Source: an uncultured Phycisphaerales bacterium
GTDB lineage: Bacteria > Planctomycetota > Phycisphaerae > Tepidisphaerales > Tepidisphaeraceae
DNA length: 64,000 nt
Assembly (NCBI GenBank): GCA_963844715.1
Contig: CAWJPJ010000004.1
Location: forward strand, 128,001 to 192,000
Reading direction: 5' to 3'
The position numbers and the translations under genes are program-made. Shown here in pieces: positions 1 to 64,000 of the stretch. Each line of letters starts with the position of its first letter. Position 1 is the first letter of the stretch. A model generated the notes under the pieces. It saw nothing but the letters and a program-made list of their open reading frames with translations, did no database searches and had not been told where the DNA came from.

Positions 1-493
1 GCAGGAGTACACGAGCGCACGGACCAGTTACGAAGGGGCCCAGGCTCGGGTTGAGGCGCTGAGTAAACAAACGGAAGCGGCCCGGGCTCAGCACGAAAAG
101 GCGATGGTGGAACTTGGGTATACGAAGATCGTTGCGCCGATTGCGGGGATTGTGGATACGCGGGTTGCGTTGCAGGGGGAAGTCGTAACGCCGGGGCAGC
201 CGATCGTGACTTTGATTAATCCGGATGATCTTTGGGTTCGAGCGGATGTGGAGGAGACATACATCGATCGCATTCGGCTTGGCGAAGTGCTGGACGTGAC
301 GCTCCCCTCCGGCGATGTCCTTCCGGGCAAGGTTTTTTATCGGGGGGTGGACGCGGATTACGCGACGCAGCGCGACGTGAGTCAGACCAAGCGGGACATC
401 AAGACGTTTGAGATCCGGCTGCGGTGCGACAACAGCGATCGGCGGCTGGCGGTGGGGATGACGGCTTATGTGACTTTGCCGCTGGCGAATTAG
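1..493 (+). CDS. HlyD-family efflux periplasmic adaptor subunit (5' end outside window)
   Basis: IVAPIAGIV...GEVVTPGQPIVTL lipoyl-like motif and C-terminal LAVGMTAYVTL; first gene of an ABC exporter operon. Confidence 0.85.
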   Translation, partial: QEYTSARTSYEGAQARVEALSKQTEAARAQHEKAMVELGYTKIVAPIAGIVDTRVALQGEVVTPGQPIVTLINPDDLWVRADVEETYIDRIRLGEVLDVTLPSGDVLPGKVFYRGVDADYATQRDVSQTKRDIKTFEIRLRCDNSDRRLAVGMTAYVTLPLAN

Positions 494-499
494 TGAATC

Positions 500-1493
500 A
501 TGGAAGCCATTGAAGTCGACAAATTGACGAAATGCTTCGGCGATTTTACCGCCGTGGACCATATCGAGTTCACGGTGGCTCATGGGGAGGTTTTTGGGCT
601 GCTTGGGCCCAACGGGGCGGGGAAATCGACGCTCATCCGCATGCTTACGACCTTGGTCCCGCCGACGTCGGGAACGGCGCGCGTGAACGGGTTTGACATC
701 GTCCGACAGGCGAATGACGTGCGGCAATCGATCGGGGTTATTCCGCAGGCGATGACGTCCGATCTCGATCTCAGCGCCAGGAAAACATGAGCATCTTTGC
801 AAAGCTTTATGGCATCTCGCGCGAAAAGCGATCGCGAACCATCGCTCAATTGCTTAAAGATGTCGATCTTGAGAAATGGGCGGACAAGCCGGTCAAGATG
901 TTTTCGGGGGGAATGCGGCGGCGACTTGAGATCGCGGCGGGCTTGTTCACGAGCCGAAGCTATTTTTTCTTGACGAGCCGACGACCGGGCTTGATCCGGT
1001 GTCTCGCGTGGCGGTTTGGGAGATGCTTAGCCGACTGAAGAGCGAGCGCGATTTGACGATTCTTGTGACTACGCACTACATGGACGAAGCCGACAAGCTT
1101 TGCGATCGGATCGCGATCGTGGATCATGGAAAACTTGTCGCGCTGGACTCGCCGCTGAAATTGAAGGCGTCTATTCCCGGGCAGAATGTTCTGGAGGTTA
1201 GTTTTTCGGGCATTCCTGATAATTGGATGGAGATTTTGAAGGGTTTGCCGGACGTTGCGGGGGTGAAGGCGCAGGATCATGTGTATCGAATCTCGTCAGA
1301 TAACGGGCCGAAGACGACGATTGCGCTCTTCGAAGCGGCGCGACAACACAATGCGACGATTAACTCCCTGAATGTTCAAAGTACGACTCTCGACGACGTG
1401 TTTGTGCAATACACCGGGCATCAGTTGCGTGATGCGCTTCAGGCGCCGAATGCGGCGAATAGCCCGTTTTTGATGAATCGGCCTGGTGTGTAA
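500..1493 (+). CDS. ABC-2 exporter ATP-binding protein (DrrA/YbhF-like), split by about 2 frameshifts
   Basis: Walker [10 protein letters not shown] (ORF 500-790), signature [12 protein letters not shown] (ORF 787-1038), [14 protein letters not shown] (ORF 999-1493). Confidence 0.9.
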
Positions 1494-1506
1494 AGGAGAG
1501 TTTTGT

Positions 1507-2619
1507 ATGCATCGAGTTTGGGCCATCATCGAACGCGATCTGCGGCGGTTCCGGCGCAGTCCGGTGCTGGTCATCGTCTCGATTATCATGCCGCTGGTGC
1601 AACTGGTTATCCTAGGGTATGCGTTTGGGGGGAAGATTAAGAATTTGCACGTCGGGGTTCTGGATCAGGATCGTGGGGTGCCGGCTGTGAAGATCAAGGA
1701 GATGTGCCAGGCGATTGCGGCTAATGCGCAGACGTTTGATACGGTTCCCTACACGGATCAAACGACGATGCTCAGCGATCTTCGCGATGGAAAAATCAAC
1801 GGCGCGCTGACTATTCCGCCGGAGTTTTCGAGAAAGGTTCTGGCTGGGGAAAATCCGCGGATCGCGCTGGTTGAGGATAATACCGATCAGTTCTCGGCGT
1901 CCGCGCTCTCGGAAAGTCTGACTGGGTTGCTGGAGACTTACAACGGGCCGGCGGTTGCGCCGCGAGTTTCATCGGACGTCGATCTCTCGGTGGTGGAAAT
2001 CTATCCTTACGTTCCGTATATCCAGTTTCTCCTGCCGGGAACGATCGTGCTTTCGGTTTTCGTCTCGGCGATGATCGGCGGGGGAATCATCTTCATCGAC
2101 GATAAGGCCCGCGGACTGCATGAGGGGTATCTGGTTACGCCGATTCGCAAATTTGAGTTGATACTTGGGTTCACTTTGGCCGGGACGGCTAAGGGGATTA
2201 TCTCGGGACTGGTTTTGATCACCGTCGGGTCTCTGATCGCCGAAATCCCTGATCCGCTGAATGTTCTGCGCATGGCCAGGCTGCTCATTATGGTTGTATT
2301 CACTTCGATGGCTTTGATCAGCATGATGTTCCTGATCATGGTTCGCGTGAGCGATCCGCTGGTCCCGCGCGCGATTTTCGGGATGCTCAATACGGTTTTG
2401 TATTTTCCTAGCGGGGCGGTTTATCCCACGCAATCGTTTCCGGCTTGGATGAGGGCGATCACGGCGGTTGACCCGTTTACGTATGCGGTGAATGGGTTCA
2501 AGGAACTGATTTTGAAGAACACGGGGTTGATGGCGGTAAGCACGGATCTGGCGTTTTTGGGCGGGTTCACGGTGCTGGCGATGTTTGCGGCTACGGTGTT
2601 GTTTAAGCGGACGCTGTAG
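1507..2619 (+). CDS. ABC-2 type transporter permease
   Basis: N-terminal TM, extracellular domain, several C-terminal TMs; SD-like AAGGAGAG upstream of ATG 1507. Confidence 0.9.
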   Translation: MHRVWAIIERDLRRFRRSPVLVIVSIIMPLVQLVILGYAFGGKIKNLHVGVLDQDRGVPAVKIKEMCQAIAANAQTFDTVPYTDQTTMLSDLRDGKINGALTIPPEFSRKVLAGENPRIALVEDNTDQFSASALSESLTGLLETYNGPAVAPRVSSDVDLSVVEIYPYVPYIQFLLPGTIVLSVFVSAMIGGGIIFIDDKARGLHEGYLVTPIRKFELILGFTLAGTAKGIISGLVLITVGSLIAEIPDPLNVLRMARLLIMVVFTSMALISMMFLIMVRVSDPLVPRAIFGMLNTVLYFPSGAVYPTQSFPAWMRAITAVDPFTYAVNGFKELILKNTGLMAVSTDLAFLGGFTVLAMFAATVLFKRTL

Positions 2620-2650
2620 AACGAGCTCGGCTAGGCGGCTGCTGTTTCGG

Positions 2651-2659
2651 TGGTATAAT
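2651..2659 (+). promoter_or_regulatory. Extended -10 promoter (TGgTATAAT) for a probably leaderless hicB transcript
   Basis: TGGTATAAT ends 6 nt before ATG 2666; no SD. Confidence 0.55.
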
Positions 2660-2665
2660 CGTGCT

Positions 2666-2857
2666 ATGCTTCGACGTATTCCATTAATCTTCGCGCCGCA
2701 GCCGGAAGGGGGTTTCACTGTTACCTCTCCGATTCTGCCGGAGTTAGTGACGGAGGGCGACACGCTGGCTGAAGCGTATGAGAATGTCGCCGATGCGCTC
2801 GCTGCGGTATTCGAACTGTACGACGAACAAGGCCGGCCGCTTCCCCGCGGCATTTGA
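2666..2857 (+). CDS. hicB: HicB-family antitoxin (no adjacent HicA seen)
   Basis: PQPEGGFTVTSPILPELVTEGDTLAEAYENVADAL is the HicB N-terminal signature. Confidence 0.8.
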   Translation: MLRRIPLIFAPQPEGGFTVTSPILPELVTEGDTLAEAYENVADALAAVFELYDEQGRPLPRGI

Positions 2858-2939
2858 TACGGCTTGAACAGATCCCCAAGACGAAAATCAAACAGGAGGT
2901 GTCCCATGCGTCACGACGAGGAAAACTGCTTTTGAGTCG

Positions 2940-3136
2940 ATGAGCAAGCGACGGCGAGGGTATCCGAGCGAAACCCACGTTAAGCGCGGCGTTCGCCTCA
3001 TCAAGGATAAGGAACTGATAGAGAAACTTGGGCGTAACGATCTATGCCCCTGCGGTTCGGGCAGCTGCTTTCAAAAAATGTTGCCTGCGAACAGGACGCT
3101 TTTGACGGCATAAACCGCCACTATTATTATCGATAA
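2940..3136 (+). CDS. Small SEC-C metal-binding motif protein (frameshifted near its 3' end)
   Basis: [17 protein letters not shown]...[14 protein letters not shown], then [10 protein letters not shown] and [11 protein letters not shown] in shifted frames. Confidence 0.75.
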
Positions 3137-3144
3137 GAGCAAGT

Positions 3145-3179
3145 CGGCCGGCGGGTGTTGATCCGCCGGCCGTTTTCTT
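3145..3179 (+). terminator. Intrinsic terminator
   Basis: CGGCCGGCGGG-loop-TCCGCCGGCCG followed by TTTTCTT. Confidence 0.75.
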
Positions 3180-3288
3180 GATATCACCCCGATCGAGGAG
3201 CTATTATCGAACGCCAACCCCTTGCGGCTCGTAAGGATAGGAGCGCCAACGCCCTGTAAGACGCTGGAAAAATCTATAGTGACAGGGG

Positions 3289-3316
3289 TTGACGCGACGA
3301 TTTAGAGACGTATACT
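3289..3316 (+). promoter_or_regulatory. Sigma70-type promoter of the rRNA operon
   Basis: TTGACG-N16-TATACT about 490 nt upstream of 23S; a 16-bp spacer is typical of rrn promoters. Confidence 0.6.
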
Positions 3317-3589
3317 TCCCCACCCTTGGCCATGAGGCCTTTGGATGCGAAGGACCACGAGGTTATCACTAGAGGAAAGTAGGTTTGACACTTCCGTACG
3401 ATTTTCCGCCCGACTCCCGCGGTGACCCCTTCCAATAAGTTAGGTCGCTGCGACGATGCGGCGACGAATTTTCGAGCCTGATGCGGTATTGGCCGCAAGT
3501 GGCTTTTTGTCGAATTTGGGTCAGTCCATCCCGTTAAGTCGGGGTTGATTGACCCGCATTTGGCGGGAGGTTTCAAGTAATTGAAACCG

Positions 3590-3601
3590 GCTCTTTGAAA
3601 A
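3590..3601 (+). promoter_or_regulatory. rrn boxA antitermination element
   Basis: GCTCTTTGAAAA in the rRNA leader, directly before an arm of the processing stem. Confidence 0.65.
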
Positions 3602-5034
3602 GTGAATAATTGAGGTTCAAGGTTTATAGAAAATAGACCTCCGCGACTTCTGTCTTTATTAATTTTGGTTTTTCCGTCTCGGTTCGGATGCAAGTCCGGC
3701 CGAAGGCAGAAGTCGTCGAGCACCTTTTTTGGCGAAAGCGGGTCACAGGAATCTTTTTCCGACGCGCAGCATGAATAATGCGAGAACGGCGGTGATCGAT
3801 AAATGTGATCAAGCTATTAAGGGTGTATGGTGGATGCCTTGGCATCGAGAGGCGATGAAAGACGTGGCAGCCTGCGATAAGCTCCGGGGAGCTGGCAAAC
3901 AAGCGACAATCCGGAGATTTCTGAATGCGGAAACGCGGTCCCGAGTTAATCGGGGTCATCCGGCGCTGAATTCATAGGCGTTTGGAAGCAAACCCAGGGA
4001 ATTGAAACATCTTAGTACCTGGAGGAAAAGAAAGAGACATCTATTCCGTAAGTAGCGGCGAGCGAAAGCGGAACAGCCCAAACCGGGATTCGTCCCGGGG
4101 TTGCGGAAGCACTGAGGGGTTACAAAACCGTCGATAGCGGAACAGCCTGGAAAGACTGGCCATAGAGGGTGATAGCCCCGTATGCGACATCGACTGGTCC
4201 CCGTTAATATGTGCTCTCCAGAGTAGCATCGGACTCGTGGAATCCGGTGTGAAACCGCCCGGCCCACCGGGCAAGGCTAAATACTCCTCGATGACCGATA
4301 GTGAACAAGTAGGGCGATTGAACGGTGAAAAGCACAGCTATTAGCTGAGTCAAAAGTACCTGAAACCATACACTTACAAGCGGTCGGAGCACTATGGCCC
4401 GGAGCAATCCGGCAATGTGTGACGGCGTACCTTTTGCATAATGGACCGGCGAGTGCATGTTTGCGGCAAGGCTAAGGCGCGATCAGCGCTGGAGCCGTAG
4501 CGAAAGCGAGTCTTAAAGTGGCGATATAGTCGTAGGCATGCGGCCCGAAACCTAGTGATCTACCCGTGGTCAGCGTGAATGCCCCGTAAAAGGGGCAGGA
4601 GGCGCGAAGCCGTGAACGTTGAAAAGTTCTGGCATGAACTGCGGGGAGGAGTGAAAGTCTAATCAAACTGGGAGATATCTGGTTCTCTTCGAAATGCCTT
4701 TAGGGGCAGCCTGGAACAACTACCCTTGGGGGGTAGAGCTACTGAAAGGAGACGTGGGGCTACCCGCCTGCACGCTCCTACCAAACTCCGAATACCCAAG
4801 GGACTACTTCCGGAGTGAGTCCGCGAGGGATAATCTTCGCGGTCAAGAGGGAAACAACCCAGACCGTCTGCTAAGGTCCCCAAATCCAGCTTAGTTCGTT
4901 AGGAAGTTATTGTGCTGAGACAGCCAGGATGTTGGCTTAGAAGCAGCCACCATTTAAAAAGTGCGTAATAGCTTACTGGTCGAGCACAGTAGCGCCGTAA
5001 ATGATCGGGAATAAGCAGGATACCGAAGCAGCGG

Positions 5035-5473
5035 GTTCTAGAGACTAGAACCTTGATACTAGAAACTAGAGAGAACTCCATGCTCTTTGGCAAGCTCATC
5101 GTTTTTCAGAAAGCGTATGACTTGTCGCTCTCGATCCACAAACGATCGATTGGCTTTCCCAAATTCGAGCAGATGGAATTGGCGTCGCAAATACGGCGCA
5201 CCAGCAAATCCATCTGTGCGAATCTTGGCGAGGGAATGGGCAAGCAAACATCCTCGAAGGATGTTGTTCGCTTTTCTGCGCATAGCCATCGGCTCATGCG
5301 ACGAAACACGAATCTGGCTGAAATACTCGTACGACCTCGGCTACCTAGATGCCGGGGAATACGAGCAATTTGATGCCGGATACGTGGAAGTGGGCAAAAT
5401 GCTGACTGGCTTAATCAAAAGATGGTCGGTCGAATCCTCTAGCCCCTAGTGTCTAGGTTCTAGTCTCTGGAAC
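5035..5473 (+). mobile_element. 23S rRNA intervening sequence (IVS) replacing helix 45
   Basis: Lies between CCGAAGCAGCGG and GGTAGAAGAGCG (helix-45 context); arms 5035-5073 and 5436-5473 are inverted repeats built of CTAGNNN heptads. Confidence 0.92.
5080..5449 (+). CDS. Four-helix-bundle protein (23S rRNA IVS protein family, PF05635/TIGR02436), 1 frameshift near 5270
   Basis: LIVFQKAYDL...FPKFEQMELASQIRRTSKSICANLGEG...RF / LRIAIGSCDETRIWL...DLGYL. Confidence 0.9.
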
Positions 5474-5495
5474 GGTAGAAGAGCGTTGCACGCCG

Positions 5496-5526
<31 letters not shown>

Positions 5527-6117
5527 CGCGTGCAAGCGAGAATGCCGGTATGAGTAACGATAATGCAGGTGAAAATCCTGCACGCCGAAAGCCTAAGGTT
5601 TCCTGGGGAAGGTAAATCCGCCCAGGGTTAGTCGGAAGCTAAGACGAGGCCGAAAGGCGTAGCCGATGCACAGCAGGTTAATATTCCTGCACCGTCTATA
5701 ACGGTTGAACCCGCGTATGTGTTTTTTCAAGGCAGATCCTCCGATCAGACGTGGAGGTTTCTGAGCAATCGGATCGAGGCCGCTTTGTTGCCGAAGTCTG
5801 TGGAGAAAGAACCGAGAAAAGTGCGCGGGGGACAATATAGGCGCCCGTACTAAAACTGACACAGGTAGGCGAGGAGAGTATCCTCAGGCGCTCGAGAGAA
5901 CTGCGGTTAAGGAACTAGGCAATCTAACCACGTAACTTCGGGAGAAGTGGTCCCTACCCAGCAATGGGAGGGCGCAGGAATCGGACTGGGCGACTGTTTA
6001 TCAAAAACACAGTTCCGTGCTAACTCGCAAGAGGATGTATACGGAATGACGCCTGCTCGGTGCCGGAATGTTAAGGGAGCTGGTCAGGGATTCGTCCCAA
6101 AGCTGGCAACCGAAGCA

Positions 6118-6161
<44 letters not shown>

Positions 6162-7140
6162 GTTCCTTGTCGGGTAAGTTCCGACGTGCATGAACGGCGT
6201 AACGACTTGGTCGCTGTCTCGACCGCAGACTCGGTGAAATTGAAGTGGCGGTGAAGATACCGTCTACCCGCAGCAAGACGGAAAGACCCCGTGGACCTTT
6301 ACTGCAACCTGGTACTGATGCCGGGTGTGGACTGCGTAGGATAGGTGGGAGGCGTTGATCCCTCGGTTCTGGCCGAGGGGGAGCCAACGGTGAAATACCA
6401 CCCTGTTTGCATTCGTCATCTCACCCTGACCCCTGAATCGGGGCAGGGAACCGTGCTAGGCGGGCAGTTTGACTGGGGCGGTCTCCTCCAAAAGAGTAAC
6501 GGAGGAGTGCAAAGGCAGGCTCAGGCCGGTTGGCAATCGGTCGTCGAGCGTAAAGGTAGAAGCCTGCTTGACTGCGAGTGCTACAGCACGAGCAGAGCTG
6601 AAAGGCGGCCTTAGTGATCCTGTGGTTGCGTGTGGAAGCGCCATAGCTCAACGGATAAAAGGTACCCCGGGGATAACAGGCTGATCGCCTCCGAGCGTCC
6701 ATAGCGGCGAGGCGGTTTGGCACCTCGATGTCGGCCCATCGCATCCTGGGGCTGAAGGCGGTCCCAAGGGTTTGGCTGTTCGCCAATTAAAGCGGTACGC
6801 GAGCTGGGTTCAGACCGATGTGAGTCAGGTCGGTCCCTATCTGCTGTGGGCGTAGGAACCTTGACGGCACCTCTTCCATAGTACGAGAGGATTTGGAAGG
6901 ACGGACCCCTGGTGTACCAGTTGTCGCGCTAGCGGCATCGCTGGGTAGCTATGTCCGGAACGAATAAACGCTGAAAGCATCTAAGCGTGAAGTCTATGCC
7001 AAGACGAGGGTTCCATGGGAGCTTGCTCCCGAGAGACCCCGAGTAGACCACTCGGTTGATAGGCCGGAGCTGTACGGATCGTAAGGTCTTTAGGTTACCG
7101 GTACTAACGGTCGATTGCTTGGTCACTTTTATCGATCATT

Positions 7141-7183
7141 CTAGAAGCTAGAGTCTAGGAGACTAGAAGCTAGAGTTTAGAAG
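7141..7183. repeat. CTAGNNN heptad tandem repeat (6 units) in the 23S-5S spacer
   Basis: ctagaag ctagagt ctaggaga ctagaag ctagagt ttagaag. Confidence 0.85.
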
Positions 7184-7297
7184 CGATTTAGTGGCCTGCA
7201 TTTTCCCAAGAAAGTTTGTTCGACGTAAGCGGAAGAACCTCAAACATATTCACTTGAAATTTGTCCCCGCCGGCGCTTGACGGCGCCGGCGGGGCTT

Positions 7298-7406
7298 CGT
7301 TGGTGGCTTTACCGGTAGGGTCACACCCGTTCCCATTCCGAACACGGTCGTTAAGCCTGCCGGGCCGATGATACTGCTTCAGCGGGAAAGTAGGTCACTG
7401 CCAGCG
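7298..7406 (+). rRNA. rrf: 5S rRNA
   Basis: CACACCCGTTCCCATTCCGAACACGG and GGGAAAGTAGGTCACTGCCA motifs; ends pair. Confidence 0.95.
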
Positions 7407-7414
7407 TTTATATT

Positions 7415-7454
7415 CAACCCCCGGTCCTTCGCTGGATCGGGGGTTGCTTTTTTT
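7415..7454 (+). terminator. rRNA operon intrinsic terminator
   Basis: CAACCCCCGGTCC-loop-GGATCGGGGGTTG followed by a T7 tract. Confidence 0.85.
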
Positions 7455-7494
7455 GTCGATGGATTCTGCACTGTTACCGTGCAGGGGTGATCTG

Positions 7495-7734
7495 ATGGGC
7501 CAGCTGAATATCCGTTTAACTCCCGACTTCGATAGAAAGCTGGCCCGGCTCATGGAACTGCGCGGGATTTCGACCAAGACAGAGGCGGTTCGCGCCGCGG
7601 TGAGCGAAGCCGTGGAGCGCGCGGAGCACCGCCCGACGACGAGTTGGGAGAAGTTGCGTGGGGCGGCGAATAAGTATGAGCAAAGGCCGCGCGAGCAATG
7701 GCTGACGGAAGACGATCTTTGGGGGGATAGATAG
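7495..7734 (+). CDS. Ribbon-helix-helix (VapB/CopG-like) antitoxin
   Basis: MGQLNIRLTPDFDRKLARLMELRGISTKTEAVRAAV fits the RHH pattern; followed by a PIN fragment. Confidence 0.7.
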   Translation: MGQLNIRLTPDFDRKLARLMELRGISTKTEAVRAAVSEAVERAEHRPTTSWEKLRGAANKYEQRPREQWLTEDDLWGDR

Positions 7735-7767
7735 TGGGGTGGTATGCGGGGTGTGGGGGGCGAGGCT

Positions 7768-7791
7768 CGCGGTGCTGCGCACCGCCGCTAA
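7768..7791. repeat. 24-bp palindromic REP-like repeat (identical copy at 17662-17685)
   Basis: CGCGGTGCTGCGCACCGCCGCTAA; stem GCGGTGC/GCACCGC. Confidence 0.8.
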
Positions 7792-7800
7792 TTAGTTGGG

Positions 7801-7935
7801 CGATGGAAATTGACCCAGGACCTGTCGATCATGGTTGTTTGCGCCGCCGAGTCTCGGAGAGAATTCCCCATGATCACATTGGATCAGGACTTCCGCCGTT
7901 GCGACCGCCCGTTATTGATCCCGTCGGGCCGGTGA
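7801..7935 (+). pseudogene. C-terminal remnant of a PIN/VapC toxin
   Basis: Frame from 7801 reads RWKLTQDLSIMVVCAAESRREFPMITLDQDFRR, matching the PIN C-terminal TxDxDF motif; no start or N-terminal half. Confidence 0.55.
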
Positions 7936-7971
7936 GGAAATATCTCGCGCATTGGCCGTATCTGATCTGAC

Positions 7972-8043
7972 TCCAAACGCAGTCGTTAAGCCTGCGGGGC
8001 CGATGATGCTGCTTCAGCGGGAAAGTAGGTTACTGCCAGCGTT
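7972..8043 (+). pseudogene. Diverged duplicate of the 3' two-thirds of 5S rRNA, followed by a related terminator (~8048-8085)
   Basis: 66/72 identical to 7337-7408 by manual alignment. Confidence 0.9.
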
Positions 8044-8100
8044 GAACTGACCCGCGGTCCCAAAAGGATCGGGGTTCTTTGTTTTCCACGGCGGGCTTCT

Positions 8101-9226
8101 TCAGTTGGCTCGAGTGGTCGAGAAATGCCGAGGATGCGGCGTGAGCGACGCCCAAAACGTCTCGCCAACCAGGGCCTTAATGGCGGCGACGCGTTTCAGC
8201 CGGGCAGACTTTGCAGTTTCCACGGGAATCTTGGTGGCGTCGATGATTTCCAGAACCAGCGCTCGCTCCTCGGACCATACGGCCGGATCGTCGAGCGGCT
8301 TACCAACAGCATGGTTGGCCAGTCTCGCGAAGTGCGCATCCACTTTTTGACGAGCGGCTTCCTCGATCGGCAGTTCCATCGGCTCCAGTAATTGACCGAG
8401 CTGCGCGCGCTGGGCGTCGTTCAGATCCGGCCATCCGGGAATTTTCCGACCTTGCGACTTTTCGGTCCAGATATGCTGCAGAGCCCAAAAGGCCCGTGCA
8501 TCGGAATCCGCTGGATCCATTGGCCGTAAATACAAGTTGAGTTTGATTTCGAACTCCCCGGATTTCTGCCTTTCACCGGACACCTGCGCAGCTGCCGGCG
8601 GTCACCAGCCAGTTGCCGGCGCCGACTCGCTGCACAACGCCCAGCAAATGTGCCTTCAGCCATTCCGAATCATGCCACGGGACGTTCGGCGCCGGGGCGG
8701 CGTTTGACGCGTCGGGCTTTTCGACGAGCGACCAGTGGATTGACCGTCCCTTGGCGTCTTTGATCCGCGTGACACGAATCGCCGTCGCTCTGCGACCGAT
8801 TCCCCACCAGTTACGCGGCGGCGGCGCGGGATCGTAATAAGCCAAGTACAGCGGCTTATCGCCGTTGGTGGCCGCCGCCTGAAATCCAAACCCGCCGACC
8901 CAACCTTTCACTCGAATCAGCCCACAGGATGTCAGCCCCGAGGGACTGAGAAGCCGACCCTCCTCATCTGTCAACACGGGCGTATCGCTCTCAAAGGGCT
9001 CGTCGTATTCCGCCTCATCCGTGATGAAGCGAGTGACGTAAGGCGTGTCCGGCGCGTCGACGATCCTTAGTGCCGCGGCGCGGTAAGCTGTTTGCCCGTC
9101 ATAGACGTCCACCACGGAGACATACCCGGTCCATTTCCCGTCCATTTTCTGCGGCATGGTCGCGCAACCGGCGACCGTCGCCAGAAATAGAAAGGCAAGC
9201 CCACATCCCGCCCGAGACCAGCTCAC
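8101..9226 (-). CDS. Hypothetical lipoprotein; ORFs 8573-9226 and 8101-8583 are possibly one frameshifted gene
   Basis: Signal peptide with lipobox-like VAGC; overlapping ORFs on the same strand. Confidence 0.5.
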
Positions 9227-9349
9227 GCGACGTCCCCTCTCCGATCACCCGATCACCGGCAACCGCTTACGACACATGACCATACCATTCCTCTCGGGCT
9301 CGGACTACCTTTTTTCGCCTTTCCCCCAAACTTGAGATAAACTATCCCC

Positions 9350-9785
9350 ATGCCGCCCTTTGACCGAATCACCTTCGACCCGCAAATCCTGGGCGGCCGC
9401 GCCTGCGTCCGCGGAATGAGGATCCCAGTCTCAGTCATCGTCAAACAAATTGCTCAAAATGTTTCGCGCGCAACTGCTTCAGGAATATCCCGACCTTGAA
9501 CCCCAGGATATTCAGCAAGCGCTCGAATCTTTCAAAAAGCCATTGCCGAAAAGCCGCGTTCTGTTGACCTTCGACCTGGACTTCGGCGAAATCCTCGCAC
9601 TGTCCGGCACAAAATCGGTAAGCGTTTTGCCATTTCGCATCGCAGATGCCACGAGTTCCAATCTGATTCAGCGGCTGGAGAAGGTTCTCCCCGACGTCGC
9701 GGAATCACTCGAGTCGGGTGCAATAGTCGTAGTCGAAGATACTCGGCACCGCGTTAGACACCTTCCTCTGCCCGGCCGTGGCTAG
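9350..9785 (+). pseudogene. DUF433 antitoxin fused by deletion to the C-terminal half of a DUF5615 (PIN-like) toxin
   Basis: MPPFDRITFDPQILGGRACVRGMRIPV...YPDLEPQDIQQALE runs directly into RVLLTFDLDFGEI...GAIVVVEDTRHRVRHLPL. Confidence 0.75.
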
Positions 9786-9951
9786 AGCGGTTTGCGGCTC
9801 CACGTAGCGGCCATTTGTCCACGGCTGCAACGGATGCCGCGTCTTCGCGGCTCAACGTATCTGATTTTCTGATACGCTTCGCCGCTCATCCTTGCCTCCG
9901 TTGCAGCCGAGGCCAACTGGCTCGCTACGTGGAGCCGCAAACCGCTCTAGC
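9781..9951. mobile_element. MITE-like palindromic element, 171 bp
   Basis: Perfect 29-bp inverted repeats 9781-9809/9923-9951 with CTAG at both ends; inner IR CGGCTGCAACGG/CCGTTGCAGCCG; non-coding. Confidence 0.8.
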
Positions 9952-10119
9952 GGCCAGTCCAACTTCGCTCCGTCCCATAACCCGCCCCCGTTTTTCACCC
10001 ATAAATCACCCCATTCCTCCATCTGCCGCGAAATCAGTAATTTATTGCCCACCCATGATTTTCGTTTACAATGCTCGGCGTGGTGGGTTCCGGTATGTCT
10101 CGCATCAAGGGATTTCAAT

Positions 10120-13100
10120 ATGTTCGATGTGTGGCCTTCGGCGGGCGGGAAATCCATCGTTTCTTATTCTGAATTTTTGCGTGCACGACAAAGGATTAGC
10201 CGTCGCAACCAGCGCCGATTCCGCGCGGTGATGGAAGCGCTGGAGCGGCGTCTGCTGCTGTCTCAGACTTTCACGGTGACGAACCTGGCCGACGACGGGC
10301 GCACGGGCTCGCTGCGCTGGGCGGTCGAGCAGGCGATGACGGCCGGGGGGACGAACACGATCGACTTCACGGTCAGCCTGAGCGGAACCATCAACATGCT
10401 TAACGGTCCGAATCATCTCGGACCGCTTGTGTTTAACAGCGGGACGAATACCACCATCAAGGGGACGCCGCTGATCAATATCGACGGGAACGACGATTCC
10501 ACGGTTTGGGAAGTTGAGTCGGGCGCAGACTTTGACTCTGGATGATGTCACTACCACGGGCGGGAACTTTTTTGGCCCGATCTCCGCCGGGGATATCTAC
10601 AACGACGGAACGCTGAATATCACCGACGGCTCCGATATCGTCGGCGTGGCGGAGGCGAACTATCACAGCATCGAAGTCCCGGTCGGAACTCTCGAAGGCG
10701 ATGGCGGGGCCATCTTCAACGACGCCGGCGCAGGTTCTCAACATCACCGGCGCGACGACCACGATCTCCGGGTCCGCCGAACTCGGCGGCGGAATCTACA
10801 ACACGGGCGGGACGGTGAGCATCACCGGGGCTTCCATTACCGGAACGGCGAGCACGGGCGGCGGCATCCTCAACACCGACGGGGGAATGGTCACCATTCT
10901 GGGCGCCACTTTTGACGCCTGTGCCGCTGACGAGGCCGGCGCCGCGATCTGCAACGAAAACGGGAGCATGCTCACCGCCACGAACAGCACCTTCACCGGC
11001 GGTTCGGCCGAATGGGGCGGGGAGATCGCTAACTATTCTTACGGGACGATGACTCTGGCTGGGGATACCCTCACCACCGGGACGGCGACGGACGGGGGCG
11101 GGATCTTCAATTACACCGGCGCTTTGCTCAACATCACGGGCACGACCATCAGCGCGAACACGGCTTCCTTCTACGGCGGCGGCATCTACAACTTTCAGGG
11201 AACGGTTAACTTCGCGGGCACCGACGAAGACAACAACGCTCTGGATGGGGGCGGCGTTTACAACGTGGGCGGGACGGTTACCGTCAATAATTCCACTATC
11301 ACGGGAAACAGCGCAACCGGGATCGCCAATCCCACGTATCGCGATCCGGGGGTTATCTACATCAGCGCGTACGGGGCGGGAATCGATAACACCAGCGAAG
11401 GTTCTTCCATCGAGCAATCCGTTCTCATCGTCGAAAACAGCATCATCTCCGCCAACATTGATCTTACCGGCCAAACCGGCGGCAACGCCAAGGGCGGGGG
11501 CATCTACAGCAACATCGGTTCCGTCACCGTCACCAACACCACGATCAACGACAACGTCGCCAACAGCAACAACAATTTCGCCGACGGCGCCGGGATTTAT
11601 AGTCTGACCGATACGGTGAAGATTTCCGACAGCACGATTTCCGCCAACACCGGAACGACCGGTGGGACCGGACCGACGACGCCGACTGACATTCCGTTCG
11701 TTTACGGCTTCGGGGGCGGTGTGGACAGCGCGGGCGGTGATACCATCAAGATGGTCAACAGCACGGTTGCCTATAACGACATCATCGATACAAGCAGCAA
11801 TGGAAACGCGCAGGGCGGCGGTTTTTGGGATGCGGGCAACGTCACGATCACTAACTCAACGATCGCCGACAATTCCGCTCTGGGGGCACCCTTCAATTTG
11901 GATACGCCGGACACGGAGGGCGGCGGGTTCTTCATCACTGGCTCGGGGAATACGACTATTTACAATACGCTGGTCGGTGATAACGCGGTTCAGCAGGGGA
12001 GTGGAAGCGGTTTTGCGCCGCAGGATTTCGACGGGTCTCTGGACCGCAGTCTTGGCAGCGGACAAACGGCAAGCTCGTTCAATCTCGTGAGCACGCGGTT
12101 GTCGGGGAACGGGTTTAATATCGCCGGGGGTCTGACTAACGGGGTCAACGGAAATATCGTCGGCTCCGATCCGAACCTCGGCTTGCTCCAGGACAACGGG
12201 GGCGATACCGATACGATGGGTCTGCTTTTTGGGAGTCCCGCCATCAACGCCGGCGACAACGCCCTGGCCGTCGATCTAAACGGGAATCCGCTGACAGCCG
12301 ACCAGCGTGGCGGAACTTTTGTTCGAATCATCGACGGCACCGTCGACATCGGCGCTTTCGAGAATCAAAATCCCTCGGGCGACGGCAGCCCCACGGATTC
12401 CGGGGCCTCGTCTCCGGGCGTCAGTTCCTCGAGCAGCGACTCGAGCAGTACGTCGACCGACACCAGCGGAACCAGCGGCTCTTCAATAATCGTTCCCTCT
12501 TTGATTTACGTCGGCAACGTCGCGGCGCCGACTGATGTCATCACCCCGTCGCCATCGAACACGGGCGTACCTTATTCTCCGCAGCAAATTGACGCGGCGT
12601 ATGGGGTGGATCTGGTCTCCTTTGGGGGAACGGCGGGGACGGGAGCGGGAGTCACCGTCGCGATTGTGGACGCATATGACGACGCCGATGTGGTTTCCGA
12701 CGCGAACGTCTTCAGCGACGCGTTCGATCTTCCGAACTTCAATGTAGGCGGTCCGACCTTGCAGGTATACAACGAAGCGGGGGCGCTTGGACGGCGCCGG
12801 CGGACGCTACGCCGCCCAGCGCCATCGAAATGGACTGGCTTGAGGAAGAGGCTCTGGACGTCGAATGGGTTCACGCCATCGCGCCGATGGCGAACATCGA
12901 CGTCTTTGAAGCCACGACTCAAAATCTCAGCGACCTGATGACTACCGTGCAAAGCGCTGAGAATACGCCTGGCGTGTCCGTCGTTTCGATGAGCTGGGGT
13001 TACCCCGAGACGCCGCTCAATGTGGGCCAAAACAGTATTTTCACCACGCCGATTGGCCATTCACCGATCACTTTCGTGGCGAGTTCGGGGGATGATGCTT

Positions 13101-15445
13101 CGCCCGATGAGTCGTTCCCCGCAACGAGTCCCAACGTCGTCGCCGTCGGCGGTACGCGACTGAACATCAACACGGATGGAACGTACGGGACGGAATCGGC
13201 GTGGGACGGCGGGGGCGGGGGGGTCAGCCTGTACCAATCGCAACCGTCTTACCAGGTGGGCAATGTGGATGGCGTCAGTTCTACCAATCGCGCCGCCCCG
13301 GATGTTGCTGCCGATGCGGATCCGGCAACCGGCGTCTACGAATTTTTCAGCTACAGCAACGGAAGCATGATCATCGACAATTGGGGGCAGATCGGCGGAA
13401 CCAGTTTGGCGGCCCCGATTATGTCAGGGATGATCGCCATCGCCGATCAGGGGCGGGCGCTGGGCGGCCAATCGGCTCTTGACGGGCCGACGCAGACACT
13501 CCCCATGCTCTATGCCGCCCCGGCGTCCGACTTCAACAGCATCACGACCGGTGATAACGGTTATCTCGCAACCGCGGACTATAATTTGGCGACAGGACTG
13601 GGGACGCCCATCGCGTACAAGCTCATTCCGTATCTGGCGGGTTTCAGTTCGCCCGCGCCGCATCTGGTGTTCACGAGCCAACCCACGACGGAGGTTGCCG
13701 GGCAGGATATCAATTCGATTACGGTGGCGGTCGAGGACGGAAGCGGGAATGTGATTACGAGCTTTGATGGGACGGTTGGACTTGCCGCGGAGGGTGGGCC
13801 GGGCACATTGGCGGGCACGGTTACGGAACAGGCGGTCAATGGCGTGGCCACGTTCAGCGGGGTCGATCTGACCGAGATCGGGACCTATACGTTGCAAGCC
13901 GCCAGCGGGGATTTGCCGGATGTGCAGTCCGGGAGTTTCGCGGTTGTCCCGGCGGCCGCGGCTAAGCTGGTCTTCCTGGAGCAACCGAGCACAGCGGCGG
14001 CGACGGCGCCGATTTCGCCGGCTATTTCCGTTGAAGTTGAGGATCAATTTGGGAATGTGGTCACGACCGATTCTTCTGACATCACGCTGGCTATCACGCA
14101 AGGGCCGAGCGGCGCCGCGTTGAATGGGACGACCACTGAGGCCGCCGTCAGCGGTGTCGCGACTTTCGCCAACCTTTCCATCAATACGGCCGGAACCTAT
14201 GAACTGACGGCCAGCGATGGGAGTCTCACATCGGTGGTCTCGAACCAGTTCATTGTCACGCTTGGCGTGCTGTCGCAACTCGGATTCAAAGTCGAGCCGA
14301 CGACGATCGCCGCTGGAGGCGTTATCAGCCCGGCTTTGCAGGTCGTTCTGGAAGACAACGGCGGGAACCCGGTTGTCGGTTACACGGAAAACGTGACGCT
14401 CTCGATCGCGTCGGGTTCGGGGACGCTCAAGGGAACGCTCACGCAGATTACCAGCGGGGGCGTGGCGACGTTCAGCAATATTTCCATTGACTCGGCCGGG
14501 ACGTTCACCCTGCTGGCGACGACGACGGGGAATATCAACGGGACGTCGACGAGCTTTACGGTTACGGCGGGGGCGGCAAAGGAATTGAGCTTCGTGGACG
14601 AGCCGACGAGCACCGCCGCGGGGGCGACGATCACTCCGGCGGTGACGGTGGAGGTTGAAGACCAGTTCGGGAATCTGGTGTCGGATGACGAGAGCACGGT
14701 GAGCCTCTCGCTGGCAAGCGGGGGAGTGCTGGCGGGGACGGTTTCAGCGGCGGCCGTGAACGGCATGGCGACATTCAGCGCCCTGTCGCCGGACGCATCG
14801 GGGTCTCAGGAACTTAAGGCCAGCGACGGAATTCTCACGCCGGCGTTCTCGTCGGCGTTCACGGTGACCCCCGGGGCGGCGACGCAAATCGGATTTATCT
14901 CGACCCCATCGGCTTCGTGGATTGGAACATCGGTCGATCTGCTGGTTGGGGTTGAAGATCAATTCGGCAACGTGGTTTCCTCGGCGCCGGCCGTGATCAC
15001 ACTCACGCCGGTTACCACTCCGAGCGGCGGATCGATTTTGGGTTCGCTGACGGCGACGACCGTGAACGGGGTCGCGACATTCGATCTGGCGCTGGGAACC
15101 GCCGGGACTTATTCGTTCGCGGCGAATAATGATACGTTCGGCACGGCCGACTCCGGGTCCATCACGGGGCTCACTCCGCCGGTGCGGCGTTATCTGTTCA
15201 ACGGGGTTCCGATCGGCCCGGTGCTGCTCTCCTTCCAGGAGAAGAACACGGTGGGCGGACTTCCGCCGGCGTCGGACTTTGTCGCGGATTCCGCGCCGTT
15301 GCCGGATATAGCTCCGGCTATCAAGGTGATGACGGACATTGCGCAGACCGCTCCGCAGTCGGCTGCCGCGGGGAGTCCGTTCTCGGATGTGCCGGTTAAT
15401 AATCTGGATGCGACGAGCGACGAGTTGGATTCGCTGCTGGATTGA
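10120..15445 (+). CDS. Large secreted protein (~1770 aa, about 3 frameshifts): LExRxLL motif, beta-helix repeats, choice-of-anchor-Q-like region, S53 sedolisin peptidase, Ig-like repeats
   Basis: EALERRLLLS, GSLRWAV, many GGGIYN repeats, GSPAINAG...DQRG...VDIGAFE, EEEALDVEWVHAIAP / SSGD / GGTSLAAP, five LxFxxQP repeats. Confidence 0.85.
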
Positions 15446-15474
15446 GCGGAATAGGGATTTCGCGGCCTCAAGCT

Positions 15475-15552
15475 ATGACCCTCCTGATGATCTCCGCCCG
15501 GCCCATGAATCGAAAGGAGCGGTCGATCTATGAAAAGAAAACTTCAAACTGA
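15475..15552 (+). pseudogene. C-terminal remnant of a BrnT toxin
   Basis: ISARPMNRKERSIYEK is the BrnT C-terminal motif; overlaps the antitoxin start. Confidence 0.65.
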
Positions 15553-15790
15553 CGCGTCATTCGTTCGCGATGAATCGTCCGCCGGCACGCGGCATCTCGA
15601 CTTGTCCAAAATGCGTCCGGGGTCTTTCCCGGACCTGAAGCCGAGCAGTTCGACGATTTCGCTGCGCCTGCCGATATGGATGCTGCACGAGCTGAAGCGA
15701 TTGGCGAATCAGCGCGACGTTCCTTATCGGAGTTTCATCAAAATGATTCTTGCTGAGCGCTTGGTTCCCGGGAAGAAACGCACCGGGTGA
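15530..15790 (+). CDS. BrnA/CopG-family antitoxin
   Basis: FPDLKPSSSTISLRLP...LKRLANQRDVPYRSFIKMIL. Confidence 0.8.
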   Translation: MKRKLQTDASFVRDESSAGTRHLDLSKMRPGSFPDLKPSSSTISLRLPIWMLHELKRLANQRDVPYRSFIKMILAERLVPGKKRTG

Positions 15791-15933
15791 AGATTCCGGG
15801 CCGGCTGACGCATTACCCAGTTTTCCCGGCGGATGCTTGCTCTCGGGATGCAATGGCGGCCGATGATCCTGGGGCGAGGTGATTTTGCTTTTGACATTCA
15901 AGAGTTCCCGCGGAATGTGCAAGGATGCGCATA

Positions 15934-15954
15934 TCCCGGAGTACCGGGGAGAGG
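15934..15954. repeat. Partial copy of the CCCTCTCCCC...GGGGAGAGGG REP-like family
   Basis: TCCCGGAGTACCGGGGAGAGG; relatives at 26365, 30515, 44857 and 63747. Confidence 0.55.
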
Positions 15955-15997
15955 CGAAGAATTTCAGGCGCGGCGAGGCAGGTTGGGAGGGGGAGCG

Positions 15998-17526
15998 TTA
16001 TTTGTTTCCAAGTGTGAAAATGATGTCGCCCTTTCCCGTGGCGTCTCTTTCCACGCCGCCGTCGTCGACTTCGTCGGGGCCTACGCTGTAAACGATCCAT
16101 TTGTTCTCTTTGATCGCTAGCCGCAAGGGATGGCCGTCGAAGGGATCGGTGGGTATGGCGGGCAAATATTTTGGGACCAGGGCATTCAGATTGTCGGGGA
16201 GTTTTCCGTGGTCCAGGCGATAGCGGGTTGCGGCGACGGCGGTTTGTGCGCAGGCGTCCGTCGCCTGGAATCTCGCGAAGGTCTGCAGGGCCATTAAGAG
16301 ACTCGGCGCCTGAATTTGCACGAACAAGCCGCCTAGTCGCGCGCCGCCCGGCGAATACGGCAACTGATCACCAATCTCGTAGTAGGGCTGGGTCGCCGCG
16401 TTTTGCAGTCGCTCCATCAGTTGGGAGTAGCCGCGCGAGTCCGTCCATATCCACTGAAATTGCCCCCACAAGCCATCCGATACCGGCAATTGATATATCC
16501 GTAGTCCATATCTTTCCTCCCCGCGCATCGCTTGTTGAAAAGCGATATCAGCCTGCGGTAGATTTTCCAAATTCAATTCATGCAAATCCTCCTGCTTTGC
16601 AACCGATGGAAGTGATTCTTCCAACGCCGCATCGCCCAGCGCCGATTCCAAGTCCAAGCAGTGACTGAACCAACAAGGGTCTTCGCATCAATTGTCGACT
16701 GAGGTGCAAGATGGCATTCGCATCTTCGATTGCCGACTCGATATTCCCGCGCGCGATCTCCTCCTTAGCATTAAGCCACAGAAGCCTGGCCGCGGTTTGC
16801 TCACACCCTAACCCGGTTGCGAAGCGTAAGGGGAAATCCGGTACCTGTAAGTCGTCGTCGAACTGACACCGCCGCATGGTCGCCGCTGCGCAATTCGTCG
16901 ATCGCGGCGGCATGGCGATTCAGATACGCGAGGGTGGCGGGCTCTTTTGGATCAAAAGTAACGGAATCGCCGAAGGGTCGGTTGTGAATATCGGTTCCTG
17001 GATCAGCCGCGAGTTCTGCAAATACCTTTGAATAGATTGGCGCCGCATTCGGTCCATTGCCGTTGATTGCGGCCGCTGTCGCCGCGTATTCCGTGGCCAC
17101 CGCGTCGCTTCGGGAAATGGTCCGCGCCAGAGACGCCCGATTCAAATGGAAGGCTACAAGATATGCCGCCCCTATCGCGGCAAGCAAACCAAGCACACGG
17201 GGCGTTCGACGCCATCGAGCACTGGCGGGGCGGGAATGTTGGCGATACCGCGAGGCGCGATAAATAATCAATATGCCGGCGATCAGATAGGCCGCGGCTA
17301 GCGAAGTGAAATACGCGAACCAATTGTCCTCGACTCTTAGGCTGAATTTCCAAAACCCTGCGAGAAGGACCAAGCTAGCCAGTAACGCCGACGGCACAAG
17401 AAAGAACAGAATCAAACTCGCGATTCGCAACCACGCCGGCCTGATTCGCCCCAGAAACGCAGCCGCCGCGGCTACCCATAGCCAGGACGCGAGCAACATG
17501 CTGACCCAGAAGAGCCCGACGTACAT
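15998..17526 (-). CDS. Hypothetical membrane protein, 2 frameshifts
   Basis: N-terminal TM helices; C-terminal YRLDHGKLP..L..LVPKYL..IPTDPFDG...YSVGPD..DDGG (pseudopilin-like tail). Confidence 0.65.
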
Positions 17527-17661
17527 TCAAACCCTCAATCGACTTCCGGCGAAGTCAAATCTTGTCTGGTATTGTACTCCTTGGGGGGGCGAGAGGGGGG
17601 GCGATGCGGGATTCTGGGTGGTGGGGTGGTTTGTGGGACTGACTTTGTGGAGGGAGGGGCA

Positions 17662-17685
17662 CGCGGTGCTGCGCACCGCCGCTAA
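17662..17685. repeat. 24-bp palindromic REP-like repeat (copy of 7768-7791)
   Basis: Identical sequence, intergenic. Confidence 0.8.
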
Positions 17686-17729
17686 ATGGGAAGACGATTG
17701 AAATTGGGCCGGTGCCGGTTTCTGCGTTT

Positions 17730-18248
17730 CTACTTCAGTTGGGACTGGATCGCGGCGACCAGGTCCTCAAACTCGAATGATCCGTCGTTCCTTTCCCCGT
17801 TGATGAAAAAGGTTGGGGTGCCGTTGACGCCGCTGCGGGCGCCGCCTAGGAAATCACTTTTTACTTTGGGCTGATATTTGCCGGTGGTTAGGGCGGTTTT
17901 TAGTCCTTCGGCGGAGAGCTTCAGATCGGTGGCCAATTGGAAGAGCAGGGCGTCGCTTAGTTCCTGCTGGTTCTCGAAGATCGCATCGTGCATTTCCCAG
18001 AATTTCTTGTGCGCGGCGGCGAATTCGGCGGTTTCGGCGGCCGCTTCGGCGCTGGGGTGAATCTCGTTGAGCGGGAAATTCCGGAAAACGAAGGCCAGCT
18101 TGTCTCCAAAATGTTTCTGAACCGCTTTGACGATCGGATAGGCGTGCCCGCAGTGGGGGCACTGGTAATCCCCGTACTCGACGAGCATAACTGTGGCGTC
18201 GATTTCACCCTGAAGATGATCGTCGGCGCTGACGGGAATTTTTAGCAT
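17730..18248 (-). CDS. DsbA-family thioredoxin-fold protein
   Basis: EYGDYQCPHC and GVNGTPTFFING. Confidence 0.9.
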   Translation of the reverse strand: MLKIPVSADDHLQGEIDATVMLVEYGDYQCPHCGHAYPIVKAVQKHFGDKLAFVFRNFPLNEIHPSAEAAAETAEFAAAHKKFWEMHDAIFENQQELSDALLFQLATDLKLSAEGLKTALTTGKYQPKVKSDFLGGARSGVNGTPTFFINGERNDGSFEFEDLVAAIQSQLK

Positions 18249-18264
18249 GGCTTATGCTCCTGGT

Positions 18265-18732
18265 TTATTTGGGGAGGGACTCCAGAGCCGAGAGAATTCC
18301 GTCGGCGCCGGGATTGACCGCGACGGGCGAGCAGTAACTCCAAAAAATCACGCCTTTGCTGTCGATCACAAAGAGAGCCCGTTCGCAAAAGCCGTCCTGC
18401 GGCCGATACGCGCCGTAAGCTTTGGCGACTTTGCCCTTGGGCTCGAAATCCGCCAGGAGGGGGAAATGCAGGTGTCTTGCGTCGGCGAACGCCTCGTGAC
18501 ACCAGACGCCGTCGACGGAGATTCCGAGGAGTTCCGCCTTGTGTTTTTCAAACTCGGGGAGAATTTCGTTGTAGACCGCCATTTGATCGCCGCAGACGGG
18601 GCTGAAATCGGCCGGATAGAACGCGAGAATCACCGGGCGACCGCGAAGCTCGCTGAGGGAAAGCTTTTGATCGGGGGTGACATTCAATGTGAAATCCGGC
18701 GCGGCGGTTCCGGGTCCCAATAGGTTTGGCAT
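18265..18732 (-). CDS. Peroxiredoxin (AhpC/TSA family)
   Basis: AFYPADFSPVC peroxidatic motif; ERALFVID. Confidence 0.88.
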   Translation of the reverse strand: MPNLLGPGTAAPDFTLNVTPDQKLSLSELRGRPVILAFYPADFSPVCGDQMAVYNEILPEFEKHKAELLGISVDGVWCHEAFADARHLHFPLLADFEPKGKVAKAYGAYRPQDGFCERALFVIDSKGVIFWSYCSPVAVNPGADGILSALESLPK

Positions 18733-18860
18733 TATCGAGCTCCGTGATTTCCGGTCATTCCTGCGGTCGGGAGCGCTGAATGCTACACCTAGTCTGTCAA
18801 TTCTGGCAATGAAATTTTTGCCCGGCGACAATGAGATCGGCGTTTAGGCGGCATGCCGAA

Positions 18861-19478
18861 TTATGTCCCCGCGCCGATCGTCTGCCGAAACCGCTCAACA
18901 ACTTGCTCGGCAATCGCCCGATTTTTCGATGAGAATCGGTAGCTTATCGACGATGTTCCGGCACGATGGATGGTCAAATCGCATGCTTTCGAAGTGGGAT
19001 GCAAATTCCATTTGAGCGGTTTGAGCGTGATGTCGGTAATCTCGCTTGCGGGCCAGAATTTCTGCTTCATTCCGAACCAGCCGAGATGCGACGATGTCAC
19101 GCCTTGCTTGCTCGCGGTCAGGACCCTCGGGACGCGCCCCCATTTGCGGTATTTCCGCCAATCGAGGATCGCGAAGATCCAAAGGATCGAAGGCCCGACC
19201 CACAATCGCAGTGCAAACACCCAGAAAAAATGCCAGGGATAGCGCAACAGCGGGGCCACGGGGAACATGCCGTGGGTTCGCCAGAAACGAAACACGACGA
19301 TGACGGGACCGAAGGTCCATGCGGCCGCCAGTGCCGCGCAGATTGAAGGATTAATCACGTATACCCAGGTTGGCGCGACGGGAAAGGTGATCCGAACGAA
19401 ATCCGCGCCGTCTTCCAGCGTGAGCCGCTCGGGGGGCTGAGGGTGGGGAACCCGATATCCGATAACTTGATCCGCCAT
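18861..19478 (-). CDS. Hypothetical membrane protein
   Basis: 205-aa ORF with two hydrophobic segments, directly downstream of the preceding minus-strand gene. Confidence 0.55.
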   Translation of the reverse strand: MADQVIGYRVPHPQPPERLTLEDGADFVRITFPVAPTWVYVINPSICAALAAAWTFGPVIVVFRFWRTHGMFPVAPLLRYPWHFFWVFALRLWVGPSILWIFAILDWRKYRKWGRVPRVLTASKQGVTSSHLGWFGMKQKFWPASEITDITLKPLKWNLHPTSKACDLTIHRAGTSSISYRFSSKNRAIAEQVVERFRQTIGAGT

Positions 19479-19489
19479 GTTGCCCGCGG

Positions 19490-21538
<2,049 letters not shown>

Positions 21539-21577
21539 AATTTGACCCGGTCAACCAATGACCACGTAGCCGCGGCC

Positions 21578-22048
21578 ATGGTTGAACAGGCCGACAAATC
21601 TTCCGACAACCCCGTTCCAAGCGATGATGAATCACTCATCGCCTTTTTAAGCGAACGCGATGTCCAGTGTCCCGTTTGCCAATACAACTTGCGGGGCTTG
21701 ATCCGACCTCGGTGCCCTGAATGCGGGACGGCGCTTCGTCTGACCGTTGGCACCGTCGACGCCTACGCCGGGACGTGGATCGCCATGACCTGTACTCTTT
21801 TTTCCGTCGGCGGAGTCGGGGTGCTATTCATCTATGCTTGCGGTAGAGACGGTGCGCCTCAATTTTCCCATTTCTGGCAAGGCGCTTGTTTCTACGGGGT
21901 CATGGCGTGTGCGCCGGCATCCGCTGTAGCGATCTTCTTCAGGCGGAGATTTCAACGTCTTTCGATGCCGGTTCAACGCTTAATTTCCCTAACGATCATG
22001 GCTTTGGCGTTGCTGGTACTCGTCGGGGCTATTTCTGCAATCGGATGA
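21578..22048 (+). CDS. Zn-ribbon membrane protein, paralog 1
   Basis: CPVCQYNLRGL..PRCPECG followed by 3 TM helices. Confidence 0.7.
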   Translation: MVEQADKSSDNPVPSDDESLIAFLSERDVQCPVCQYNLRGLIRPRCPECGTALRLTVGTVDAYAGTWIAMTCTLFSVGGVGVLFIYACGRDGAPQFSHFWQGACFYGVMACAPASAVAIFFRRRFQRLSMPVQRLISLTIMALALLVLVGAISAIG

Positions 22049-22189
22049 GATATTTTCGCGCCCCGGTGACTTAACCAAGCTCGCGGCCATACGATCAATC
22101 GATGAAAGACCCCCTCGTCTTCCCGCCGGACCTGCCAAATTCTCTGCAAAAAAACCTGCCGGATTACGTCTACCTGACGGAGGTGACTT

Positions 22190-22663
22190 ATGCTGAGCCG
22201 CTCGGTTGGAAACCTACCGGACTCGCCGTCTGATGAAGATCCAATTCTCGTCGCATACCTGAGCGAGCGCGACATCCGGTGCCCACATTGCGGGTATAAC
22301 CTGCGCTCGCTCACTCATTCACGCTGCCCCGAATGCGGTAGTCAGATTAGGCTCACCGTCAGCGTGGTGGATTCCTTCTCAATGGCGTGGGTGTGCATGA
22401 TGTGCATCATCTGCGCGGCCGGCGGGATCGGCGCGTGCCTGATCTATTTCTCAATTTGCGATGGAATTCCGCTGCATATGCACTGGGCGTGGTGGCAATA
22501 CGCTTGCTTGTTTGGCGTCATGGCCTGTGCGCCCGCGACCATTTTTGGATTCTTTTTCCGACGTCGGTTTCATCGGTTGCAAAGCTATGTTCAGTGGCGG
22601 CTTGCGTGCGCGCTTTCCGGGCTGGTCGCGGCTTTCTTTTTGTTGCCGGTGTTATTTTCGTAA
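22190..22663 (+). CDS. Zn-ribbon membrane protein, paralog 2
   Basis: CPHCGYNLRSL..SRCPECG followed by 3 TM helices; clearly similar to paralog 1. Confidence 0.7.
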   Translation: MLSRSVGNLPDSPSDEDPILVAYLSERDIRCPHCGYNLRSLTHSRCPECGSQIRLTVSVVDSFSMAWVCMMCIICAAGGIGACLIYFSICDGIPLHMHWAWWQYACLFGVMACAPATIFGFFFRRRFHRLQSYVQWRLACALSGLVAAFFLLPVLFS

Positions 22664-22670
22664 GCACGCT

Positions 22671-23153
22671 TTAGCCAAACTCAACGCGCTTAGCGGATTG
22701 CTTTCTTCCCAACCGGCCGATCACGACCTCGGCTTTGAAATAATTCTCCCCGCGCACGGGCGATCCTGCCAGTCGCCTCAGCGTTGCCAGTTGCCCGATA
22801 TGGGTCAGCGCATCCGCGAAGGGCCCTTGAAACAATTTCTCCGCCGGCGCGGCCAGTGGCGCATTTGAGCGCAGATAATCATCGAATTTCTTCAGTGCCG
22901 CGTAGAATCGGCTGACCCCCTGCGGCCAGGATTTCACTTTCGTATTCCGCCACTTGGGGCTTCGACTGGCCATCGCGTAGGCCCAGTCCATGAGATCGCA
23001 AAGATGAGCGAGGATTTCGGCGGCCGATCGCGTGGTCTTTGCCGCGCGAACGGTCGCGAATCCCTTCGGCGCTTTCCGTAGCGGCTTTTCCGCGCGATAG
23101 GCGAGCGTCGCCAAAGTATGTCGAAGAAAATCGCGGTCCGCATGCTGACTCAT
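22671..23153 (-). CDS. DinB-like protein
   Basis: LRHTLATLAYR...ILAHLCDL...DALTHIGQLATLRR. Confidence 0.7.
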   Translation of the reverse strand: MSQHADRDFLRHTLATLAYRAEKPLRKAPKGFATVRAAKTTRSAAEILAHLCDLMDWAYAMASRSPKWRNTKVKSWPQGVSRFYAALKKFDDYLRSNAPLAAPAEKLFQGPFADALTHIGQLATLRRLAGSPVRGENYFKAEVVIGRLGRKQSAKRVEFG

Positions 23154-23231
23154 ATGCGCGGCCTTAATTGTCGCCCGTGTTCGATGAGCCGCATTTACTG
23201 GCAACTGGTAACTCGCAACTTTTCGAATCGA

Positions 23232-23768
23232 CTATTTCCCTGGCCGTTCCTTCAGATCCTTTAACATCGGGGCCCCCGAATCGCGCTTTGAGACCGTTGG
23301 GCTTCCTCCCTCATACCAACTTTTCGGCAATCCCAGGGCGGGATCATTCCAGCGCACGCCATATTCATCCTTGCCGGTATATTCGACGTCCACCAAGTAC
23401 ATAATCGTTGCCGACCCCTCGATCCGATATCCGTGCAAAACCCCGGGCGGAATATACAAGCCCTTGGGCTCGGCCGCGGATAGGGGGATCGTCCTGGCGA
23501 CCCGATGGGTCGGCGAACCTGGGCGCAGATCTACCAGGGCGACGGTGATTTTGCCTTCGGGAACCACCCAAAAATCGGTCTGAAGTTTGTGAAAATGCAG
23601 TCCGCGCACGACGCTTCCCGTTGAATGGGAGACGTTCCATTGCGCCCATGGGCGATTGGCAAACCAACTGGCGCGAAAGGCTTCGTAGAAATAGCCGCGC
23701 TCGTCCTCTCGCTTGGTCAGCAGGACGAGCTTTACGCCGTCGATTCCCGTTTCTTCTTCGTCAATCAC
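23232..23768 (-). CDS. rfbC: dTDP-4-dehydrorhamnose 3,5-epimerase
   Basis: [47 protein letters not shown] start overlaps the purE stop. Confidence 0.85.
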
Positions 23769-24265
23769 GGCAGTTTCTCCGCCAGAATTTTCTTTGCCTG
23801 ATCGGCCCGATACTTCAGCAATTTCTCGCGCAAATCCGGGCGCGAATCGGCCAAAATCGCGATGGCAAACAGGGCCGCGTTGATCGCGCCGGGTTTTCCG
23901 ATAGCCAGCGTGGCGACGGGGATTCCCGCCGGCATTTGTACGGTCGATAGGAGCGAATCGATTCCGTTCAAGGCCGCGCTTTGCATCGGGACGCCCAGCA
24001 CGGGGAGGACGGTGTGCGCGGCGGTGACGCCCGCGAGGTGCGCGGCGCCTCCGGCGGCGGCGATGATGACCTTCACGCCGCGGCCCATCGCCCCGGCCAC
24101 GAATTCGCTGGTGGCCTCGGGGGTTCGATGGGCTGAAAGCACCCGGCATTCATTGGGGACGCCGAAATCGTTCAGCGTATTGGCGGCGTGCTGCATGGTT
24201 TCCCAGTCCGATTTGCTCCCCATGATGATGGCAACCAGTGGGGAGGATTCCGCGGATTTGCTCAT
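23765..24265 (-). CDS. purE: N5-carboxyaminoimidazole ribonucleotide mutase
   Basis: [34 protein letters not shown]. Confidence 0.97.
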
Positions 24266-24364
24266 GATTGGAGTTTTCCTTCCGTGCGGGCGATCCTACC
24301 ATTAGAAGATGTTCAATTCACGTGCCGATGCGGCCGATGAATTGAAACCGCGCTAAACGGGAAG

Positions 24365-25523
24365 ATGGCCCAAATTGCTGAAATCCTGCGGCAGACGATC
24401 GGCTACGATCCGCAGGCCGATTTTGAAGCCTTTGTGCGCCAAGCTCCGGCGAAATGGGCCGTGTATCTTTTGGCCGACGGCGACGATCGGCCGCTGCAGC
24501 TTCTGTGCGTAAAGAATCTGCGGAGCAGTCTGAAGAATCGCCTGGGGGAGCATGATCCGGCGCAGCCGAGTAAGCGGGTCGATTTCCGGCAGGTCGTTCG
24601 CAAGATTTCCTGGCGGAGGGTGGATAGCGCCTTTGAGTCGGACATTGTTTATCACGACCTGGCCAAGAGAATCTTCCCGGAAACTTACAAAGGCATGGTC
24701 GGGCTCCGGCCGGCGTGGTTTTTGCACGTCGATCCGGAGGCTAATTTCCCACGTTATGTGAAAACGCATCAGCTCGACGAAAAGCCTGGGCTATATCTTG
24801 GCCCGCTTGATGACAAACACGCGGCTGCTCGGTTGATCGAGCTGGTGGAAGATAGTTTCGATCTGTGCCGGTACTTCAATATTCTCACGGAAGCCCCGCG
24901 CGGGCGGCCATGCGCTTACAAGGAAATGGGGAAATGCCCGGCACCGTGCGATGGGTCGATCTCGATGGATCAATATCGTCATCTCATTGCCTGGAGCGCG
25001 ACAGACTCTGATCGATCCGCATCCTTTTGTGCGCGAGCAGAAGGCGCGGATGGCTCAAGCCGCGGCCGATCTGCGATTTGAATCGGCTCAAAAGATCAAA
25101 ACGTTCATTGAGCAAATTTCCCAGTTCGGCAAGGGCGTGTTCCGGCACGTTCACAGGTTGGAAGACTTTGCGTACGTCACTTTGCAAGCCGGGCCGATGC
25201 CCGGGGCGGCTAAGCTGTTCCTTATCCGCTCGACGGGGGTCGAGGAAATATTGAACATTACGGACGATCGATTTCGTTGCAGTGAACTGATGGCGACGAT
25301 CCTGACCGCAGCGGAGCACCGGCCGCATGCGGCGGCCGATGCTGAGCTGATCGGGATTGTCACGCATCATCTTTTCTGGCCGAAGCAATCGAGCGGGGTG
25401 TTCTTGCCGCTGGCGGATATTTCGGAGCAAGGTCTGAGCAAAGCGTATAGAGAATTGGGGCGGCAAAAGCCGCCTGAGGAAACGGAAGGGGAGGGGGTTA
25501 CGAAGGAATTACAGGCGATGTGA
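24365..25523 (+). CDS. UvrC/Cho-like protein (degenerate GIY-YIG, Cys cluster, UVR domain), 1 frameshift near 25000
   Basis: AVYLL...KNLR, FDLCR...CAYKEMGKCPAPCDG, MAQAAADLRFESA. Confidence 0.7.
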
Positions 25524-25529
25524 TAAACG

Positions 25530-25558
25530 TTGACTGGGCGAAACGCCGATATTAAACT
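25530..25558 (+). promoter_or_regulatory. Sigma70 promoter of the phd-vapC operon
   Basis: TTGACT-N17-TAAACT followed by the imperfect repeat ACTAGTCTA/ACTGGTCTA (possible operator). Confidence 0.55.
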
Positions 25559-25590
25559 AGTCTACGACTGGTCTAAATTCGAGGTGGCAT

Positions 25591-25848
25591 GTGGATATAC
25601 GTTCATCCAATAGCGTCGGGGCTTATGATGCCAAAACGAGGTTTTCCGAACTTCTGGAGAAAGTGGAAGGCGGCGAGGAGATCACCATCACTAAACATGG
25701 AAACCCCGTCGCCAAGCTAGTCCCGCTTCGCGTGAAATCGACGCCGGAGCGACGTCGGGCCGCGATTGCCCGCTGGCGCGAGATATCAAAAGATATCAAG
25801 TTGCGCGGCTTGAAAATCCGCGACATGATCGATGAGGGCCGACGTTGA
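25591..25848 (+). CDS. Phd/YefM-family antitoxin
   Basis: VGAYDAKTRFSELLEKVEGGEEITITKHGNPVAKLVP. Confidence 0.92.
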   Translation: MDIRSSNSVGAYDAKTRFSELLEKVEGGEEITITKHGNPVAKLVPLRVKSTPERRRAAIARWREISKDIKLRGLKIRDMIDEGRR

Positions 25849-26264
25849 CTCCTGATTTCGTCCTTGATGCCTCGATGGCTCTGGCTTGGTGCTTCCCGGA
25901 GGAAGCCACCAGTATCAGCAAAAAGTTATTAGAACAAATGGACGTGGGATCGGCTGTCGTGCCGGGGTGGTGGTTCGTCGAAATCGTTAATGTGCTTTCA
26001 ATCGCCGAACGCAAGCGGCGGATCGAGCCTTCGCAGGTGAAGGCCTTCATCGAAACAATCGACCTGCTAACACTCGATGTGGATAATGATGCCTCGAACC
26101 GCGCGTTTACCCATCTGTTGCCTTTGTGTCGGCAGTATTCCTTAACCAGTTATGACGCAATCTACTTGGACCTATCGGCACGGCGCCAATTGCCGCTTGC
26201 CACACTGGACGTGCCTCTGGCTAAAGCGGCCAAGAAATTGGGAATATCCGTACTCGGCCGGTGA
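25845..26264 (+). CDS. vapC: VapC (PIN domain) toxin
   Basis: FVLDAS, EIVNVL, LTSYDAIYL, LATLD; overlaps the antitoxin stop. Confidence 0.92.
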   Translation: MTPDFVLDASMALAWCFPEEATSISKKLLEQMDVGSAVVPGWWFVEIVNVLSIAERKRRIEPSQVKAFIETIDLLTLDVDNDASNRAFTHLLPLCRQYSLTSYDAIYLDLSARRQLPLATLDVPLAKAAKKLGISVLGR

Positions 26265-26267
26265 CAC

Positions 26268-26358
26268 CTGACCAAACTCTACGAGGGGCTCGGCCGACGA
26301 ACGTCCCCTGAAGAAACGGAAAGGGCATAGGTTCACGAAGGAATTATGGGCGATGTGA
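26268..26358 (+). pseudogene. Diverged duplicate of the last 30 codons of the UvrC-like gene (25434-25523)
   Basis: LTKLYEGLGRRTSPEETERA*V(+1)TKELWAM* versus LSKAYRELGRQKPPEETEGEGVTKELQAM*. Confidence 0.85.
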
Positions 26359-26364
26359 GTTCTT

Positions 26365-26403
26365 CCTCATGGCCTGGGTACTCCGGGGAGAGGGTTGGGG
26401 TGA
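26365..26403. repeat. REP-like repeat copy
   Basis: GGGTACTCCGGGGAGAGGGTTGGGGTGA, similar to 63747-63789. Confidence 0.7.
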
Positions 26404-26458
26404 ACGGAGTTCGCGTTGTTTCGTCCCCCCTGCCGGAATCGCCCACTATAATAATCAA

Positions 26459-27406
26459 GTGCCCAATTCGCCCCCATTGTTGGTTGATCGCTTCCGCGGC
26501 TGCCTTCTAGGTTTGGCCGTCGGAGATGCCCTCGGCGCGCCGTATGAAGGCCTAACCGGCGAAACCATCTATCGGCACTTCGGGCGTGTAGATCGCCTGC
26601 TCGCGAATTTGGATTCCCGCGTCATCACGTATACAGACGACACGCAGATGACGATTGGTTTAGCTGAATGCCTGCTGCACCGTGATTCGATCGATAAAGA
26701 TCATCTAGCGGAGTGTTTTCGAGCGAACTATCAACCCGACCGAGGCTATGGCGCAGGGATGCGGAAAATACTGGATACGATGACGGAGGGGGGCGATTGG
26801 GAACCGCTGGTACAGTCGCTCTTTCCAGGAGGTTCATTTGGAAATGGCGCGGCGATGCGCGTCGCTCCGGTCGGATTGGCATTCCATGGAGACGCACTTT
26901 ACTTGCGGGACCAGGCCGCCAAATCGGCTACAGTAACTCATTTACATCCCCTGGGAGTTGACGCAGCCGTGATCGTGGCGACGGCCGTTTCTTTCCTGAT
27001 TCGAGAACCCAAATTCGATGCGCAGGCGTTTTACGCCGAACTGGTTGATGCCGCAACAACCGAGGAATTTCAGTGGCAACTTCGCACGGCGGGCCGTTTG
27101 GATCCGATGGACATGATATCATTTGGAAGTACTTTGGCGGCCCATCGCTCTGTGACCACCGCAATCACCTGCTTCAGCGTCTGGCCCGATTCCTACGAAC
27201 GGACAATAGCCAGGGCAATTGGTATGGGTGAAGACACCGATACGCTGGCGGCGATTGCCGGAGCGCTGAGTGGCGCACACCTGGGCGTGGACGCCATCCC
27301 ACAGAGTTGGTCGTCCAAGCTTGAAAACGGGGGGAAAGGCAGAGATTACATCCACAGAACTGCCAGGGCATTATGCGATAAATGGTGTGGGCCAAAAGCG
27401 GAATGA
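26459..27406 (+). CDS. ADP-ribosylglycohydrolase (DraG family)
   Basis: GLAVGDALG, YTDDTQM, SFGNGAAMR, DTDTLAAIAGAL. Confidence 0.92.
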   Translation: MPNSPPLLVDRFRGCLLGLAVGDALGAPYEGLTGETIYRHFGRVDRLLANLDSRVITYTDDTQMTIGLAECLLHRDSIDKDHLAECFRANYQPDRGYGAGMRKILDTMTEGGDWEPLVQSLFPGGSFGNGAAMRVAPVGLAFHGDALYLRDQAAKSATVTHLHPLGVDAAVIVATAVSFLIREPKFDAQAFYAELVDAATTEEFQWQLRTAGRLDPMDMISFGSTLAAHRSVTTAITCFSVWPDSYERTIARAIGMGEDTDTLAAIAGALSGAHLGVDAIPQSWSSKLENGGKGRDYIHRTARALCDKWCGPKAE

Positions 27407-27421
27407 TGCGCCCCATCCAAA

Positions 27422-27655
27422 ATGACAGTCCAAGCCCTTCATAAGCTGCACAGTGCCCGTCCATTTGTTCCGTTCGACTTACGGCTCGGGGACGGGCAAC
27501 GCTTGCCTGTCGAGCATCCCGAAATGCTCGCGTATTCTCCGAAGAGCCGATTGGCGACGGTCTATTTCAGAAATGGCTCATTTGAGATCGTCGATTTGCT
27601 TCTCGTCACTGGCTTGGAAGTGAAGGCAAACGGGCAGAAACACCGTCGGCGGTAG
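27422..27655 (+). CDS. Small hypothetical protein
   Basis: RPFVPFDLRLGDG..LPVEHPE, a pattern I recall from planctomycete small proteins. Confidence 0.65.
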   Translation: MTVQALHKLHSARPFVPFDLRLGDGQRLPVEHPEMLAYSPKSRLATVYFRNGSFEIVDLLLVTGLEVKANGQKHRRR

Positions 27656-27685
27656 TTCCTCCGCGCAGGGGCGGAAAGGATACAA

Positions 27686-27928
27686 ATGAAAGGCAGACAA
27701 AAAGGCCGCCCGACCAATTGGGTTAAGGCAAGTATTTCCGAATATGTGAACGTCGGAAAGCCGGGCGTTCAGTTTGAGGTTTGGGCCAAATGGAAGCGCA
27801 CGCCGAGCAAATTAGGCACGCTGACCGTCAGCATTGGCGGCTTACGATGGCGCCGTCAGAACGGAAAGCTCTCCCGTCAAATTAGCTGGAACACCGTCGC
27901 CGAATGGTTTGATTCAACCGAAAGATAA
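27686..27928 (+). CDS. Small hypothetical protein
   Basis: 80-aa ORF with SD (AAGGA), same strand as neighbours. Confidence 0.55.
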   Translation: MKGRQKGRPTNWVKASISEYVNVGKPGVQFEVWAKWKRTPSKLGTLTVSIGGLRWRRQNGKLSRQISWNTVAEWFDSTER

Positions 27929-27936
27929 AAAGCGCG

Positions 27937-28871
27937 TTATCCTCTGGGATGATACTTCCGATGTACGGCCTTTAACCGGGTGTCGTCCACATGGGTGTAA
28001 ATCTGCGTTGTTCCGATATCGCTGTGGCCGAGTAATTCCTGAACTACGCGCAAATCTCGCCGCCGCCGATTAGGTGGGTTGCGAAGCAGTGGCGCAGGGT
28101 GTGGGGTGAGACGTCTTTTAGGAGGCCGCAGGAGCGGCCGTACTTTTCGACGAGCATCCAAAGGGCGATGCGATCGAGCGGGCGGCCTGTGCGCGATAGA
28201 AACATTCTTTCATCGTTTCGCCGGTTTAGCTTGGGGCGGGATTCCTGCAAATAAAGCTTGATGGCTTCCAGCGCGGCTTTTCCTACGGGGACGAGCCGCT
28301 CTTTTGATCCCTTGCCTAGAACGCGTACTACGCCCACCTGTAGATTCACGTCATTCAATTTTACATGGCACAATTCGCTGGCTCGCAAGCCGCTGGCATA
28401 GAGCAGTTCCAGGATCGCCACGTCGCGGGTGTAAAACGGCGACTCGGGATCGGGGGCGGCGATCAGTTGATTTACCTGGGCGCGGCTCAGGACCTTGGGC
28501 AGGCTTCGCTCGGGCTTGGGTCTTTCTAGCTGGCGCAAAATGGCCGGTGCGTTGGGATAATCGGCGGCTAGAAATCCCAGGAGCGATCGGATTGCCGCGA
28601 GGCGGCGGGAGACGGTTTTGGTGGATTTCCCCTGGCGGGACTGGTTTTGGAGATATTGGCGGAAGTCGTCCGCCTTGGCGGTCAGGAGGTTTTTGCGCCT
28701 GCCGGTTAGAAAATCGTGGGTGTCTTCGAGGTCGCGGCGGTATGCCTGGAGTGAGTTTTCGGCCAGGCCCCGTTCAGCGGCGAGATGGGTCAGGAAATGG
28801 CGAATCTGCGGCTGCGGGATTCGGCTTTCGCCGGGTGATCGTGACCTGGACGTTACGACTTGCGGCTTCAC
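27937..28871 (-). CDS. xerD: Tyrosine recombinase XerD, 1 frameshift near 28060
   Basis: [56 protein letters not shown]-terminus. Confidence 0.88.
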
Positions 28872-29057
28872 GATTCGACTCCAATTGCCGCATTCTACGT
28901 TCCACGCGGAGTTGCAGATAGGCGGGGCAGGCCCGGAAGCGGCCAAAGCAGTATTTGAACGCGTACTGCATCGCGTCGAGGCGGAAATTCTCGGCGCAGC
29001 GGGGATCCGCGGCATTTAGGAACGGACAGTGCTGGCCGGGTGCGGAGGCAGCCATTG
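28774..29057 (-). CDS. Cys-rich hypothetical protein
   Basis: HCPFLN..DPRC...YCFGRFRACPAY, four spaced Cys. Confidence 0.5.
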
Positions 29058-29152
29058 GGGTTCGGTCATTTATCGGCCAACGCGCGCACGGGCCGTGAGG
29101 CATCGTGGCAAACCCAGTTATAGGATGTTGAAAACTTCGGGAATTCTGGGCG

Positions 29153-29440
29153 TCAGGCGGCGACGGTTTCGCCGGCGGGGACTTCGGGCAGCTTTCGCGT
29201 CTGCAAACAGACGGCGATGAACAGATGCTTGAGCCGCTCGAGCGGCTGACGATCGAGGAACTCAGGCGTGAAATCCACCGGAAAAGACGCGGGAAATTCG
29301 TTAAATTGGCGCACCAGAGACGGCTTGTCCAAACTGGATACAACCCGAATCAATTCTTCGACCTGGTCTGACTCCATTTCCACTCCGTATATTGTAGACC
29401 CGTCGCGGTGTATCGTTGCGAAAATCTTAAGATTCAACAA
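29153..29440 (-). CDS. Hypothetical protein
   Basis: Protein-like ORF (FPVDFTPEFL...LKHLFIAVC); real start possibly near 29377. Confidence 0.5.
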   Translation of the reverse strand: MLNLKIFATIHRDGSTIYGVEMESDQVEELIRVVSSLDKPSLVRQFNEFPASFPVDFTPEFLDRQPLERLKHLFIAVCLQTRKLPEVPAGETVAA

Positions 29441-29877
29441 AATAAATCGATCAAATTTCCTCTGTGAAGAATATCGGGCTCACGAACAACGATCTTTATC
29501 TTCGGCGGAATCTTCGCCGGCTGCTGCCACGGTAAAACTTTCCAGGGCGGCTGCGGCGCCGCCTCGATGCTCGGCGAGGTCGCGACGCCGGATTTCGGGC
29601 CGCCGTGCGGCGCTTCCGGGGCCTCGCGCGTGGGCCAGGGAACGGGGGCGTAGTACGGCTGGGGGCGAATCTCCTGCCGCGGCAAATAACGCGGCTCGGG
29701 GTGAATCACCGGCCGGGGGCAGTACTCCGGCGAGCAATTCCCAGCCGGGCCGTTTGCGGTTTCGGGCGGACACCCACTCGAGCCCGGCCCTCCTGCCGGG
29801 CCCACGTGGATTCCTCCCGGATCCGTGCCGCCATTCATCGCGGCGCGGAGGAGCTTGACCAGGTCGAGCTGCGCCAT
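29434..29877 (-). CDS. Pro-rich hypothetical protein
   Basis: Ends in GNLIDLFC; start uncertain. Confidence 0.4.
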   Translation of the reverse strand: MAQLDLVKLLRAAMNGGTDPGGIHVGPAGGPGSSGCPPETANGPAGNCSPEYCPRPVIHPEPRYLPRQEIRPQPYYAPVPWPTREAPEAPHGGPKSGVATSPSIEAAPQPPWKVLPWQQPAKIPPKIKIVVREPDILHRGNLIDLFC

Positions 29878-30119
29878 CGCGACGATCAGGGCCGGATTGA
29901 ATTGGGAACCGATCTGCACTGCGCCATACGAAGCAAAAGGGCGCGGGCACGGGTTCACTCGATCCGCCCGGCGATCAAAATCGCTCGGATATTCCGAGCT
30001 GAAATGGAATCTCCAATTAAAACGGCCCGGCGTCAAATTGGTCCGTTTATGACGGATGTTGTCCTAAAACAACGTGATGCGGGTAAGATGTCCGCTTAGC
30101 GGAACGTGGGTGACGAGGA

Positions 30120-31191
30120 ATGCGAACCGACGATCTCGATTTCAAACTTCCGGAAGAATTGATCGCGCAAACGCCTGCCGAGCGCCGGGGCGACTCGCGG
30201 CTTCTTCATTACGAGCGACAGACCGGTAAAATCGAGCATCTCCGCTTTTCGGAACTGCCGCCGCTGCTTAATCGCGGCGATCTGCTGGTTTTCAACGACG
30301 CGAAGGTCATCCCCGCCAAGTTTGATCTGAAAAAAATCACCGGCGGGCGAATCGAGGGACTTTTTCTTTCCGAGCCGTCGCCCGGCAAATGGCAAGTGTT
30401 GCTGAAAAACCTCGGCGATACCCCGGAAGGCACGCAACTGACGTTTGAAAACGCAGCGGCCCTATCCGCGCAAGTCGAAAAAAATCTTGGGCAGGGCGAA
30501 TTCTTACTTTCGATCTCCGCCTCTCCGGGGACTCGGGTGGAGGGCAAGGGTGGGGGCGCTTTGGAGATTCTGCAAAAAATCGGGCGGATGCCGCTTCCGC
30601 CCTATATCAGGCGTGAGAAATCCGCCGACCCGCGCGATGCCCTTGATCGCGATCGTTATCAGACCGTGTACGCCCGCGTTCCCGGGGCGGTTGCGGTGCC
30701 GACGGCGGGATTTCACTTTTCGCAACAAATTCTCGATCAGCTGGATCTTCACGGGGTCGAGCGGGCAAATATCACGCTGCACGTCGGGCTGGGAACGTTT
30801 AAGCCGATCGAGACTGATACGCTTGAAGCGCATCCCATGCATGCCGAAACGTACGAGATCACGGAGCAGGCCGCCGCGGCGCTGAATCGCGCCAAATTCG
30901 AGAGCCGTAGGATTATTGCCGTGGGGACGACCAGCGCTCGGGTGGTCGAGAGCCAACCCTGCGCACTATCCATTCCAGGCCAAAACCGATCAAACCAACT
31001 TATTCGTCTTTCCGCCCTATCGATGGCGGCATATCGGCGGGCTTTTGACGAATTTTCACCTGCCCCGGAGCACATTGATCGCCTTCGTCGCGGCCTTGGT
31101 GGGGTTGGAACAGCAACGGAAGATTTACGACGAGGCGATCGCGCAAAAATACCGCTTCTTCAGCTACGGCGACGCGATGTTTATCGATTAG
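30120..31191 (+). CDS. queA: S-adenosylmethionine:tRNA ribosyltransferase-isomerase, 1 frameshift near 30970
   Basis: LPEELIAQ, PLPPYIRR, YQTVYA, TLHVGLGTF, TNFHLPRST, YRFFSYGDAM. Confidence 0.95.
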
Positions 31192-32143
31192 AAGTGGAGG
31201 AATCCGCGGGGGAGGGGAAAGCCCGCCAGCGGTTGGGTGGCCAGAGGATTGCGGTCACGCGGGCGACAATCCGGCTGCGTGGCATGGCGCCCGGCTGATG
31301 CCCGTCCATCGAGGGGAAAAATCGCGAGTCGCCGGAAACCACGGTGTTGTCGCCGAGGAGATAATATTCATCGGGACCCAAGGTGATGGGATTGCCCCAG
31401 CAGCCGTATGCGGCGGTGGCGCTCGGCCCGTAGAGAATGTCGCCGTCGGTGTCCATCGGCAAATACTTTTCCACGCCGTCCGGGAGGGTCGCCAGCTGGT
31501 CGTTGATCATGACGCCGTCGCCGGTGATTTCGATTTTTTCGCCCGGAAGGCCAATCACCCGTTTGAAAATTTGCGGCTCGTCGGGAAAGGGGGAATTCGC
31601 CACGACAAGGTCCCAGCGCGCAAACGGCGCGCCGCGACGATCCAGAAACCAGTCGCTTGTTCCGACGGTCGGAGCCATGCTGGACGTCGGGGTGTAGCAA
31701 ATCTCGAAACAGTCCGTCAGCAGATAGTTCGTCGCCTCGTGCTGAAGGAAAAACGAAATCATCACGAGCATCACGGCGACGATGTAGCGGATGGACGACT
31801 CGGCCAGCATGCTGGTTCGCGATCGGACAGCGCACACCGCCGCATCCACTAGGTGGCAGATTTGGCCCAGTACGGCCAGGGGGACGGCGAGCGGGAGAAT
31901 GGTCACGTACCGCGGTTCCAGAAACCCGACGAGCATCGCGCGAAACAGACCGCTCACCACGACGAACCAGACGATTGTGCGCGTATAGTATCCCGCCAGC
32001 ACATGTCCCAGCCCGGGGCAGAGCAGGCCGTGCAGCAAGCTGAGGAAGACCTTGCCGCCGTTGGGCGAGCGCATGGCGGGATGGTTTTTCGCCGCCATCA
32101 TCTGAAGGGCTTGTTCGAGGGCTGGATCTTCTTGGTTGCTCAT
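31181..32143 (-). CDS. lepB: Signal peptidase I, paralog A
   Basis: SSMAPT (Ser), KRVIGLPG (Lys), LLGDN..SGDSR. Confidence 0.85.
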   Translation of the reverse strand: MSNQEDPALEQALQMMAAKNHPAMRSPNGGKVFLSLLHGLLCPGLGHVLAGYYTRTIVWFVVVSGLFRAMLVGFLEPRYVTILPLAVPLAVLGQICHLVDAAVCAVRSRTSMLAESSIRYIVAVMLVMISFFLQHEATNYLLTDCFEICYTPTSSMAPTVGTSDWFLDRRGAPFARWDLVVANSPFPDEPQIFKRVIGLPGEKIEITGDGVMINDQLATLPDGVEKYLPMDTDGDILYGPSATAAYGCWGNPITLGPDEYYLLGDNTVVSGDSRFFPSMDGHQPGAMPRSRIVARVTAILWPPNRWRAFPSPADSSTSNR

Positions 32144-32163
32144 GGGCGCCTTGGTTTGAGGGA

Positions 32164-33099
32164 TTAGAAGAACTTGCGGTAGTGCGCCGGCGGCCAGAGG
32201 ACCAGCATCACGCGGCCGACGATCTGATCCGCGGGGACGGCTCCCGGCTGGTGGCCCTCGATGGCGGGGAAGAACCGCGAATCGTCGGACGCCGGGCTGT
32301 TGTCGCCGAGCAGGAAGTATTCATCGGAGGCAAGTTGGATCGGCTTTCCCCAGCATCCCACGGCCGCGTTCAATGGATCGGGGGCTGACATCAACTCATT
32401 CCATTTGTCGACTGGAACATACCAATCGACGCCCGGCGGGAGCACGGTCAATTGCCCGTCGATCAAGAGCCCATCCCCAGTGATCTCGAGTTCTTCGTCG
32501 GGAATGCCCACCACGCGTTTGCACAACTGCGCGGGCGTGTTCTTCAGCGGGCTATTGATCGACACCAGGTCCCAGCGATCAAACGGATAGTTGCGCACGA
32601 CCAAAAAGAAGTCGCCGGGAACGATCGTCGGCGCCATGCTTGAGGCGGGGCAGCACTCGATTTCGGCGATGTTGTCGCGGAGGTAAACGGTCGCGGCGTG
32701 CTGCCAGGCGATTGCCGCGGACAGGCAGAGAATCGCCGCCCCGAAGCGTGTGCCGCGATCCCCGAGCATTTTGGCCGCGGAATTGCGGCAGCAGCGCGAG
32801 GCGCTGATGCACTGCGAAAAATGCAGGACGATCGCAACCGGGCCCAGGATGACGATATACGGGAAATAGCGCGGCTCGGTGAGGGTGACGATGACGCTGG
32901 CGGCCATGATCCACATGACGATGAAGCAGGTCGCGCCGAGGTTCAGCCAACCGCCGAAGATGTGGCCCATTCCCGGGCAGAGCAGGGAGCCGCACAGACC
33001 GAGGAATCCACGGCTGGGATCGCGCCGGGACGGCGGGGGGGCCAGCTTCGGCAAGGTCATGCGGAGCCGGTTTGCTATTCGCGGATCAGTGGGCGCCAT
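32164..33099 (-). CDS. lepB: Signal peptidase I, paralog B
   Basis: SSMAPT, KRVVGIP, LLGDN..SDDSR. Confidence 0.85.
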   Translation of the reverse strand: MAPTDPRIANRLRMTLPKLAPPPSRRDPSRGFLGLCGSLLCPGMGHIFGGWLNLGATCFIVMWIMAASVIVTLTEPRYFPYIVILGPVAIVLHFSQCISASRCCRNSAAKMLGDRGTRFGAAILCLSAAIAWQHAATVYLRDNIAEIECCPASSMAPTIVPGDFFLVVRNYPFDRWDLVSINSPLKNTPAQLCKRVVGIPDEELEITGDGLLIDGQLTVLPPGVDWYVPVDKWNELMSAPDPLNAAVGCWGKPIQLASDEYFLLGDNSPASDDSRFFPAIEGHQPGAVPADQIVGRVMLVLWPPAHYRKFF

Positions 33100-33268
33100 G
33101 GCTATTGTCCCGTAAGGGCGGGCGAAACTGCCCCAAAAAACGGCAGGGAGAGACCGCCAATAGTTAATCGACTGGATGAATGGGGGCGAAGACTACGAAT
33201 CCGCCTAAAACCGGGGCGCGGAGATGCTATGGGACCTTAAAGGGCGAAATTCCTTCGAATAGGGCGGG

Positions 33269-34621
33269 TCAGGATTGAGCTTTTGTTGGCGTCTTTCGAT
33301 TTCGGCGTCGTGCCAGGATCATCGCGCCTGCCCCGCCAAGAAGGGCCATGGTGGTCGGTTCAGGGACGAGAACCGGCGTGAGGCCGATCAGGACTACGTC
33401 GTTGCCGCCGGTTGGCGAGATGTCGGCTGAGCTGTAGCTCGAGTTGGCCGTATTCGTGAAGTTGATCTGGCCGCTGTAGCTGATTGTCCAGCTATAGGTG
33501 CTCGACCCGAAGGCGGCACTGATCGTGGCGCCTTGTGTGAAGACCGTGGAGCCATCGACCGAGTAGAAGGCTTTCGGGTAGGTACCGGAGCCGGAAATCA
33601 AGGTTTCGTCGAATAGGCCCAGGTTCACGTATGTCGCGCCGATCGTACTGGGCGTAACAACCGTTCCCGGCGAATCATCCAACACGAGGTTAAGACGCGA
33701 CGAAATGTTGGTGTTGTTTTGGAGGTGCAGGATACCCTGACCGGATTCGGCGTTGCCCTGGTTCACGTTTCCCTGGATGGGCGTCGTGCCGGGGTTACGT
33801 GAGTTGGTATCAAGGTGGAACTCGACGATTCCGATCGTGCCCTTCATGTTCGTGTTGGTGGCAAACTGGAATCCGTTCTGGCTGAGAATCGCTCCAGCGG
33901 GGCCGTCGCTATAGACGGTGAAGTAACCGACGCCGGCCGAAGTCCTGGTCAGACCCGTGCTGCAAGCACCCGAGCCGAGCTGGATGCCTTGTTCGGCATC
34001 GAGTGTGCCTCCGTGATATTCGAAGGTCCCGGAGCCAATAGCCGTTCCGGCCTTGTTCGTACCTTGGATTTTGACTGAGCCGATGGTGAGGAACGCTCCG
34101 CCGTTAAGAGCCAGGATTCCCTGGCTATCGCGGCCGATCGTGATTGTGCCGGCAACGATGGTGCCGCTTTCAATCGTTAGCTTATTCGGGGCGGCTTACG
34201 TTCCGGTGACCGACGAGATATAGAGCGAGCCGGAAATGTTGTCCAGGTTTGCCGTATACGCCGCATGCGGTCCCCCCGGCGTATTTGGATCGTTGGCGGG
34301 GTCGAACAGCAGTCCAATCGCGGGCATGATGCTGTTGTCGGCGTCAATGTTTATCGCGGCCGGGGCAGTCGTGTAACTTTCCGGAAGAGTTCCGGTAACG
34401 CCATTCTGGTTCCAGTTCGAGGTATTGAACCACCAAATGGGACCGTAGATGATAATCGGGGGCGTTTCGCTGGCACTGGTGACTTGCATATCGATTTCGG
34501 CGTGAACCAGTTTGGGGGTGGCGGCGAAGACGGCCGCCGCGACCACGGCGCCTGCGGCCAGTCCTTCCCACTTTGAAATCCGAGACCGCCGCGCCGAGGG
34601 GTTGCCATCTACGATACTCAT
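33269..34621 (-). CDS. PEP-CTERM sorting-domain protein (frameshifted)
   Basis: C-terminal VPEPTTMALLGGAGAMILARRR; N-terminal signal peptide in ORF 34196-34675. Confidence 0.8.
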
Positions 34622-34829
34622 ATTTTCTCCCGTGCAATTCGGATGAGGCCGACGCGGATTTCCGCGCCGTCGCAAGATGGCAGGATGGGGGGAGTAGCTT
34701 CTTCCGCCTCCGCTGCTATTTTGCGATCTCCCACCCCTGGTCGATTCGCAAAATACGATGCGCTCCCGCTACAGAGCGCAATCAACAACAAAACCGTATC
34801 GCTGAGCCATGTAAATGGCAACGAAAAAG

Positions 34830-34845
34830 GCAACGTTTATGCCCA
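34830..34845 (-). promoter_or_regulatory. Possible sigma54 -24/-12 promoter
   Basis: TGGGCAT-AAACG-TTGC on the minus strand, ~210 nt upstream of the PEP-CTERM gene. Confidence 0.45.
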
Positions 34846-34887
34846 AATTTGTAATAAGTTAGCCTCTTCCTAGAGGGCATGCGGATT

Positions 34888-36729
34888 TTATGGCTGATCA
34901 TCCGATTCCCGCGGGGCGCCGAAATTTCGGTCGGTATATTCCTTATCCGAGTAATTCACCAATTTGCCGGCCACCTGGGGCGGGGGCAGGGGGAGGTCCG
35001 GGGATGGGGGAACATCCAGATACGTCAGGGCCCGTGCCAAGAAGTGGCAGGCGCCGGGCGCGGCAACGGCGCCTCCGTAATGCGCGATCGACTTGTCCGG
35101 ATCGTGAATCACAAATACGACCACAATGCGGGGATTCTCGTAGGCGCGCCGGCCACGAAGCTGCTGTTAAAATGATCTTCGCTGTAGCCGTGCCCTTGGG
35201 CGAGCTTTGCGGTGCCGGTTTTGCCGAAGATGTTCCAGATTCGGCTTCGCTGTCCGGCGGCGGTGCCTCGGATCACCACGTCGCACAAAATTCTGCGCGT
35301 TTCGGCTGCCGAATCTGGATCGATCGCTTCGGGCAAGGAATCGAAATCCGGCTGGGGCTCGTGCTCGACGACCCGGCCGCCCGGCTCGACGGTCCCCATC
35401 AAAACTCGGGGCGTCACCAATTTCCCTCCATTGGCGATCGCGCAAAACGCCCGCCCTAATTGCAGCGGCGTGATCAATAGCTCATAACCCTGCGCGATCG
35501 ACTCGGTGCTGTAATGGTTCCATTTGCCGAGCGGGTTGACCTTGCCGGGAAACTCGCCCGGCAAATCGATTCCCGTGCGGCGTCCGAACCCGAAGCTGGT
35601 GACGGCGCGATATAGCCGGGCGTTGCCCATTCGCTCGGCTAGCTGGGACATGAGAATGTTGCTTGATTTCACCAAGCCGTCCCAGGTGATCAGATTTCCG
35701 TAATGCTCGACGTCGCTGACCGGCCGTCCGTACGGCGTGAACCAGGTGATCCCTGGAATATTCCAGAGTTCCGAGGGGGTCGTGATGTGCCACATGAAGG
35801 CCGGCGTTGCCAAGAAGGGCTTGAACGTTGATCCCGGCTCGTAAGGCACGACGAGGGCCGTATCCCGGCGAACATCGGGGGTCGATTCGCTCAGTGTCTG
35901 CGGATTGAAGGTTGGATAGTTGGCCAGCGCGAGTACGTCGCCGGTGCGCGGGTCCAATGCGATGGCCGTTCCCCACTGGGCGCGGAAATGGTCCACGGTA
36001 TCGCGCAGCTCCTCCTCGGCAATCATTTGCAAATTGGCGTCAACCGTGAGGACGAGATGCTGCCCATGCTGCGGCGGGAGATAATCCTCGGCTGCCACGC
36101 CGATGGGGCGGCGGCGCAGCGTCTTTCGTTTCTCGCTCGAAACCCGCGCGACCACTCAAGAGGGCGTTGTATTTCAGTTCCAGACCGTCCAGCCCGTTCC
36201 CATCCGCTCCGCATCCGCCTAGAAGATGCGCTCCGATCGAACCCATCGGATAGCACCGCGCGGTCGACGGCGCGATCCCCACGCCCGGCAAATTCAGCGC
36301 CTCGATCTGTGCAGCTTCGCCGTCATCGAGGTCGGTCGCGATTTTCACAAACCGGCTCGTGGCCCGATCGCCGAGCAACTGCGCCAATTCGTAGGGGTCT
36401 CTCCCGATGATGGTCCCCAGCTTGGTCAGGGCCTCGTCCATCTCCACCAGGCTGCGTCCGTCCTCCTGAAATGAGTCCTGCATGAATTTCGGATCGATGA
36501 AGAGGTTCTCAGTCTGGATGCTCCCCGCCATGAGGATGCCGTTGCGGTCGTAGATGTCGCCGCGGCGTGCGGGGAGGGTTAGGGAGAGATGCTGCTGGCG
36601 ATCGGCGCGGGTGATGGTCTGTTCGCGGCCGTAGGTTTGGAGATAGGCGACGCGGCCGGTCAGACCGATGAACATGGCCACAATCGAATAAACGACCACG
36701 GCACAACGAATGGTGGAGAAGTTGGGCAT
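34888..36729 (-). CDS. ftsI: Class B penicillin-binding protein (FtsI-like), 2 frameshifts
   Basis: RRGDIYDRNG, GLDGLE, PGSTFK (SxxK), SSN, GKTGTA. Confidence 0.9.
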
Positions 36730-36795
36730 GGCCAGGGAATCGTCGTCCGATAATTCATCGACCACACAAAGAGCTAAACGAGAGAAAATCCGGGG

Positions 36796-37080
36796 TTATT
36801 CGGCCGAGGCGTCGGGGTCTTCGATCCAGGCTCGCTTGAGGGTGGCGACGTCGGGATTGGTGAGTTTTGTGCCTTGGCCCATGAGGGTTTGCGCGATCGC
36901 GTTCGGGGCGGTCCCTACGGCGATATTCAGTTGCTGATTCCAGAGCTGGGCTTGGGTGGCCTGGATGCGGTTGTGCAGTTCGTTGGTCTGGTAGCTCAGA
37001 TTGAGGTGTTGCTGACGCAGTTCAAGGAGAACCGCTCCGATGCCCACCGCGGCCAGGAGACAAAGGAGGAGCTTGAGCAT
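36796..37080 (-). CDS. FtsL-like small bitopic coiled-coil protein
   Basis: One TM plus coiled coil, in the ftsL position directly upstream of ftsI. Confidence 0.6.
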   Translation of the reverse strand: MLKLLLCLLAAVGIGAVLLELRQQHLNLSYQTNELHNRIQATQAQLWNQQLNIAVGTAPNAIAQTLMGQGTKLTNPDVATLKRAWIEDPDASAE

Positions 37081-37083
37081 AGA

Positions 37084-37959
37084 TCAGCCGTTGGAGGTCT
37101 TGCCGGGGAGGCGGAGCTTCATGCCGGGATAGATAACGTCGTGATCCTTGCCCTTGAGGATGGTCTGATTCAAATCCTTGATCTGGTCGATCGCGGCGGG
37201 ATCGCCGAGTTCGTCGTTGGCGATGCTCCAGAGGCTGTCGCCGGCCTGGACGGTGTAGATGCTGGCGGGCGAGGGGGAATCGTCGGATGCGGTCGGTGCA
37301 CTCTGTTGCGCGGGCGCCGCGGCGATGGATTGGCCTTTTTTTCCGGGGATGCTGTAGGTTTGACCCACGATCACTACATCCGGGTCGTCCTGAAGGGAGG
37401 GGTTGGCGTCAATAATGGCTTGCCGATTGGTTTTGGTGTTTGCGCCGAGGAGTCGGGACGCCATTCGGGAAACGGAATCGCCGCTCTGGGCGACGTAAGT
37501 CCGCATCTGGGCGGAAGGGGCGGGGGCGGCGTCCTGGGTTGCGGTCGGCGTGCCGTCGGGATTGGACGACTCAAGCTGCTCCCCATGCTTGCGGGCGGCG
37601 TCGGATAGCGCATCGTTGGTCGGATTTGCGTCTTGATCCGGCTGGGCCTGGATGGGATTCGCCTGGGCATCCTGCTGCGAAGGGGTCGGCTCCATCGGAA
37701 TCACTGGGCTGGGGGCGGGATTCAACTCATCCCGAGTCGGCACGGGCTGTTGTGGCGGCGCGTTATGCGGCGCGACGATCGTGATGGGGGGATTGCTTGT
37801 GCCGGGCGAAATAATCGCCTCTCGAACCGCTCCGGCGGCGCTGGAAAGGGCTGCCTCGGGCGGCTCGCCGGTTGAGCGCAGATAATCGGATAGCAGAATC
37901 CCGACCACAATGATGAACGCCAGACCCACCAGCAGTCCGATTTTGGTTTCTCGTGTCAT
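37084..37959 (-). CDS. Membrane-anchored protein with two LysM domains
   Basis: N-terminal TM; YVAQSGDSVSRMA and YTVQAGDSLWSIA. Confidence 0.9.
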   Translation of the reverse strand: MTRETKIGLLVGLAFIIVVGILLSDYLRSTGEPPEAALSSAAGAVREAIISPGTSNPPITIVAPHNAPPQQPVPTRDELNPAPSPVIPMEPTPSQQDAQANPIQAQPDQDANPTNDALSDAARKHGEQLESSNPDGTPTATQDAAPAPSAQMRTYVAQSGDSVSRMASRLLGANTKTNRQAIIDANPSLQDDPDVVIVGQTYSIPGKKGQSIAAAPAQQSAPTASDDSPSPASIYTVQAGDSLWSIANDELGDPAAIDQIKDLNQTILKGKDHDVIYPGMKLRLPGKTSNG

Positions 37960-37971
37960 GGCTGCCTCGTT

Positions 37972-38020
37972 CTAGATGCTAGAGACCAGTTGCCAGAAGC
38001 TAGAAGCTAGAAGCTAGGAG
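37972..38020. repeat. CTAGNNN heptad tandem repeat (7 units) overlapping the rsmH stop
   Basis: ctagatg ctagaga ccagttg ccagaag ctagaag ctagaag ctaggag. Confidence 0.85.
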
Positions 38021-38924
38021 CATTGCGGCTGGCAACTACGCGCAGTTTTGCCGAACGTGCTCGCGGGTTTTCCGCGATTTCTTCGGGGGTGGGGGAGAGG
38101 GGTTTGCCGGTGATGACCTTAAAAAACCCGGTCTGCTCCAACGACCGAAACGCTTGCTTGACGGCGCGATCTTCCATCGAGTGGAAGCTGATGACGGCGA
38201 ACCGTCCGGCGGAGGCCAAAGCGGCGGGGGCCTGCTTCAAAAGCGACCCCAGGTTCTCCATCTCCCGATTGACGGCCATCCGAAGGGCTAAAAACGTTCG
38301 GGTTGCCGGATCAATCCGCTCCGGAGGACCGCTCCGATGCGGCACAGCCGATCGCACAATTTCGGCCAGTGCGTCAGTGGTAGTGATCGGCGAAGTCTGG
38401 CGCATCTCGACAATCTTTCTGGCAATTCGCCGCGAATAACGCTCCTGTGCCAGTTCATATAGGACCGCGGCGAGATCCTTTTCGGGCAGGCGATTCACCA
38501 AATCCGCGGCGGAGCGCTGGTCCGTCGGGTCGATGCGCATGTCGAGCGGCATGGCGCGGTCGAAGCTCATTCCGTAGTCCGGATCGAAGAGTTGATTGGT
38601 GCTGACTCCCAAATCGGCGAGGATGCCGTTGACCCTGGCGATGCCTGCCTGGGCCAGGACCTCATTCAGTTGTGAAAAATTGGCATGAAAGAGACGGTGC
38701 GGGCAATTGAGCTTCGCCAACCGCTCAGCGGCGAACCGCAGATTGCGCGGATCGGCGTCGAGGCCGATGAGAAGCCCGGTCTTGCCGAGGATTTCGGCGA
38801 TCGCCGCGGCGTGGCCGCCGCGCCCGAGCGTGCAATCGACGAACGTTCCGCCGGGGGTGGGGCGGAGGAGTTCCTGAATCTGGCGAATTAGAACCGGTTC
38901 ATGACCGTGCTCGGGCAGGTCCAT
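38007..38924 (-). CDS. rsmH: 16S rRNA m4C1402 methyltransferase
   Basis: HEPVL, DCTLGRGGH, DLGVS, PLDMR, VISFHSMEDR, NPRARSAKLR. Confidence 0.96.
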   Translation of the reverse strand: MDLPEHGHEPVLIRQIQELLRPTPGGTFVDCTLGRGGHAAAIAEILGKTGLLIGLDADPRNLRFAAERLAKLNCPHRLFHANFSQLNEVLAQAGIARVNGILADLGVSTNQLFDPDYGMSFDRAMPLDMRIDPTDQRSAADLVNRLPEKDLAAVLYELAQERYSRRIARKIVEMRQTSPITTTDALAEIVRSAVPHRSGPPERIDPATRTFLALRMAVNREMENLGSLLKQAPAALASAGRFAVISFHSMEDRAVKQAFRSLEQTGFFKVITGKPLSPTPEEIAENPRARSAKLRVVASRNAPSF

Positions 38925-39025
38925 TCAGGCAGGGTAATCGCAAGGGTGGAAAATACCTCTTGATTTGCGGGCAGGGTAACAGTTACAATGGTTAGGTACT
39001 TGTTCGTAGCGGCAAAATGGCCGAT

Positions 39026-39400
39026 ATAAAGAAAAGGCCGGGCATCCGTGCCCACTGGGTCCCGTCCTTGTTGAGACGCCTCTTCCCGATGCTTTGTCGA
39101 ACGGTCGGTCACGAACTTGGGCCGTCCTTGTGCCGCAAAAGTTCGTGACCGACCGAACGAGTACGCGAAATCGCCAAGTTCACAACCGAGGCCTGGCGAT
39201 TCTTCTTCTCCTCGACGCGGAAAGGGCACCAATCGCCTTCCCAATCATCCTTGAACGGTTGGGCGACTTGGCTGGGTCTGCGCGCGGCATCCATGTCGCG
39301 GCCGACTTACACCGATTCCGATCGATTTTTCTAACCGGCTACTGAAATCTGAAAGACGTGGCCTTCCCTGCGTCTTTCTCCCATTACCACAAACAGTCGG
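39026..39400 (-). ncRNA. Candidate CsrB/RsmZ-like CsrA-sequestering RNA
   Basis: Five CANGGAYG motifs plus CAGGGAAG, mostly in stem-loops; a 17-bp perfect stem; final hairpin followed by a U-rich tract. Confidence 0.7.
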
Positions 39401-39414
39401 AGGTCGCGATCGAC

Positions 39415-39934
39415 CTAATCCGTCTTAACACCCTGTCCCGCTATGATATGTATCGCGGGTGGTTGTTGATTCATTTTTTCCAAAGCCGCGGCTGCCCGCT
39501 CCAAAATTACGGCTCGATTCTTAAGTAAATAATCTCTTCGTTGTTCCCAGGTTTTTCGCGGGATCAACTTTAGATGGTCCTGATTGCCGACCAGCGCCAA
39601 CTCGCCTTTCAGGGACCCATCGGCGGTCACCTCGTCGGGGAGCGTAATGCGCCATTGCGCGTCGAGCTTGACGGGAATGCCGAGGTTGAACTGCGCTTCG
39701 ATGTACTCGGCGATCTCGCGGCTGGGCGGCTGCCTTGGGCGGAACCTGGGCATTCATCATTTCCTTGAAGTATTTCTCTGGAAACAAAAGGATGCCGGGA
39801 TCGTTGGGGACGATCACCAGCGCTCCGCCGGTGATTTCCGGTTCCAGCTGCCGTCGAAAATCCGCTCCAATTGTCACGCGTCGCTTGTCGTCGACCGACA
39901 AAAGCTGACATCCGATGATCGAAGGGGCGTTCAA
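39415..39934 (-). CDS. mraZ: Division/cell-wall cluster regulator MraZ, 1 frameshift near 39740
   Basis: SVDDKRRVTI..FR and VKLDAQWRITLP...LVGNQDHL..W (SpoVT-AbrB repeats); upstream of rsmH. Confidence 0.8.
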
Positions 39935-40152
39935 GGGCAGCTGATCCTTTGCTATGCATTTCCATTCCTATGGATGGGATTTCTATCCAATTTCATCCCC
40001 GCTTTCAAGCGAAAAGACGCTCGTTGTTTAAAAATATTTAACGAGACGCGAATGTAATGGCCGATACGGTGTGTTTTTCTTCAGCTAGTGCGCCGCGCGG
40101 TGGTTTGCACTACCGCTATTGGCGCGCCGCATTGTGGATAACTCAGATTCCC

Positions 40153-40875
40153 CTAATTTGCTACTGTTGAATTCTCCTTTTCGGAGAATTTTTCTTGTGA
40201 TCGCGGAGAGCGCACGGCGAATCGATAGAGAATCGCCGCGATGATGAGAAAGGCCGGCATCCACCATGCGGCAGACGGTGCATTTCCGAGCGCAAAGGAC
40301 AAAGCGCCCATCACCGGCCCGAGCAGCGCGGCCCTGGTCCAATTCATTTTGTCCGATTGCGTTACAAACTCCGCATGCAAATACCAAATGACGGGCCCGC
40401 CGAGGGCGATCGCGACGGCGACGGCGGGAATCAAGCCAGCGAATCGTGTTTTTCCCGCTGCCCATACCCAGATCGCGAGCGTCAAAAGCCAAAGAGAGAC
40501 ATAGGCTTCGGCGAGCACCCATTGCGCGGGTGCCGTGTCGGCGAGGAGTCCGGCGAGCTTCGCCATCGGCCAGCTGGCGGCGATGGCAATGACCACATTT
40601 CGCCGCGAATTCAGGAGTAATGGGGCGAGAAACGCTGCCGCCGCGACCTGAACGACCAGCATGACGGCCAGCGCCGTCTCCTCGGCAGCCGGAGGGTAGC
40701 CCACCGCGAGCGGGACGCGAAAAGCGGATAGAGACAGCGCGCCGGTTTGCACCCCGAGCCAGACTGCTAATGCGACGCCGCTACGCGCGGTTGCCTGACA
40801 TGTGAGATGGTTAACGATACGGGAAGAAACCGCGGCAAGCCACAGCTCATTTCCCAGCGTCGGCTGTGCGCACAT
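40153..40875 (-). CDS. Hypothetical integral membrane protein
   Basis: Multiple hydrophobic helices. Confidence 0.55.
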   Translation of the reverse strand: MCAQPTLGNELWLAAVSSRIVNHLTCQATARSGVALAVWLGVQTGALSLSAFRVPLAVGYPPAAEETALAVMLVVQVAAAAFLAPLLLNSRRNVVIAIAASWPMAKLAGLLADTAPAQWVLAEAYVSLWLLTLAIWVWAAGKTRFAGLIPAVAVAIALGGPVIWYLHAEFVTQSDKMNWTRAALLGPVMGALSFALGNAPSAAWWMPAFLIIAAILYRFAVRSPRSQEKFSEKENSTVAN

Positions 40876-41774
40876 CGCTGACCGGGCAGGTTACGCGGTC
40901 CAATCTGACGTCGATCCACGGCTGATTGCCATCCACGCGCCCGGTTTGGGTAAAAAGATTCTCCAGGGCATCCAGCTTGGTGCTGGCGGGCACTTCGGCA
41001 AAACTGTCGGCGCTGGGGGGTCGTCCCCAGCGAATTTGCGTTCCAAACTTCGTCACGAGCACGATCTGCGCCTCGCTTGGACTGACGCGCCCGCCAAAGT
41101 TGCTTACGTCGATGACGCGAATCTGCTCCGCAAAATCTCGTCCTGCCAGCAGTCTTGCCAATTCCAAGCCCCCAGCCAGGTCGTCGCCGACCCAGCGGCG
41201 GCCTTCCGGCGGCGGGGCGTGCGCGCGCCCTGCACGATCCGAACATTCACTTTCCCGTCGGGACCAAAAATAATCTTCGGCAGCTCGTCGGCGGAATATT
41301 GCTCGGGCAGGCGGATCCCCTGGCCGTCAACCAGGCAGTAATAATCCTCCCATGGGACGAGCGCGACCGGGGCGCGGTATTCGCAGTCCAATTCGAGCGC
41401 ATCGGCCGGTCCCTGGTCGTAAACGCGGCGGACTTGAATGACCTGGCGGACCCAGGGATTGGATTTCAGCGCGTTGGCGGTGTCGATGAGGAGCTGGCGG
41501 TCATACGCCGAATGCAAACCGATCGGCTCCGCCGTTTTCATGATCTGATCGGCGAGGAAATCGCTCATCCAGGCGGGGCGATCGACGAGAAATACCTTTG
41601 GGGGGCGCGTCGGGGAAAGCCAGGTCCCTTTCGACGTAAACCTGACTGATTCGAAATACGCACGCCAGCCCGGAGACGAAAATCACCGCGAGCAGGGCGT
41701 GCAGGATGAAGCGCAGTGCGCTCCCCCGATGATTTGCCGCCGGTTGCGGGCGCGGATTTCCTGGTCTTGCGCAT
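40847..41774 (-). CDS. FtsQ/DivIB-like protein (several frameshifts)
   Basis: Basic N-terminus, one TM, LKSNPWVRQVIQVRR...YRAPVALV...LVDGQG, IRWG, IDVR C-terminus. Confidence 0.6.
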
Positions 41775-41853
41775 AGATGCACGATCTCTTACCGCATTTA
41801 TCGGACCGCCCGGCACCCCGACGTTACGGTTTTTGGTTACCATCCCGCTCGCG

Positions 41854-43143
41854 ATGGCCCCGGGGTCCCGGAACATCATCATCGCCACGCTCGGCAGCTA
41901 CGGCGATACCCATCCCTTCCTTGGGGTTGCCCGGGAATTGCGCGATCGCGGAAATTCGGTCATGTTCATCGCTCCGGCCATCTACGAGTCGCTGGCAGTA
42001 TCGCTGGGGCTCAATTTCGAACCGATCGGGTCCGAGGAGGAGTTTGAACGCCTGGCCGGCAATCCGGATATTTTTGTGCCTCGCCGGGCGTTTTCGGTCG
42101 TCGCGGATGCCGCGGGGCGGATGATCGAGCCTTACTATCGCGCGATCGTCAAACATCACGTTCCCGGGCAAACGATCCTGGTTTATTCGACTCTCGTCTT
42201 CGCCGCCCGCATCGCGCAGGAGAAGCTGGCGATTCCCGCCGCGACGGTGCATTTGTCGCCCAGCGTGATGCGCAGTCTCATTGATCCGCCGTATTTGCCG
42301 GAACTTCCGGCGCGATCGGGCTGGCCGGTCTGGTGGAACCGATTTTGGTGGTGGATGGCGGACGTGCTGGTCATCGATCGGTTGATGGCGGGGCCGATCA
42401 ATCGATTCCGCGCGTCGCTGGGGTTGCCGATGGTGCGGGGGATTCTGCGCGACTGGATTCACTCGCCCGACCTGGTGATTGGTTTATTTCCTGATTGGTT
42501 CGGGCCACCCGCGCCGGATTGGCCGCCTCACACGAAGCTCACGGGGTTTCCGCTTTATGACGAATCCGATGTCACGCCTATGCCTGCTGATCTGCAGAAG
42601 TTTTTTGAAGAGGGCACGCCGCCTATCGCCTTCACCCCGGGCAGCGCGATGCGGCACGGCAAGGACTTTTTCTCGGCCGCGATTGGTGCGTGCCAATCGC
42701 TCAAAAAACGCGGCTTGCTCCTTTCGCGTCATGACGATCACATTCCGGCGAATCTGCCGACGGAGGTCTTGCGCGTTTCATTTGCTCCGTTCAGCAAACT
42801 CCTGCCGCGTTGCGCGGCTCTGGTTCATCACGGGGGCATAGGAACGTGCGGCCACGCGTTAGCCGCGGGCGTCCCGCAACTGGTGACGCCGATGACTCAC
42901 GACCAGCCTGATAACGCCCGCCGCCTCAAGCGGCTTGGCGTGGCTGAAATTCTTCCTTTTCCGAAATTCAACGCCGAGCGTGCCGCGGCGGCTCTTAATC
43001 TTTTGCTCAATTCCTCGCGGATTTCCGCCGCTTGTGCGGGTGTAAAGCAAAAATTTGGCGGGGCGAATCCGCTTGGGCAGACGGCCGATTTGATCGAGCG
43101 GCTTGCTCCCAATCCCGCCAATCGCATAATCGGCGTGCGATGA
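41854..43143 (+). CDS. GT1-family glycosyltransferase (RhlB-like)
   Basis: GSYGDTHPF, VHHGGIGT, HDQPDNA. Confidence 0.88.
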   Translation: MAPGSRNIIIATLGSYGDTHPFLGVARELRDRGNSVMFIAPAIYESLAVSLGLNFEPIGSEEEFERLAGNPDIFVPRRAFSVVADAAGRMIEPYYRAIVKHHVPGQTILVYSTLVFAARIAQEKLAIPAATVHLSPSVMRSLIDPPYLPELPARSGWPVWWNRFWWWMADVLVIDRLMAGPINRFRASLGLPMVRGILRDWIHSPDLVIGLFPDWFGPPAPDWPPHTKLTGFPLYDESDVTPMPADLQKFFEEGTPPIAFTPGSAMRHGKDFFSAAIGACQSLKKRGLLLSRHDDHIPANLPTEVLRVSFAPFSKLLPRCAALVHHGGIGTCGHALAAGVPQLVTPMTHDQPDNARRLKRLGVAEILPFPKFNAERAAAALNLLLNSSRISAACAGVKQKFGGANPLGQTADLIERLAPNPANRIIGVR

Positions 43144-44774
43144 GTTTCCAAATCGTTACCCGCTTTGCCCCCTCGCCGACCGGCTATCTCCATGTCGGCG
43201 GGGCACGCACGGCTCTCTTCAACTGGCTTCTGGCCCGTCACGCCGGCGGGAAATTCTTGCTTCGAATCGAAGATACCGACCTGGCTCGCAGCACGGAACA
43301 ATCCGTCGATGACGTTTTGGAAGACCTCGGGTGGCTGGGATTGAATTGGGATAACGCCGAGTTGATCTACCAGTCGAAGCGGCTGCCGATGTACAACGCG
43401 CTGATCGATCATCTCATATTGCGCGGCTTGGCCTATAAGGCGTACGAGACTCCGGAAGAACTTGACGGGCAAAGGAAAATCGCCGAGCGCGCCAAGCGGG
43501 CTTATGTTTACAAGCGTCCCACGCTCAGCGATGAGCAGGTTCGCAAATTCGAGTCTGAAGGCCGTGCGTCCGTGGTGCGATTCGCGATGCCGGTGAGGGA
43601 ATATCGCTTTCATGACGTTGTTCTTGGCAAGGAGATTGTGCTGGGGGCCAGCCAGGTTCAGGATTTTGTCATCCGCAAAACGGACGGCATGCCGACGTAT
43701 CACTTCGCGGTTGTCGTCGATGATGCGGAAATGGGGATCACCCACGTGTTGCGCGGCCAGGAACATCTTCTCAACACGATGAACCACATCGCTCTGCAGG
43801 AAGCGATTGCGTGCAGTCGGCCGGTTTATGGGCACCTGCCGGTCATCCTTAACACGGATGGCAGCAAGATGGGGAAGCGCGATCGCGACAAGAAAATCCG
43901 CCATCACGCCAACGTGTGGCTCAAAAATAGCAAAAAATCTCAGGAAGAATTGGCGGGTCTGGCGGGATTGCCCGGCGATCGCATCGTCTGGTGGCTTGCT
44001 GACGATGGGCGGCAATTGGATGGGGCGGAGCAGAAGAAACTCATGGCGGTCATCGGGTTGTCGGAGAGCGATCTGCCGGAAGTTCTGGTTCACGATTTCC
44101 GCGCCAACGGGTATCTCCCCGAGGTGCTGCTTAATTTCCTTTCTCTTCTGGGTTGGAGTCCGGGGTCGGACAAGGAGCGCATGAGCGTGGGGGAGATGAT
44201 TCAGCTTTTCACGGTCGAGCGCATCGGGCAGGCCAACGCCAAATTCAGCCGGGATAAGCTGCTGGCTTTCAACACTGAGGCGTGTGCCGCGCAGGGCGCG
44301 GCTCAGCTTCTGCCGGCCATGCGCGATTTTCTCTCGGTGAATCCGGAATCGCCTTTGAACGCGGCGGATGACGCAGCTCTGGTGAAGATTATCGAGATGA
44401 ACGCCGGGATGCGCACGCTGCGCGAAGTCGAGGAAAAAAGCCGGTTCTTTTTTGTCCCCGACGACTTGATCGACTATCGGCCTGAGGCGATCGAAAAAGT
44501 TCTGCTCAAGAACGAAAAGCAGGGGCTCAATGCGTTGCGAAGTGTGAGGGAGATTCTGGCCGCGGCAAATGATTGGACAGCCCACGGCCTTGAAACCGCG
44601 GTCAAAGCATTTTGCGAATCTAGCGGCCTGGGACTGGGCAAAGTTGCTCAGCCGATACGTGTCGCCATCAGCGGAACGACGGTCAGCCCGCCGATTTTTG
44701 CGAGCCTTGAATTGCTGGGCAAAGAGAAGTCTTTACGGCGGATGGATAATTGTCTGGCCGAAGATGTTGAGTGA
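43140..44774 (+). CDS. gltX: Glutamate--tRNA ligase
   Basis: RFAPSPTGYLHVGG, LRIEDTD, VVDD..MGITHVLRG, KMGKR. Confidence 0.96.
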   Translation: MSFQIVTRFAPSPTGYLHVGGARTALFNWLLARHAGGKFLLRIEDTDLARSTEQSVDDVLEDLGWLGLNWDNAELIYQSKRLPMYNALIDHLILRGLAYKAYETPEELDGQRKIAERAKRAYVYKRPTLSDEQVRKFESEGRASVVRFAMPVREYRFHDVVLGKEIVLGASQVQDFVIRKTDGMPTYHFAVVVDDAEMGITHVLRGQEHLLNTMNHIALQEAIACSRPVYGHLPVILNTDGSKMGKRDRDKKIRHHANVWLKNSKKSQEELAGLAGLPGDRIVWWLADDGRQLDGAEQKKLMAVIGLSESDLPEVLVHDFRANGYLPEVLLNFLSLLGWSPGSDKERMSVGEMIQLFTVERIGQANAKFSRDKLLAFNTEACAAQGAAQLLPAMRDFLSVNPESPLNAADDAALVKIIEMNAGMRTLREVEEKSRFFFVPDDLIDYRPEAIEKVLLKNEKQGLNALRSVREILAAANDWTAHGLETAVKAFCESSGLGLGKVAQPIRVAISGTTVSPPIFASLELLGKEKSLRRMDNCLAEDVE

Positions 44775-44856
44775 TGAATTAAATTCATCATTACTACGTG
44801 AAATCACAGTCTATGGCGGTGCGATCCTGTCTGGCGCTGCCGTTCCAGAAATTTAT

Positions 44857-44980
44857 CCCGTCTCACCGTGTATCCGCCAGTTTCCGCAGGATGGGTTAGG
44901 GTGAGGGGCGGCCTATCGAACTTCGAACGGTCGCCCCTCACCCATCCTGCGGAAACTAGCGGAGGACCGGGGAGAGGGGG
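44857..44980. repeat. Long hairpin formed by two inverted REP-like copies
   Basis: TCCGCCAGTTTCCGCAGGATGGG...GGGTGAGGGGCGGCC pairs with GGTCGCCCCTCACCCATCCTGCGGAAACTAGCGGA. Confidence 0.8.
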
Positions 44981-45088
44981 ACAGAGGCGCATGGCGCCGA
45001 CAAAAGTTCGAACGTCGAAAACTTCCGCACACCCTTCGAGGGGGCTACCTGAAGCCACCCCCTATGGGGGCGGAGCGTTCATTGAGCG

Positions 45089-45559
45089 TTATCTTCGATG
45101 CGTCATCGTTGCGCGGCGCAGGGCTCGGTCCTGCTCTTTTTTGCGAATGGCGTCGCGCTTGTCGTGATGCTGGCGGCCGTGGGCGACGCCTAGTTCCACT
45201 TTCGCCATTCCGTCCTTGAAATAGATTGCCAGGGGGATCAGCGTCACGCCGCGCTCGGCGGCTTCGGCTTCGAGGCGGCGAATTTCGCGCTTGCGGGCCA
45301 GAAGTTTTCTTTCTCTGAGCGGCTCATGCCCAATCGCCGCTTTCTCATATGGATCGATATGGCACCCGTGCAGGATCAACTGGCCTTTTTCGACTTTGGC
45401 GTATGACTCCGCCAATTGGCATTTTCCGAGCCTTAGCGATTTCACTTCGCTGCCCAATAGGACAATCCCGCACTCCAGTTTTGCGGAGATGAAATAATCG
45501 TGGAGGGCCTTTCGATTATTAATTCGCGGCGACAAATTGGCTCGCGGCGCATCTTTCAT
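45089..45559 (-). CDS. smpB: SsrA-binding protein
   Basis: NRKALHDY, GIVLLGSEVKSLR, RERKLL, DKRDAI. Confidence 0.96.
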   Translation of the reverse strand: MKDAPRANLSPRINNRKALHDYFISAKLECGIVLLGSEVKSLRLGKCQLAESYAKVEKGQLILHGCHIDPYEKAAIGHEPLRERKLLARKREIRRLEAEAAERGVTLIPLAIYFKDGMAKVELGVAHGRQHHDKRDAIRKKEQDRALRRATMTHRR

Positions 45560-45685
45560 AACGGATATTCTATGGTAAATCGTGCATCTGGGCGCAAAAA
45601 CCCGCCCATAGGGCGTCCCAAGTTCGCCAGGGGCCTGAACTTGACCGCGTTCTGGTCCGGTTTATCATCGACAGGCCTCACCGCC

Positions 45686-45767
45686 GCGGCTGTGGCGAAA
45701 TTGGCAGACGCGCAAGATTCAGGTTCTTGTGTCGCAAGACGTGGAGGTTCGAGTCCTCTCAGCCGCA
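45686..45767 (+). tRNA. tRNA-Leu (anticodon CAG), CCA not encoded
   Basis: Acceptor stem GCGGCTG/CAGCCGC, anticodon arm CAAGA-TTCAGGT-TCTTG, long variable arm, GGTTCGAGTCC. Confidence 0.95.
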
Positions 45768-45885
45768 TGATTGGTTTACGGGAAGATGGAGGCAATTGGG
45801 CAAATTGCCAGGGGCGGGGCGTCCGGGCGAGAGATGGATGTTAAGATGCGTCCGACGATGACGAATCGAGGCCACAGTGGATTCG

Positions 45886-48102
45886 ATGTCCCGGGGCCGC
45901 GGATTGGCGCGGATGGGAAACCTACCCTACTTATTCGGAATCATCCTGATTCTGATTAGTGGGTCTCGGCTGGCAACGTACCTTAGCCAGCGCGCCAGCA
46001 ACGCGGCGCAGATCGAAATATCCTTCTGGCGCGCCGATCTGGTGCGCATGCAGGAATTCAGATCGCTGCTGGTGGACGCCGAATTGAGCCAGCGCGGGTA
46101 TTTGCTGACCGGGGAGCAGGAATATCTGGCGCCTTATCAGGGGGCGATCGAGCGGCTTCAATCCAATCTCGACATGTTGCCGCAAATGGTTGCCTCGGGG
46201 CGGCTCTCCGCGGATGAGGGGGCTCATCTCAAGTCGCTGATTGACCAAAAACTGGCGGAGATGGATCAGACCATCTCGCTGGAGAAGACCCAGGGATCGG
46301 TTGCCGCCCAGGCACTGGTTCGAACCGGTCAGGGCAAGCAATTGATGGATCAGATCAGCCAGGTCATCGGCAAAGTGACCGGGCAGGCGCAGGGGCGGAT
46401 CGATGCGTCAACCGACCAGCTTAAGGACGCACAGAACTGGCGCGGCGATGTGTTTCTCTTCACCGGACTGGTGAACATTCCATTCCTCATCTGGGCCATG
46501 TGGCGAATTTGGCTCGAAACCGGACGCCGCGCCGATTTGATGCGGGAACTTTCGGCGCAAAAGGAATTCCTTTCCGTCACGCTGCGGAGCATTGGGGACG
46601 GCGTGATCGGCGCCGATACGGACGGGCGGATCACGTTTATCAATTCCGCGGCCGAGGAATTGACCGGGTGGACTTGCGCGGAAGCCATCGGCCGGCCGTG
46701 CTCGACGGTTTTTCGGATCATTAGCGAGGAGACGCGCCAGCCGGTGGAAAGCCCGGTCGACAAAGTGCTGAAGGACGGGGTTGTTGTCGGTCTGGCGAAT
46801 CACACGCTGCTCATCCGCCGCGACGGGTCCGAATTGCCGGTCGACGACAGCGGGGCGCCCATGCGCGACTCGAAGGGGGTCATCCGCGGCGTCGTGCTGG
46901 TCTTCCGGGACTTCACGCGGCATAAGCGCTCTGAGCAGAATCTCATTCGGGCGGCGGCGGAATTAGAATCCGCGGGGAAGGCGAAGGACCAGTTTCTTGC
47001 CGCACTTTCGCATGAGCTTCGCACGCCGCTGACGCCGCTGCTGGTCACGCTTTCCATGTTGGAGCAGGACGGGAAACTTCCGGCGGGGCTGCTGGAAGAC
47101 GTCCGCATGATGCGGCGCAACGTTCAGCTCGAGGCGCGTCTTATCGACGATCTGCTCGATCTTACGCGCGTGGCCAAGGGGAAACTGCTGCTGAACCTTG
47201 AAGTGGTCGACCTGCAGGGCATTATCAATTCCGTTATCGCGCGATTCGAGCGGCAGATGACCGGAAAATCCCTCAATTTTGCGCGTTCGTTCTGCGCTCG
47301 GAGGCATTTCGTCAATGCCGATCCGATTCGCATCGAGCAGGTTCTTTGGAATATCCTTCAGAACGCCATCAAGTTCACGCCACCGGGCGGAACGATTTCG
47401 ATCTCGACACGCAATGACGGCGACGGCTGGATTGAAACCTCGATCGCCGATGACGGGGTGGGCATGGAGGCGGAAATCCTGTCGCGCCTGTTCAAGCCGT
47501 TTGAGCAGGCCAGCGACGAGATGGTCCGCCGGCACGGCGGGCTGGGAATGGGGCTGGCGATCGCCCAGGCCGTCATGCAGCTGCATGGGGGTTATGTGCT
47601 GGCCTTCAGCCAGGGGCTCGGCAAAGGCTCGACATTCACGGTTCGGCTGGCGACCAGCGAGGCTCCGTCCAAAGCGCCGCGAACGGAAACCCCCGACCGG
47701 CCGCGCAACGGGACGCCGTTGCGCATCCTGCTTGTCGAGGATCATGCCGATACCTCGCGGGCCCTGGCCCGCATGCTGGAACAATCGGGATACAGGGTGG
47801 GAACCGCCGGCGATGCGAGCACCGCTCTTCAGCAATTCGACAATCATACGTGGGACGTGCTGGTCAGCGATCTGGGTCTGCCCGATTCCAGCGGCTACGA
47901 ACTGATGAAACAGGTCCGCGAAAAATACGGCCTGGGCATTCGCGGCATCGCCGTGAGCGGGTACGGCATGGAAAGCGACCGGCAACGCAGCCAACAGGCG
48001 GGGTTCGATGAGCACATCGTCAAGCCGATTGACTTTGAGCAACTGGATCAGGCGATCCGAAAAACCAGGCCGTCGGAGACTGAGACGGCAGGGTTGATTT
48101 GA
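45886..48102 (+). CDS. Hybrid sensor histidine kinase (CHASE3-PAS-HisKA-HATPase-REC)
   Basis: QRGYLLTG, SIGDGVI, LSHELRTPL, NAIKFT, GGLGMGL, ILLVED; start uncertain. Confidence 0.93.
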   Translation: MSRGRGLARMGNLPYLFGIILILISGSRLATYLSQRASNAAQIEISFWRADLVRMQEFRSLLVDAELSQRGYLLTGEQEYLAPYQGAIERLQSNLDMLPQMVASGRLSADEGAHLKSLIDQKLAEMDQTISLEKTQGSVAAQALVRTGQGKQLMDQISQVIGKVTGQAQGRIDASTDQLKDAQNWRGDVFLFTGLVNIPFLIWAMWRIWLETGRRADLMRELSAQKEFLSVTLRSIGDGVIGADTDGRITFINSAAEELTGWTCAEAIGRPCSTVFRIISEETRQPVESPVDKVLKDGVVVGLANHTLLIRRDGSELPVDDSGAPMRDSKGVIRGVVLVFRDFTRHKRSEQNLIRAAAELESAGKAKDQFLAALSHELRTPLTPLLVTLSMLEQDGKLPAGLLEDVRMMRRNVQLEARLIDDLLDLTRVAKGKLLLNLEVVDLQGIINSVIARFERQMTGKSLNFARSFCARRHFVNADPIRIEQVLWNILQNAIKFTPPGGTISISTRNDGDGWIETSIADDGVGMEAEILSRLFKPFEQASDEMVRRHGGLGMGLAIAQAVMQLHGGYVLAFSQGLGKGSTFTVRLATSEAPSKAPRTETPDRPRNGTPLRILLVEDHADTSRALARMLEQSGYRVGTAGDASTALQQFDNHTWDVLVSDLGLPDSSGYELMKQVREKYGLGIRGIAVSGYGMESDRQRSQQAGFDEHIVKPIDFEQLDQAIRKTRPSETETAGLI

Positions 48103-48125
48103 TCCTTCACAAAGCCAATGGATGA

Positions 48126-49116
48126 CTAAGCGTTGGCTTTCGGCGCGGCGGCATATAGCTCGCCGTGTTCGTTAAACCATTCAACGAACTTGCGCAGGCC
48201 GACTTCCAGCGTCGTCTTGGGTTGATAATTCAGCTCCGCGCCGGCCCGGGAAATATCGGCGGCAGGTTAGTTCCACGTCTCCCGGCTGCATGGCCTTTCG
48301 ATCCAGTTTCGCTTCGCGTCCGATTGCTTTCTCCAAAGCGGCGACCATCTCGTTCAGTTGCACCGGCCGATTGTTGCCCAGATTGTAAATCCGATATCGG
48401 TCGCATTTGTCCACGGCTGAGAGAATGCCGGCGCAGATGTCTTCGACATAGGTGTAATCGCGCACGGTCGTGCCGTCGCCGTAGAATGGAATGGGGGCGC
48501 CTTCGGTGATCAGGCGGGTGAATTTGTGGATTGCCAGATCGGGCCTTAGGCGGGGGCCGTAGACGGTGAAAAATCGGAGGCAGAAAACTGGCAGGTGGTA
48601 AAGATGCCAATAGGCGTAGCACATCAGTTCGGCGGCGCGTTTGGTGGTTGCGTAGGGGCTGATGGGTTCTGAAACGGGTTCGTCTTCGCGAAAGGGGGGC
48701 TTGGCCTGGTTTCCATAGACGCTGGAACTGCTGGCGAAGATGAATTTCTTTACTTTGTGTTTGATCGCCGCCTGGAGGAGGATTGTCGTGCCTTCGACGT
48801 TGACCCGGGCGTAATAACTTGGGCGCTCGATGGACGGGCGCACGCCTGCCATCGCGGCCAGGTGGAGAATCGCGTCGGGCCTGGTCGCCGCGACGAATTT
48901 GTCGACGGCGGGGGCGTCGGTAACGTCGATTTCGGCGAGCTCGAATTTCCCGGCCCTGGCGATGCTTTGGACGTTCAATTCCTTCCAGGGGCGGGGATAG
49001 AAATCGCAGAAATTATCGATGGCGACGACGCGCCAGCCGTCTTGCAGCAGGCGTTCTGAGGCGTGGGACCCGATGAATCCCGCCGCCCCGGTGACCAGGA
49101 TGGTCTGCTTGGGCAT
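48126..49116 (-). CDS. NAD-dependent epimerase (UDP-glucuronate 4-epimerase-like), frameshift near 48260
   Basis: TGAAGFIG, HLAAMAGVRPS, YATTK, RFFTVYGP. Confidence 0.9.
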
Positions 49117-49484
49117 TACGACTGCAAGTTTAGTTGATTCAGCCGTCTCAGCAAAGCGGCCAGATCGATCGGCTTTGAGAGAACCAAATCGGGCGAGAAC
49201 GGTTTCAAATCGGCGAGTCGGGCCGGGTCGGTGACGCCGGTGGTGATGGCGACGAGGGTCGCCGATTTGTTTTGCCGCGCGTAGCGAAGGATATGGGCTC
49301 CGTCGCCGTCGGGGAGCATGAGGTCGAGGATAATCGCGTCGAATTTGTCGCGCAAAAACGACTGCGCATCTTGAACATTTTCGGCGACGAAAACATCCCA
49401 GCCGAGCCGTTCAAGAATTGCTTCCATCGCCCGCGAGCTGTTCCTGTCGTCCTCGACGATCAAGACGCGGCCGCGGATTTTCAC
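49116..49484 (-). CDS. Response regulator receiver domain (separate gene or frameshifted tail of the upstream kinase)
   Basis: VLIVEDD, ILDLMLPDGDG, LSKP. Confidence 0.8.
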   Translation of the reverse strand: MKIRGRVLIVEDDRNSSRAMEAILERLGWDVFVAENVQDAQSFLRDKFDAIILDLMLPDGDGAHILRYARQNKSATLVAITTGVTDPARLADLKPFSPDLVLSKPIDLAALLRRLNQLNLQS

Positions 49485-50639
49485 AGTCTGCTGAGATGGG
49501 CGCGGCTCGTTCCGAAGGCGCGGGCTGGGGTCCGACGACTGATCCTGGGATAATAACTGTGAAGCGGCTTCCGGCTCCGGGGGTGCTGTCCATGACCAGG
49601 TCGCCGCCCAACTGGCGGGCGAGGCGCCGGGAGATAGCCAGCCCCAGGCCGAACCCTTTGGCTGGGTCGTGCTCCTTGTTTTCGACCTGGTAGAAGTCCT
49701 CGAAGAGATGCTCGTGGTGTTGGACGTCGATTCCGCGGCCTGTGTCAATGACATGGATTTCCGCTCCTTCCTGCGAATATTCCGCCTCGACGCGGACACT
49801 TCCGCTGTCGGTGAACTTCACGGCGTTGTCCACTAAATTGTTCAAGATGCGCATGAGCTTCACGCGGTCGGAGCGGAGTTTTATGCCCCGATCGCACCCG
49901 TCGGTTGTCAGCGCCAGCCCCTTGACGCGGGCGGTGCCCTGGTTAAACGCGACGACTTCATTGAGCAAATCCGCCAACTCGAATTCGGCGCAGGCGGGCT
50001 TGTCGTCCGCGGTCTCGAGCCGCGCAAAGTCCAGCAGGGTGTTGAGCATTCCTCCCGCCGACAGGCGCAAACGCGTATCTGGCCCAGCGATTCTCGAACT
50101 GCCGCCGGATCGTTCAGATTCATCTCCGCCAGTTCGGCTTGCAGGACCAGGCCATTCAGCGGCGTGCGCAAATCGTGGCTGATGGCGTTGAGGAAACGCG
50201 CCTTCTGCCGCGATTCCTCGAGCGACCGCTCCAACTCATGCTCGAGGGCCGTGGTGCGCCCGATCGCGCTGTAGACGACTTTCAACTCGCGGGCCCGGAT
50301 GGCATACCGCCAGGTGAAGAACACCAGGACGGCGAGGAAAATGTCGTACAAACGCCACGCCGGCCAGACCATTTTTATGGGGATAAACAGGTAGCCGCAG
50401 ATTCCGCAGAAGACGAAGATGTTTCGGATGTTGCTGAGGGCCCCCTTGGCCGGGACGTGGGGTAGCAGGCGGGCGTTGCGCCACCAATGCACGGCGATCA
50501 CCGCGTATCCCGCCGCGTTGGCCAGGTCGAGGGCAACGGTGGCCGCGATCCAAAAGGTGTCGTGCCCCATGCAATGGGTCAGCACCATGTACTTGCCGTT
50601 GCCGGCGAGCCAATGGGCTATCGAAATCAAAAACCCCAT
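49411..50639 (-). CDS. Membrane sensor histidine kinase, frameshift near 50060
   Basis: 3 TMs, ISHDLRTPL, NAVKFT, DTGRGI, GFGLGLAI. Confidence 0.88.
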
Positions 50640-50851
50640 TCACGACCTCCCGCAATCAGATGGCCGTTTCCCTTCCCGATGTAGCTTAACATGACCTTAC
50701 GCATGGCTAAAAGGGATGGCCAGCGGAAAATTGGGTTGTTTGCGGGCAGCGCCAGACCCTTAAAACCACGGTCCAGCCGCCGCTTGCGAATTTTCCCGCG
50801 ATTGCTATCCTTTAGCATTCGCTATTGGTCTAGGAAGATCGGAGATCGTTG

Positions 50852-51241
50852 ATGGCAGTGAAGTTACGATTCAGGCGGATGGGCCGGACCAACCAGGCCT
50901 TTTTCAGGCTCAACGCGATTGATTCGCGGAGCCCGCGCGACGGGCGCGTCATCGAGGAACTCGGGTTTTACGATCCGCGCTCGAAGGACGCCGCCAAGCA
51001 ATTCGTAGTCAATCTGGAACGTTGCAAACATTGGCTCGACGTCGGCGCGATCCCGTCGGAAACCGTCTCTTCGATGCTGAAGAAAAACGGCTTGGACCAC
51101 AAAATGCTTCGGCTTCCCAAGCCGGGCAAGCCCAAGCCGGTCGCCGCCGAAGCGCCCGCCAAGGACGCGGAAAAGAAACCCAAGGAAAAGCCTGCGGAGG
51201 AGAAGGTAGCGGCCAAGAAGGAGGAGGCGGCCGCGTCGTAA
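50852..51241 (+). CDS. rpsP: 30S ribosomal protein S16
   Basis: MAVKLRFRRMG, DSRSPRDG, LGFYDP. Confidence 0.96.
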   Translation: MAVKLRFRRMGRTNQAFFRLNAIDSRSPRDGRVIEELGFYDPRSKDAAKQFVVNLERCKHWLDVGAIPSETVSSMLKKNGLDHKMLRLPKPGKPKPVAAEAPAKDAEKKPKEKPAEEKVAAKKEEAAAS

Positions 51242-51253
51242 CGCGAGGGTGTC

Positions 51254-51970
51254 ATGCGGATTGACATTCTCACGTTGTTTCCGGAAATGTTCGCCGATGT
51301 CCTGGGGACGAGCATCCCCAAGCGTGCGGCGGAGAAAGGACTGGTCAGCTATCACCTGACGAACATCCGCGACTTCGCCGTAGACAAACATAAATCGGTG
51401 GACGACAAACCGTTTGGCGGCGGGCCAGGGATGGTCATGCTGTGCCAGACGCTGTTTGACGCCGTTGAATCCGTCGAACGCCAAAGCGAGGTCCGCCCGC
51501 TGCGAATCCTGCTCACGCCGCAGGGAAAGAAGTTCGACCAATCCGTGACCCAGGATTTGGCGCGGCAGTCGAGGTTGCTGCTGATCGCCGGGCATTACGA
51601 AGGTTTCGACCAGCGAATCGTCGATGGACTGACCCCGCTGGAACTGAGCATCGGCGACTATGTGCTCAGTGGAGGGGAGTTGGCGGCGATGGTGGTTGTA
51701 GACGCCGTCGTCAGGCTTCTCCCCGGCGCGATCGGCGCCGAGGACGGCGCGGCCGACGAAAGCTTCGCCGACGGATTGTTGGAATATCCGCAGTACACGC
51801 GCCCGCGGGAGTTTCGCGGGATGGACGTTCCGGAAATCCTGCTGAGCGGCGATCATGCGGCGATCGCGGCCTGGAGACTCGAACAACGCCGCCGGCGAAC
51901 CCAGCAGCGCCGACCCGATCTCTGGGACGCATATGAAATAAAACATCGCGCTCCCCGAGCCGATGATTGA
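51254..51970 (+). CDS. trmD: tRNA (guanine-N1)-methyltransferase
   Basis: [36 protein letters not shown]. Confidence 0.97.
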
Positions 51971-51988
51971 TCAGTTTCGGAGTTGGCC

Positions 51989-52390
51989 ATGATAAATCGA
52001 ATGATCGCACACGTAGAAAAGCCCCATATCAAGAAGGACGTTCCGCAGTTTTCGGTCGGCGACACGGTGGACGTCGCGACCCGCATCATCGAGGGCGAAA
52101 AAGAGCGCATTCAGATTTTCGGCGGGATCGTGATCATGCGCAAAGGTTCGGGCGTGAACGAGACGTTTACGGTCCGGCGCATCGTCAATAACGAGGGCGT
52201 CGAGCGCATTTTCCCACTGCATTCGCCGTTTGTTTCGAAGGTAACCGTCAAGCGCAGCGGCGATACCCGCCGCGCCAAGCTGTTCTACCTGCGCAATCGC
52301 GTCGGCAAGGCGACCCGCCTGACCGAAAAGCGCGCCCTCAAGAAGGAAGGCGAAGAAGCCGGCAAGGAACCTGTGGCGGCCGCTACCTAG
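51989..52390 (+). CDS. rplS: 50S ribosomal protein L19
   Basis: GDTV, EGEKERIQ, GVERIFP, RRAKLFYLR. Confidence 0.97.
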   Translation: MINRMIAHVEKPHIKKDVPQFSVGDTVDVATRIIEGEKERIQIFGGIVIMRKGSGVNETFTVRRIVNNEGVERIFPLHSPFVSKVTVKRSGDTRRAKLFYLRNRVGKATRLTEKRALKKEGEEAGKEPVAAAT

Positions 52391-52465
52391 AGGGGCAGGC
52401 TGCTCTGAGGCACGTCTGGCGTCCGGAACCTTTTCTTTCCCGCCGGTCCCGTCATAATCTTCCCG

Positions 52466-52876
52466 ATGCTTGACTGGCTGAAAGACAAGCTCAAAACCTG
52501 GCTTCCCGCTCCCGACGACGCAGACAATCTCGGCCAGCGCGGCGAAAATCTCGCGGCGCGCTATCTCCGCGACAATGGCTTCAAGATCATCGCCAGAAAT
52601 TTTCGATGTGAACTGGGCGAGGTCGATATCATCGCCCGCCATGAAGGCGTTCTGGTTTTCGTCGAGGTGAAAACCCGCGCCTACGACGATCCCACTCCCG
52701 AAGACCAGGTCAACCAGGAAAAACGGCACCGGCTGACCAAGGCGGCAAAGCTATATCTTTCGCGTTACGGTTCGCCTCAGCCGGCAGCGCGGTTTGACGT
52801 GGTCGCGATCGTCTGGCCCAGGGGACGAGATGCCCAGATCCGCCACACTGCAAATGCCTTCGACGCGACTTTCTGA
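52466..52876 (+). CDS. yraN: YraN-family (UPF0102) protein
   Basis: LGQRGE..A, GEVDII, VFVEVKTR, RFDVV. Confidence 0.9.
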   Translation: MLDWLKDKLKTWLPAPDDADNLGQRGENLAARYLRDNGFKIIARNFRCELGEVDIIARHEGVLVFVEVKTRAYDDPTPEDQVNQEKRHRLTKAAKLYLSRYGSPQPAARFDVVAIVWPRGRDAQIRHTANAFDATF

Positions 52877-52881
52877 TTGTC

Positions 52882-53645
52882 ATGATCGATTCCCACTGCC
52901 ATCTCACGGATACCCGCCTCGCTTCGCAGTTGGAGGCGGTTCTGTCCCGGGCTCGTTTGGCGGGAGTAACGAGAATGGTGACCATCGGGACCAAGCCTTC
53001 CGATTGGGAGCCGGCCATTGCTTTGCGCAAAGCCGCGAGGAGGTCGGCTGCGCGATCGGTGTGCATCCGAATCACTGCCACGAAGTCGAGAAGACCGCTC
53101 TGGACGATTTGCGCCAATTGCAAACCGAGCCCGGAGTTCTGGCTGTGGGGGAGACGGGTTTGGATTATCATTATGACTTCGCGCCCAAAGTCCGGCAGGC
53201 CGAGTTTTTCGAAGCCCATCTTCGGCTCGCCGCTGAATTGAAGCGTCCGGTCGTGATTCATTGTCGGGAAGCGGTCGATGATTGCCTGGCGATTCTTCGC
53301 AATGGGCCCAAGGTTCGGGCGGTTTTTCATTGCTTCACTGGATCGCCGGACGAAGCGCAAAGAATTCTGGATGCGGGGTATTTCCTGGGGTTTACGGGAG
53401 TTCTCACGTTTAAGAACGCAGACGGCCTTCGGCAGGCCGCGCGCTCGGCGCCGTCGGATCGCATCCTTGTCGAAACGGATGCCCCTTATCTCGCCCCCGA
53501 GCCCAAGCGCAAAGAAAAGGTGAATGAACCTGCGTGGGTTATGCACACCGCGCAAATGTTGGCGTCGGTCCACGGCGTGGATGTGGCGGAAATCGACCGC
53601 CTTACCACCGCAAACGCGCTCAAGTTTTATGATTGGGAAGATTAA
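52882..53645 (+). CDS. tatD: TatD-family hydrolase, frameshift near 53030
   Basis: MIDSHCHL, GVHP, GETGLD, IHCR, HCF, ETDAPYL. Confidence 0.92.
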
Positions 53646-53651
53646 CCGCGA

Positions 53652-54113
53652 TCAGCCGTGCATGCTGAGGATGCCGGCTTCCATCCGCTTGTCGGGGGCC
53701 GGCGCGTTGAGCTTTTGCGCTTCCAGACCCGCCTTCTGCTGGGCAAGCTGCTGGAGCAGCATCACCCAGGTCTCTCGCTGATACTTCAGGCGATCAATCG
53801 CTTCGTTGAGCGACGCGATATTGTGCGACACGTCGGCGTCAACCAGTTTGCGATGAATGTACGCATAGATCGCGGCGAGATTAGCGCACAGCTCCGGCGC
53901 CAAGTCTTTATTGAGCGAGACGAGTAGCTGGTTCACGATTTTCTCGGCTCGGTTGAGCAGCGAATGGCTCTGCTCGAAATTCTTTTGCTCCAACATCGGC
54001 CGGGCCTGCTCGGCGAATCGAAGCGCGCCGTCGAACAGCATGAGCTGAATCTGCTCCGGCGTCGCCGTCAGAACTTTTGTGCGTAGATAGGTTTGTGCGC
54101 CTTGGGGATTCAT
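53652..54113 (-). CDS. fliS: Flagellar export chaperone FliS
   Basis: YLRTKVLTATPEQIQLMLFDGA, NLAAIY, RETW. Confidence 0.92.
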   Translation of the reverse strand: MNPQGAQTYLRTKVLTATPEQIQLMLFDGALRFAEQARPMLEQKNFEQSHSLLNRAEKIVNQLLVSLNKDLAPELCANLAAIYAYIHRKLVDADVSHNIASLNEAIDRLKYQRETWVMLLQQLAQQKAGLEAQKLNAPAPDKRMEAGILSMHG

Positions 54114-54325
54114 CCTATTTCATTGTCACTATCGGTTCGCCGGGAAGGCGAAATTCACTTGGCGCGCGTTCCTATAAATCCAACCGCTGAGGCGCGCGAT
54201 AACAACCGGGACGCCGAATCTGAGACTTGGGAGCCCGATCCGCGGCACACGTCCGATTTTTCTTTGAATGCCCGCGTTTCCGGGATCGCATTTTTTGTAG
54301 CGCAGGAATTGCCGGTTTTTCACGT

Positions 54326-57112
54326 CTATGAGGAGCCGGAGCCGGAGGAACTGCTCGCCGCGCTGGAGGTGGACGACTCGCCTGCGGTGGAGTTACTGGC
54401 TGAAGTCGTGGCGGCCTTCAGCGTGCCCAGCGAGGAGAGAATCGCGCCCTGGCTTTCCAACTGCGCCAGCGTGTTCTCCATGTCAGCGAATTGCTGCTCC
54501 AACTGGTTCCGCTTGTCGGCGAGGATGATGTTGAGTTCGTTGATGCTGTCGTTGTAACCCTGGATCTGGTTGCTGAGGGTATCGTTTTCCAGGGTCACGA
54601 TGCCGTTGACGGGATCGGTGAGCGAATCGGTGGCGTTGGTGATCGCCGCCGCCAGGCCGGTCTTGGTTTGCGTGAAAAGATTGCTCACGGCGGTTGGATC
54701 GGCGGCGAACGCCTGGTTGAAAGTATCCTGGTCGAAGTTGAGCGTCGGCGAGCCGGTCGTACCGTTGGTATTGATGGTTATGCCGATGTCGGCAAGATCG
54801 TTGTACTGCCCGGCTCCGTTCACGACGGTGTCCATGACGCTGTAGAGCGTTTCTTCAATCTGCTGCGCCGTGGCGTCGCCGAGCAGAATGCCGCCCTGGT
54901 TGGTCGTTGTGTTGTACGTCGATTCGGTATCGATCTGCCCGACCAGGGTATTGAAGGCGGTCACCATGGTTTGAAGTTGCGTGCCGACCCCCGACGGGTC
55001 GGTGGTCACGCTGAGCGTCACCGGGCTGCTGCTCGACCCGACGAGATTGATGGTGACCCCGTTGATCACGTTGGAAATCTGGTTGGTGCTGCTGGTAAGC
55101 AGGAGCGGCTGGGCCCCGTCGCCGCCGCCGAGGAATACGGCGGCATCCTGGGCATTGACGAGATTTTGCACATTCAGATTTGTTGTACCGGTGTCGACCA
55201 CCACCTGTCCGGCCTCGCCGGAATTGATAGCCGTGAGCGAAAGGCGGTAGGGGGATGAACTGGATCCGTCGTTGATGATATTGGCGGTTACCCCGAACCC
55301 AAGCTGGTTGATCTTGTTCTGTAGCGTCGTCAGCGTATCGGTGTTGGTGACGGTGATTGTCTTTTCCAACCCCCCGTTGATGGTATTGGTGGTGGCGGTG
55401 CCGGCGATATTCAGGCTTTGCGCCGTTGTTCCGCCCAGATCGGCCACGGTGAGATGCCCGCTGCCGACGGAAGTGTCGGTGAGCTCAATCCCGTTGCCCG
55501 CTGGGTTGATCGATGCGGTCACATCGATATTCTTGGCGTTGATGGCGTGAATGACGTCGCCGAGGGTATTGTAGGTTCCCTGGGTGAGATCGACGGTCGC
55601 CGTCGTGCCCGCCGCATTGGTTATCTGGAATTGGCCGAGTGGAACGCCGGTTCCGCCGTCATAAGTGGAAAGCGGGGTACTCAACGAAACATATTGATGG
55701 TTCAGATTTCCGCTGTTTACCGTCTGGCTTGTCGTGTAGGTCCCGGCAATGCCTAGATTGGCGGCGGTCGTCGAATTCACGTCGGCGACCACCAGGTTTC
55801 CGGTGCCGCCGGTTGTGTCGGTAATTTGCAAACCGGTTCCGGAGGAGTTCAGGGAAGCGGTGACGCCGGCGCCGGCGTTGTTGATGTCGGCGATGATATC
55901 GCTGACGCTTGTCGCGCCGGACAGATCCACATCGGTCGGGGTGCCGCCTTCGCGATTGGTGATCGCGATTGTCCCCAGGGCGATTCCCGATCCGCCCTGC
56001 AACTGGCTGGTGAGAACGGAATCCAGGGCGCTGATCAGCGGGGCGCCGGTGATGGTATTTCCTGATGCCGCGCCGGTGAGGCCGAGTTGCGAGAGGGCCG
56101 GCGAGCCGTTTTGAGCTGTGAGCGTAAATGACCCGCCGCCCCCGCTCTTGTCCGTGAGTTGGATGCCGGTTCCCGCCGAATCAACCGATGCCGTGAGTTT
56201 TCCGGCGCCGGCCGTGTTGATGGAATTGAGGATATCGCCGACGGTGCCGTCCCCGTTGAGGGAGACGACCACGTTTGTTCCATCGCTCAGGGTCGCGGTG
56301 AAGTCGGATTGTCCCGCCGTCGCGGTCGCCACGCCGTTGCCGTCGTTGAGTTCTCCAAGTGCGGTGTTGTCGGAGATGTAATTGATGTCGGTTCCGGTGA
56401 GCGTGTTGGTCGCCACGCTCCCGGCGATTCCGAGTTGCTGCGCCGCCGATCCGCCCCCGATATCCTGCACGATCAGGTTGCTCGCGGTCGATCCGGTCTG
56501 ATCCGTCAGAACCAGGTGGTCGTCCTCGATCGATGCGTGAACGTCGACGCCCTGCGAGGTATTGATCTGATTGACGACGTCGTCGAGGGAAATGTCGTTG
56601 GAGGTGTCGATAATGGTCGATTCCCCGCTCCGATCGGTGATCCGGAACTGACCCGACGGCACCCCGGTGCCGCCATTCAGATTGGACAGCGCACTCTGCG
56701 AGGTCAGTAGGCCGCCCCCTTGCTCGAGGGTGATCGTGCCCGCGCCGACCAGCGCGTTGGCGGACGTGTATCCCTGGCTGATGGTCTGCTGGGTCGTCAC
56801 CAGGCGCGCGACCTGCAGCTGATACGTTCCAACGGCGGCGCCGACCGCTGTCGAAGCCGTCAATACATTTTGGTCGCTGCTGTTGGCGGTCGTGGACTGG
56901 AAGGTTTGCGGCAAGGCGAGCGCCTGCCCGACGGTTTGAATGCTGTTGATTTGTGTTTCGAGGGCCGTGTACGCCTGGGTCTGCGCCTGCGCCGAGGCGA
57001 TCTGCGTTTGCAGCAGGGTGACCGGTTCGGCGTCAAGCGAAATCAGTTCGTTGATGATCGCGCCGGTGTCGATGCCGCTGATCAGGCCGACGCTGGAGGT
57101 AATCTGTGCCAT
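54326..57112 (-). CDS. fliD: Flagellar filament cap protein FliD (928 aa)
   Basis: GLISGIDT N-terminus, AQDA..SSTN...GVTINL, LEQQFADME C-terminus; adjacent to fliS. Confidence 0.92.
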   Translation of the reverse strand: MAQITSSVGLISGIDTGAIINELISLDAEPVTLLQTQIASAQAQTQAYTALETQINSIQTVGQALALPQTFQSTTANSSDQNVLTASTAVGAAVGTYQLQVARLVTTQQTISQGYTSANALVGAGTITLEQGGGLLTSQSALSNLNGGTGVPSGQFRITDRSGESTIIDTSNDISLDDVVNQINTSQGVDVHASIEDDHLVLTDQTGSTASNLIVQDIGGGSAAQQLGIAGSVATNTLTGTDINYISDNTALGELNDGNGVATATAGQSDFTATLSDGTNVVVSLNGDGTVGDILNSINTAGAGKLTASVDSAGTGIQLTDKSGGGGSFTLTAQNGSPALSQLGLTGAASGNTITGAPLISALDSVLTSQLQGGSGIALGTIAITNREGGTPTDVDLSGATSVSDIIADINNAGAGVTASLNSSGTGLQITDTTGGTGNLVVADVNSTTAANLGIAGTYTTSQTVNSGNLNHQYVSLSTPLSTYDGGTGVPLGQFQITNAAGTTATVDLTQGTYNTLGDVIHAINAKNIDVTASINPAGNGIELTDTSVGSGHLTVADLGGTTAQSLNIAGTATTNTINGGLEKTITVTNTDTLTTLQNKINQLGFGVTANIINDGSSSSPYRLSLTAINSGEAGQVVVDTGTTNLNVQNLVNAQDAAVFLGGGDGAQPLLLTSSTNQISNVINGVTINLVGSSSSPVTLSVTTDPSGVGTQLQTMVTAFNTLVGQIDTESTYNTTTNQGGILLGDATAQQIEETLYSVMDTVVNGAGQYNDLADIGITINTNGTTGSPTLNFDQDTFNQAFAADPTAVSNLFTQTKTGLAAAITNATDSLTDPVNGIVTLENDTLSNQIQGYNDSINELNIILADKRNQLEQQFADMENTLAQLESQGAILSSLGTLKAATTSASNSTAGESSTSSAASSSSGSGSS

Positions 57113-57480
57113 GACTGAGTTTTAATCGTCCAAAACACTTCCGCGGTACAATACAGACCAGTCGTGCCTATCCATATCGGCCCGTCCGGCGTCGGCGGCG
57201 GCGAGGTCTTTTTCCATCCGCCGCACTGCCCGCGCCTTTGCCGCCACGCTGTCGGCGGCCCAACGGTCCAGGAAAATCCAGCACGCCTGTCTTACCGCAC
57301 GCAGTCGGTCCGCCGTCGCCAGCCAATGCGGCCCAGTCATTTCCGCGCGGGTCTGGCTTCGCCGCTCCGTTTCATTGAAAAACCGACTACCCATGGTCAA
57401 GGTTATCGGAACTCCCCGGCGGTCAAGTTGAGCCAAACATAGTTGCCATGCCCCTCCCCCCGGCGGTAGCCTGATCGGTC

Positions 57481-58269
57481 ATGCGATCCGACGGCCGAAC
57501 CGACGACCAGCTCCGCCCCATCTCGATTACCCGCGGTTTTACGCAAACCCCGCCGGGATCAGTCCTTTGGAAGCAGGGGGGTACCGTGGTGCTCTGCACG
57601 GCCAGCGTTTCCCAGGACGTTCCGCCATGGTTCAAGGAGGATCGCGCGGGCGGCTGGCTGACCGCCGAGTATGTCATGCTCCCCGCCTCGACGCCCCAGC
57701 GGAAACCCTGGCCCAAGATCGGGTCGACCGATTCGCGCGGGACGGAAATCCAGCGCATGATCGGGCGCTGCCTGCGGGCCGCCATTGATCTGTCCAAAAT
57801 CGGGCCGCATACGATTACGGTCGATTGCCAGGTTCTCCAAGCCGACGGGGGCACACGAACGGCGTGCATTAGTGCCGCGTATGTCGCCCTTCGCGACGCT
57901 CTGGCGAGCCTGCCCAAGGAGGTTCCCCAGCCCAAATACCCGCCGCCCGGGAAGATGCCGGCGCGCTTCCTTTCGGGACATTATGACCCCACCGGCGCGT
58001 GCGCCGATCCGCTGGCGGCGGTCAGCGTTGGGTGGGTCAACGGCCGGCCGCTGCTCGATTTGAATTATGCCGACGATTCCATTGCTGAAGTCGATTTGAA
58101 CGTCGCCTACACGGCGGCGGGGCGTTTCGTTGAAATCCAGGGCTCGGCCGAAAACGGGCGCGGATTCGACCGAAAACAAATGAATCAATTGCTCGATCTC
58201 GCCGTCGGCGGATGTGCTAAAATAATGGCACTGCAAAACGAGTCCCTGGCGGCTGGAGCATCGCGATGA
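57481..58269 (+). CDS. rph: Ribonuclease PH
   Basis: MRSDGR..QLRPI, TAEY.MLP, EIQRMIGR, QADGGTRTA. Confidence 0.95.
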   Translation: MRSDGRTDDQLRPISITRGFTQTPPGSVLWKQGGTVVLCTASVSQDVPPWFKEDRAGGWLTAEYVMLPASTPQRKPWPKIGSTDSRGTEIQRMIGRCLRAAIDLSKIGPHTITVDCQVLQADGGTRTACISAAYVALRDALASLPKEVPQPKYPPPGKMPARFLSGHYDPTGACADPLAAVSVGWVNGRPLLDLNYADDSIAEVDLNVAYTAAGRFVEIQGSAENGRGFDRKQMNQLLDLAVGGCAKIMALQNESLAAGASR

Positions 58270-59282
58270 AACTTTTACCCTGGCTGGCGATCGCCTCTCT
58301 GATTTTCCTCGCCGCATGCGCCGGCGCACCGAATGCGGCAAATTCCAACGGATCCGTTTCCTCTGCTTCCGCCACGACAAATCCGGACGCCGGCGCCGAC
58401 ATGGGAATGCCGGTTCCGCCGCCCGGCGCGATGTACACGTTATTCTGCTGCGCCTTCAGCAGCCCGACGCACATCGCGGACTCCGAGCAGGCCAAGCAAT
58501 ATATGATCGCGCGCACGGGCCTCAAGGATTGGTACATCATTCACAGCGAGGGAGAGAGCGATTTATATTATGGGTTTTACACGACCTTTGACGATCCGTC
58601 GCAGACCGCCGAGTACACGCGTGCGCAGGACGATCACGCGAAGCTCACGTCGCTGGTGAACGACGTCGGCGACAAAATTTTCTCGATGGTTCTTTTCGTC
58701 CCGATCAATTTGCCTGATCCGCCGGCGCCGAAGGAATGGGATTTAAAAAATAATCCGGGGTACTGGACGTTGCAGATCGGGATTTATCGCGACAGCCCGG
58801 AGCGCAAACAGGCGGCGGTTGATGCCGTGCGCGAAGCGCGGGCTGAGGGGATCGAGGCGTATTTCCAGCACGGGCCGGTTGCCAGCGGGGTGTTCATTGG
58901 GTCGTGGCCGAGGGATGCGGCTGAGATCAGCGACACTAGCACGCCTTCCGACGATCCGCATCAGCAGGTTCTGGTGCTGTCCAGCCCCGTCGCCGGGCGT
59001 GAGGGGCAGGATTTTTACGATAGCAACGGGCAAAAAATGCACGTCGTCATGCCGGAGGTGCAGATTTTCGATCCGGGTCTTAAAGCGGCGATTTCAAAAT
59101 ACCCTTACACCGAAGTCAACGGCGAAATCCGCGGGCGGAGCAGCGCGCGCCATCCGGAAGTGATTCCGTATCCGTCCTATCTGATCCGGGTTCCGCACGA
59201 CGACGCGACGGATTCGCCGGACAAGGACCAAATTCCCGGCGCGACGCCCGATCAGGATCAGCCGGGCGACGGTATGCACTAG
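58266..59282 (+). CDS. Hypothetical lipoprotein (SPOR-like segments)
   Basis: Lipobox LAAC; WTLQIG...R..G.EAY. Confidence 0.65.
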   Translation: MKLLPWLAIASLIFLAACAGAPNAANSNGSVSSASATTNPDAGADMGMPVPPPGAMYTLFCCAFSSPTHIADSEQAKQYMIARTGLKDWYIIHSEGESDLYYGFYTTFDDPSQTAEYTRAQDDHAKLTSLVNDVGDKIFSMVLFVPINLPDPPAPKEWDLKNNPGYWTLQIGIYRDSPERKQAAVDAVREARAEGIEAYFQHGPVASGVFIGSWPRDAAEISDTSTPSDDPHQQVLVLSSPVAGREGQDFYDSNGQKMHVVMPEVQIFDPGLKAAISKYPYTEVNGEIRGRSSARHPEVIPYPSYLIRVPHDDATDSPDKDQIPGATPDQDQPGDGMH

Positions 59283-59301
59283 AGGGCGCTTCTAAAACAC
59301 C

Positions 59302-59910
59302 GTGCGACTTCTTATCGCCACGACCAATCCCGGGAAGATTCGCGAATTCCGCCAGATGTTGGGGGGCGGGGATATCGAATTTAGCGATCTCACTCAGTTC
59401 CCCGGTCTTGCGGAAGTGCGGGAAACTGGGCTGTCATTTCGCGATAACGCGTGCCTGAAGGCGTCGGCGTATGCGAAGGCGACCAAACTTTGGGCGCTGG
59501 CGGACGATAGCGGGTTGTCTGTGGATGCGTTGGATGGGAAACCTGGCATTCATAGCGCGCGATGGGCGCAATTGAACGATGCGGGCAAAGGGGACGCCGC
59601 CAATAATGAACTGTTGGTGAGACAAATGGCGGGGGTTGCTGAATCAGAGCGAACGGGCCGATTCGTTTGTGCTCTGGCGCTGGCTGATCCCGACGGGAAA
59701 ATAATTCTGACCGCGTTGGATTTGGTCGAAGGCAGAATCCTGCGCTCTCCCCGCGGTCAGAATGGTTTTGGTTACGACCCGCTGTTCTTTGTTGAATCGC
59801 TTGGCAAGACGACGGCCGAACTGCCTTCGGATGAAAAACATCGCATTAGCCATCGGGGTAAGGCTCTCGCGCGAATGCGCGAACTTATCGTGCGGGCGCG
59901 GGTTGAATGA
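59302..59910 (+). CDS. rdgB: dITP/XTP pyrophosphatase
   Basis: ATTNPGK..E, ADDSGL, PGIHSAR, GFGYDPLF, ISHRGKA. Confidence 0.95.
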   Translation: MRLLIATTNPGKIREFRQMLGGGDIEFSDLTQFPGLAEVRETGLSFRDNACLKASAYAKATKLWALADDSGLSVDALDGKPGIHSARWAQLNDAGKGDAANNELLVRQMAGVAESERTGRFVCALALADPDGKIILTALDLVEGRILRSPRGQNGFGYDPLFFVESLGKTTAELPSDEKHRISHRGKALARMRELIVRARVE

Positions 59911-60460
59911 ACCGCCAAGACGCGGAGGACGCCAAGATAAAACACGCCAAGGGATTGTTGGGGGTGGGGGGATTATTTGGATGGCTGGTTTAAAGGGGTT
60001 AGAAATAAGAATATTATGGAGGATACGACCACGTTTGAGCCTGATGCGGAGTTGGATCGGTTGGCGTCGGCTGTGATTGGGGCGGCTATTGAAGTTCATC
60101 GCATTCTTGGGCCGGGATTTCTGGAGGGGACTTACGAAGAAGCGATGGTGATTGAATTGGGGCTTCGCGGGCTGTCGGCTCAAAGGCAAGTGCCGATTTG
60201 TATTCGCTACAAGGGGGTTGAGATCGGGCAGAACCGACTCGACTTGCTTGCCGAGGGGCGACTTATTATCGAAATCAAGGCGGTCGATTCCCTGGGGCCG
60301 ATCCAACAGGCGCAAGTCATCTCCTACTTAAAGGCCACTGGCCATACCCTGGCGTTTCTGAACAATTTCAATGTCCGAATCCTCAAAGACGGGGTCAAAC
60401 GAGTCATACTTTCCCCATCTTGGCGATCTTAACTTGGCGTCCTCGGCGGCTTGGCGGTTC
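59909..60460. mobile_element. Inverted-repeat-flanked GxxExxY cassette
   Basis: 32-bp IRs at 59909-59940 and 60429-60460 (29/32 complementary), built of CGCCAAG units. Confidence 0.75.
60016..60432 (+). CDS. GxxExxY protein (PD-(D/E)XK nuclease fold)
   Basis: EVHRILGPGFLEGTY, DLL...IEIK, QVISYL, NFN. Confidence 0.92.
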   Translation: MEDTTTFEPDAELDRLASAVIGAAIEVHRILGPGFLEGTYEEAMVIELGLRGLSAQRQVPICIRYKGVEIGQNRLDLLAEGRLIIEIKAVDSLGPIQQAQVISYLKATGHTLAFLNNFNVRILKDGVKRVILSPSWRS

Positions 60461-60512
60461 CATCCGGTTTTCCCTTTCCCCCAAAACCCTTCTCCAATAC
60501 ACTCTACCCCCC

Positions 60513-60929
60513 ATGAGCCGGATTCTTGTCGCCGTCAGTAGTCCTTGGGCAGCCGAGAAAGTCGTTGCGACCGTCGCCGATTTGGCCAAGCGTCTTTCGG
60601 CCGAAGTGCTGGTGGTTCACGTTTCCCGCCCCAGCGGGGGGCAGATGCGCGAGCAGGAGCAGGCGGATGGCGAGGGGGCGGTCAGTCTTCTTCGCGGAAA
60701 GCTCGAGGAACGCAATGTTCCTGTGCAAACTTTGCTTATGTTCAGCGAAGATATCGCCCGGGCGGTGCTGAACACCGCCGCCGAGCGGCAGGTGACCCTG
60801 ATTGTGCTCGGGCTGACCGGGAAAAATGTTTTCGCGCGACTTTTGGCCGGAAATGTGCCGGTCGAACTCATCAAGAACACCAAGATTCCCGTCCTGCTTC
60901 TCCCGCCGGACTGGAGCGCGGCGATATAG
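60513..60929 (+). CDS. Universal stress protein
   Basis: RILVAV, LIVLG, L.G.V..LIK...PVLLLP. Confidence 0.85.
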   Translation: MSRILVAVSSPWAAEKVVATVADLAKRLSAEVLVVHVSRPSGGQMREQEQADGEGAVSLLRGKLEERNVPVQTLLMFSEDIARAVLNTAAERQVTLIVLGLTGKNVFARLLAGNVPVELIKNTKIPVLLLPPDWSAAI

Positions 60930-61049
60930 GACTTGTCCCGAGGTGGAATTTTTTAAAACATTTCTTTTCGTGCGCCGCGCGGACGATATAATCCTAACCT
61001 CGCAGGGCGCGAATGGTCGTGCCGCGGAGATTTAACGGAGCGTTAATAC

Positions 61050-61745
61050 ATGGTCAACGGCGATGAACTCATGCCCAAGGAATGTTTTTTCACCAAGGGC
61101 GTCGGCCGGCACGCGCAAAAACTCATGAGTTTCGAACTGGCGTTGCGGGATGCGGGGATCGAACAGCAAAATCTCGTGCGCGTTTCTTCCATCTATCCGA
61201 CGAGTTGCAAAATCGTTCCGGTAAAGGAAGGCACCCCGAAACTCAAGCCGGGGCAGATCACCTTCGTCGTGCTCGCCGAGGGGGCGACCGACGAACCGAA
61301 TCGGCTCATTTGCGCCGGCATCGGATTGGCCATTCCGCGCAATCACGCGCATGGGTACATCGCCGAGCATCACGGCTATGGGATGAGCGAAAAGAAGACG
61401 GAAGACCTTTGCGAAGATCTCGCGGCGACGATGCTCGCGACGACGCTGGGCATTCCTTTCGACGCCGACAAGAGCTGGGACGAACGCGAGCAGCAGTACA
61501 AGATGAGCGGCGACATCGTGAAAACCCGCTCGGTTGTGCAGACGGCTGAGGGGGACAAGAGCGGCCTGTGGACGAGCGTGATCTCCGCCGTCGTTTTCAT
61601 TCTCGATCCGACGCCGGTGCATTCGGAGAAAACCAACGGCGAGAAAGCAGCCGCGGATAAAGCCGCCGCGGATAAAGCCGCGGCTGAAAAAGCTGCCGCG
61701 GAAAAACCCGCCGAAGCGCCCAAAGTGGCGGCCGTACCTGCTTAG
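61050..61745 (+). CDS. pdaD: Pyruvoyl-dependent arginine decarboxylase
   Basis: FFTKGVG.H, SFELALRDAGI...NLVRVSSI (Ser-Ser cleavage site), GYIAEHH. Confidence 0.9.
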   Translation: MVNGDELMPKECFFTKGVGRHAQKLMSFELALRDAGIEQQNLVRVSSIYPTSCKIVPVKEGTPKLKPGQITFVVLAEGATDEPNRLICAGIGLAIPRNHAHGYIAEHHGYGMSEKKTEDLCEDLAATMLATTLGIPFDADKSWDEREQQYKMSGDIVKTRSVVQTAEGDKSGLWTSVISAVVFILDPTPVHSEKTNGEKAAADKAAADKAAAEKAAAEKPAEAPKVAAVPA

Positions 61746-62821
61746 ACTTTTGGCTGCTGCTGGCTCAAGCAGTGAATCGCGCCAAGCCCCCAGATCAGTT
61801 CGACGCAGTCGATCCCGATTACTTTGCGCCCGGGCAAGTGGGATTGCAGAATCTCGATTGCCCGCCGATCGTTTTTTCGATTCCGATACGTCGGCACGAG
61901 TAGCGCGCCGTTGACGAAATAAAAGTTCACGTAGGTCGCGGGCAATCGCTGCTTGTCGTACTCGACGAAGCCGGGCATGGGAATTTCGACGATTTCCAGG
62001 GGTTTTCCATCCTGATCGCGGGCAAAATCGAGTTGCCGCCGCACCTCGCGAAGGACCTTGAAATTCTCGTCCTTCGGGTCTTCTTCCAGGGCAATCACGA
62101 CTTTTCGCGGGCCGATGAATCGGGCTAGATCGTCGATATGGCCGTCCGTATCGTCCCCGGCGATTCCACCCGTGAGCCAGCAGACTTTCGCCTGGCCGTA
62201 ATAGTCCCGCAGGCACCGCTCGATCTGCGCCTGGCTCAAATCAGGATTTCGGTTCCTGTTGAGCAGGCAATCCGTCGTTGTCAGCACCGTTCCCGCACCG
62301 TTGAAATCGACGGCGCCGCCTTCCATGATGATCCCCGGATACCACACCGGCAGGGCAAGCTCTTCGGCGATGCGCGTCGGCACGGCGTCATCATCGTCAT
62401 ACGGCGGATATTTTCCGCCCCAGGCGTTGAATCCCCAATCGACGATGGCCAATTTCTTTTTTCCGCGCGATTTCTTGACGACAAACGACGGCCCGTGATC
62501 GCGGCACCAGCTCTCGTTGGTCTTGATGTGATAGAAATAAATATTCGTCAGCGGGCAGTCATACTCCTTGAGTTGCCGCCTGACGATGCGCTCGTAGTTT
62601 CCATTCGGCACGTTCACGCAGACGCGCTTGCGCGGGGCGATGGCGCGGAATATCGCCGCCAGGTTTTCGGGGACGGTGTGATATTTATCGGGAAAGGAAA
62701 TTCCCTCGGGGCGCGGCCAACTGAACCACGTTGCGGCGTGCGGCTCCCATTCGGCTGGAAAGAAATACCCGAGCGAGGCCGGCGTGCCCGACAAAACCTT
62801 CACTTTCCGTTTAGTCGGCAT
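61742..62821 (-). CDS. aguA: Agmatine deiminase
   Basis: PAEWEPH, WCRDHGP, EGG, DTDGHID, GAIHC. Confidence 0.93.
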   Translation of the reverse strand: MPTKRKVKVLSGTPASLGYFFPAEWEPHAATWFSWPRPEGISFPDKYHTVPENLAAIFRAIAPRKRVCVNVPNGNYERIVRRQLKEYDCPLTNIYFYHIKTNESWCRDHGPSFVVKKSRGKKKLAIVDWGFNAWGGKYPPYDDDDAVPTRIAEELALPVWYPGIIMEGGAVDFNGAGTVLTTTDCLLNRNRNPDLSQAQIERCLRDYYGQAKVCWLTGGIAGDDTDGHIDDLARFIGPRKVVIALEEDPKDENFKVLREVRRQLDFARDQDGKPLEIVEIPMPGFVEYDKQRLPATYVNFYFVNGALLVPTYRNRKNDRRAIEILQSHLPGRKVIGIDCVELIWGLGAIHCLSQQQPKV

Positions 62822-63740
62822 CGACGAACCGCCTGGTCAGATTCCCGTACGCGTCGATCCGCCGGTCGCGCAGAAACGGCCAGTGGGTGCGGCTGAATTC
62901 CACGCGGCCCAAATCGCAGTCCGCCAGCAAAACTTCCGGCTTGTTCCGCGACGCCTTGCCCACGATCGACCCGTCCGGCGCCGCCACGAAAGATTGGCCC
63001 CAAAATTCAATCCCGTCGCCATTCACGGGCTTTCCATCGCTCCCGAGGATTTTTTCCAGCCCAATCCGATTTGGCGCGCAGACATAACAGCCGTTGGCCA
63101 CCGCATGACTCCGCTGGATCAACTCCCAACTGTCATGCTGGGCCGCGCCGTACTGCTTCTTTTCGGTGGGATGCCATCCGATGGCCGTGGGATAGAAAAG
63201 AATTTGCGCGCCGGCCAAAGCCGTCAATCGCGCTCCTTCGGGGAACCACTGGTCCCAGCAGATGAGCACGCCGATTTTGGCGTACTTTGTTTCCCAGGCG
63301 CGAAATCCGGTGTCTCCCGGCGTGAAATAAAACTTTTCGTAATAGAGCGGGTCGTCCGGGATGTGCATTTTGCGATAGACGCCGAGGATGGAGCCATCGG
63401 CGTCGATGACCGCCGCCGTGTTGTGGTAAAGGCCCTGGGCCCGCTTTTCGAAAAGGGACGCGATGATCACGGCCCGGTTCTTTTTCGCCAATTTGCCCAG
63501 GGCATCGGTCGAGGGTCCGGGAATCGGTTCGGCGAGTTCGAAAAATCGATGGTCCTCCACCTGGCAGAAATATTGGGAGCGGAACAATTCCTGCGTGCAG
63601 ATAATGTTCGCGCCGCCTCGAGCGGCGCGCTCGACGAGGGCGAGCTGGTTTTTGAGGTTCACGCGGGGGTCGGGGCCGCAGGGCATTTGGGTTAGGCCTA
63701 CGGTCACAATCGAATCAGAATTTCGGGCAGTTTTCTTCAT
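62811..63740 (-). CDS. aguB: N-carbamoylputrescine amidase (carbon-nitrogen hydrolase)
   Basis: QELF, YRKMHIP, EKFYFTPGD, ICWDQWFPE; operonic with aguA. Confidence 0.9.
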   Translation of the reverse strand: MKKTARNSDSIVTVGLTQMPCGPDPRVNLKNQLALVERAARGGANIICTQELFRSQYFCQVEDHRFFELAEPIPGPSTDALGKLAKKNRAVIIASLFEKRAQGLYHNTAAVIDADGSILGVYRKMHIPDDPLYYEKFYFTPGDTGFRAWETKYAKIGVLICWDQWFPEGARLTALAGAQILFYPTAIGWHPTEKKQYGAAQHDSWELIQRSHAVANGCYVCAPNRIGLEKILGSDGKPVNGDGIEFWGQSFVAAPDGSIVGKASRNKPEVLLADCDLGRVEFSRTHWPFLRDRRIDAYGNLTRRFVDAD

Positions 63741-64000
63741 CTTCTTCCCTCGCCCCGTGTACTTGCGGGGAGAGGGCCGGGGTGAGGGGCCGAAGGTCGT
63801 AATGCGCTATTCTTCAGGCAACTCTGCAAAATCGCGTCCAGGACCGAGTCCAAATGATCGAACACATCCGGGTTTTCGAATCCCAAAACTTCCAGGCCGG
63901 TCTTGCGCAAATCTTCTGTTCGCTTTAGATCATAGCCGATTCGCTGGGAATGCGAGTCTCCGTCCAATTCGACGGCGAGATTTGCTTCGGGACAATAAAA
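63737..64000 (-). CDS. DUF559 endonuclease-domain protein (5' end outside window)
   Basis: FYCPEANLAVELDGDSH...D..R...L...G..VL.F.N. Confidence 0.85.
   Translation of the reverse strand, partial: FYCPEANLAVELDGDSHSQRIGYDLKRTEDLRKTGLEVLGFENPDVFDHLDSVLDAILQSCLKNSALRPSAPHPGPLPASTRGEGRR
63747..63789. repeat. REP-like repeat at the 3' end of the DUF559 gene
   Basis: CCCTCGCCCCGTGTACTTGCGGGGAGAGGGCCGGGGTGAGGGG hairpin. Confidence 0.8.

Follow-up and report, generated by a model that had tools for sequence, protein, structure and literature searches.

The CsrB and Rsm RNAs, which sequester CsrA/RsmA-family proteins, share a loop consensus, and the structure of RsmZ shows loop pairs spaced for bridging by protein dimers. 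An mRNA can act as a CsrA sink as well, a precedent being the flaA mRNA of Campylobacter jejuni, which titrates CsrA. Regulatory RNAs of Proteobacteria are also derived from 3'-UTRs or from within operons, such as CpxQ and SroC, which act by base pairing with Hfq. Close to the genes considered here, the mraW RNA motif of Actinobacteria, attributed to work by Weinberg et al. in 2010, is reportedly tied to the 5' side of mraW.

Both the binding sites and the sponge action of CsrB, CsrC, RsmX, RsmY and RsmZ have been described (PMC7652899). According to the same source, CsrA sponge RNAs are well described only in Gammaproteobacteria, the protein FliW being presumed to fill this place in other flagellated bacteria (PMC7652899). 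In FliW-CsrA organisms hag has a two-site arrangement (PMC13443453, PMC7652899), and CsrA is common in Planctomycetota (PMC13443453). A preliminary description of the locus studied here, which read the spacer between mraZ and rsmH as a sponge RNA of the CsrB/RsmZ type, knew of none described in this phylum, and our literature search (open-access papers and bioRxiv) likewise found no such report.

The RNA presented here is most likely transcribed as the tail of mraZ and is a candidate for binding CsrA at several sites. It resembles CsrB and CsrC of Enterobacteria, as well as RsmX, RsmY and RsmZ of Pseudomonas and its relatives, in carrying several hairpins with apical A-N-GGA on one RNA, in having spaced loop pairs and in occurring together with a cognate CsrA. 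Unlike these RNAs, it is found in Planctomycetota (class Phycisphaerae), is without sequence or structure homology to them in Rfam scans, lacks a clear promoter or terminator of its own, has a conserved four-way junction and coexists with FliW; moreover, it is fixed 3' of mraZ, whereas CsrB and the Rsm RNAs are free-standing genes driven by GacA/UvrY. The type of loop is shared with the hag leader of Bacillus subtilis and the flaA leader of C. jejuni, and flagellin leaders of Tepidisphaeraceae often have a second upstream GGA hairpin, matching hag, but the mraZ-linked RNA has more sites than these leaders, covers no start codon and lies behind a gene. Like CpxQ and SroC, it is a candidate regulatory RNA from an mRNA tail, the level of which would follow the parent promoter, yet it looks like a protein-binding array. 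Like the mraW motif, it is a conserved structured RNA near mraZ and mraW (that is, rsmH), but it belongs to another phylum and follows mraZ even where rsmH lies elsewhere.

In terms of homology, the RNA is not of the CsrB/RsmZ type and is an analogue at most. A cmscan of positions 38500-40200 at E up to 10 returned four hits, among them neither a Csr/Rsm model nor the mraW RNA motif, and the search of six loci from relatives, with an E limit of 0.1, returned three hits, none of them Csr/Rsm. The Rfam hits (mir-71, sR44, Guanidine-III, ALIL, MIR6462 and P10, with a sub-threshold 6S elsewhere in locus L018) were set aside as irrelevant.

The mraZ-rsmH spacer

The DNA analysed, hereafter the window, is a stretch of 64,000 nucleotides from a soil member of the Tepidisphaeraceae. 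The preliminary description placed mraZ and rsmH 490 bp apart, and the gap on the minus strand does measure 490 nt, both genes being identified by Pfam. It also placed six GGA motifs in a strand-specific array of loops on the minus strand, and all six were recovered there:

39980..40008, minus strand: promoter-like site 5' of mraZ (TTGAAA, 17 nt, TAGAAA), read by eye
39415..39934, minus strand: mraZ (PF02381, 28.4 bits on the C-terminal half)
39351..39378, minus strand: 5' hairpin, 8-bp stem GAAAGACG (39378-39371)/CGTCTTTC (39358-39351), loop CAGGGAAGGCCA (AGGGAA motif)
39370-39363, minus strand: motif CAGGGAAG, inside the 5' hairpin loop
39281..39303, minus strand: hairpin with CATGGATG at its tip (motif 39295-39288)
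39233..39267, minus strand: hairpin CCCAA...TTGGG, extended by GTCGCC/GGCGAT, loop holding CAAGGATG (39253-39246)
39170..39200, minus strand: hairpin ATCGCCA...TGGCGAT without GGA motif, in the MFE and centroid structures
39102..39155, minus strand: perfect 17-bp stem (arms 39155-39139/39118-39102), 20-nt loop with CAAGGACG (39130-39123)
39018..39101, minus strand: conserved 3' junction module (model R1; 37.8 bits, E 2.5e-9)
39087-39078 with 39039-39028, minus strand: outer stem of the junction, part of R1
39077-39059, minus strand: hairpin A, GTCTC-AACAAGGAC-GGGAC, part of R1
39070-39063, minus strand: second CAAGGACG, flanked by GTCTC and GGGAC
39053-39040, minus strand: hairpin C, GGGCA-CGGA-TGCCC, part of R1, followed by GGCCTTTTCTTT
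38007..38924, minus strand: rsmH (MraW methylase; PF01795, 313 bits)

The RNA in the window comprises about 365 nt (39381-39018, minus strand), and the stretch has a folding z-score of -3.27. Arms of the 17-bp stem, GGTCGGTCAC...GTGACCGACC, recur in two loci of the same genus (L007 and L012). mraZ is read as two overlapping frames (39521-39934 and 39415-39753), which fuse into one if a single base near 39728 is absent; as this base is missing from one short-read contig (depth 2), an assembly indel in mraZ is likely. Partial coverage of the stretch by contigs from four sequencing runs of soil DNA showed differences of 1-2 letters at most in the RNA part, and the sequencing runs found to hold the locus were soil-metagenome DNA only, with no RNA run among them.

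Five of the motifs match CANGGAYG exactly (39295, 39253, 39130, 39070 and CACGGATG at 39050-39043), while CAGGGAAG does not fit the YG. The whole window contains 21 matches on both strands, which is no excess over the shuffle mean of 20.65, and five of the 21 fall within 253 nt of one strand; the genome rate (1616 per 9.1 Mb of strand) predicts about 0.045 in 253 nt. Just one other 400-nt stretch of the genome holds five matches, namely a CACGGATG repeat array, and the other genomic clusters of CANGGAYG were rejected as hairpin arrays, being either CACGGATG repeats or copies of an element that resembles an insertion sequence. By a loose site count (ANGGA in any loop of 5-10 nt on at least 4 bp) the locus is not singled out, being one of 23 genomic clusters that hold 4 or more; of the other clusters, the six examined are mostly coding DNA. 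A-N-GGA in a C-G-closed hexaloop is the form recognised by CsrA/RsmA-family proteins, and of the six loops in the window only that of CACGGATG, as read from the sequence, is a clean hexaloop with a C-G closing pair and 3 bp or more in its stem. The other GGA motifs sit in larger apical loops, so the hairpins of the window are poor examples of the type.

Conservation downstream of mraZ

Beyond its own genome, a 401-nt stretch used as blastn query on 41 relatives found no more than three short matches, hence homology was traced by synteny; the 5' hairpin has a 91% blastn match in the same genus. The DNA after mraZ in Tepidisphaeraceae encodes a conserved, structured, non-coding candidate RNA of about 290-790 nt, as judged from comparison of the sequences, with the 3' junction lying 292-794 nt from the mraZ stop in related genera. 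Each RNA bears 4-10 A-N-GGA motifs in apical hairpin loops, mostly C-G-closed hexaloops, so that the conservation of the GGA loops in orthologous spacers, on which the preliminary description depended, is borne out. The 28 orthologous RNAs, 14,330 nt in total, contain 107 ANGGAN hexaloop hairpins on at least 3 bp, that is 3.8 per RNA or 7.47 per kb, against 0.224 per kb in the window's own genome (an excess of about 33-fold) and only 2 on the antisense strand of the same RNAs. A C-G pair closes 78 of the 107 (73%) compared with 496 of 2042 genome-wide, while N may be any base (C 40, T 27, G 23, A 17). In MFE folds of the 28 RNAs, GGA is held in 146 of 289 small hairpin loops vs 18.75 of 206 in dinucleotide shuffles, and ANGGA lies in a loop 105 times vs 4.75. 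The strand asymmetry is equally marked, the 32 mraZ-downstream spacers summing to 258 ANGGA in sense vs 50 in antisense, and to 73 CANGGAYG vs 1.

At the 5' end, exact CAGGGAAG follows mraZ in 20 of 28 genera and is apical in 15 of the 20 single-sequence folds, the loop being kept as the 9-mer CAGGGAAGG. At least 4 contiguous pairs stand beside this loop in only 7 of 20 (36 of 400 in flank-shuffled controls), and RNAalifold gave no consensus for the 5' hairpin alignment because the stems lie in different registers. A conserved ORF in the spacers was considered and rejected: ORF-piece similarity between genera occurs in all six frames (105 sense and 71 antisense pairs), the pattern expected from conservation at the nucleotide level.

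A four-way junction at the 3' end

The 3' module is a covarying four-way junction with two ANGGA loops, from which hairpin B, variable in relatives, is absent in the window. R1 matches 28 of 32 sources at E < 1e-6, 12 of the 28 lying outside the seed. The structure was set by hand, RNAalifold on a MAFFT alignment having given only 14 pairs. In the R1 alignment 84.8% of cells are paired, compared with 75.8% after shuffling and 38-53% in slid controls; the fitting of this alignment (A3) to the structure of the model favours such pairing counts. Two-sided changes occur at 21 of the 28 pairs, and 0 of 500 shuffles reached the observed values. The outer stem has 14 pairs, with 90.7% of cells paired and 10 pairs showing double changes. 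Of 28 rows, 27 retain GGA in loop A and all 28 retain it in loop C, and the two GGAs lie 20-42 nt apart (median 33). Sequence is kept beyond the GGA loops as well, for example CGAUAC...GUAUCG and GAGUCGUCUC; such conservation exceeds what a simple decoy would need and hints at a further function or partner.

The junction is present in single copy in 48 of 61 Tepidisphaeraceae genomes, with no match in the other 13, and by coordinate comparison it lies in all 48 on the contig and strand of mraZ, 0.3-1.2 kb downstream. Searches of 130 genomes outside the family gave four weak matches (E 4.7e-4 to 7.8e-3), none adjoining mraZ, which were taken as chance. ARAGORN called no tRNA-like gene in the window stretch or at four loci; by this measure the junction, though shaped like a cloverleaf, does not resemble a tRNA.

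Linkage to mraZ and origin of the transcript

The preliminary description treated the RNA as a feature of the dcw cluster and rsmH; across genera, it goes with mraZ instead. Of 28 loci, 11 lack a following rsmH and have an unrelated or opposite-strand gene in its place, while eight rsmH loci without mraZ upstream, from Tepidisphaeraceae and related Phycisphaerae, have 0-1 sites upstream of rsmH. Where rsmH is present, the junction ends 52-376 nt before it and never covers its start; in the window, rsmH begins 93 nt past the end of the module and thus lies outside the element, and no GGA was found over the downstream ribosome-binding site or start of the kind seen in CsrA-repressed leaders (hag, flaA, glgC).

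Between the mraZ stop and the 5' hairpin lie 21-189 nt, and 21-30 nt in three loci. Alignment of 20 loci showed no conserved -35/-10 ahead of this hairpin, and a consensus scan detected neither a sigma-70-like site on the minus strand nor the -10 that had been assigned to rsmH. No conserved terminator was found either. A scan did call hairpin C of the window with its T-rich run terminator-like, but the T-rich tail is limited to the window's genus, and in relatives its place is taken by GGCUCUGCYGUAUCG, which pairs with the upstream 5' strand of the outer stem; the element is therefore not clearly a terminator, but comprises hairpin C together with the outer stem's 3' strand in the conserved junction. 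With no separate promoter visible and a 5' hairpin as near as 21 nt, a 3' tail on the mraZ transcript is likelier than an sRNA gene standing by itself, so that of the two origins offered earlier, a separate sRNA or an mraZ 3'-UTR product, it is the second that gains from the comparison.

The promoter-like site at 39980..40008, which the consensus scan missed because it demands T at position 6 of the -10, is likely the start of a transcript comprising mraZ and the RNA. At its position relatives have GTGGG/GTGGT boxes, which we take to be of the MraZ-operator type. The mraZ leader of the window contains ATGGA (39965-39961), also seen in some relatives, and AAGGA (39949-39945), which is 11-15 nt before the TTG start.

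CsrA, FliW and flagellin

CsrA is present in 61 of 61 Tepidisphaeraceae genomes. The genome of the window has two csrA genes (PF02599, 91.2 and 87.8 bits, cut-off 27), which supports the preliminary description; one csrA adjoins fliW and flagellin genes and the other stands alone. With FliW next to one CsrA, the organism is not a case of an RNA instead of FliW, and the protein probably already serves as an antagonist for at least one CsrA, which counts against the sponge reading. In flagellin leaders of Tepidisphaeraceae, ANGGA lies within 22 nt of the start codon in 29 of 29 and forms a strict hairpin loop in 25, typically CAAUC-AUGGAG-GAUUG, and 15 of the 29 have a second, upstream ANGGA site. 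This leader hairpin is a plausible native target of CsrA.

Co-distribution of the array and CsrA

The array was compared across the class Phycisphaerae by counting strict ANGGA-loop sites after mraZ, a first counter (GGA, 4 bp, many G-U allowed) being too permissive and leaving the groups unseparated. CsrA-bearing genomes have on average 3.19 sense vs 0.22 antisense sites, with at least 2 sites in 54 of 67, and those outside Tepidisphaeraceae still have 2.22 vs 0.17, with at least 2 sites in 25 of 36. The CsrA-less genomes (15 of one family, f3, and a single genome, G100) have 0.25 vs 0.19 and at least 2 sites in 0 of 16, a contrast that spans just two independent CsrA-less lineages, relatives being non-independent. 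The mraZ-rsmH gap of G100 is 5 nt, compared with 221-223 nt in its CsrA-bearing family mates. Spacers of family f3 are GC-rich and occupied by a small ORF; the sense excess persists in high-GC spacers of CsrA-bearing genomes (GC 0.65-0.71). Three of four f3 genomes tested keep flagellin and lack FliW, hence loss of the array tracks CsrA-FliW and not flagella. CsrA-bearing genomes with 0-1 sites comprise one genome each of families f10 and f13, and single-site spacers occur in f6, f7, f8, f11, f15, f16, f17 and f21.

Possible role

We consider it probable that the RNA binds CsrA. It would be co-transcribed with mraZ from the promoter before mraZ, as the 3' tail or the intercistronic part of an mraZ-rsmH transcript, and each loop pair 20-40 nt apart could clamp one CsrA dimer. 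Uptake of several dimers would leave less free CsrA for mRNA targets, which probably include the flagellin mRNAs with their ribosome-binding site in the same kind of loop, and the level of free CsrA would then track the activity of the mraZ promoter. Sequestration may be the main role of the RNA, a view that we hold tentatively.

A wider and more speculative proposal, possible but rather doubtful, is that the mraZ messenger tail in Phycisphaerae acts as a CsrA sponge under a cell-division promoter. MraZ-controlled transcription would then set free CsrA and couple the division and wall programme to global post-transcriptional control, flagellin included; the sponge would work beside FliW, perhaps for a second, FliW-independent CsrA, and would represent the first CsrA-sequestering RNA family outside Proteobacteria, arisen independently of CsrB/RsmZ. 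The fixed link to mraZ suggests an unexpected tie between a division-cluster regulator and global RNA control in an FtsZ-less lineage: to our knowledge, Phycisphaerae divide in an unusual mode without FtsZ, and the 85%-complete genome gave no match to a tubulin/FtsZ-family protein.

If confirmed, the RNA would be the first decoy-like CsrA RNA candidate in Planctomycetota. The comparison supplies an easily synthesised, conserved RNA candidate with a covariance-supported fold, a natural negative control in the CsrA-less family without the array, and a plausible native target in the flagellin leader hairpin, and CsrA sponges outside Proteobacteria are therefore directly testable.

Alternative explanations

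The RNA could instead be a cis-acting CsrA platform, controlling stability, processing or translation of the mraZ transcript or read-through into rsmH and later genes, with titration incidental. Its constant union with mraZ on the same strand, the 5' hairpin from 21 nt past the stop, the unseen promoter and, where rsmH follows, its position between two cistrons would all suit such a platform, as would AAGGA at 39949-39945, which resembles a CsrA site over the ribosome-binding site; the GGA of the mraZ leader is, however, inconsistent across genera. As an unrelated or opposite-strand gene lies downstream in 11 of 28 loci, control of the downstream gene cannot be the conserved role, and the uncovered rsmH start argues in the same direction. 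The 4-10 sites also speak against this reading, since we know of no cis-acting CsrA sites that use so many. On balance we regard it as unlikely.

Nor do we think it likely, by a similar judgement, that the resemblance to CsrA sites is coincidental and that the structured RNA has another partner or role, be it as scaffold for another protein, in pairing of its GGA loops with UCC-containing RNAs, or in the processing or stabilisation of the mraZ messenger. The junction is conserved well past the GGA loops and covaries like a specific fold, the loop 9-mer CAGGGAAGG is longer than the CsrA core, and a clear array is missing in 13 of 61 Tepidisphaeraceae genomes and in several CsrA-bearing families, all of which would fit another partner. 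Yet the free N of ANGGA, the near-invariant GGA and the C-G closing pair in 73% form a CsrA signature that would be unexpected for base-pairing loops; the flagellin ribosome-binding site carries the same loop, arrays are absent from all 16 CsrA-less genomes, and no Rfam family or tRNA-like fold that fits the RNA was found.

The preferred reading, which derives the RNA from the end of the mraZ transcript, has a further competitor in a CsrB/RsmZ-type sRNA gene that has its own promoter and terminator and merely lies beside mraZ, which appears improbable. The terminator-like hairpin with T-rich run at the junction end in the window's genus could serve such a gene, and in some genera up to 189 nt between the mraZ stop and the 5' hairpin leave room for a promoter; but the T-run is unconserved and pairs within the outer stem, a conserved -35/-10 is absent in the 20 aligned loci, with only 21-30 nt available in three, homology to the Csr/Rsm families was not found, and same-strand linkage to mraZ in 48 of 48 would be unusual for an independent gene. 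That the GGA words have no function and came together by chance in a long spacer can practically be dismissed, for although a loosely defined cluster of hairpin sites is unexceptional in a single genome, chance is contradicted by conservation, covariation, strand asymmetry and single-copy synteny, which hold across about 50 genera.

A GGA array in the mraZ-rsmH gap

Downstream of mraZ lies a structured RNA that is conserved and linked to that gene. In the window it occupies the minus strand of a 490-nt mraZ-rsmH gap, where every motif of the preliminary description was found at the position assigned to it.

39415-39934, minus strand: mraZ (Pfam)
38007-38924, minus strand: rsmH (Pfam)
39101-39018, minus strand: copy of the 3' four-way junction, without hairpin B (covariance model, 37.8 bits)
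40008-39980, minus strand: promoter-like site before mraZ (TTGAAA, 17 nt, TAGAAA; by eye)

Across both strands of the window CANGGAYG matches 21 times against a shuffle mean of 20.65, and five of these matches are grouped on a single strand at 39295-39043. The rarity claimed for such a group was borne out, as the genome-wide count (1616 in 9.1 Mb of strand, for a 4.55-Mb genome) predicts about 0.045 matches per 253 nt. Just one other 400-nt stretch of the genome has five matches, a CACGGATG repeat array, and where three matches cluster, the cause is mostly an insertion-sequence-like element present in many copies. At 20 listed places in the source genome (e.g. C8:760561-760827) the same three CANGGAYG words recur with a fixed span of 266 nt; the copy inspected (C8:760500-760900) resembles a transposase gene by eye, and the assembly holds many. 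Intergenic arrays of the octamer CACGGATG lie at C7:811326-811359 and C6:321824-322100 of the same genome, one with four copies at 11-nt spacing and the other with five copies within a larger duplicated unit, and none of the copies in these two arrays falls in a hairpin loop.

The RNA stretch of the window folds more stably than its own shuffles (z = -3.27) and carries the motifs at hairpin tips; by eye, just CACGGATG is a clean hexaloop with a C-G closing pair and a stem of at least 3 bp, and the remaining motifs lie in larger apical loops. If the definition is loosened to any ANGGA within a loop of 5-10 nt and a stem of at least 4 bp, the source genome has 23 clusters of four or more sites, and the window locus is only one among them; six of the other clusters were examined and are mostly coding DNA.

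Conservation and linkage to mraZ

DNA similarity decays quickly (blastn across 40 relatives gave three short matches only), so orthologous stretches were traced by synteny. All 61 sampled Tepidisphaeraceae genomes have mraZ, and the gap to rsmH measures 353-963 nt (window and 20 loci where rsmH was reached). Summed over 32 mraZ-downstream stretches, ANGGA occurs 258 times in sense and 50 times in antisense, and CANGGAYG 73 times and once, respectively; the GGA-loop array is kept in orthologous spacers, and with relatives included the array is confirmed to be far from chance. By eye, the stretches share a 5' hairpin with loop CAGGGAAGG, internal GGA hairpins and a 3' module ending in ...GGCUCUGCYGUAUCG. 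The 5' hairpin begins 21-189 nt past the mraZ stop and contains an exact CAGGGAAG in 20 of 28 cases. The spacers gave no sign of a conserved protein, since likeness between ORF pieces is spread over every one of the six frames, the pattern expected from conservation at the nucleotide level.

The element is tied to mraZ and not to rsmH, because 11 of 28 loci have no rsmH next within the DNA examined, and eight mraZ-less rsmH loci from Tepidisphaeraceae and related Phycisphaerae have 0-1 sites within 600 nt upstream of rsmH. Downstream ORFs at the rsmH-less loci include coaB-, panB-, scpA- and aminotransferase-like ones (by eye), and several of the top ones are on the opposite strand. In outgroups with mraZ beside rsmH (Kiritimatiellia, Lentisphaerae, Verrucomicrobia, Elusimicrobia, Myxococcaceae and Bacteroidales), the gaps are 12-95 nt long and hold no sites.

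The preliminary description had left a choice between a separate small RNA and a product of the mraZ 3'-UTR. No conserved promoter was seen between the mraZ stop and the 5' hairpin, which speaks against the former; most simply, the RNA would be the 3' portion of the mraZ transcript. No RNA sequencing run was found to contain the locus. Many family members (loci L010-L039) have a conserved promoter-like site before mraZ with GTGGG, GTGGT and GTGGTAGAAA boxes, of which GTGGG and GTGGTAGAAA resemble the repeated MraZ operator boxes of other bacteria.

A four-way junction at the 3' end

From 16 aligned examples of the 3' module, a four-way junction with an outer stem of 14 pairs and hairpins A, B and C was set by hand and turned into a covariance model. 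The model matched 28 of 32 sources at E < 1e-6, once each, including 12 outside the seed; it missed L023 (18.3 bits), L030 (a sequence of just 70 nt), L037 and L038. One of the genomes used (G004, locus L011) is marked as unpublished; it supplies a single row, and none of the conclusions hinges on it. In the resulting alignment, which is fitted to the model and so favours pairing, and whose sequences are related to each other, 84.8% of cells are paired; shuffling the columns gives 75.8%, and sliding the partners 38-53%. The covariation analysis that had been proposed found changes on both sides in 21 of 28 pairs, and none of 500 shuffles reached the observed values. Loop A retains GGA in 27 of 28 rows and loop C in all 28, with a variable preceding base and a distance between the two of 20-42 nt (median 33). 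The last hairpin of the preliminary description, which together with its tail looks like a terminator, turned out to be hairpin C followed by the outer stem's 3' strand, and its T-run is peculiar to the window's genus.

Exactly one junction copy is carried by 48 of the 61 family genomes, in all 48 on the same contig and strand as mraZ and 0.3-1.2 kb downstream. In the class sample the model matched 13 of 20 family genomes, and 130 others gave four weak, unlinked matches; the junction model is confined to Tepidisphaeraceae.

CsrA-type loops and CsrA genes

In minimum free energy folds of 28 RNAs, GGA occupies 146 of 289 small hairpin loops versus 18.75 of 206 in dinucleotide shuffles, and loops enclose ANGGA 105 times versus 4.75. 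Over their 14,330 nt these RNAs have 107 ANGGAN hexaloops with a stem of at least 3 bp (7.47 per kb), compared with two on their antisense strands and 0.224 per kb in the source genome. The N position of ANGGA is unconstrained in the 107 hexaloops, and C-G closes 78 of them versus 496 of 2042 genome-wide. We take the C-G-closed ANGGAN hexaloop to be the high-affinity CsrA/RsmE site form of SELEX and NMR work. GGA-containing hairpin loops are the element recognized by CsrA according to two reviews (PMC13443453, PMC7652899).

The source genome, as had been anticipated, encodes CsrA, with two genes (Pfam), and also FliW. One CsrA gene lies directly behind FliW and ahead of three flagellin genes; the other is alone, next to deaminase-like and rsmG-like ORFs (by eye). 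The FliW match is split over two neighbouring frames, one covering model positions 2-59 and the other 57-122 (G000:C5:109536-109887 in the source genome, locus L002 2398-3138), and by eye a thiG-like ORF also seems to break frame partway; both breaks may be further single-base assembly indels. All 29 flagellin leaders studied in the family have ANGGA at most 22 nt from the start, and 25 have it in a strict hairpin loop, typically CAAUC-AUGGAG-GAUUG, which encloses the ribosome-binding site. A further site lies upstream in 15 of 29, a two-site layout like that described for the Bacillus subtilis hag leader. At the flagellin loci (L143-L171, L052) the shared hairpin has the form CAAUC-A(U/C)GGAG-GAUUG, and a second GGA hairpin is often present 40-70 nt upstream of it. 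Judged by sequence, these leader hairpins are likely the CsrA sites of a FliW-CsrA-flagellin circuit.

Co-distribution with CsrA across the class

CsrA was found in 134 and MraZ in 141 of 151 sampled class genomes; none of the 16 f3 genomes has CsrA, and neither has G100, a member of family f16. mraZ-downstream DNA was taken from 52 genomes of 19 further families.

Strict sites downstream of mraZ (ANGGA wholly within a 5-10-nt loop, at least 4 bp, at most one G-U)
Genomes; n; mean sites sense; mean sites antisense; at least two sites
CsrA-bearing, all; 67; 3.19; 0.22; 54/67
CsrA-bearing, outside family; 36; 2.22; 0.17; 25/36
CsrA-less (15 f3 and G100); 16; 0.25; 0.19; 0/16

The CsrA-less side comprises two independent lineages only, and some CsrA-bearing genomes have 0-1 strict sites after mraZ. 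GC content alone is no explanation, because CsrA-bearing spacers at GC 0.65-0.71 keep the sense excess. The mraZ-rsmH gap is 5 nt in G100, compared with 221-223 nt in two CsrA-bearing genomes of the same family. Among four f3 genomes tested, three keep flagellin genes and none has FliW, so array absence tracks the CsrA-FliW module and not flagella.

The f3 gaps (349-476 nt) have a strong hairpin and a small ORF in place of the array: a very strong hairpin of about 20 bp stands right behind mraZ at L059-L061, L076-L080 and L101-L107, and the L080 gap, read through, has a small ORF of about 80 codons 3' of it. In some genomes of families f2 and f6, the 3' part of the gap also seems to hold small ORFs (loci L057, L068).

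Relation to known systems and possible role

Csr/Rsm models and the actinobacterial mraW motif gave no match at permissive thresholds in the window stretch or related loci; the element looks like the CsrB/RsmZ class, in which it had been placed, but is not a member. It differs in its phylum, in being fixed behind mraZ with no evident promoter or terminator of its own, in a conserved junction with sequence conservation beyond what a decoy needs, and in its coexistence with FliW. The reviews assign sRNAs of the Csr type to Gammaproteobacteria and FliW to other bacteria (PMC7652899), and describe CsrA as common in Planctomycetota (PMC13443453). In line with the statement that no sponge RNA is described in planctomycetes, no report of such an RNA was found in the open-access literature.

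The explanation we favour is that the element would form a multi-site tail of the mraZ transcript that binds CsrA and serves mainly as a sink for it. CsrA binding is fairly probable; that the sink is the main role is a more tentative proposal, to which we give slightly less than even chances. Two other readings compete with it most strongly: a platform on the mraZ transcript where CsrA would act in cis, in keeping with the fixed place behind mraZ, and a structured RNA with another partner, for which the conserved junction speaks and against which the CsrA-type hexaloops speak. A classical CsrA-repressed leader is ruled out, because the rsmH start is never covered by the element.

Further observations at the mraZ locus

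The source genome (85% complete) has no match to the tubulin/FtsZ family (PF00091), which fits the FtsZ-less division reported for planctomycetes. The window mraZ is split into two overlapping minus-strand frames (39521-39934 and 39415-39753); a short-read contig (soil DNA run, depth 2) lacks one base at 39728, which would join the frames, so the split probably reflects an indel in the assembly, with mraZ intact rather than a pseudogene. The mraZ leader (39945-39966, minus strand) contains ATGGA at 39965-39961, which some relatives have at the same place and others lack, and AAGGA at 39949-39945, 11-15 nt before the TTG start, where CsrA might bind over the ribosome-binding site of mraZ. In a related genus, about 0.9 kb upstream of mraZ (locus L018 91-326, plus strand), 6S RNA is matched at 31.5 bits, below its gathering score of 46.4.
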